A DNA stretch of 64,000 nucleotides from Eledone cirrhosa (taxonomy: Eukaryota): contig OZ024742.1 in assembly GCA_964016885.1 (NCBI GenBank), positions 43,834,001-43,898,000 on the forward strand, read 5' to 3'. The position numbers were made by a program, and so were the translations under genes. Below, piece by piece: positions 1-64,000 of this stretch. Below the pieces are notes generated by a model. The model was not told the origin of the DNA and searched no databases. It saw only the letters and a list, made by a program, of their open reading frames with translations. The number at the start of each line of letters is the position of its first letter. Position 1 is the stretch's first letter.

Positions 1-190
1 GTGTTCTTTGTGCTTACTTCCCCTGAGCATCTTCCGCATATAAAGTCTATCTTTTGCGTTAATCTACCTGCAATCCCACTACATCTCTTGTGTCTCTATA
101 CTTTACATTGTGTGCACCTTATGGAGTTTCTACTCACCCTTTCTGACATATTGAGCATGGCCATTTTCTTGATGATATCACTTTACTGTG
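1..190 (-). mobile_element. Degenerate RTE-clade LINE fragment (PHD-finger region of RT)
   Basis: The + strand reading CVNLPAIPLHLLC..TLHCVHLMEF matches the antisense reading of the RTE copies elsewhere (e.g. 52489-52833 LPAILLHLLCTQDLHCVHFIEF). Confidence 0.7.
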
Positions 191-864
191 CTCCATTTTC
201 TCTAGGCTTGTCTTTTTGTTATGGTGGGATCTTGCTCTGGCTGCAGACCTGGCTTGTGGCTTCCAGAAGGTTGTCCTGTAGAAATTTCCAATTTTTCTCT
301 GTCATATGTCCCCAGCTCTTCTTCCTTACTGCCATAAGCATCAAGAAGGATTTTTTCTAAATTTGTTACTTACAGAGGGTTCTCTCAGCTTCCATGTCTA
401 CCTTCTCCAGATTGGGTTTTGTCTCTTGGTCCACCTTGCTCTTACTCTAATGTTGCTGACAACTAATCACATGTTGCTAGGGATTGTTTGAAAACAGGCT
501 TAGAAATTCCCAATACAGTAGTAGCATAACTGAAGGCACGTAACTCTACATGCTTCAATTTGTGTTTGCGAAGCAGGTTCCACTCCTACTTTACATTTAC
601 TAATTGCAGCCATTGTGCCTTGCTTTGCTGGAACTCTGCTAGACTGTTAGATGTGTTATGGTTGTTCCAATAGAAGTTCTATGTTGCAAAAGTACAAAAT
701 GATAGACAAGCTTCAACTGGAGTTCACCTAAGATTTGAAGCCTCTAGGGAGAAGTCAGCTGAGAGGAAACAAACAATTTTTTTATGCTTTCATTATTGTA
801 TTCCTAATGAAAGACATTGCCTTTAATTTTGAAAATAAAGAATTTATAGGGATTTAACTTTAAT

Positions 865-930
865 CGTGAGGTTGTGTGTTCGATTGCATTATGTCCTTGA
901 GCAAGACGCTTTATTTCACATTGCTCTTTC
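865..930 (+). mobile_element. Degenerate CORE-type SINE fragment
   Basis: GTTCGATT B-box-like motif followed by TGTCCTTGAGCAAGACGCTTTATTTCACATTGCTC, which resembles the CORE-SINE central domain. Confidence 0.45.
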
Positions 931-1941
931 TGCCAGGAGTTGCATCTGGTAGATAAGTATCAGTAATGGAAAGACCAACTGAAACATTGTTTCCTTGGTC
1001 CAATTTGACGAGTTCCACCCCACTTCGTTAGTGAATGAGGTCTGAGATCTCGTTGATCATTTCTTAGTAATATAATTGTTAAAACATTATTTAAAGGGTC
1101 TTAGATAAAAGTATTATGGAAGGTTTTTAGATGAATATGAAAAACAAAATAAAGTCTTATATCGGCGTCAGTTTCAAGCAGTTTAGTATCAAAAGGATTA
1201 CATTTAAATAAATTGCAGAAATTTCAGTTTTAAAACAAATTGAATTTATTTTCAAGTTTAAGTAAAATTTTTTTTTTTTAAGCTTATATTTTATTTTTTT
1301 AAAAAGCAAATCTGATTATGACAACTGAAAAAAATTACATGTCCAATAATTTATTTTTATTTTAATTTGATTTAAACATAAATGTCGGTCTTTCTTTTTA
1401 AATTTTAAACTGATGAAATAAATCATTTCTCACTCTAACCCTACCAAATAAACTAGAATTAATTTTTTTATCATTAAAATATATAAATTCATTAACTGGT
1501 ATCTACTCCTCTGATACCAAACCACCCAAAATAACCCTGGTTCTATGAGACAAAACCACTCATTTAAAAGGGTTCCTATCTGAATTATTTTCAATATTTT
1601 ATATAAGAATCCCTTATGTTACAAATACCTTCTTAATAATGAAATAATTAATAATTTTAGTAAATCCATGAACATTCTTTATTAATTAAAATAGTGTATT
1701 TCATTAGAAATATAATCATAAAGTGGTGGAGTGGCAAAAACTCTTATTTGAGCATAGTGTGCCAGGGATTAAGTAAGATTGAACTATATTTATTATGGAA
1801 AGGAAAGTGACTGATTGTCAGATCAGACCAAGGAAACTGTTTTCATTAGGCTTTCCATTACTGATATTATTTGAACTCAGAATACATGCAAACCAATAAG
1901 ATATTACAAAGACTCTTTAACAATTTTGCTTATCCACCACC

Positions 1942-2290
1942 TCGTATTTTATTTATCAACCCCAGAAAGATGAAAAGCAAAGTTGATCTTAGTGGGATTT
2001 GAATTCAGAGAACAGAGAGCCAAAACATATACCAAGGCGTTAACCCATCTTGATACCAAACCACCTCTCTTTTATGATACAAAACTGTTTATCTAAAACC
2101 CTTCCACCATAATTCTATGTAAGATCCTTATGTTATGATCCAGACACCAGCTTAATAATGAGAAATTTAGTTATATTACTTAATCACTTCAAACACTTGA
2201 TTTGAACACCATAGGCAGAATGTGTTTCATGAGAAATATGGTTAGGAAAGAGTTCATCAGACACTCTAATAACTGCCAATTTGCTGCATA
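1942..2290 (-). mobile_element. Old tRNA-derived SINE (minus) interrupted by a TTAA-type MITE at ~2040-2255
   Basis: SINE body (TTTATCAACCCCAGAAAGATGAAAAGCAAAGTTGATCTTAGTGGGATTTGAATTCAG) at 1945-2020 and head (ACACTCTAATAACTGCCAATTTGC) at ~2258-2288 flank a TTAACCC..GATACCAAAC-type repeat also seen at 1506 and 19296. Confidence 0.55.
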
Positions 2291-2301
2291 TATTTATTAT
2301 A

Positions 2302-2503
2302 AGATTGGTAGAGCATCAGACAACATGCTTCATGGCATAGAATTACGGCCCTTTATGGTCTGAGTTCAACCCTGCTGAGGTTAGCTTTACTTTTCATTCT
2401 TACGGGGTTGGTAAAATAAAGCACCAGTAATGCACTGGAGTTGATTTAATCCACTCTCCCCTCCCCTAAAACTGTTGACCTTGTGCCTAAATCAGAAACC
2501 ATA
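2302..2503 (+). mobile_element. tRNA-derived SINE, long subfamily
   Basis: B-box GAGTTC, central GAGGTTAGCTTT..TTTCAT.CTTACGGGG..TAAAATAAAG.ACCAG domain and CCTTGTGCCTAAATCAGAAAC 3' end are shared with about 15 copies in the window. Confidence 0.8.
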
Positions 2504-3297
2504 AGATGTAGAAAAATTGTATCTGAGACTAATGTGAGGCATAGCTTTGACATACATTTTTGGGCGTGGGAGGAGAATCTTATCAAAAAACTTTTCCATG
2601 ATATTTTTATCAATGATATAAGGTTATCTGTAAGTTAAGCTAAAGGCATATGTTATGATGCTGGTCTGAAAGGGACAGGAAAAAAGAAATGGTGGAAGTG
2701 GGAGGTGGGCGGGGTCATCATTTTGGTGAAATTTTTATCTCTGATGAGAGAGAAAGAAGGTATATGGTATGCTGTTTAGACTAGATCCTATGGTCACTAC
2801 TAGTTAGTTGGTTTATCAAAAAAAAAAATTGTTGAGGTTCAATGCTTTTCAGAAAGGAAGTATTTTTTTTTTTTTATTCAGTTCTTTAAGTCTGGCATGA
2901 CACTTCGTTTGCACCTAGTAACAAGGAGAAAGAGGCTTGCTTCATTGAGGTACATAAATGGTAAAATAGAAAGAATCAAACCTGAAGAGGAGGGCCTTCC
3001 TAAGTTGTTCATTCACCCTGCTAAATGTAAAAAGAGAAAAAGTGAAATCAGTCACACCCTTCCTCTCTCTTTCTCTCTCTCTTAACTAATTCCCCATCTG
3101 TTTATAAAAATGGTAGCAGGGGCCATTTATACCTGTTAGGGAATGGTGTGGCTACATAGTTCCCTAGTTTGAAAAAATTGTAGCAGCCAGATATTCCCAC
3201 CGACAAACTCCCTACTGTTTATACACACACACACACACAACCTCAATGGAACTGTATATATATATATATAGATATATAATTGCAATGGAACTGAGTT

Positions 3298-3349
<52 letters not shown>

Positions 3350-3382
3350 TATATAGATATATAATTGCAATGGAACTGAGTT

Positions 3383-3417
<35 letters not shown>

Positions 3418-3483
3418 CTATATATAAATAAATATATATATAAATATATATAAATAAATATATGTATAAATATATATAAATAA

Positions 3484-3516
<33 letters not shown>

Positions 3517-3538
3517 AATATGTATATAAATATATATG

Positions 3539-3580
<42 letters not shown>

Positions 3581-3680
3581 TATAACGAAGGAAATGTGGT
3601 AAGGAACCAGGTGGACCATGACGCACCAAAGTACGTACTCAATACGGCTTGAGCTCAGCCGTCGGGGTCCTACTCGTTCC

Positions 3681-5948
<2,268 letters not shown>

Positions 5949-8716
5949 CCTCAGGAGAAAAATATGGAAGCTAAAGGACCCCATAACCAGAAATAAATTT
6001 CAAAGCATATTACTTGACGCTTTCGACAGTAAGGAAGAGCAATTAGAGTCGTATAATATAGAGGAACAGTGGGAATTCCTGAGAGCAAACCTGCTGACGG
6101 CGGCAGACGAAGTCTGTGGCTGGAGCAGGCCTGTAGGTAGGAGGAGAGTAACATGGTGGTGGAACAGTAAGGTGGAGGAGTCAATTAAGGCCAAAAAGCA
6201 GGCTTGGAAAGTATGGCGGGATGGGGAAGTAGAGAAGACTATCAAGTGGCCAGGAGGAAGCTAGGAGACAAGTGTACTTCGCAAGAAGGGAAGCAGAGGA
6301 AAGAAAGTTCAAGCATGTTCTACAACGTGAGGACCAAAAACGTGAGGTGTTCAGGATTGCCAGGCAATGTGTCAAGGAAAACCGTGATATTGTCGGGGAG
6401 AAGTGTGTACTTAACGATGATGGCATACTTGCCATCACCGACGCTGATAAGAAGGTAGCTTGGAAGTGTCACTACGAAAGGCTTCTAAATGAGGAGAACA
6501 AATGGGAGAAAGACAGTCTCCCCCAGATCGATCCAATAGAGGGACCAGCAGTGTTAGTTGAAGGTAGTATAATAAGTAAGGCAATCAAAGATATGAAGAC
6601 GGGTAAGGCGGCTGGGCCTTCGGAAATAGTTGCTGAGATGCTGAAGGCATCTGGTTCGGTGGGACACACCATGGTCACCCGGATAGTTAACCAAGTCGTA
6701 CAGAATGGGGTTGTTCCGAAGGAATGGCGTAGCAGCATCATCGTTAACTGCTATAAGGGAAAAGGAGATGCCCTAGATAGGAGTAACTATAGAGGCATTA
6801 AATTAACCGACCAGGTCATGAAGGTCACGGAAAAAGTAATAGCGCAACTAATCAGAGAGAGAATTGATCTAGATGAAATGCAGTTCGGGTTTGTGTCAGG
6901 CAAAAGTACCACAGACGCTCTTTTCATTGTACGACAACTACAGGAGAAGTACCTAGCTAAAAGTAAACCCCTATACTTAGCTTTCGTCGACTTGGAGAAA
7001 GCCTTCGACAGAGTCCCCCGTTCCATTATCTGGTGGTCTCTTAGAAAACTAGGTGTTGACGAATGGCTTGTGAGAGCTATACAAGCCATGTATAAAGAAA
7101 CAGTCAGTAAGGTTAGAATTAACAACGAATATAGTGAAGAGTTTAGCGTAAAAGTTGGTGTCCATCAGGGCTCTGTTCTTAGCCCCCTACTATTTATTAT
7201 TGCCCTTCAGGCTATAACAGAGGAGTTCAAGACCGGTTGCCCATGGGAACTCCTATACGCAGATGATCTAACGCTCATAGCTGAATCAATGACCGAACTA
7301 GAGAAGAAATTCCAAACATGGAAGCACGGCCTAGAATCAAAAGGCCTTAAAATTAACCTGGCTAAGATTAAAGTTCTAGTTTGTAGGAAAGAAAATAAGG
7401 CGGCGGTCCCATCTGGGAAATGGCCATGCTCAGTGTGTAGGAAAGGCGTAGGTAGAAACTCCATTTTATGTCCCAAATGCAAAGTATGGGTGCATAAAAG
7501 ATGTAGTGGGATCACAGGTAAGCTAACTAAGAACATAGATTTTACATGTGGCCGGTGCTCTGGTGCAATAAGTAGCAGCAAGTGCCCACAAAATACTAGC
7601 TCCTTCAACTGCGCAGAGGGTTCTATAGAAATAGTGGACAGTTTCCGTTACCTGGGTGACAAAATCAGCAGTGGGGGAGGGTGCTCTGAAAGTACAGTAG
7701 CTAGAGTCAGAACTGGATGGAAAAAGTTCAGAGAGCTTATACCACTATTAGCCGCTAGAGGGTTCTCCCTAAAAATGAAAGGCAGGTTATACGATGCCTG
7801 CATACGAACAGCAATGCTGCATGGCAGTGAGACCTGGGCATTGTGTGCAGAGGATATACGCAGACTAGAGAGGAACGAAGCTTGCATGCTCCGCTGGATG
7901 TGCAATAGTAATATACGTGAACGGCAAAGCATAAACGAACTAAGGAAAAAATTAGAAATAAGAGGGATCAGATGTTGTTTACTCGAGAGAAGGCTACGTT
8001 GTACGGTCACGTGATGCGCATGAAAGACGACAGCTGTATAACAAAGTGCAGGGCAATAAAGATAGACGGTAGCCACGGAGTACGCAGACCCAGAAAAACA
8101 TGGGACGAGCTGATAAATTCCGACCTCACACGCTTACACCTCTCCAAGACAATGTCACTGGACCGAGACCTTTGGCGGTACTCAGTAATAGAGAAGACCC
8201 GCCTTACCTAAATACAAAGTAAAAACCTACTACAGTCAGTAGGCATCTCTATCAAAACACCGCCCCGTCCCACCACCTCCACCCCATCCACACCGCCCCT
8301 TTCAATGTACAGTTATGTTGGTCCCACAACATCCAGGCCGAAACAAATGAGATCGTGTAGGTGTCACGACAAAAAACACACAGTCCACGCTGTAAATGTG
8401 GCCGTGTAGGCAACACGGTAAAAACCTCCCAGCCCACACTGTAAATGTGGTTGGTGTTAGGAAGGGCATCCAGCTGTAGAAAACCCGCCAGACAGTCCAC
8501 GCTGTAATGTGGCCGTGTAGGCAACACGGTAAAAACCTCCCAGCCCCACACTGTAAATGTGGTTGGTGTTAGGAAGGGCATCCAACTGTAGAAAACCCGC
8601 CAGACAGTCCTATGCGAGCAAGACAACCACTCTTGCCTCAAGTGGGAAAACCCCCGTCCAAACCCATGCAAGCGTGGAACACGGACGCTAAACCTGATGA
8701 TGATGATGATGATGAT
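5949..8716 (+). mobile_element. RTE-clade LINE, subfamily A, 5'-truncated (begins just after the APE domain), (GAT)n tail
   Basis: RT motifs NYRGIKL, QFGF, FVDLEKAFDRV, GVHQGSVLSP, LLYADD; RTE-type C-terminus (LHGSETW, RRLRxYGHVMRM, RPRKTW); ~490-nt 3'UTR ending in (GAT)n; (TA)n on both sides. Confidence 0.95.
5950..8211 (+). pseudogene. RTE reverse transcriptase ORF with internal C4HC3 finger, broken by single-base frameshifts
   Basis: Upstream frame LRRKIWKLKDP..VTWWWNSKVEESIKAKK joins ORF 6272..8014 and ORF 7972..8211 through 1-nt shifts near 6225, 6258 and 8001. Confidence 0.9.
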
Positions 8717-13172
<4,456 letters not shown>

Positions 13173-13240
13173 CTAGGGAGAGGATCAGGGGTGTATAACA
13201 CTCCACTTATCCAGCAGGCAGTATAAGGTTAGCTTATATA

Positions 13241-14639
13241 TCATCATCATCATCATCATCAACGTTTAACGTCCGTGTTCCACGCTTGCATGGGTTTGGA
13301 CGGGGGTAGTCCCACTTGAGGCAAGAGTGATTGTCTTGCTCGCATAGGACTGTCTGGCAGGTTTTCTACAGTTGGATGCCCTTCCTAACACCAACCACAT
13401 TTACAGTGTGGGTCTGGGAGGTTTTTACCGTGTTGCCTACACAGCCACATTACAGCGTGGACTGTGTGTTTTTTTGTCGTGACACCTACACGATCTCATT
13501 TGTTTCGGCCTCGATGGCGCGGCACCAACATAACTTTACATAGAACGGGGTGGTGGTGGGACGGGGTGTATTTTGTTAGAGATGCCTACTGGCTGGAGTA
13601 GGTTTTACTATATATTTAGGTAAGGCGGGTCTTCTCTGTTACTGAGTACCGCCAAAGGTCTCGGTCAGTGACATTGTCTTGGAGAGGTGTAAGTGTGTGA
13701 TGTCGGAGTTTATCAGCTCGTCCCAGGTTTTCTAGGTCTGCCTATTCCGTGACTACCGTCTATCTTTATTGCCCTGCACTTTGTTATACAGCTATCGACT
13801 TTCATGCGCATCACGTGTCCATACCAACGTAGCCTTCTCTCGAGTAAACATCTGATCCCTCTTATCTCTAATTTTTTCCTTAGTTCGTTTATGCTTTGCC
13901 GTTCACGTATATTACTGTTACACATCCAGCGGAGCATGCAAGCTTCGTTCCTCTCTAGTCTGCGTATATCCTCTGCACACAATGCCCAGGTCTCACTGCC
14001 ATGCAGCATTGCTGTTCGTATGCAGGCATCGTACAACCTGCCTTTCATTTTTAGTGAGAACCCTTTAGCAGCTAATAGTGGTATAAGCTCTCTGAACTTT
14101 TTCCAACCAGTTCTGACTCTAGCTACAGTACTTTCAGAGCACCCTCCCCCACTGCTGATTTTATCGCCCAGGTAACGGAAGCTGTCCACTATTTCTATAG
14201 AACCCTCTGCGCAATTGAAAGAGCTAGTAGTTTGTGGGCACTTGCTGCTACTTATTGCACCAGAGCACCGGCCACATGTAAAATCTATGTTCTTAGTTAG
14301 CTTACCTGTGATCCCACTACATCTTTTATGCACCCATACTTTGCATTTAGGACATAAAATGGAGTTTCTACCTACGCCTTTCCTACACACCGAGCACGAC
14401 CATTTCCCAGAAGGGACCGCCGCCTTGTTTTCTTTCCTACAAACTAGTACTTTGGTCTTAGCCAGGTTAATTTTAAGTCCTTTTGACTCTAGGCCGTGCT
14501 TCCATGTTTGGAATTTCTTCTCTAGCTCGGCCATTGATTCGCTATGAGTGTCAGGTCGTCTGCGTATAGGAGTTCCCATGGGCAGCCTGTCTTGAACTCC
14601 TCTGTTATAGCCTGAAGGGCAATAATAAATAGTAGTGGG
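13241..14639 (-). mobile_element. RTE-clade LINE, subfamily A, 3' part (runs into assembly gap)
   Basis: ORF 13713..14579 is nearly identical in protein to the copy at 5949; same 3'UTR; (CAT)n tail on the + strand at 13241-13260. Confidence 0.95.
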
Positions 14640-14839
14640 NNNNNNNNNNNNNNNNNNNNNNNNNNNNNNNNNNNNNNNNNNNNNNNNNNNNNNNNNNNNN
14701 NNNNNNNNNNNNNNNNNNNNNNNNNNNNNNNNNNNNNNNNNNNNNNNNNNNNNNNNNNNNNNNNNNNNNNNNNNNNNNNNNNNNNNNNNNNNNNNNNNNN
14801 NNNNNNNNNNNNNNNNNNNNNNNNNNNNNNNNNNNNNNN
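14640..14839. other. Assembly gap (200 N)
   Basis: Run of N. Confidence 1.
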
Positions 14840-18098
<3,259 letters not shown>

Positions 18099-19295
18099 AA
18101 TGGGTATTACATGAGTCAGAAAGATTTTAGATAAGTTACCTAATTTGGTCTCTGGATCAGCCTAATCACCCTCAACACTTCCCTACTGTCTTTTAAAATT
18201 GTTCTAACAGGGGGATACAAACTAACAAGAGAGTTGTCTATATTTTTACTCAACCTGACAGATATGGTTGTCAAATTTCTCAGATTTATATTTATAATAG
18301 GGGGGTCTGTGAGTGAGCACGGGATCTTTTTATGTTGTCTCTCAATCTTGTTCATTGTAACTGCTACATCTGCAACAAACAGCCCTATTTTAACACTTTT
18401 GTTACTATATTTCTTATAACATTGCATATGGTTTTCAAATAATTTTGAAAATATTTAAGAATTTGGAGTGATTTAGTATCTAAAATGTTCTTACATAAAA
18501 TTATGATGCCAGGTTTTTGAACAAATAAGGATAACAGGATAAAGATCCCATAACTCCTTGTGGAGTCTTAGAGGCACCATCAAACAGCATGTCTAGGGCA
18601 CTTTTAAACCTGGCGGAGCCCAACCCTCTCCAGGTTTGAACATAGCTGATTTTTCTATAGAGAAGACTCAGCCCCAGTACTGGTACTTTGAACAAATATA
18701 AACACTTAAAACAAGCAGTCTCATATGTAGAACCAAGGATGGCTTCAGGCAGTTTGGTATCAAGAAGGTTGAATAAAATAGGGACTGTGTGTGTCAAGCA
18801 AGGGAACATTTTATATTGTCCATGAATCTTGCCCATTGTAATTGCAAAACATCCCACAAAACAGTCCTATTTTAACTCTTTAACGCCTGTAAATGATTCA
18901 ACAAAAAATATCTAAAAATAGCTTAAACAATTCAAATGTTTTTAATACCTTTACAATTAGACTCTAAAACTGGAAATGTTCACATCATGAACATTTGTAT
19001 ATATTGAGAAAATTATTTGAACTTTTAATGTGATAGATGCATTGCACTGTTTTGTACTTTTCAATAATGTATTGTTAATGTGGTTTCTTATTGTACAGGA
19101 CATGAAAAGATTTTTTTAAAAAGTGTCATTTGAGTCTATAAGGAAATTTTAATATTGTCCCTGAATCACCTTCATTGCTACTGCTAAATCTCCCACAACT
19201 AGTATCCTTATTTTTAAAGGAAATAGGTCCTGCATGAGTCAGCTTGTGTTTAGCTTATTTATATTGCAGCCATATCTACAACAAAAGGCTAGTTA

Positions 19296-19692
19296 TTAAC
19301 CCTTTTTGATAGCAAACTGACTGAAACTGCCTGTTTCTGATACAATACTATCCATTTCAAAGTGTTTATATTAACACCTTCCATGTTTTTATATAAGAAC
19401 CTTTTGTAATGTAAGCATCAGCTTAACCTGTATTTTCATAGTAAACACTTTATTTCACATAATATCGAATCTATGAGATTATATTTATTTTGAGAACAAT
19501 ACCTTAATATCAGTATGAGAGGCCGGTTACAGCTGGTTTGAGCAGAAAAAAGTGAGAGAATTCTGGCCGGAAACAGCCTATTTAAATGGTAAAAGGTTAA
19601 AGGAAAATTTAGTTCTGTGCTAAATCTCTTTCAAAATGAAAAGAAACACAGAGGTGGTGTAATTTACTAAAAATGTAGTCATGAAAGGGTTA
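19296..19692 (+). mobile_element. piggyBac-type MITE (TTAA-CCCTTT...AAAGGG-TTAA) with a second TTAA MITE nested at 19423-19600
   Basis: Terminal TTAACCCTTT / AAAGGGTTAA. The inner element is bounded by TTAA and is homologous to 30388-30595. Confidence 0.7.
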
Positions 19693-19850
19693 AAAGAAAA
19701 ATGGAGACTGCACTAGTCAATTCCTGAGATTTTATAAAGTTCTTCAACAATGTTGAATGCAGCACTCAATTTCTCCCAACAAACACTCTTTAGCATTTGC
19801 ATTACTCTATATTTACTATTGTATTTTTGCAGTAAAGGCTTTATCTCTCA

Positions 19851-19972
19851 GAGGGTCGGACGCCATGCTTTGCAGTACAGTTACATCCCTTTACGAACTG
19901 AGTTCAAATCCCGCCGAGGTTAACTTTGCCTTTCATCCTTACGGGGTCGATAAAATAAAGTACCAGTAATGT
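19851..19972 (+). mobile_element. tRNA-derived SINE fragment
   Basis: Same B-box and central domain as the other copies. Confidence 0.85.
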
Positions 19973-20249
19973 AGTTTTATGTGGAACAGGACATTTGTGT
20001 GTATATCATGACTCATACACTGTTCACTTTTCTGACATTTGTACGTTATTCTATATACTATACATGCACCTTTGATGAGTTGTAGTGCACCCGAGCACTG
20101 TACACAATTTTCATTATCATTATTATAAAAGTTAAATGAATATTCATAGTATTTTCATAAACCAGTCTTGTTAAGGCAAAGAGGATTAATCTTAGACCTG
20201 AAATTCAAACCTGCTTCAGATTTTTTTTTTTTAATTTCTGGGACAGAAC

Positions 20250-20815
20250 ACTATATTCTACATTCCACCAGTTTACCTGGTCACCTGGGGTTATTACCTG
20301 TGATAATGTATTCTACATTCATTCAGTTCATTTAGAGTTATCTAGAGAATGTTACACTTGAGTGTATATATTCTACATTCCATCAGTACACCTGTCCATC
20401 AAGGTATGTGGTTACCTGTGATAGTATACTCTACATTTTGTCAGTACACCTGGAAATGTGGTTAACCGTGGTAGTGCATTCTACATTTTACCCAAGAATT
20501 CAGTTACCTGCATTGGTATATTAGTTACTTGTTTATAATACATTCTACATTTCACCAGTACACCTGTCCGAGAATGTTGGTGCATGTAATATTCTACAGT
20601 TTATCAATTCATATGAATATCTGAGTGTGCTGTTACCTGTGATAGTATATTCTGCATTCCATCAGTTCATCTGATTACTTGAGGAATATTACCTGTACCG
20701 GTGTAGCTGTTACCTGTGCAGGTGTAGCTGTTACCCGTGCTGGTATAACTGTCTGTTACCTGTGCTGGTGTAGTGGTTACCTGGACTGGTATAGCTGCTA
20801 CCTGCAGTGGTCTGT
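20250..20815 (+). repeat. Degenerate minisatellite (~55-60-bp unit TATTCTACATT..CAGT.CACCTG..GTTACCTGTG) grading into a ~20-bp unit GTTACCTGTGCTGGTGTAGCT
   Basis: About 8 copies of the long unit followed by about 6 copies of the short unit. Confidence 0.8.
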
Positions 20816-20984
20816 AATCCATCTATTTAGAAGGTTCCTATTTAAATTATAATCCTCCATAATGTTATATAAAAATGTTTTATGTTGCAAATATCTTAAT
20901 AATTGAAATACTTTTAGTAAATCTCTGAATTCTTCATTGATTAATTCAAATAGTATATTTTATCAGAAATTTGGTAATAAAAGG

Positions 20985-21149
20985 GTTATCCCTTTAGCAA
21001 TTTACATTACTCTATATTTACTATTATATTATTGATTTTGAGAACAATACCGTAACGTCAGTATGAGGGGGAAAGTTACAGCCGGTTTGAACAGAAAGAG
21101 GTGAGAGAATTCTGGGCAGATACAGCCGGTTTAAATGCTAATGGGTTAA
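20985..21149 (+). mobile_element. piggyBac-type MITE, internally deleted copy
   Basis: CCCTTTAGCA..TAAATGCTAATGGG-TTAA termini; homologous to 30388-30595. Confidence 0.8.
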
Positions 21150-21535
21150 AAGACCTAGAAAGCCTCATTTACCCCCCCCCCCCCCCCCCTCTTTTTTTTT
21201 TTTTCACAATTTAGGAGAGTCTGAACAGCACTAAACATTACAATTTCTGTTTGTTAACACTCCCCTCCCCACCAAGAAAGCCATATATAGATATGTGATA
21301 ATATTGCTTTGGTCCATAATATTTAAGTTTTTATCATTATCTACAAACTCTTGTGTGTATGTATATATATATCATTGTTTCAATTTACAGGGAAATTCGT
21401 ATTTTCTGGCATGTTTACATACCTACATATTAAATATTTATATATTTATATACACATTGCTGTAGTTACTGTTACCCACTGTATATATACAGATATAACT
21501 TTATTCTCCACTTCAGCTGTTAGTGCATTTCTTAA

Positions 21536-21608
<73 letters not shown>

Positions 21609-22420
21609 ACGCAATCAAACTTACATAGAGGTGTGTGTGCATACATACATCATCGTTATATACCACTTATCACAGTTATTCACAACTATTTTTATGATTT
21701 ATGCCTTACCCACTCACCTTCTGCTTGAAAAGTAGCAAGCACCCCAAAATCTGCAAGCCACCCGCTCAATCTCCACCCTTCTAATGCAATTTTTTATCTT
21801 TCTTGGAGTTGTTTGTCAGTGAGATTCCAAACAGATCTTTTCTGCTCTAATTATCAAATTTATCTTTTTCAGTATCAATTTTTTTACATTATATTCTTAA
21901 TCATACAACTTTAAAAAAAAAAAAAATGAAATCTTTTTTAGATTTTAAAGAAAAGACACACACACATATATATAATTTATGTATCTGTTTGTGTGTTTAT
22001 ATATGTATGCATGTATGCATGCAAGAAATAAATGTAAACAGCAAAGCAAACAGCACAGTACAATGAAGAAATATATTTAACGCTTAATATAGTAGGGAAA
22101 GAGTAACATTTTGGACACTAGTCCATCAGAATTTTGAGGAGCTTAACAGAAAGCTTTATTGCATATCGAGTCTCCAAGTTGTCCTCACGTCCCAACTGCA
22201 TTGTAGAACATGTCAGCTGTGGCATAGTGTTTAAAGTGTTGTAGCAGCCCAAACCTTCAATCTGGAAAAAAAGATTTGGCATGTTAGCTTAGTGTTTGTA
22301 GATAAATGAATACTGATTACAAAGAAACTTATAACTTAAGATATGAGCCGATAATTAATTTTTTTGTTTTTAAAATATGACTGAAAGTGACACCTGAACA
22401 ATTACCAACCAAATTACCCT

Positions 22421-22630
22421 TCACCTCTCAGTCCCAGCCGACAGGATGGAGAATACATTGCTCCAGATAATAGCGAGGGAGACATGGTGGAACAGCCACT
22501 CCACCTCGCAGAGCTTGCTCCTGCTGGTGGCCAACTCTGCTCCGATAACAGTGAGTAGGGATGTTGTCCAGGGGCCAAGAATGCCTGAAGTCTCCACTGC
22601 TACAGGTTCTACCACAAACCTATATCTGGT
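22421..22630 (-). pseudogene. C-terminal fragment of a CRE-type (restriction-like endonuclease) non-LTR retrotransposon
   Basis: EPVAVETSGILGP...EVEWLFHHVSLAIIWSNVFSIL matches the characteristic FxPxAVETxGxxG...FLFQRxSxAIQRGNAxxIL terminus of CRE-like ORFs. Confidence 0.7.
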
Positions 22631-22654
22631 TCTCTACCTTCTGAATCCAAAAAA

Positions 22655-22808
22655 CTGCTGAAGTTAATTTTGTCTTTCATCTTTGTAAAAGGGGGGGGGG
22701 GGGGCAGTAAAATACAGTACCAGTCAAATAGTGGAGTCGATATAACCAACTTTGTCCCCTCCCCCTCTTTCAAATTGCTTGCCTTGTGCCTACATCAGAA
22801 ACCATAAT
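22655..22808 (+). mobile_element. Old tRNA-SINE 3' half (long subfamily)
   Basis: Degenerate central domain plus CCTTGTGCCTACATCAGAAACC end. Confidence 0.65.
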
Positions 22809-23566
22809 TAAACTGGGTGTTTGTCATAACAGAGATTCCTATATAAAATTATGATGGAATGTTTATAGATAGATATAAATGCTTTAAAATAAACAACTTA
22901 GTACCATAGAACCAAGTAAGATTTCAGGCAGTTTGATATCAAAGGTGTTAAATATTTTTTCCCATCCTATTCTTACCTTATCATGTGGAGTGTGTACCTC
23001 TAACCAACCCCACAATGGTTGCAGAACCACACACACACGCTGGGTAGCAGTTTCCATTCATATTTCTAAGGTTACAATAATAATATCTTAGCGGTGGTGG
23101 TGGTGGTAGCAGTTATGTATTATTTTTCCAAGGTTTAGAATAAAATATCACTCTATACACACTCAATAACTCTTTTGCACAACATTCTCCCTCACTTTTT
23201 CTCATTCCATCTTCCTCTTCTCTCCATCTCACATCTCTCAACAACGTCTACAATACTCTGTATGAAAAAGTTATTTTAGTCAATTCCTGCAAATGTTTTA
23301 TTATTTTTAGATTTAATTGAAACATAGACAGTGTCTTTCATTTGAATTATGGGAATGAAAGGGTAAAAAAAAAAATAAGGGAAGAACATATTAGATATTG
23401 TCCTGCTTTATACTGTAGAGAAGACTAGATGGCCACATCTGGAATGCCCTTGGCCATGTCTGCTTAAACAGGGTTAACCTGGAGATGAGCAATAATTGTT
23501 TTCCATACTAAATCTGTTTGCCTGCCACACTTAAGACCCACATGAAACCACATGAAACAGCTTATT

Positions 23567-23613
<47 letters not shown>

Positions 23614-24040
23614 TCATACATACTGTATAACAGCTGACTTTTCTCTAATAACTCTATCCTTTGCTTTCACAAAGATTATCCATTGTTTCTTAAGCTGTTG
23701 TCATTTTATCCTCTATAATTTGTTTATCCTTATAAGGAAGACAGCATATGTCATTTCATGTCACACTACCCACATTAGCCCTTGAGGCTTCCTCTACATG
23801 ATTGCCGGACCTGCTGAATATACCAATCAAACTTTCCTTAAACCTGTTTGAAACTGCCCTTATTAATCCTTTTGTTACTTTATTTCTAATGAAAAAGACA
23901 CTCATTATGTATTACAAATAATTTTAAAAATAATAACCTTTATGTTCCAAACATCAGCTGTATAATGAGAAAGTTAGATATATTAGTAAATTTCTCCAAA
24001 TTGTTAATTATTTTTAAATTTGAAAATCATGTCTAATCCA

Positions 24041-24745
24041 CATGGGTCGATTTAATTGACTTACCCCTCCCCCCAAATTGTGGTCCTTGCCCTAAATCAG
24101 AATCCATTGTTACTACCAGGAAGGATGGTGGATTGGCTGTATCGGTAGTGTCGGACAAAATGATTTGTGGTATTTAGTTATGAGTTTTTACATTCTGGTC
24201 AATTTTGTTTTTCATCCTTCCAGGATTGATAAAACGAAGTTCAAATAAAGAACTGATGTCGATATAATTAACTTTCTCTTTTCCCGAATTTGCTGGCCTT
24301 GTGTCTGTTATTATTGCTGCCACCACTGCTGCTGCTACTACTACTGTCGGTAGATAGTAGGAAAAGTAGAGCATTGGACAAAATGTGTTGCAATATTCAG
24401 TTATGTCCCTTTACATTCTTAGTTTAAGTCTTGTTGAGATGTGAATTTTGATTTTCATCTGTTCAGGTATGGCTAAAGAAATAAAATGCCAGTCAGCTTA
24501 ATCTTCTGCATCACCCCTCTCTCAAGTGAATTGGTAGTATTAATAGAGCTTGGGATAAAATGCTTTGCAGTATTTATTTAAGACTTTCTACTGAGTTCAA
24601 ATCCTGCCGAGGTCATCTTTGCATTTCATCCTTCCAGAGTTGATAAAATAAGTACCAGTAAAATAAGTACCAGTAAAATATTGAGGTTGATATAATCAAT
24701 TTGACCCAGCCCCAGAAATTGCTGGCCTTATGCCTAGATTAGTAG
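24041..24745 (+). mobile_element. Head-to-tail array of ~4 diverged tRNA-SINE copies
   Basis: Repeated heads (GGATTGGCTGTATCGGTAG), central domains and GGCCTT.TGCC tails at ~24041, 24125, 24345 and 24525. Confidence 0.7.
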
Positions 24746-24769
24746 TATTATTTTTGACACCTGTAGGCA

Positions 24770-24935
24770 CAGGTGTGAATGTGTAGTTAAAAAGTTCACT
24801 AAGCAACTACATGGTCTTCATCTCCTTCATACTGCGCTGCACATTGAGCAAATGTGAAAATGAGTGTCTTCTTCTATAGACTGAGCAATGCTTTGTGAAT
24901 TTGGTAGATGGAAACATTAAAAGAAACCTGCCTTA
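24770..24935 (+). mobile_element. Second, older SINE family (also ~30690-30815 minus and 63620-63760)
   Basis: Shared ...GC.CCTTG..CAA.TGTCTT..CTATAG.....AA.GC.TTGTGA.T...TGGTAGA.GGAAAC pattern. Confidence 0.5.
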
Positions 24936-25042
24936 TGTGTGCATGTGAAAGTGCATAACCTTGTGGTTAGGGTGTTGAAATTAATAAGAAATGAAATCTC
25001 TTCAGTAAGACACTTCATTCACCATATCACATCACTCATTGC

Positions 25043-27518
25043 ATGGGTCAACAAGAAGCACATCTGATAAAAAACCAGGTCAGGGGCGAGGAATTGGTTA
25101 TTGGATCCCTGCTGAAATGCAAGAAATATATAAATATAATTTCTTTCAAGACTAGGACCTTAAATAACACTAAAATAAAAAAAATTGAACTTAGAGCACT
25201 CTGCAAACACTACAAGCTTGAAGTTACATGTGCATAACATCATTATTACCATCCTGATGATATAATCAAATATTATAATTTATGAAAAGTCTGGAAACTT
25301 GTCTAGTTCAGCTGAGAAGGCTCAAAACAGTTCAACTATTGGAGGAGTAGCATCATTTTAAGTCCAAAATCACCAATAATAATAATAATAATAATAATAG
25401 TAACTTTCAATGTCAATCCAGAGCTAACCATAATCTGTTGTTAGTCCTACAAGAACTGCAGAGATTACTGAACTTTTTACAATGAACTTTCAATTTTTAT
25501 GTGAAGTATCAAAACATAACCTTACTCTCATTGTAAGAGATTTTAACGCAAATATTGGATAAGACAAAGAGTTTTGCTTTTATGACAAAACAGACAGAAA
25601 TGGAGAATAATAGTTGGATCTTTTAAATTAATATAATCTGACTGATTTCAAAGTTAAGTATAAGAAAAAACAATCAAAGTTGTAGACATTTAAATATCCA
25701 AATGGTGTCTGAATTCAACTTGATAATATTTTAATAAATAATAAATGGAAAAATAGTGCAATGAACTGTTCAAGACCAATCTCAAGACAACACTGCCAAC
25801 ACAATGTATGAAAACACAATAGAAACATAAAAAGGCTGCAGAACTGCACAATCTTTGAAATAATGCAAAGCAAAGAAGGTCCCATGAGAAGAATAAGTGG
25901 TAAGCAAAAAGAAAGAATTAAAGTGCCTATTCTAAACATGCTTCATCGGACTAAAAGAAACAAACAGCTTATAGTTGAAGCTAAAAGGAATCTGGATGAT
26001 GCTTATATCAAAGAATAAGACAGCTAGATTAGAAAGAAAGTAGAACCACTGCATAATGCTCACTTAAATCAAAAAGCTAAGCTTGCATGGAATGTTATCA
26101 ATGAAATAACTGGAAGAAAGACATCCAACCAAGGTAAGATAAAAGCTGAAATCCCCGAAGAAAGCGTAAAATTGTGGAAGGAGAATTTTGCTAAGTTACT
26201 TGGACAACCTCCCATGATATTTGAACGAAATATTGACAAGGTATTTGACCCACTGTCTATTGATGTTGGTGATTTTACAATGCAGGACTTGACAGATGCA
26301 ATCAACTCAACGCAAAATCACAAAACTACGGGCTTGGATAATATACCAGCAGAAGTAGGGAAAGTATGCATGAATGAGGAGCTGCTTGAAATCAGCCAAA
26401 AGACCTTCAAAGGAGATGTACTGAAAATCTGGAGGAAAAGAAGAATATTGTCACTACCCAAGGAGAGTGACCAGGGATATACAGTAAATTACAGAAGAAT
26501 TGCTTTATCAGAAGTTGCAGCTAAAATCTACAACAGAATGCTACTAAACAGAATAAGACCACATCTAGATCTGAAACTCAGAATAAATCAAGATGGTTTC
26601 AAACAGAATAGGTCGACACTCTCACAAATATTGACACTGCATAGGCTACCAGATTTCAGATCAAAGAACCTGAAGGCTGTGCTAACTTTCATTGATAAAA
26701 AAGACTTTTGACTCCATCTATAGAGGAAAGATCATGTCAATCCTAGTTGCATATAGCATACTTGACGCCATAGTTTCTGCTATAAATGTACTCTATATAA
26801 ACATGGAAGCTCAAGTTCTCTCTCCTGATGATAATACCAAGTTTTTAAAAATCCTAGCGAGTGCCTTTCAAGGTGACACATTGGCACCATCTCTCTAGAC
26901 TATGCCATGAGGGAAACCATTGTTAATGATCTCAGCTTTACATTGACACATAAATGTTACCAGGACAGAGTATATGTCACTAAATCAAGAAAATTGAAAT
27001 CTTGTCACACTGGATGGCAGAATAATAAATCAAGTTGACGATTTTCTATATTTGAACAACTGAATGAGTTCATCAAAAAGTACATTGACATTAGAATTTC
27101 CAAAGTTTGGGCTGCAATGAACAAAATGGAAAGGATATGGAAGTCAGATCTACCTAGAAAAATCAAATTATCATTCTTCAGTACACCTGCTGAGTCTGTT
27201 CTTGTATGGATCAGGTACATGGACCCTGACACAAGTACTTGTGAAACTGGATGGTGCATACACTAAAATGCGTAGGGTTGTACAAAACAAACTGGCGTCA
27301 ATGTATTACAAATGAAAGTTTATATGGAAACTTGCCTAATATTGTAGGAACCAACTCATGGTAGACACAGTAGAGGAAGACCTGCTCGAACTTGCATTGA
27401 TGAACTCTCAGATAATACAAACCTTAGTAGGGAGCAGTTGCCAGGAGCAATAGAAAATCATGAATTGTGGAGAGACTTTGTGACAAATGTTCAACTGTGG
27501 CTGCAATTATGATGATGA
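25043..27518 (+). mobile_element. Old, heavily decayed near-full-length RTE-clade LINE (APE + RT), distinct family
   Basis: APE start (IISFKTRTLN), GDFN-like motif at ~25535, RT motifs GLDNIPAEV, NYRRIAL..AAKIYNRMLLNRI, NQDGF, QGDTLAP; terminal GATGATGA; many stops. Confidence 0.8.
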
Positions 27519-27730
27519 GCACAACCACTCACTGAGTGGACTGGGTGCATTTTATCATGGCATCAGCACAACCACTCTACAGAATGGACTGGGTGTATGT
27601 TATCATGGCACTAGCACAACCACTCTACAGAGTGGACTGGGTGCATTTTATCACGGAACCAGCACAACCACTCTACAGAATGGACTGGATGCATTTTATC
27701 ATGGCACCAGCGCTACTTTATAGAATGTCC
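27518..27730 (+). repeat. 48-bp tandem repeat, ~4.3 copies
   Basis: GCACAACCACTCTACAGA(G/A)TGGACTGGGTGCATTTTATCA(T/C)GG.AC.A recurs at 48-nt spacing (27566, 27614, 27662). Confidence 0.92.
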
Positions 27731-28147
27731 ACGGTACCAACACTCGAGCAACTGCTGTGTCATGTGTACTCAAGTTAGCCTTTTAATGCTCTATATGAAA
27801 TCTCTTAAAACTAATTTAATTTTTTTCCATACAGATGGCATTTAAGTTATTCTCTAAACAATTCTATTCTCCTTCACCACCAATGTAGAATCTTATATAC
27901 ATTTACATACTAACTCCCTCATTTTCTGCTGGTAGGCTTTACTCTCAAGGTCATACATAAATTCAAAACTTATTGTCTTTCATGTTTGCTGACAAAATGA
28001 AAATAATATCCATTGGCTAACTCGCCCCCACACACAATTATTTCTAGTTAGTTTTTTAATGCTAATCTCACCTACTGCTTCATGTTAACACAAATTTATG
28101 TGAATATATTATATATATATATATATATGTATGCATGTATATATGGT

Positions 28148-28217
<70 letters not shown>

Positions 28218-28372
28218 GTCGATTAAATCAACTCCAGTGCATTACTGGTGCTTTATTTTATCAACCTCATAAAGTTGAAAGGCAAAGCTAACCTCGGCGG
28301 GATTTGAACACAGACCTCAAAGGGCCGTAACTTTATGCGGCAATGCATAGTGCCCAACATTCTACCGATACG
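28218..28372 (-). mobile_element. tRNA-derived SINE
   Basis: Reverse complement of the SINE consensus (GAAAGGCAAAGCTAACCTCGGCGGGATTTGAAC). Confidence 0.85.
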
Positions 28373-28527
28373 TAGTGAGCAAAGAAATTTTAATTAAAAT
28401 TTCAGCAATATTGTGAAAAAATCATCTCGGTGACTGATTCTGTTTAAGAAAGACAGGGGACAGGGGATATAACTCAGGAATTTCAAATAAAATTAAATAG
28501 AGAATGTAGTTAACAGTATGGTCACAA

Positions 28528-28568
28528 TTTTGCACATTTTTCGGTTTTATTAGACCTCATCAGCAAAA
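28528..28568 (-). ncRNA. Degenerate minimal type I hammerhead ribozyme
   Basis: Minus strand reads UUUUG-CUGAUGA-GGUCUAAUAAAACC-GAAA-AAUG-UG-CAAAA. Stem I and an imperfect stem II can form, but the cleavage site is UG rather than UH. Confidence 0.45.
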
Positions 28569-28939
28569 TAGACTAGCTGTTACTGTCATGTCTTAGAATC
28601 ACTAGAAAGGATATAGGAACTTCATGTAGGAAGACTAAGTGGCATGATAGAAGAATAGTTGTGGTGAATACTCAGGCACTCCTGCTGAATAAAAAACATA
28701 ATGAAGTGTGTGCTGACATAATGTGCTGAACCAATAAATTTTAATTCAAATTACACACACAGTTATGAGAACCAATCATTATTATTCTTTCCCCACTGAC
28801 TACTCATCTATCTTTGTGTGTTCGTTCGTGTATGTCTAACTGTGCATGTCTGTCTATTTGTTTGTGTCTGTATTTATCTGTGTCTATCTATCTGTGTCTG
28901 TATCTATCTGTCTGTATCTGTTTGTCTGTCTGATTGTAT

Positions 28940-29709
28940 CTGAGCCTGACAAAATGCTTTGCTGTATTTGTTGTGACTCTGAGTTGAAATCCAACCAAGG
29001 TCAACTTTGCATTTCCTCCTTCTGGTGTTGATAAAATAATTATCACTCAAGTACTAGATTGGATGTAATCAACTTCCACTCCCCATAAATTGTTGGACTT
29101 GTGTTTAAAGTAGAAATCATTATTTAGAGTTCAAATCCCGCCGAGGTCAACTTTGCCTTTCATCCTTACGGGGTCAATAAAATAAAGTACCTGTAATGTA
29201 CTGGGTAATTTCTGGTCTTGTGCCAAAAGTAGAAACAATTATTAGTAGGGTGGTAGATTGGCAATATCGGTAGAGCGTTGGACAATGTGCTTTGAGTCAT
29301 TGTTACGGCCCTTTACGTTCTGATTTCAAATCCCACTGAGGTTAGCTTTGCCTTTAATCCTTATAGGGTCGATAAAATAAAGTACCAGTAATGCACTGGG
29401 GTCGATTTAATTGACTTTCCCCTCCCCTAAAATTGTTGGCCTTGTGTCTAAATCAGAAACCATTGTTGTTATTAAGAGCAGCAGTGCTTAAAGATGATGG
29501 ATTGGCAGAATCATTACTGTTGGACAAATGATTAGCAGTATTTGTTCTAGCTCTTTACATTTTGTGTTGAAATCCTGGCAACGTCAGCGTTGCCTTTCAT
29601 CTTTCTGGGGTAGATAAAATAAAATACCAGTAAAGAATTAAGGCAGATATAACTGACTTTCCACTTTATACAAATTGCTGGCCGTGTGCCTAAATTAGAA
29701 ATCATTATT
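28940..29709 (+). mobile_element. Head-to-tail array of four tRNA-SINE copies (~28940, 29126, 29248, 29495)
   Basis: Four successive central domains, each ending AGAAA(T/C)CATTATT; both long and short subfamilies present. Confidence 0.88.
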
Positions 29710-30383
29710 AACAGTAGTAGTAATTATAGAATTTTAAAATCTTGTCCTGTCCAGCCCAACCCTACCAGTCTAGACTAGCTTAAGCCACCATTCCCAACCA
29801 CAGTGAGATGATCCTTCATATTTACTTGTCTCAGTGAGTCTGACTTGGAAAACCAGTTCCACTCCTACTTCTCAGTTCAGTCATTTGCTGGAGAAAGTGT
29901 GCTCAGCTGCCAAAGGAGGGTTGGGGACAGACAAACAACTCCCCCTCCCCCCAAGTAAGCAAAAGAAAAAAATATCCAATTCCAACAAACACACATACGT
30001 TTGTTGAATGACCAAGTATTGATAAAATCAAACTGGTATCTCCAATTCTCATTATGGAGTGTGTTTAGTTGGTTTAAAGGACCTCTGTTTCAACAATGTG
30101 TTCCAGTTGTTCAGTCAACAGAACGGCTTACTCATTAAATTAATGTATAAATATCTGAGTATTTTATACACACACATGTACCATTAACCCTTCTATTACT
30201 ATATTTCTAATAATGAAAGACACTGCCTATGATTTTCAAGTATTTTTTTTTATTAAAAGAATTTTGAGAGATTTGGTGTTTGGAGCATAACTTAACAATT
30301 GCTCTTATGATGGAATATTTGTAGATGTCAAGTTTAAGACAAACAGCTTCATATTATAGAACCAGGGGCAGTTTTGTAGTCAG

Positions 30384-30599
30384 TTAACCCTTTAGCATTT
30401 ACATTACTCTGTATTTACTATTGCATTTTCACAGTAAAGGCTTTATTCCACATAATTTCCAATCTATGAGATTTTGGTATTATTTATTTTGAGAGAAATT
30501 CTTTAACATAAGTATGAGTGGCCAACTATAGCTGGTTTGAACAGAAAAAGGTGAGAGAATTCTGGCCAGATACGGCCAGTTTAAATGCTAAAGGGTTAA
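30384..30599 (+). mobile_element. piggyBac-type MITE with intact TTAA TSDs
   Basis: TTAA|CCCTTTAGCATTTA...TAAATGCTAAAGGG|TTAA: a perfect 14-bp TIR plus TTAA duplication. Confidence 0.9.
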
Positions 30600-30816
30600 A
30601 TCAAACAACTTCGTATTATAGAACCAAGGGCAGTTTCAGGCAGTTTTATAATCAGTTCAAGTAATTCTCAGCTACATTGTGTGACAAAGCTGGAATTAGA
30701 ATTACAAGTATAGCCCACCCAATGGGTTTCCATACAGTTTGTATTTATCTAATCTCATGCACAAGGCTTAGATTGACCCTAGGCTATGGTAAAAGACACT
30801 TAATGGAGATGCCACA

Positions 30817-31015
30817 TACAAGAGTCAGCTGGAAAGTTCATAGGCTGACCAAGGTAATCTCGTCGAATGACCAAATGAGGTTTATTTTTTTACATAGTCC
30901 CCAGAAAGAAATAATTCAGTTATTAATAAGAGTTGAAATTAATGCATGCAAGATTTTACAGCTCTAGCATCACTCTTTCATAGTCAGCCTATGAACTTTT
31001 CTGCCAATCCTCGTA
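30817..31015 (+). mobile_element. Tc1/mariner-type MITE
   Basis: TA-flanked imperfect TIRs (..AAAGTTCATAGGCTGAC / GTCAGCCTATGAACTTT..CCTCG-TA); second copy at ~33550-34099. Confidence 0.8.
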
Positions 31016-31309
31016 GTGTACTCAAACCAAGAATCTCATGACTGCAAAGTAAAGTTGTTAATCATTTGACTATGTTTAAACTACTGTGGTTTGATTCTTG
31101 TTTATGAGAACTGGTTGAATGCTAAGAGAACATTGTTGGTCTTTGTCTTGAGTTTAAATAATCTCTAAAAAGACATGAAACAATATCCATGTACTTTGAT
31201 CTTATCTTGAAAGAATTCTTAAGAGCTTTTGGTGACAATGTATAGGTCTTCTGTTTAAATTCAATATACTTTGTACAGTGATAGTGCATTTTATAAAATC
31301 ACCATCACT

Positions 31310-31568
31310 CTGTGTGCCTGTAAAATGGTAGTGCTGGTGCCATAGAATGCACCTAGTGCACCCTGTAAAGTGGCAGTGTTGATATCACAATAAAATGCAT
31401 TTTATTTTGTAAATAGGTTGGCATTAGAAAGGATATCTAGCCATAGAAATCATGCCAGAATAGAACAGATGAGTAACACATGGTCTTCTGACTTGTCTAG
31501 TCTCAGACCATGATCAGCTGTGCAATCCATGCCAGTGTGGAAAATAGATGTAAATTGATGATGATGAA
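31310..31568 (+). mobile_element. Old RTE-type 3' end (RTE or RTE-tailed SINE) with (GAT)n tail
   Basis: GGTTGGCATTAGAAAGGATATCTAGCCATAGAAA resembles the RTE 3'UTR motif GGTTGGTGTTAGGAAGGGCATCCAGCTGTAGAAA; ends CCATGCCAGTGTGGAAA..GATGATGATG. Confidence 0.7.
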
Positions 31569-31947
31569 TATATTTTTCTTTATCTATTATGTACATAATG
31601 CTGCATGCCTTCGTTCACACCAAGCTAATATAGAAACAAATATCAAATTATCTAGGTATGTTTCCAGAATTAAACTGATGTACTTGTTTTTTAAGGAATA
31701 ATCTCCATTTCTTTCTCCCTCTCTCCCTCTTTCCTCCCCCCTTGCGTTTTGTCATGTTACTGTCAGAGCTGTCTTACAAGTGTGATATAAAACTCAAATA
31801 CATACATATGTATATGTGTGTATATATATATATATTCATTCATATTCATTTATCATCCACCTTTTTCATACTGACATGGGTTGGACAGGTTGTCACAGTC
31901 CATAATCACAGCCAGACTTTTTGCTTATATATGCACTTTATTTCTCT

Positions 31948-31987
<40 letters not shown>

Positions 31988-32004
31988 AATATATATATAT
32001 ATAT

Positions 32005-32105
32005 AGCATCTCCCCCAAAATATATACACACTTCCAACAGCATTCTAATAAATATTGCCTGTACAGGTAATCAAAGTGTGTATACATTTTGAGGGGGCAC
32101 CTTCT
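32005..32105 (-). mobile_element. Degenerate copy of the small mariner-like MITE at 59426
   Basis: Internal CAACAGCATTCT..AAATATTGCCTGTACAGGTAATC is the reverse complement of ~59469-59505. Confidence 0.7.
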
Positions 32106-32169
32106 GTGTGTGTGTACACTCGTTATACACACACACACACGCACGTATGTATATATATATATATATATA

Positions 32170-32742
32170 TAATAAAATATGGAGAAAAATACTGCAGGTA
32201 GCGCATGGATAACATGTAATAAAATGAGTCCCTCATCAGTGATTTGCCAACGATCATAGATATTTCATTGCATTAAAAATCATATACCTCACGTCGGTGC
32301 AATAATAACTAAAATAAGTTATTAGGACAATTAAAACGCGTAAAGCGAGTGAGACAGGAGAACAACAAAGAGTATAGCTAACCGTAGGGGAATGAAACAA
32401 GCTTCATAATTATTCTGTTTAGCATAAGCTAGGTGAATATATGAGCGCTTTAGAAAAAAGACCTTACACGAACGAAGGCCATGTGAGAAGAGAGAAAAAT
32501 AGCCTTCGTGGTGTACGGGATGAAGTGAAGAGAGGAGAAACAGTGAGTGAGTGAAAGTGTGCGGAAGAGTTAACAGACATGACAGAGGGGGCGAAAGAAA
32601 GTAGGAGAAACAGAGAGAATGGGGGAGCAGTAAGAGAGAGAGAGAGAGAGAGAGAGAAAAACACAGAATCGCAGTTTGGGTAAATATATGTAATAAAATA
32701 TGGAGAAAAATACTGCAGGTAGCGCATGGATAACATGTAATA
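32170..32742 (-). mobile_element. Element bounded by 52-bp direct repeats (Penelope-like pLTR remnant candidate)
   Basis: Identical TAATAAAATATGGAGAAAAATACTGCAGGTAGCGCATGGATAACATGTAATA at 32170 and 32691; TA-flanked; minus-strand CTGATGA adjacent to the repeat. Confidence 0.55.
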
Positions 32743-32974
32743 TATATACACACATATACACATACATATGTGTATATGTGTTTTGCAAGAGTTGTCAACA
32801 TGAATGGACCTGATATTTTTCTCTAAAGACATTTTTTCCAATTCCACCCCGCCCGTCCCCTCAATCCATCTTATTTCTCATTCTTTCTTCTGATGGACTA
32901 GCGTCTGTAACGTTAAAACCCTCTTCCATATACTGGACCGATTGTGTTGTTATTTCTGTTTACTTTCTGCGCAA

Positions 32975-33014
<40 letters not shown>

Positions 33015-33500
33015 GCGCGCGCGAGAGAGAGACTTTATTGGTAACATTTTCATTGAAAAATTTGTTACTTTTTATGGAATAGATCTGACAACCCTGTTTG
33101 TTAGTTTATTGTTAGCAATGTTAATTACAATTAAGTCAATCGTAATTTTGTGAAAGAATGAATGGGTTTTGTGTGTGAGTGTTAAGTTTTTTATTCTTGT
33201 ATGTATCTATTTTTCTTTTTACTACAATCTTCATCATTGTCCTTGTCATTCTTATCTCTGTCTTGGCTATGTATTATATGAGAGATGTGTTTAAACAATT
33301 GTAAAGTATTAAATGTTTTAAGAATTCTTGTCATCTCAATTTGTTCTGTATGCTTTGTATTGAATATGTCACTTTTTTATACTCTCATATGACACTTAAC
33401 TATATTTCTATCTGTAAACATAAACTCACCAGATAACTTTGTGTATGTGGTATATATATATATATATTTATATGTATATATATCTTGGTCAGCCAACACT

Positions 33501-33536
<36 letters not shown>

Positions 33537-33549
33537 TATATATACGCCT

Positions 33550-34099
33550 GCGCGAGTGTCGGCTGACCAAAATAGTCTCATGGAATGACCAAATGAAGTT
33601 TATTTTTCAACATAGTCCTTGGAAAGAAACAATGCAGTTGTTAATAATAATATTTGTTTCTATTTTAGGCACAAGGCCAGCAAATACCCAGTACATTACT
33701 GGTACTTTATTTTATCGACCCCCGTAAGGATGAAGGGCAAGGTTTACCTCGGCGGGATTTGAACTCATATCATAAAGGAGCGTAACTCCATGCTACAAAG
33801 CATGGCGTCCGACTCTCTACCGATACTGCCAATCCACCACCCTTAATAATAATTAATAAGAGTGGAAATTAATCCACCATTGTTAATAATAATAATTGTT
33901 TCTACTTTAGGCACAAGGCTAGCAATTACCCAGTGCATTGCTGGTACTTTATTTTATCGACCCGTAAGGATGAAAGGCAAAGTCAACCTTGGCGGGATTA
34001 ATAATAATAATAAGAGTGGAAATTAATGCATGCAAGATTTCACAGTTCTAGCATCACTCCTTCATAATCAACCTATGAATTTTTCAGCCGACCCTCGTA
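33550..34099 (+). mobile_element. Mariner-type MITE interrupted by two minus-strand SINEs (33652-33843, 33893-33998)
   Basis: The MITE halves align with 30817-31015; TAATAAGAGTGGAAATTAAT is duplicated around the second SINE. Confidence 0.82.
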
Positions 34100-34168
34100 T
34101 GTGTGTGTGTATGTATATGTGTGTGTATACCTGTGTATAATACAACCATATAGTTACTATGTACTTGA

Positions 34169-34220
<52 letters not shown>

Positions 34221-34915
34221 ATGTTTATTTCATTTATTCATAGTTAGATTCTTATGTCATCATTTTTCAAATTTGTAGTTAATTCGTTATATTAAATATA
34301 TTAACACTTAACTAAATATTGCATGACAACGCCCCGTCACCACCCCTATTTCAATTTGTTGATAAAAGTGCATCGGAATTAACATATCTTCCATTCAGCT
34401 CACATCTCTTTTGCTTCCACCGAAATATAAACCTGACGGGCAATTAAAATAGTTAAGGTACATAAAAGGCTCTAGTTCATATACCTACCTACCTATCCAT
34501 GTCTTTTCTCCCATCACTCTCAACTCTTGCAATCTCTCTTCCATATAACTAAGAAATATATATATATACACACATATATATACACATATATATATATATA
34601 TATGCATACATACACATATACACATATATGGTGGCTGCCAACTTGTTTTCGAGTACGGCCACTACTTTATATCCATGTAGGAGAACCCCTACCGATGCGC
34701 TGAACGAGTGTGACATTTTAGTCCAGCCAGCGACTTGAAAACTCTGGTACAAACACTACACTTGTGACAATTACTGACACATAGTGCTGGGCCCATGGTA
34801 CCATGTGAAGACAAGTGCAGAGAGATCTCCAGATATAAAGCAAGGCCTGTGCCGTGAAGCTTTTATAGTGAGTAAAGGCACTGCACAAAGCCAGTCCCAC
34901 TCTCTTAACAAGATG

Positions 34916-35010
34916 ATATATATATATATGTATATATATATATGTATATAAATATGTATATATGTATATGTATATATGTATATGTATATATGTATATATG
35001 TATATATATG

Positions 35011-35041
<31 letters not shown>

Positions 35042-35120
35042 GTATATATATATATGTATATATATATATGTATATATGTATATGTATATATATGTATATA
35101 TATGTATATGTATATATATG

Positions 35121-35151
<31 letters not shown>

Positions 35152-35194
35152 GTATATATATATATGTATATATATATATGTATATATATATATG

Positions 35195-35257
<63 letters not shown>

Positions 35258-35461
35258 GTATATGTATATGTATATATATGTATATGTATGTATATGTATA
35301 TATATGTATATGTATATATATGTATATGTATATGTATATATATGTATATATATATATGTATATATATGTATATATATATATGTATATATATATATGTATA
35401 TATATGTATATATATATATGTATATTATATATATATGTATATATATGTATATATATATATG

Positions 35462-35492
<31 letters not shown>

Positions 35493-35610
35493 GTATATAT
35501 ATGTATATATATATATATGTATATATATGTATATACATATATATGTATATGTATATATATGTATATGTATATATGTATATGTATATATGTATATATATAT
35601 GTATATATAT
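34916..35610. repeat. (TA)n/(TATG) compound tract
   Basis: TA repeat with periodic G substitutions. Confidence 0.97.
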
Positions 35611-36813
35611 ATGATATGTCACAAACTACACGGACTCGGCATAACTGGAAAAGTAGGTGAGTGGCTGCATGGCTTCCTAAGGGACAGAAGCCAGGCAGTC
35701 GCAGCAAATGGGGCCCTCTCGAGGGAAACACCGATAACAAGTGGGGTGCCTCAGGGGACAGTCTGGACCACTACTGTTTTTGGTGGCTCTCTCGGACATG
35801 CCCTCTGTGGTGCATGCAACAACATCCCTCACTAGCTATGCTGATGACACTAAGGTAGCACAGGCAATCAAAACCCGGCTGACGCTGCCCTCTTACAGCA
35901 GGATCTGGATGCCATATACAGATGGGCGGAAGAAAACAACATGCAGTTTAATGCTGGCAAATTCCAAGCCCTACAATACAACCTGCAAACACAAACACAA
36001 ATATAGCGGAACACAGCTACACAGGACCAGGAGGGACCGATATCCCCGTGTCAAAATCGATACGAGACCTGGGCATAGACATGAGCGATGATGCATCTTT
36101 TTCTTCACACATCATGAAGGTGGCGACAGCATGTAGACGATTCGCTGGCTGATCTTGAGGACTTTCCTTACAAGAGATCGAGACACCATGTTGACACTAT
36201 GGAGGACTTTTGTCCTAAGCCGCCTGGACTACTGCTCCCAGCTGTGGTCACCCCATAGTGTCAAACTAACCACAGAGCTTGAGGCAATCCAGCGAAGCTA
36301 CACCAAGAGGATTGCCAAGATGAGGGAGACAAGCTACTGGGAGAGGCTGAAGGAACTGAACCTCTACTCCTTGGAGCGAAGACGGAGAGATACGCAGTGA
36401 TCTACATGTGGAAAATCCTGGAGGGACTAGCACCAAACTTTGGCATTGGGAGCTGGACCAACCGTCGAACAGGACGTCACTGTGGTGCCAAAGGTCCCGT
36501 CTTCCACATCTAGAATAAGGAGCAGGTAGTGCAATAGCCTGGGATTCAAGGGCCCTCAACTCTTCAACAGGCTGCCGAGGCATCTGCGAGACTTGCATGA
36601 CGTGGAGGTGGATGTCTTTAAGAAACATCTCGACACCTTGTTATCCAGGATCCCGGATGAGCCCACAGCAAGACACGAGGGAAACCTAAGGGCGGCAGCA
36701 ACAAACTCCCTCTTACACCAGTGGCCAACCTATACAGGCTGGAGATAAAATGTGTAGCGACAAGGGCGGTGCCCAGCATGGCCTCAGCCGGATGGCTGAA
36801 ACAGGTAAAAGAG
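35611..36813 (+). mobile_element. CR1/L2-group (Crack/Daphne-like) LINE, 5'-truncated, frameshifted
   Basis: [69 protein letters not shown]; short 3'UTR with hairpin CAGCC-GGAT-GGCTG. Confidence 0.92.
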
Positions 36814-40010
<3,197 letters not shown>

Positions 40011-43000
40011 ATAACAACAGCAACAACAACGACAACAACAGTGTGAACCACTCCTTGATTCATCAACAATGGCCGATCTACTAAATGAAACTATTGACCC
40101 CCCAGTAGCCTCTGTCTCACAGCATGAAACGCCACATCCTTTCTCTGGCCCAGCAGTCCAATCATCACCACTGCCAACATCTCTGCCTACTACTACTACT
40201 ACTACTACAACATTTTTGTCTACTGCTATGTCAAGGAATTTACCTTCTAATACCAGAACAAGAACTCTCCCTCCCACAGTCCACAAAGATCGTCAAATCC
40301 TACCCAAACCATCATCTACACCTCTTACAACACCCACATACCCACCCACTCGAAACCCCATCATTTGCCGCTACTCTCTACGCTATAGAATATGTACGGA
40401 TAGTGGCTGCAAATTCACCCATTTACCTAGGACAAAACGATCTATCCCCACAAACAGCCACCACCATAATACATACTCTAATTTAACACCAACACAACAA
40501 CCACCAATAACTCAAACAAGGAATCCACAAATCTGCCGTTTTTCCCTGCGAGACAGATTGTGTTTAGACCGGGATTGTCCCTTTACCCATCTCCCGGGGA
40601 CCCGTCGGATAAATGAAAATAAAATTAAAAATAAAAGCAAAAACAAAAACCATAACCTACATAAAAATAACCACTACCACAGTCACCAACAGTCTTCTAA
40701 ACAGGAAACTTCTTCCTCTTTTTTTAGCCATAATGAATCTGGCAAAAGAACTGGAAAAAAACATTCGAGCTATCACCCAGCACCACCCTCCACTATCACC
40801 CCACTGCACAAATTCCCATTGCTGCCATTAACAAACAAACAAATTAACAACACACCAAAACAATTAAAACCATCCACTCTCGCCTCTACATTTTTGCTTA
40901 ACGCCCAAGGCATCAGCCCTTCCACCAATACTCAAAAATGGAAGATCAAATTCCTGGAGGACTGGATTGATGTCCATCCAAACCACATCCCTTTCTTCGT
41001 CCTCACTGAAACCCATCTCAGTAACCTCTACTTAGAAGCCGAGGTGAAAGTGAAAAATTTCAAAGCCATCCGTGCTGATCGCGCTGGCAGAAGAAAGGGC
41101 GGAACTGCCATTTATGTCCATAATTCTTTCTCAACAGAGGCTATGAACATATTCACTAATGGATACTGTGAGGCAGTCACTGTATTCAGTCAAACCAACA
41201 ACCTATTAGTAGTTGGGCTCTATAGGCCACCCCAAACGCCTGTACCATGCTTCAAGGAATGCCTCAACAGCATAAAGTGTTTCATCCAAGAGTGTCACCC
41301 TGACAACATCTTAATGATGGAGGACTTCAACCTCCCCGGAGTTGACTGGTCCACAAACACCCTGCCACCAGGTTCTTCTGCCTCAACCTCTGACAGGGAA
41401 GCTGTGGAATCGCTTCTTGACTTCATGGATGATTTCTTCCTATCCCAACTAGTGCTCGAACCAACGAGGTGCCACAAAAACGTCCTAGACTTAATTTTCA
41501 GCAATCACACTGACAATATCCACAATATTGCAGTGGAGAAAACTCTACTCTCTGATCATGACATGGTTCTCTGTGATCTGAGATTCCACCGTCCAATATA
41601 CAAACCCAATGTCATCTCTCCTGTCCATCCGTTTGACGCTATGGATTTCCACAATGCAAACTGGGAAGCGATCAGTCATGATCTTGCACATGTCGACTGG
41701 TCCTTCACGCACACTCATACACCCACTAACATCAAAAAGTCCTGGCAGACATTTGTGGACACTGTTTCAAACATATGTGCTAAACACACCCCATTAAGAA
41801 CTATAAACAAATCTAAGAGCAGAATCCCTAGAAATAGAAAAACGCTCATCAGAAAAATTAAGAGAACGAACAAAAAAATCAACAAGCTGAAATACTGTCA
41901 GCAGCAACACATCAACTTGACTGCCATTTCATCACTAGAGATTAAAAAACATAACCTCCAAAACAACATAATGTCCCTCATCAACAATCAGAGAAGAGCT
42001 GAAGAGGCCTGGGCCATTGAGAAGATCAAACTCAATCCCAAAGTGTTCTTTTCATTTGCAAAAAAACACAAAATCACTGGCTCTACTGTTGGCCCTCTAA
42101 TTGATGAAAATGGCACTCTTCAAGACAATGCTAAAACCATGGGTGAGATACTGCAGAAACAATACTGCTCTGTTTTCAGCAATCCTGATATGGCCGATCT
42201 GGGCTGTATCGGCGATGTTACTCCCCATTACACCTTATCGGACATAACGTTTGGCGCCCCTGATGTCTTGGCGGCAATAAAGGAAATCAAGCATAATTCA
42301 GCAGTAGGTCCCGATAGGTTCCCTGCTTGTGTCTTGAAGGCGTGTCAACACCAACTTGCTTCTCCTCTTGCCAATCTGTGGCGGAACTCACTGGATGCTG
42401 GATATGTGCCAGAAAACCTTCTATCCCAGTCTGTTGTCCCAGTTTTCAAAAAGGGAAACAAATCCCTTGCCGTGAATTACCGTCCAATCTCACTCACCTC
42501 TCATATCATTAAGGTATTTGAGCGAGTGGTGAGATCGCGAATGACCCACTTCCTTGAGAGTAACAATATGCTGAACTCCAACCAGCATGGATTCCGTAAT
42601 GGAAGGGATTGCCTGACGCAACTACTGCATCACTTTGATGACATTTTGAGAGCCTTGGGAGAGGGTTCCAACACTGATGTTATCTACCTTGATTTCAGCA
42701 AGGCCTTTGACAGGGTTGATCATAACATTCTACTGAGAAAGCTGTCCAATATTGGTGTCACTGGAAAGCTGCTGCAGTGGATCAAGAGCTTCCTGTCAAA
42801 CAGAACCCAACATGTTGTAGTTGAGGGAGTCAAATCAAGCCCAGCCAAAGTCAGTAGTGGAGTCCCACAAGGCACTGTGTTGGGCCCACTTCTCTTCATC
42901 ATCTATATTAATGACATCACTGACATCATCAAACACAGCAACATTAAAATTTTCGCTGATGATTCCAAGCTCCAAAAGGTCATCAATGGCGTGGATGACC

Positions 43001-43936
43001 GGATAAGCCTTCAGTCAGACCTACTGGCTGTTACCCAATGGGCAGAAAAGAACAACATGTTACTGAACGAAGACAAATTCGAACTGATCCACTTTGGAAA
43101 AGAGGATGCTCTGAAACTCCCGTACTCCCTTCCCTCCGGGGAAACTCTCGTGGCATCTAACAACATCAGAGACTTGGGAGTAACCGTGGACAGCAACATA
43201 AGCTGGACCACGCATATAAGCAGCAAAGTTGACATGGCCCGCAGAATGTGTTCCTGGATCCTCAGAACCTTCCAGTCGAGAGATTCCCGCACCATTATCC
43301 TTCTCTTCTCTACTTTCGGCCGACCACACCTTGAATACTGTTGTCCACTGTGGTCTCCCCACACGAAACAAAGTATCATGAAACTTGAAGCTCCTCAAAG
43401 GGCAATCACGAAAAAGATAGATGGCATGTCAGACCTTGACTACTGGGGTCGATTGGAAAACCTGAAACTTTACTCACTCCAACGTCGCCGTGAGCGTTAT
43501 ATTATCTGCATGATGTGGAAAATGTTCCATCATCACTGCCCAAATGATGTTGGCATCGCCTTCAAGATACACCCAAGGCTTGGGCCCCGTGCTATCCGTC
43601 CCATTCAAAAATCTAAATCGCAACTCATAACAACAATACGGCACAATTATTTCACCTCAATCGGCCCTGCTCTCTTCAACATCACACCAGGACACGTCAA
43701 AACAGAAACTGACCACACAAAATTCAAGAAGTCTTTGGACAAATTCCTCCAAGTAATCCCGGACAAACCACCCACACCCGGATATGTCTCCGCAAACAGT
43801 AATTCTCTTCTCGAATGGGCCATGGTGCCCAAATCCTGAATTGAAAGACTTCGCCAGGTGGTGCTATTAAGTTAGACATGGCCTGGGCCAATACTGGCCA
43901 AAACATTTCAAAGTTATTCAACGTTATTCAAAGTTA
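40011..43936 (+). mobile_element. Near-complete CR1/L2-group LINE with 10-bp tail repeat (TTCAAAGTTA)n
   Basis: Long ORF; 3'UTR hairpin GGCCA-ATAC-TGGCC; tail TTCAAAGTTA-TTCAACGTTA-TTCAAAGTTA; microsatellite on both sides. Confidence 0.95.
40069..43839 (+). CDS. LINE polyprotein: 2x CCCH zinc finger + APE endonuclease + reverse transcriptase (1256 aa)
   Basis: C-x8-C-x4-C-x3-H twice; APE motifs LNAQG, LTETHL, GGTAIYV, YRPP, (E)DFNLP, LDLIF, SDH; RT motifs [34 protein letters not shown]. Confidence 0.93.
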
Positions 43937-44097
43937 TATGTATGTATGTAATATATATATATATATATATCTATGTATGTAATATATATATATATATATG
44001 TATGTATGTAATATATATATATATGTATGTATGTATGTAATATATATATATATGTATGTATGTATGTAATATATTTATATATATATGTATGTATGTA

Positions 44098-44128
<31 letters not shown>

Positions 44129-44228
44129 ATATATATATATGTATGTATGTAATATATTTATATATATATGTATGTATGTAATATATTTATATATATATGT
44201 ATGTATGTAATATATATATATATGTATG

Positions 44229-44279
<51 letters not shown>

Positions 44280-44704
44280 ATATATATATATATGTATGTA
44301 TGTAATATATATATATATGTATGTATGTAATATATATATATATGTATGTATGTAATATATATATATATGTATGTATGTAATATATATATATATGTATGTA
44401 TGTAATATATATATATATGTATGTATGTAATATATATATATATGTATGTATGTAATATATATATATATGTATGTATGTAATATATATATATGTATGTATG
44501 TAATATATATATATATGTATGTATGTAATATATATATATATGTATGTAATATATATATATATATGTATGTATGTAATATATATATATATGTATGTATGTA
44601 ATATATATATATATGTATGTATGTAATATATATATATATGTATGTATGTAATATATATATATATGTATGTATGTAATATATATATATATATATGTATGTA
44701 TGTA

Positions 44705-44797
<93 letters not shown>

Positions 44798-44905
44798 ATA
44801 TATATGTATGCATGTAATATATATATGCATGTAATATATATGTATGTATGTAATATATATATATGCATGTAATATATATGTATGTATGTAATATATATAT
44901 ATGTA

Positions 44906-44938
<33 letters not shown>

Positions 44939-45232
44939 ATATATATGTATGTATGTAATATATATGTATGTATGTAATATATATATATGTATGTAATATA
45001 TATATATGTATGTAATATATGTATTATATATATATATATGTATTATATATATATATATATGTATTATATATATATATATGTATTATATATATATATATGT
45101 ATTATATATATATATATGTATTATATATATATATATGTATTATATATATATATATGTATTATATATATATATATGTATTATATATATATATATGTATTAT
45201 ATATATATATATGTATTATATATATATATATG

Positions 45233-45282
<50 letters not shown>

Positions 45283-45829
45283 TATATATATATATATATA
45301 TATGTATTATATATATATATATATGTATTATATATATATATATATATGTATTATATATATATATATATATATGTATTATATATATATATATATGTATTAT
45401 ATATATATATATATATGTATTATATATATATATATATATATGTATTATATATATATATATGTATTATATATATATATATGTATTATATATATATATATAT
45501 GTATTATATATATATATATATATGTATTATATATATATATATATATATGTATTATATATATATATATATATATATGTATTATATATATATATATATATGT
45601 ATTATATATATATATATATATGTATTATATATATATATATATGTATTATATATATATATGTATTATATATATATATATATGTATTATATATATATATATG
45701 TATTATATATATATATATATGTATTATATATATATATATGTATTATATATATATATATATGTATTATATATATATATATATGTATTATATATATATATAT
45801 ATGTATTATATATATATATATATATGTAT

Positions 45830-45884
<55 letters not shown>

Positions 45885-45893
45885 GTAGTATAT

Positions 45894-45927
<34 letters not shown>

Positions 45928-45973
45928 TATATTATATATATATTATATATATATGTATTATATATATATATAT

Positions 45974-46005
<32 letters not shown>

Positions 46006-46009
46006 ATAT

Positions 46010-46040
<31 letters not shown>

Positions 46041-46600
46041 CATATTATATTTATATATATATTATATTTATATATATATTATATATATATATTATATATA
46101 TATATTATATTTATATATATATTATATATATATATTATATATATATATTATATATTATATACATATGTATTATATATATGTATATTATATATATTATATA
46201 TATTATATATATATATTATATATATATTATATATATATTATATATATATATTATATATATATATTATATATATATTATATATATATATTATATATATATA
46301 TTATATATATATTATATATATATATTATATATATATTATATATATATTATATATATATATTATATATATATATTATATATATATTATATATATATATTAT
46401 ATATATATATTATATATATATTATATTTATATATATTATATATATTATATTATATATATTATATATATTATATTATATATATATATTATATATATTATAT
46501 ATATATATTATATATATATTATATTATATATATATATTATATATTATATATATATATATTATATATATATTATATTATATATATATATTATATTATATAT

Positions 46601-46631
<31 letters not shown>

Positions 46632-46776
46632 ATATATATTATATATATATTATATATATTATATATATATATATTATATTATATATATATTATATATTAT
46701 ATATATATTATATATTATATATATTATATATATATATATTACATATATATATATTATATATATTATATATATATAT
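43937..46776. repeat. Compound tract grading from (TATGTATGTAA+TAn) to (TATGTATTA+TAn) to (TATTA+TAn)
   Basis: The unit changes at ~45015 and ~45850. Confidence 0.96.
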
Positions 46777-47199
46777 TTCGTTTCTGAATTTGTTTAGCAA
46801 GATTCTTTATCTGAAATCGTGTGTTGAAACCGATATTGTTATACTTTGGGAGGGTCATGTTGCCAATAAGAAACACACGCACCAGTTGCTTTCACTTCAA
46901 TTTATTATAAATTTATAAATTTACAAATCTACAAACTTATAAATTTCTGGTTGAAAGGAAAGGCACAGAAACACAGAAAGGAATCCCCAGTCACTGAAGA
47001 GGTCACAGAGTGTGTGACGAAAGGACTATGACTATATATAAACAACTATCTGGTTGTGGAACCAACCAACTAACCACAAATTTATAAGTTTGTATATTTG
47101 TAAATTCATAAATTTATAAATATATAATAAATTAAAGTGAAAGCAACTGGTGCGTGTGTTTCTTATTGGCAACATGACCCTCCCAAAGTATAACAATAT
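46777..47199 (+). mobile_element. Foldback island (~120-bp inverted arms) enclosing a hammerhead ribozyme; Penelope-like remnant
   Basis: Arms 46833-46952 and 47072-47199 are reverse complements (ATATTGTTATACTTTGGGAGGGTCATGTTGCCAATAAGAAACACACGCACCAGTTGCTTTCACTT is perfect); the loop contains the hammerhead core. Confidence 0.8.
46989..47033 (+). ncRNA. Minimal type I hammerhead ribozyme (slightly variant)
   Basis: AGUCA-CUGAAGA-G-GUCACA-GAGUG-UGUGAC-GAAA-GGAC-UA-UGACU: 5-bp stem I, 6-bp stem II with one extra G, vestigial stem III. Confidence 0.72.
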
Positions 47200-47273
47200 A
47201 TATATATATATTATATATATATTATATATATATTATATCATATATATATTATATATATATTATATATATTATA

Positions 47274-47458
47274 GGTGGATTGGCAGTATCGGTAGAGGGT
47301 CGGACACCATGCTTTCCAGCATAGTTACGTCCCTTTACGATCTGAGTTCAAATACCGCCGAGGTTGACTTTGCCTTTCATCCTTACGGGGTCGATAAAAT
47401 AAAGTACCAGTAATGCACTGGGTAATTGCTGGCCTTGTGCCTAAAGTAGAAACAATTA
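47274..47458 (+). mobile_element. Full-length young tRNA-SINE (short subfamily) in TA tract
   Basis: A-box TGGCAGTATCGG, B-box GAGTTCAAATAC, central domain resembling the Meta-SINE domain. Confidence 0.9.
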
Positions 47459-47651
47459 TATATATATTTATATATTATATATATATTTATATATTATATA
47501 TATTTATATATTATATATATATATTATATATATTTATATATTATATATATTATATATATTATATATATATATTATATATTATATATTATATATATATATA
47601 TATTATATATATATTATATATATTATATATATATATATTATATATATATCT

Positions 47652-47694
<43 letters not shown>

Positions 47695-47848
47695 ATATAT
47701 TATATATATAATATATATATATATATATTATATATATAATATATATATATATATATTATATAATATATTATATATATATATATATTATATATATAATATA
47801 TATCTTATATATTATATATATATATATTATATATATTATATATATAAC

Positions 47849-48038
47849 GGTGGGGGATTGGCAGTATCGGTAGAGGGTCTGACGCTTTGCTTTGCAGCAA
47901 AGAGTTACGGCCCTTTATGGTCTGAGTTCAAATCCCGCCGAGGTTAACTTTGCCTTTCATCCTTACAGGGTCGATAAAATAAAGTACCAGTAATACACTG
48001 GGTAATTGGTGGCCTTGTGCCTAACGTAGAAACAATTA
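47849..48038 (+). mobile_element. Full-length young tRNA-SINE (short subfamily) in TA tract
   Basis: A-box TGGCAGTATCGG, B-box GAGTTCAAATCC. Confidence 0.9.
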
Positions 48039-48933
48039 TATATATATATATTATATATATATTATATATATATATTATATATATTATATATATATTATAT
48101 ATATATATTATATATATATTATATATTATATATATATTATATATATATATATTATACATTATATATATATTATATATTATATATATATTATATATATATA
48201 TATTATATATATATTATATTATATATATATTATATATATATTATATTATATATATATTATATATATATATATATTATATATATTATATTATATATATTAT
48301 ATTATATATATATTATATTATATATATTATATTATATATATATTATATTATATATATATTATATTATATATATATTCTATATATTATATAATATATATAT
48401 ATATATATTATATATATATTATATATATATATATTATATATATATATATATATATATTATATTATATATATATATTATATATATTATATATATATATATA
48501 TATATTATATATATTATATATATATTATATATATTATATATATTATATATATATATTATATATATTATATATATATTATTTATATTATATATATTATATA
48601 TATATATTATATATATATATTATATATATAAATATTATATATATATATATTACATATATATTATATATATATATATTACATATATATTATATATATATAT
48701 ATTACATATATATATTATATATATTATATATATATATATATATATTATATTATATATATATATATATTATATTATATATATATTATATATATATTATATA
48801 TATATTATATTATATATATATTATATTATATATATATTATATTATATATATATTATATTATATATATATATATTATATATATATATATTATATTATATAT
48901 ATATTATATTATATATATATTATATATATATAT

Positions 48934-48966
<33 letters not shown>

Positions 48967-49045
48967 ATATTATATATATATATATTATATATATATATAT
49001 TATATTATATATATATTATATTATATATATATTATATATATATAT

Positions 49046-49078
<33 letters not shown>

Positions 49079-49483
49079 ATATTATATATATATTATATTA
49101 TATATATATTATATTATATATATATTATGTATATATATATATTATATTACATATATATTATATTATATATATATTATATATATATTATGTATATATATAT
49201 ATTATGTATATATATATTATATTATTTATATATTATATTATATATATATTATATTATATTATATATTATATTATATTATATTATATATATATTATATTAT
49301 ATATATATTATATATTATATTATATATTATATTATATATTATATTATATATATATTATATATTATATATATATATATTATATATATATTATATATATATT
49401 ATATATATTATATTATATATATATATATATATTATATTATATATATTATATTATATATATATATTATATTATATATATTATAT

Positions 49484-49526
<43 letters not shown>

Positions 49527-49725
49527 TATATTATATTATATTATATTATATATATATTACATATAGATTATATTATATATTATATTATATATATTTTATA
49601 TTATATATATATTATATTATATATATATTATATTATATATATATTATATTATATATATATTATATATATATATATATATATATTATATTATATATATTAT
49701 ATTATATTATATATATATATTATAT
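48039..49725. repeat. Interrupted (TA)n/(TATAT)n tract
   Basis: Direct reading of the sequence. Confidence 0.97.
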
Positions 49726-51525
49726 TCATCATCATCATCAACGTTTAACGTCCGTGTACCCCGCTTGCATGGGTTTGGACGGGGGTTTTCCCACTTGAGG
49801 CAAGAGTGATTGTCTTGCTCGCATAGGACTGTCTGGCAGGTTTTCTACAGTTGGATGCCCTTCCTAACACCAACCATATTTACAGTGTGGGTCTGGGAGG
49901 TTTTTACCGTGTTGCCTACACAGCCACATTACAGCGTGGACTGTGTGTTTTTTTGTCGTGACACCTACACGATCTCATTTGTTTCGGCCTGGATGGTGTG
50001 GCACCAACATAACTTTACATAGAAGGGGGCGGTGTGGATGGGGTGGGGGTGGTGGGACGGGGGTGTATTTAGTTAGAGATGCCTACTGACTGTAGTAGGT
50101 TTTACTTTGTATTTAGGTAAGGCGGGTCTTCTCTATTACTGAGTACTGCCAAAGGTCTCAGTCCAGTGACATTGTCTTGGTGAGGTGTAAGTGTGTGAGG
50201 TCGGAGTTTATCAGCTGTCCCAGGTTTTTCTGGGTCTGCCTATTCCGTGGCTACCGTCTATCTTTATTGCCCTGCACTTTGTTATACAGCTATCGTCCTT
50301 CATGCGCATCACGTGACCATACCAATGTAGCCTTCTCTCTAGTAAACAACATCTGATTCCTCTTATTTCTAATTTTTTCCTTAGTTCGTTTATGCTTTGT
50401 CGTTCACGTATATTACTATTACACATCCAGCGGAGCATGCAAGCTTCGTTTCTCTCTAGTCTGCGTATATCCTCTGCACACAATGCCCAGGTCTCACTGC
50501 CATGCAACATTGCTGTTTTGTATGCAGGCATCGTACAGCCTGCCTTTCATTTTTAGGGAGAACCCTTTAGCGGCTAATAGTGGTATAAGCTCTCTGAACT
50601 TTTTCCACCCAGTTCTGACTCTAGCTACTGTACTTTCAGAGCACCCTCCCCCACTGCTGATTTTGTCACCCAGGTAACGGAAGCTGTCCACTATTTCTAT
50701 AGAACCCTCTGCGCAGTTGAAAGAGCTAGTATTTTGTGGGCACTTGCTGCTACTTATTGCCCCAGAACACCGACCACATGTAAAATCTATGTTCTTAGTT
50801 AGCTTACCTGTGATCCCACTACATCTTTTATGCACCCAAACTTTGCATATGGGACACAAAATGGAATTTCTACCTACGCCTTTCCTACACTCTGCGCATG
50901 GCCACTTCCCGGAGGGGACCGCCGCCTTATTTTCTTTCTTACAAACTAGAACTTTAGTCTTAGCCAGGTTAATTTTAAGGCCTTTTGATTCTAGGCCGTG
51001 CTTCCATGTTTGGAATTTCTTCTCTAGCTCGGCCATTGATTCAGCTATGAGCGTTAGATCATCTGCGTATAGGAGTTACCATGGGCAGCCGGTCTTGAAC
51101 TCCACTGTTATAGCCTGGAGGGCAATAATAAATAGTAGGGGGCTAAGAACAGAGCCCTGATGAACACCAACTTTTACACTAAAATCTTCACTATATTCGT
51201 TGTTAATTCTAACCTTGCCGACTGTTTCTTTATACATGGCTTGTATAGCTCTCACAAGCCATTCATCAACACCTAGTTTTCTAAGAGCCCACCAGATAAT
51301 GGAACGGGGGACTCTGTCGAAGGCCTTCTCCAAGTCGACGAAAGCTAAGTATAGGGGTTTACTTTTAGCTAGGTACTTCTCCTGTAGTTGTCGTACAATG
51401 AAAAGAGCGTCTGTGATACTTTTTCCTGACACAAACCCGAACTGCATTTCATCTAGATCAATTCGCTCTCTGATTAGTTGCGCTATTACTTTTTCCGTGA
51501 CCTTCATGACCTGGTCGATTAATTT
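49726..51525 (-). mobile_element. RTE-clade LINE, subfamily A, 5'-truncated
   Basis: ORF pieces 51076..51507, 50494..51036 and 50211..50531 closely match copy 5949; same 3'UTR and tail. Confidence 0.95.
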
Positions 51526-51834
51526 ATATATATTATATATATATATTATATTATATATATATTATTTTTATATTATATTATATATATATTTTTTTTATAT
51601 TATATTATATTATATTATATTATATATATATTATATATATATTATATTATATATATATTATATTATATATATATTATATATATATATTATATTATATATA
51701 TATTATATATATATATATTATATATATATTATATATATATTATATATATATATATTATATATATATATATATTATATTATATATATATTATATATATATT
51801 ATATTATATATATATTATATATATATTATATATA

Positions 51835-53311
51835 TCATCATCATCATCATCATTTTACGTCCGCTTTTCCCTGCTTGCAAGGGTGGGACGGGTCTTATTC
51901 AGCACAGCATCTCTCCACTCGTCACGGTCCCTCGTCATCTCCACCGTGAGCTTCAATGATCTGAGGTCTGTTCTCACCACCTCCGCCCATGTTTTTCGTG
52001 GTCTACCTCTACCACGTCTTCCTTCAACTGGCATTTCCTGGCACTTCTTCACCCATCGGTCATCCTCCATGCGCATCACATGTCCATACCACCTCAGTCT
52101 CCTCTCCCGTACACTACATTCTATCCCTCTCAGACACAGTTTCTCTCTCAACACATTTATGCTGGGTCGTTCACGCACATTTACACTGCACATCCAACGG
52201 AGCATGCTTGCCTCATTTCTCTCCAGCCGTCGCATATCTTCTGCGGTAGCTGCCCATGTCTCACTACCATGCAGCATCGCGCTCCTCACACAGGCATCAT
52301 ACAACCGGCCTTTCGTACGCAGGGAGAAACCCTTCTTCGTCAACAGAGGAAGCAGCTCCCTAAACTTCTTCCAACCCGTCCTTATTCTAGATACTATGGC
52401 CTCGGAACACCCTGCTCCCATGCTAATCTGATCTCCTAGGTACCGGAAGCTATCCACCACTTCTATAGCGCCCTCTCGCATTTGAAAAATGTGTCTATCA
52501 GTGCGACTTCTACTGTCTAATTTCCCTGTACATCTACTGCATACATATTTCTCCCTACCTGTTAGTTTGCCTGCTATCCTGCTACATCTCTTGTGTACCC
52601 AGGACCTGCATTGTGTGCATTTTATAGAATTTATGCCAGTTCCTTTTCTGCATATCGAACATGGCCATTTCCCTGACGGAATCAGGGTTTTGTCCTCTTT
52701 TCTACTCATCAACACTTTTGTCTTAGCTAGATTTACTCTCAGTCCTCTTGCTTCCAACTGCTGTTTCCATAGCCGGAATTTATTCTCTAGCTCCTCTACT
52801 GATTCTGCCATAAGAGCCAGATCGTCAGCATAGAGAAGTTCCCATGGACAGCCAGTCTTAAACTCCTCTGTTATGGCTTGGAGGACTATAATGAACAAGA
52901 GCGGGCTGAGGACCGAACCCTGATGTACTCCTACTTGTATCTGGAATTCCTCACTAAACTCCATTCCTACCCTGACTTTACTGAGAGTACCTCTGTACAA
53001 AGTTTGCACTGTCCTTACAAGCCATTCCTCAACACCCAGCTTCCTTAGGGACCACCAGATGACAGATCGGGGTACCCTATCAAAGGCCTTCTCTAGGTCA
53101 ACAAAGGCTAAGTATAGTGGCTTATTCTTCTCTAAGAACCTCTCTTGCATTTGTCTCACCAAGAAGAGGGCATCCGTTGTACTCTTCCCAGGCACAAAAC
53201 CAAACTGCATCTCATCTAGTTTGACCCTTTCTCTAATTAGTTGTGCTAAAATCCTTTCTGCCACTTTCATAACCTGATCTATCAGTTTTATACCCCTATA
53301 ATTGCTCCTCT
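51835..53311 (-). mobile_element. RTE-clade LINE, subfamily B, 5'-truncated, uninterrupted ORF, essentially no 3'UTR
   Basis: ORF 51855..53270 (471 aa) has RT motifs, PHD-type finger and RTE C-terminus; the stop codon abuts the (ATG)n tail. Confidence 0.95.
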
Positions 53312-53408
53312 ATATATATATATTATATTATATATATATTATATATATATTATATATATATATATTATATTATATATATATTATATATATATATATTATA
53401 TATATATC

Positions 53409-53620
53409 CAGTTCCCCAGTGAATTAACAACCCAGCAAGGAACTGGGCATATCAGAGTATTGACAATATCATACACCTAAACAACATATGTACTTGTCTA
53501 TACCATACTAATTCAAACTGCCTGAAGAGGTCACAGCCAAAGATGGCTGTCACTGAAATATATATAGCAGTAATAAACGAAGCTAAATTTTAATCATTTG
53601 ACTTTTATTTAACTTTATTT
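53409..53620 (+). mobile_element. Short hammerhead-bearing island in TA tract (Penelope-like 3' fragment)
   Basis: About 210 bp of unique sequence between TA tracts; contains the hammerhead followed by AATAAA. Confidence 0.65.
53517..53571 (+). ncRNA. Minimal type I hammerhead ribozyme
   Basis: ACUGC-CUGAAGA-GGUCACAGCCA-AAGA-UGGCUGUCACU-GAAA-UAUAUA-UA-GCAGU: 5-bp stem I, 11-position stem II (one C-C mismatch, closing G-U), palindromic stem III, AUA cleavage triplet. Confidence 0.8.
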
Positions 53621-54013
53621 TATATATTATATATATATATATTATATTATATATATATTATATATATATTATATTATATATATATTATATTATATATATA
53701 TTATATTATATATATATTATATATGTATTATATTATATATATATTATATATATATTATATTATATATATATATTATATATATATATTATATATATATTAT
53801 ATTATATATATATATTATATATATATTATATTATATATATATATTATATTATATATATATTATATTATATATATATTATATATATATTATATTATATATA
53901 TATTATATTATATATATATTATATTATATATATATTATATTATATATATATATATTATATATATATATATTATATATATTATATATATATATATTATATA
54001 TATATATTATATA

Positions 54014-54200
54014 TGGTGGATTGGCAGTATTGGTAGAGGGTCTGACGCTATGCTTTGCAGCAAAGAGTTACGCCCCTTTATGGTTTGAGTTCAAATCCCG
54101 CCGAGGTTAACTTTGCCTTTCATCCTTACGGGGTCGATAAAATAAAGTACCAGTAATGCACTGGATAATTGCTGGCTTTGTGCCAAAAGTAGAAACAATT
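54014..54200 (+). mobile_element. Full-length young tRNA-SINE in TA tract
   Basis: Near-identical to the 47849 copy. Confidence 0.9.
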
Positions 54201-54253
54201 ATATATATATATTATATATATATATTATATATATATATTATATATATATATAT

Positions 54254-54285
<32 letters not shown>

Positions 54286-54303
54286 ATATATATTATATAT
54301 ATA

Positions 54304-54347
<44 letters not shown>

Positions 54348-54470
54348 ATATATATATATATATATTATATTATATATATATTATATTATATATATATTAT
54401 ATTATATATATATTATATATATATTATATTATATTATATATATATATATTATATATATATTATATTATAT

Positions 54471-56153
54471 ATCATCATCATCATCACCGTTTTACGTCCG
54501 TTCTTCCACGCTAGCATGGGTTAGACGGGTTGTCCTGTTGAGGGCAGTGTCTGGTCGGCTGACCATGCCTTGCTCATACAGGAACTGATCTGGCTTGATT
54601 TCTACAGCTGGATGCCCTTCCTAACACCAACCTCATTTACAGTGAGTGCTGGGTTCTTTTTCGTGGCACCTACACGTCCACTTTACAGTGTGGGCTGGGT
54701 GCTTTTTTGCCGTGGCACCTCCACGACCACCTTGCGGTGGGGGCATATTGTTTATATGCTTCAGCATGAACCCATGGGAGGTCGGGTACCCTGTATTACT
54801 GCGTGACGCCAGAAGTCACGGTCGTGTGTCATTGTCTTTTGAGAGGTGTAGTTGGGTAAGGTCGGCTTTTATCACCTCATCCCAAGTCATCTTGGGTCTC
54901 CCCACTCCGCGGTTTCCATCAACTTGTAGTGCTCTGCACCTTTTTATGCAGCTGTCATCCTTCATACGCATCACATGTCCATACCAGCGTAACCTCCTCT
55001 CCTGCACGCAGCATTTGATTCCTCTTATGCTCAGTCTCTCTCTCAGTTCCTTTATGCTTTGTCGTTCACGTATATTACCGTTACACATCCATCGGAGCAT
55101 GCAGGCTTCGTTTCTCTCTAATCTACGTAAGTCTTCCACCTTCAGCGCCCAGGTCTCACTACCATGCAACATCGCTGTTCGGATACACGCATCATACAGT
55201 CTGCCTTTCATTCTGAGGGAGAAGCCTTTTGCAGCTAGCAGTGGTAGTAGTTCCTTAAACTTCTTCCATCCCGTTCTTACCCTAGTTATTGTACTTTCTG
55301 AGCACCCACCTCCGTTGCTAATTCGGTCACCTAGGTAGCAGAAGCTGTCTACTGTTTCTCCAGGGCCCTCCCAGAGATTGGTGGTACTTGTTTCCTGTGG
55401 CTGTTTGCTTGCTGTTTCAGCACAGCTGCTGCATGTGAATCCTACATTCTTAATTAAGCTTCCTGAGATCCCGCTACATCTCTTGTGTACCCATTGTTTG
55501 CATTTGGGGCAGAGAATGGAGTTCCTACCTACACCTTTCCTACATACTGAGCAAGGCCATTTCCCTGAGGGGATCTGGGTTCTGTTTTCTCGTCTACTTA
55601 CAAGGACCTTAGTCTTTGTCATGTTGACTTTGAGACCCTTTCTCTCTAGTCCCTGCTTCCAGGTTTTGAATTTATTCTCTAGTTCTACCATAGATTCAGC
55701 TATGAGTGCGAGGTCATCAGCATACAGGAGTTCCCATGGACATCCGGTCTTAAACTCCTCCGTTATTGCTTGCAGGACTATGATGAACAGGAGAGGGCTA
55801 AGAACAGAGCCCTGGTGGACCCCAACCTGTACGCTAAATTCCTCGCTATACTCATTGCTCATCCTAACTTTGCTGACTGCTCCCCTATACATGGCTTGTA
55901 CCGCTTTCACAAGCCATTCATCTACTCCTAGTTTTCTAAGAGCCCACCAGATTACTGCACGTGGAACTCTGTCAAAGGCTTTCTCAAGGTCGACAAATGC
56001 CAAGTAGAGTGGCTTACTTTTAGCTAGGTACTTTTCCTGTAATTGCCTCACAAGGAAGAGGGCATCAGTGGTGCCTCTCCCTGGTACAAACCCAAATTGC
56101 ATCTCGTCTATATTCACCCGGTCCCCAATCAGCTGTGCTATAACTCTTTCTGT
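54471..56153 (-). mobile_element. RTE-clade LINE, subfamily C, 5'-truncated
   Basis: ORF 54816..56117 (433 aa) with RT motifs and PHD-type finger; distinct 3'UTR that still shares TTAGGAAGGGCATCCAGCTGTAGAA; (GAT)n tail. Confidence 0.95.
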
Positions 56154-56554
56154 ATATATATTATATATATTATATATAACTCTTCTCTATATATATATTA
56201 TATATATTATATATATATTATATTATATATATTATATATATATTATATTATATATATATTATATACATATATATATATTATATACATATATATATATTAT
56301 ATATATATATTATATATATTATATATATATATATTATATATAGTACTTAAAACAGTAACTGGAAGTGCGCTCATATGAGAATATAAGCAAGCACTGTGAA
56401 TTGAATTTTCTGAAAGGAAAAGTGGCAGTGACTTCGAAGTTTCAACTTAGTTGCTCCACCTGGCCGCCCCAGATAAATACGCGAACATAGAAAAGTGAAA
56501 CATTAACAGAATGAGCACTCACTACATGTGGTTTTATTTTCCAAAGAAAAAGGC

Positions 56555-56644
56555 TGACAGTGACTTCGATGTTTTGGCGATGGTGTTTGTTCAGATTTCC
56601 TTTCTTGAAGAAGCACTATCGTCGAAACTTCGAAGTCAATGTCA
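56555..56644. repeat. Imperfect ~39-bp inverted repeat (hairpin)
   Basis: TGACAGTGACTTCGATGTTTTGGCGATGGTGTTTGTTCA pairs with TGAAGAAGCACTATCGTCGAAACTTCGAAGTCAATGTCA; 12-nt loop. Confidence 0.8.
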
Positions 56645-56994
56645 CCCTTAAATGTATATGCGGTTGACTTAAGAGACGGAAATTTTAAAATGTAGTCCTA
56701 AATGCACATGACTATAGTAATAGTCGATCATTGTATGTGTGTCGTGAACTCCCCTTATTTCGCGTTATCCTGGTGTCTACCTGTATTGTGTCAAGTGAGA
56801 GGCGAGAGAGAGAGAGAGAATAAATGTCCAAAAGAGTGGTGGGAGGTTTGCAGAAACTCCATCTGTTTGTCAGGGTATATCACCACACAACCTGTCTACA
56901 TGATGTTGTATCATAACAATGGTCTTCCTGCTAGCTGCAACAATAATTAGCCATGCTGGAATGGGGGAAACTTAAATTTTCACAATATCATAAC

Positions 56995-57680
56995 ACTGTT
57001 GTTTTTTAGCTTCAGGTCAAACCTCATCTTGGCAACACTATGATCAAAAGACGTCGTTCCAGTTGTGACTTTTACGCTGACTTTTCAGTTTTTTATATAA
57101 TAAAGATTGTTATCCTGTATTTTTTTTATTTTTAAGATTGTAAGATTTGATCTCTGTGGTTTTAGGTTATTGTTTCTAAGAGGTCACGTTACTGATGGCC
57201 TATAAAGAACCCCCATGTTGGTATTTTATAGTATATCTAGTGTTTAATCCAGGCCAGTTTTGATCCAGCAAACCTATGATCAAAGACGTTACATTCCATA
57301 TTTTTTCTTCTTCAGATTAGTATATCTTGAACTACATTAGCTTTTATGACAATGACTGATTTGAGGTTTGGCTGACTGTTATATCTAGCATGTCCATCAA
57401 CCGCATAGACTCCTCCTCGTTGATCTGATGACATACTTTACTGCTACTATTGTAATAGTTTTTTTGTTTAGCCCTAGGTCACCGCAGATCTATGATGAAA
57501 AGTATTCCAATTGTGATCATCCAGTCTTTTTCTTAGCATAGGATTATACTATTATCTACGCATAGGATTATACTATTCAATGTATATTTCTTTTCTCAAT
57601 ACGGCCGAGTGTCATTTGAGGAAAATTTGTCTGTTTCTAGCTGGTCGTACCTAAGCGACCGCGTAGGGGTTTCTTCACAA
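56995..57680 (-). mobile_element. Three tandem decayed copies of a ~230-bp SINE-like repeat (fragments also ~23420 and 23785)
   Basis: Recurring GTTT(A)G..C.AGG.CA...CTATGAT.AAA..TTCCA and .ATTTGA..TGTTTCTAG motifs at ~57000, 57240 and 57465. Confidence 0.55.
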
Positions 57681-58751
57681 TTGTTATTATTGTCGTTGTC
57701 ATTGTTGCTACCATCGTTTCCACCGTTCATTCACTCTCTTAATTCCTCAGCAACTTCTTCCTTCTAGAATTAACTATTATTATACAACACTGCTAAGTCA
57801 ATGAGCGCTTTCGTCTTTTTTTTTCCTCTTCCTCGTTTAGTGCTGTTCATTTTCAACATTTTTTTTTTGGGGGGGGGGTCTTTCTTTGTTTATTCTTCCA
57901 TTCATTCCAAGTTACTTCTCTCGTTCATTCATATTGCTGGTAGCTATTTCAGAAGACATCAACGAACACCTACATACTACCACTGGCATTATAAATATTT
58001 TAGTACAAGTGCTACTACCCTCTCTACTACTTAACCATAACTGAGTGACTTTGAAACAGCCGTATTGACAACACATACATAATAATATTTAAATTATCAA
58101 AAAGCAGAACCACGAAACAAAACGAACAAAAAAGCATTAGTTACAATTGACAAACGTTGACATTATTCATTTTTGTTTTGGGACTTAATCATTTTCCGAA
58201 AATAAACCTAGCTTTGTCGTAACTAACCATCTATATAATAATTCTAACAAATATAATTCACACGCGCGCTCACTATACTTTCCGACACGGGTGCACATGC
58301 ACACATACGCACGTATACACACATATATGCGTATATATACACATGCGCTTCCATATACATAAATATACTTATGCTATACAGATACACATATACTTACGCT
58401 TCCATACACATACATACAGATATAAATGCACTCACACGCAAAGACGGCAGCACGCACATACACATAGTCGTCCGCACACACATGCACACAGGCGCGCGCA
58501 CGTATGCACAGATTCGCGAACACACATATGCACGCAATCGTACACATACATAGTAGATTCTACAGATACGCAAGCATCATACAAACAGAGAGGGAGAGTA
58601 GAGTATGTGATTGAGACCTAAGTGTATGTTGATGGTGGCGGCGTCGTCAGTACGGCTTTTCGAGGAGTTGGCAAGGTAAAAAAAGCGACTATCCTGATGT
58701 GAGTGCGAGACAAAGGCACCGCTGCCGCTACTCACTAACATTGGGTTAGCT

Positions 58752-58910
58752 ATGTCCCTCCCTGAACCGGGACATGGCTTCAGTGTGGAGGCTGACTTCA
58801 TCGAGAAAAACGGCCGTCAGAATTGGATTACAAAACTCTGCTGTTGTACCCAAATCATGGCTAATGTAAAGATTACCCAAGCTAAACGGATATCCCGGAC
58901 TCTCTCCGAG
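58752..58910 (+). CDS. Candidate first coding exon of an unidentified host gene (53 codons)
   Basis: CpG-enriched, non-repetitive segment; ATG-initiated frame MSLPEPGHGFSVEADFIEKNGRQNWITKLCCCTQIMANVKITQAKRISRTLSE ends at GAG|GTATAT, followed by an abrupt shift to AT-rich intron-like sequence. Confidence 0.45.
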
Positions 58911-59425
58911 GTATATAAATATATATTTGGATGTATATGTATATGTGTGTGTTTGTCTGTCTATATATTTATATCGCCAGCAGTTTGTGTGCTTGCGTGT
59001 AATTTGTTTCTAAAAAGCCAAGCCAGCCACATGAGCTGATGGAAAGAGAATACTTCCCCTACCCCATTTTTTTGTTTTCGTTTTCATCATTCTTCTTCTT
59101 TCTCTTTCTTCTACATAAACTTGCAAACAGCTTTCATCTTTTTATTTCTGTTTTATTTATTAAGCAGGCTGGCCTTTTTTTTAAAGGCGATGCATGAGTT
59201 GACGTTTGGATGTATGTATATATATATATGTACATACATATATACGTACATACATACATACAGGCATATAATCATTCAGGTACATATGTACATGCATATA
59301 TACGTACATGAATGTACATGCATTCAAATACGTAGATTTGTGTATTGTGTTAGACATAAATACCTTATTGACACATACATAAAGATGCAACAGAACATGT
59401 TTGTATATATATATACATTCACACA

Positions 59426-59539
59426 CAGGGTGTCCCCCCCCCCCAAAAAAAAAATGTATACACACTTAGATTACCTGTACAGGCAATATTTGTCAGAATG
59501 CTGTTGAAGTGTGTGTTTTTTGGGGGGGGAGGGGACACC

Positions 59540-59542
<3 letters not shown>
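59426..59542 (+). mobile_element. Small Tc1/mariner-type MITE
   Basis: TIRs CAGGGTGTCCCC..CCCCAAAAAA / TTTTTTGGGG..GGGGACACCCTG with TA on the right flank; second copy at 32005. Confidence 0.8.
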
Positions 59543-59591
<49 letters not shown>

Positions 59592-59877
59592 TCACACGCG
59601 TGTGTCTTAAGTTTCTTTGTTAGTAAGTATAGAAAAGGAGGAGACATTTATACCCCTCCCTTCAAATCTTTTCCTCATTCTTCCTGTGTCAGCTAGTCTT
59701 TCTCTTCTACACATTGGTACACACAATTGTAAATACCTTTCATATCCCCCCCCCCTCTCTGTCGTTGCTTTCAGGTTGGCATTTTTGAAAGGCCAAACAT
59801 CTTAAATCTGTCTCCACTTTCTTTGTCACGAACGTATTTAGCTATACCATAAGAGTCTTCATTTACTATTTCCTTAA

Positions 59878-59919
<42 letters not shown>

Positions 59920-60242
59920 AACACGATAAAAATACTTAATACATGTAATAGTATATTTTGTTCGTAGTAGCAGATGACTTTACGTTAAGACACGAGTAGA
60001 TTTTGCTCAATTTTCGGTAACACTTCAATACTGACATAAGACAAGAGCTGTGTGTTTATATATTATATATTATCAATCATAATATTTGTAATATTAACAA
60101 TAATAGTGATTATCTGATAAGCTGAGCAATCAGTCTGTTGAGCTAATATTTAGCTGTGAATAGTGTTTTCTTCCTGTTCTTATGTAAATACATGACTAAA
60201 AGCTATTTGCGCGCGTATAGCATCAACACACCGAAGTATGTA

Positions 60243-60304
<62 letters not shown>

Positions 60305-60454
60305 GAGTAGTATCAGATTTATTCACGCGTGACACGTGTTTCGCGATTGATCAGCTCAAGGTACGATCCGTATCGATCGCGCCGACTCTAGACTCAATAC
60401 TACATCAGACTCGTAGTTTCCCTATTAGTAGAGTTAAGCTACAAACTATTAACC

Positions 60455-60489
<35 letters not shown>

Positions 60490-60495
<6 letters not shown>

Positions 60496-60649
60496 ATAAA
60501 CATCAGGCAATTATTCCATTTACCAGTGGTTTCTTAAAAGCAAAAAAATTTTGCTTTCAATCATCAATTCTGATGATTGAAAGCAAAATTTTTTGCTTTT
60601 AAGAAACCACTGGTAAATGGAATAATTGCCTTATGTTGTTTATTACATA
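60490..60649. repeat. Near-perfect long palindrome (~62-bp core arms, 4-nt loop)
   Basis: AGGCAATTATTCCATTTACCAGTGGTTTCTTAAAAGC..TTTCAATCATCA-ATTC-TGATGATTGAAA..GCTTTTAAGAAACCACTGGTAAATGGAATAATTGCCT with one indel. Confidence 0.95.
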
Positions 60650-60715
60650 ACTATTAAGCTCTGTTACCTACATAGAGCACTCTTTTTTTCTGGACCTTTC
60701 CGACGGAATTACTTC

Positions 60716-60760
<45 letters not shown>

Positions 60761-60764
60761 CTCT

Positions 60765-60823
<59 letters not shown>

Positions 60824-61571
60824 TATTCCATGCTACGATGGTTTGAACTTTATACAGTAGTCTTACATGCTTAATATGGTGAGTGGAAAAACTGCAACTG
60901 AGATTATTCGAATAACCCAAATGCGAAATCTTCATTGGGAGGTGTTAATTCAAAAACAGCAAGCACATTTGAATCAGCTGCTCTCATAGTGGTTATCTTC
61001 CCTGTTTAGTTGTTACTTTTTTTTAAATTTTGTATTTCTCTTTTTAATTAATTGCAGCTGATTGAAGTTTATCCATGTGTGATTATTATGTTTGTGTGTG
61101 TCTTAGCTGTTTCTTTAATAATAATGGAAAAGGAAGAGTAATATTCACATCCTTTATTCTAAATCTTTTCCTCATTTTCTCTGTGTCACCTAGTTTTTCT
61201 TTTACACATATGTGTACACAATTGTAAATAATTTCCATCTCTTTCTCTTTCTGGTTTTCAGATTGGCATTTTTAAAAGGGCAAAAGTTTTAAATCTGTCT
61301 CTTCCTTTTCTGTCACACATGTTTATGTGTGTTTAAATATTATATATATATATATATATATACATATATACAAGTGGAAGCTTAGTAAAATCGAAGCTTT
61401 GGCTGTGGCCAAGCAAAGTCGACCTACAATAAGGAATGAGTAGCAAAGCACTCAATAAGGATAGGTCCTTAGAGTAATAAATAACATTACGTTTAAATAG
61501 CTTGACAAATTGAAAATTGCAGTAGGCAAAACCCAACCATACAGTACCAAAACAACGAAAGAACTAATAAC

Positions 61572-62870
61572 CATCACCATTTAACGTCCATTTTTCCACA
61601 CTATTGAGACAAGCCAAATCAGGTGAACATGTCTTGCTCATATAGAACTGATTTGGGCCTGGTTTCTATGACTGGATGCCCTTCCTAATGCCAACCACAT
61701 TCACAGTATGCACTGATGTTTTTTTTATCGTGACACCTTCACAACCACTTTACAGTGTAGGTTGGGTGCTTTTGTCGTGGTACCAGAAACGATTACAGCT
61801 GTCATTCTTCATTCTCATCACATGTCCATACTAATGTGATCCCTCTTATGCTCAGTTTTTCTCTGTCCATTTATGCTTTGCCGTTCATGTATATTACTAT
61901 TACACATACATTGAAGCATGCCAACATCATTTCTTTCCAATCCTCGCAGGTCCTCTGCATACGGTGCCCTGGTCTCACTACCATGCAACATTGCTGTTTG
62001 TATGGATGCAACATACAATCTGCCCTTCATTTTGAGGGAAAACCCTTTAGTAGTAGCTCCCTGAACTTTTTCCATCCTATTTTTGCTTTGGCTACTGTAC
62101 TTTCAACACACCCATCTCCACTGCTAATTTGGCCATCCAGGTAACAGAAGCTATCAACTGTTTCTATGGAACCTTCCAAGAATTTGATAGCACTTATTTC
62201 TTGTGAGTGTTTGTTACTTACTGCTCTTGTGCAATGGCCACAAGTAAAACCTATGTTCTTAGCTAACCTACCCTATATCCCACTACATCTCTTGTTTACC
62301 CACCCCTTTCCTATACACTGAGTAGGGCCATTTCTTACTAGAAATTTGGTCTTTGCCAAGTTGACTTTAAGATCTTTTGATTCCAGGTTATGCTTCTAAG
62401 AAAGTTTTTCTCTAGTTCTGTCTCTAGTTCTGTCATAGATTCAGCTATGAGAGTTAGATCTTTAGCATACAGGAGTTCTTATGGGCACCCTGTTTTAAAC
62501 TCTTCTATTATAGCCTGGAGGATGAGAGGGCTAAGAACCTTGGTTGATCTTAACTTGCACACTAAATACCTCACTATAGTCATTAACTTTAACCTTGCTG
62601 ACAACACCTCTGTACATGGCTTGTGCCACTTTCACTAGCCACTCTTGTACTGTAATCCTAGTTTCCTAAGGGCCCACCTGATTACAGAATGGGGGAACCT
62701 GTCAAAAGTTTTCTCTTGGTCGACAAATGCTAAGTGGAGGGGTTTGCTTTTAGCTAGATACTTCTCCTGCAGTTGCCTCACAAGGAAGTTGGCATCCATG
62801 GTATCTTTTCCAGACTGAAATTAGCTGTTGAAAGAAGAACTCAGCTATTGGGCCCTAACTCTTTCTAATG
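61572..62870 (-). mobile_element. Older decayed RTE copy (related to subfamilies A/C), 5'-truncated, with internal deletions
   Basis: KGFSLKMKGRLY..TAMLHGSET..LERND; 3'UTR motif TGGATGCCCTTCCTAATGCCAACC; degenerate (CAT)n tail. Confidence 0.88.
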
Positions 62871-64000
62871 TAGTTACATTCTACTATACCAGGTATTGAG
62901 TACTCTGCTGAATAATGGTCATACTAGTTTAATGCTGGTTAAATCCTGATATAATTTGATATCCCTGTTAGTATTGTTTGGATCAGAGACACATGTGCAC
63001 ACACATACTTACACACACACATACATATAGTAATCCTACATGCACAATATGGTGAGTGGAAAAACAGTAATCGACTGAGATTATTCTCCCAGTCCACAGG
63101 TAAAATATCCCTTGAAAGGTGTAAATTCAAAAGCAGCAAGCAAATTTTAATCAACTGATATTTTAGTAGTTATTGTCCCTACTTATTGGATAAACTCAGC
63201 TGACTGAAGTTTTTGCATTCACTATATTTAGTATATGAGGCTATTGTGCATTCGTGCGCGTGTGTGTGTGTGTGTGTGCACACAACAATCTTCATGCAGA
63301 ATCCTCTTCTCAAATATTTTTACAGAAATCTATGTGCAATTCTTTTTCCTGTATATAAACAATTCTAGTCAAGCCAACTTGCAAAATGAATATGCTTTGC
63401 TGAGATCTTAATGCTTGCACTAGTTGGCATTAAGCTAAGGTCAACTCTTTACTGACTGAAATGAGTTATCCCCCCTTGCTTCTAGATTTTAAAGATGTTC
63501 AAAGGGAGGTTTTCCCTTAAAATTGGGAAGATAATCCCAGCCAAGTGAAGTTTCTCCACTTGCTATATATTTAACATAGCATATTCTGATGTATGTATAT
63601 AGCATGGAAGCAACGTAACAAATAAAAGTTGCTTCACAACCATGAGGATCCTAGTTCAATCCTGTGTGGCACCTTGGACAAGTTATTTTATTATTTTTGT
63701 TTAAATATAGCATAAGGTCAACCAAAGACTTGTGAGACTGGGTAAATGTAAACCATTTTAGAGCCTGGCAATTGGACTGTACTATGATGCAAAGGTCCAG
63801 TCTTATCATGCAATTATGTTAAGTGTACACTTCTGTGGAATATTCAGAAACTTACATATTAATTTAATGAGTAGATCATTCCATTGATCGAAAAACTGAC
63901 ATGTATATATTTAGATAGATGAGATATTACTATTAGTAATGCCATTATTCAACTTAGTATTCTAAACTTTAAGATATGTAGTGTATCTATTAATATAAAA

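Follow-up and report, generated by a model that had tools for sequence, protein, structure and literature searches.

It has long been asked how LINEs translate their second open reading frame (ORF2), and the elements studied in most depth point to reinitiation. In its passages on retroelements, a 2016 recoding review names frameshifting for HeT-A, and also TART and L1 initiation (PMC5009743). L1 ORF2 expression is described there as independent of its AUG (PMC5009743), and (re)initiation close to the ORF1 stop is thought to operate in L1 and is reported for SART1 in the corresponding sections of three papers (PMC5009743, PMC10275272, PMC1965478). For the Dictyostelium elements TRE5-A and TRE3-A, the figure legend of a review states that a -1 frameshift is required for ORF2 translation (PMC5911963); -1 frameshifting is thus not new to non-LTR elements. 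The viral part of the recoding review gives U_UUU_UUA as the shift site of HIV, where the bases 3' of UUA matter, and G_GAU_UUU as that of pea enation mosaic virus; the umbravirus site is followed by a structure that engages in long-distance pairing (PMC5009743).

The window, i.e. the whole stretch of 64,000 nucleotides of Eledone cirrhosa DNA that we analysed, contains at 40013..43936 (+ strand, as for all features below) a LINE copy that lacks its 5' end and belongs to a young two-ORF family with many copies, named here family A. It is surrounded by a (TA)n microsatellite, and from 40013 onward its identity with other copies is ~99%. We take family A to belong to the CR1 group, from its motifs and from its repeat tail; a 3' tail of short tandem repeats without poly(A) is a feature of this group. 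The 3' part of ORF1 (40013..40831) comprises the end of a poly-Q tract, a low-complexity linker, two CCCH-type zinc fingers and a Phe-Leu (FL) pair followed by an amphipathic helix. Finger 1 (40366..40422, C-x7-C-x4-C-x3-H) was read from the sequence and can be aligned to the CCCH fingers that relatives carry, the Pfam CCCH matches being weak; finger 2 (40534..40590) was also read from the sequence. The T-run (40719..40726 with its closing A) counts seven T at 40719-40725, and lies, as the first-pass annotation had described, inside a long open frame (40015-43839). This single frame carries the APE endonuclease domain (40888..41570; Pfam PF14529, E 2.3e-12, and PF03372) and the reverse transcriptase (RT) domain with its FADD motif (42454..43185; PF00078, E 5.7e-31). 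No Met codon occurs between the T-run and the APE start, again as first described: the first ATG of the APE-RT frame is at 41143, 81 codons into the APE domain. The element closes with a short 3' UTR (43840..43936), in which stem-loops are predicted and which ends, without poly(A), in three repeats of 10 nt (43907-43936).

The copy starts inside the poly-Q tract and so is devoid of the 5' UTR and of the true ORF1 start. Its GDFN motif in the APE domain carries a G-to-E change (A at 41321) absent from the other copies compared, one of five ORF2 changes relative to the copy L189. Because of these missing parts and of the GDFN change, the copy is probably inactive. The extra T was said to hard-wire an ORF1-ORF2 fusion; this holds for the DNA as assembled, where the seventh T breaks the ORF1 frame, but hardly for a functional element, the copy being truncated, mutated at GDFN and probably inactive. 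The seventh T is an indel of the T-run, either a real slippage or an assembly error. We regard the truncated seven-T copy of the window as incidental, its extra T being no family trait.

This is clear from the other copies. Exact-pattern searches of the 3.0-Gb host genome gave 580 junctions with six T, 6 with seven (the window copy included), 4 with five and 1 with three, the five-T and three-T patterns having slightly different flanks. Among the 40 best DNA matches, all 29 non-self loci have one T fewer than the window copy, and the contigs of four out of four public runs show the one-base-shorter form, as the prediction of six T in paralogous copies required. The five other seven-T copies do not have the substitutions of the window copy at 40813, 41029, 41321 and 41767 and differ among themselves, so that they look like independent indels. 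A seven-T subfamily with a single ORF was rejected on the same grounds: only six copies, on different backgrounds. Six T being the family state, family A is a two-ORF element with ORF2 in the -1 frame. In six-T copies this frame opens at a stop codon (40698..40700) 19 nt 5' of the Phe codon of tcU UUU UUA, and then overlaps ORF1 for 108 nt after it. The dual-coding overlap (40727..40831) encodes the helix and tail of ORF1 in the 0 frame, down to the ORF1 stop TAA at 40829-40831, and a stop-free ORF2 linker in the -1 frame.

In relatives ~90% identical, an in-frame 12-nt deletion in the overlap leaves both frames open. A sister subfamily (~79% nucleotide identity) has U_UUU_UUA in three copies out of four, the other being deleted there. 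Half of 18 diverged loci of the same genome have a readable junction, and the heptamer is exact in six of these and altered in three, which are decayed. A second in-frame heptamer, A_AAA_AAC at 40756-40762, did not appear in the first description of the locus. It is not conserved (G_AAA_AAC in the sister-subfamily loci L192-L194 and L199), and we rejected it as main shift site since the sister subfamily has lost it.

Full-length copies reach ~400 nt of ORF1 plus the 5' UTR beyond the 5' end of the window copy. Their ORF1 of 386 aa has a Myb/SANT-like N-terminus (a weak match, E 5.6e-5, below the curated cutoff), the poly-Q tract, the two CCCH-type fingers and the FL-helix; the ATG at 40069, which starts ~400 nt too far 3', was rejected as ORF1 start. 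The N-terminal segment is found in 51 of the 64 loci with enough upstream sequence, some of which may repeat one place. Family A has the characters of a LINE: at least 580 dispersed copies with common 3' ends and variable 5' truncation, and an ORF2 in which APE endonuclease (PF14529, PF03372) precedes RT (PF00078).

Several features of these copies are noted in passing. A ~260-nt 5' UTR segment is in tandem duplicate in the full-length copy L190 (L190:1-508), and is a single unit in L195, L197 and L198, where the upstream pieces differ. The Myb/SANT-like N-terminus and poly-Q (L190:509-770) stand where relatives carry a PHD finger, which suggests a domain swap. Two diverged copies (L078, L079) are truncated a few bases upstream of the T-run and keep the heptamer; truncation just 5' of the T-run may be favoured. 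The three loci L061-L063 (G000:C1 149.86-149.93 Mb) are fragments of one diverged subfamily, almost identical and spaced by ~32 kb, and probably form a tandem segmental duplication. The 3' tail abuts (TA)n in the window copy (43907-43960) and in eight of the nine others inspected (L189, L190, L192-L197, L200), and (TG)n in the remaining one; family A may prefer or seed AT microsatellites, in a genome that is very rich in microsatellites. The window also holds fragments of another LINE family (6233-8014, 50494-51561, 51855-53309, 54816-56186, and 13713-14843 by translation) with a PHD finger directly after the RT domain, presumably RTE-like according to its motifs.

The same junction was found well beyond family A. 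A metagenome scan of 506 candidate stretches retained 12 loci, 11 of which reach the junction and represent seven lineages. In all 11, ORF1 ends with [D/S/T]FL plus a helix and ORF2 is in the -1 frame; the heptamer is G_GAU_UUU in seven and U_UUU_UUA in four, and in L096 a -1-frame stop directly adjoins it. Those long enough show PHD-like and CCCH fingers upstream. L094:2-3013 and L095:3-2750 have ORF1s open for more than 900 codons, in which the N-terminal region is acidic and two PHD-like fingers precede the CCCH fingers. A second family of the host genome (family B, 29% APE identity to family A) was found with the ORF1 protein of a relative, without regard to the junction: 31 matches correspond to 30 loci, and 26 of these have the junction AGT TTT TTA GGC, the four others being unmatched by the search expression. 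In the family B copies that were translated, the -1 frame opens two codons before the site and no ATG precedes the APE domain. Tails of short tandem repeats accompany these elements, with units of 10 nt in family A, 9 nt in L086, L087, L094 and L095, and 5 nt in family B.

At the protein level, an HMM of the C-terminal half of ORF1 matches 2,324 clusters (50% identity) at E <= 0.001, known mostly from protein. The first-pass annotation had taken the overlapping frame for the natural C-terminus of ORF1, and these proteins bear it out: FL and the helix close 133 of the 146 scorable tails among the best 150 clusters, for a shuffled mean of 26 FL, a tally made by a first-match heuristic and including the clusters of the query lineages themselves. 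Eight of the 13 representatives without FL have, read by eye, DF followed by another residue, which is what a heptamer ending at Phe would permit. A word-based search for ORF1 homologues and APE-alignment scans of viral and prokaryotic contigs gave no matches, and atlas matches bore automatic names only.

We then compared nine lineages, family A included, with APE identities of 29-73%. The FL and its slippery site, whose conservation in related families had been proposed as a check, are kept in all: a heptamer of the X_XXY_YYZ type lies in the correct frame at the homologous site of ORF1 in nine lineages out of nine, U_UUU_UUA in five and G_GAU_UUU in four, and is conserved beyond the constraint of the protein. 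ORF2 is always in the -1 frame and open from the site; it has no ATG before the APE domain in seven lineages, and has such ATGs in two (15 nt 5' of the APE motif in L092; 138 and 57 nt in L093/L094). From the site to the ORF1 stop the -1 frame contains no stop in 642 codons, for ~49 expected; as controls, the 1635 codons upstream hold 126 stops, and the 633 codons read in the +1 frame hold 47. The stop-free overlap after the FL site spans 108-267 nt, and in six lineages the -1 frame opens just 4-19 nt 5' of the Phe codon. With synonymous codons resampled for the same ORF1 peptides the joint chance of this open frame is ~4e-11, and that of T_TTT in all nine is ~7e-8 given codon usage; both assume independence and overstate the evidence, as the lineages are related, G_GAU_UUU was accepted after it had been seen, and the APE tree is poorly resolved (116 columns, no well-supported branch). 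To control for relatedness, codons were compared in the APE domain: none of 33 invariant APE columns keeps one codon across eight lineages, APE Phe codons switch between TTT and TTC, and synonymous codons are saturated.

The simplest account of the frame that is open from the heptamer, of the fixed codons, of two heptamers at one position and of the missing AUGs is -1 ribosomal frameshifting. We hold it probable, at roughly four chances in five, that it yields an ORF1-ORF2 fusion in family A and its relatives; the proposal of such a fusion, initially made from the window copy, gains support at the level of the family and of the clade from copy counts, the conserved heptamer and the open -1 frame, all of them sequence evidence. 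A fraction of ribosomes would slip back by one base at U_UUU_UUA, or at G_GAU_UUU in some relatives. Those that do not slip would make an ORF1 protein ending in the amphipathic helix and a short tail, while the slipping ones would join the ORF1 zinc fingers to APE-RT through a linker of 56-100 residues. As for Gag and Gag-Pol, the proportion of fusion would be low and fixed. Several observations nevertheless count against it: no conserved 3' stimulator was found, and there are the ATGs of the ORF2 frame in two lineages, the heptamers altered in a third of the readable decayed copies, the resemblance of the site to a splice acceptor, and two database ORF2 proteins (P0001 and P0002, 36% identity) that begin with a Met just before APE, these starts being those of a gene caller.

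The database proteins P0001 and P0002 would fit better with an ORF2 made as a separate protein, through reinitiation after termination, or initiation at a non-AUG codon, close to the ORF1 stop, the T-run then reflecting a conserved Phe-Leu peptide. The relevant sections of two papers describe such a route for the LINEs that have been studied most (PMC5009743, PMC10275272); near-cognate codons exist in every overlap, and two of the nine lineages have ATGs in the ORF2 frame. However, reinitiation needs an open frame only near the ORF1 stop, and leaves unexplained why the -1 frame is stop-free over the whole 108-267 nt. It does not account either for the fixed TTT and the T preceding it, when other Phe codons vary freely, and the lineages have no start codon position in common. 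We thus consider this explanation unlikely, although it is the best placed of those competing with frameshifting.

Less likely still is that the TTTTTTAG-like site acts as a 3' splice acceptor, ORF2 being expressed from a spliced RNA with a start codon in an upstream exon. The base following the heptamer is G in all five U_UUU_UUA lineages, which makes up a pyrimidine tract plus TAG; a G-starting codon follows non-D xFL motifs in 87 of 110 representatives, against a background of 23%; and in the G_GAU_UUU lineages an AG stands six bases 3' of the heptamer. But the two groups differ in the ORF2 phase of their AG, and an acceptor would take C as well as T, when both free positions carry T in nine lineages out of nine (~6e-7 given codon usage). 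LINE enzymes preferentially copy their own mRNA, so that splicing should have left spliced retrocopies. None was found genome-wide: a single copy departs from T at the fourth base 5' of the presumed exon start, and it is a point mutant, unspliced upstream. No splice joint at the site appears in contigs, which drop rare forms, of three presumed RNA runs from another organism (~90% identity); one of the three reads through the junction unspliced. As for fused RNAs or copies produced by slippage of RNA polymerase or reverse transcriptase on the T-run and supplying the ORF2 protein, seven-T copies such as that of the window do exist, but this origin is the least credible of all since seven-T (6) and five-T (4) copies are similarly rare (~1% each), on different backgrounds and not amplified, and since the G_GAU_UUU lineages offer just four consecutive T.

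The HIV shift site is followed by a 3' stem-loop. A stimulatory stem-loop or pseudoknot 5-9 nt 3' of the site was not found in our lineages, apart from weak candidates in L094 and L095. Folding z-scores 3' of the site range from -1.32 to +0.78 in 12 loci, and the pseudoknot scan was unremarkable in eight of the ten cases. The hairpin downstream of the T-run in the window copy, presented as weak from the start, is weak indeed (z -0.42, 57 of 200 shuffles folding equally well); a local hairpin or pseudoknot stimulator, no better than shuffles or other windows, was rejected. Pairing of the post-slip region with the 3' end was examined in six elements and stands out only in L094 (p 0.004-0.014); it was not seen in family A (p 0.16-0.57), family B and L087. 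In family A it finds no support as stimulator: the sister subfamily disrupts a 9-bp helix, which shows no compensation or covariation. In L094, and weakly in L095, the post-slip region is predicted to pair with the last 70 nt, in L094 better than ~99% of the other windows tried. Because no 3' structure is conserved, the efficiency of the shift is probably low and set mainly by the heptamer and the next base, which is, as said, G in five U_UUU_UUA lineages out of five.

A broader proposal may be put forward tentatively, which we deem possible but rather doubtful: a very large clade of invertebrate LINEs, of the extent of the 2,324 ORF1 clusters, would produce a Gag-Pol-like fusion through two interchangeable heptamers, with no stimulator in cis on the RNA, the shift being set by the context of the heptamer or by the CCCH-finger ORF1 protein itself. 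If frameshifting is true, the enzyme would be extended at its N-terminus by the zinc fingers of ORF1 and made in a set proportion, like retroviral Gag-Pol. The question is directly testable, since it comes down to precise codons, at which synonymous changes should suppress the expression of ORF2. It also bears on annotation: in this LINE clade, single-ORF copies and ORF2 starts inside the APE domain would be artefacts.

Our search of the open-access literature met with no description of -1 frameshifting in CR1-group LINEs of animals. The word "frameshift" is absent from the main text of PMC13343379, PMC10294476 and PMC2881922, and the parts consulted of PMC1925062 and PMC5006619 hold nothing on frameshifting in this group. 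The closest elements by their structure are the CR1-group LINEs with a PHD ORF1 (Metcalfe and Casane 2014, PMC4120745) and CR1-Zenon, which, from the description in that article, share an APE-RT ORF2, the PHD finger found in the ORF1 of our relatives, a tandem-repeat tail and frequent 5' truncation. The main text of PMC4120745 contains neither "CCCH" nor "frameshift"; by description, an ORF1 with PHD, three CCCH fingers and FL-helix is not among the types listed in it, and family A further differs from these types by its Myb/SANT-like N-terminus and poly-Q instead of PHD.

By their expression strategy the nearest elements would be TRE5-A and TRE3-A, compared here through a review. They have two ORFs like family A, with APE and RT in ORF2, but they are amoebozoan elements that target tRNA genes, end in an oligo(A) tail and differ in their ORF1. 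A bicistronic LINE RNA is common to family A, mammalian L1 and silkworm SART1; what sets family A and its relatives apart is that their ORFs overlap by 108-267 nt after the slippery site. The gag-pol site of HIV-1 and that of pea enation mosaic virus RNA 2 have the same heptamers in the same X_XXY_YYZ register and fuse a structural protein to a polymerase; family A and its relatives depart from them in that no conserved 3' structure was found, and in that the host element is a LINE.
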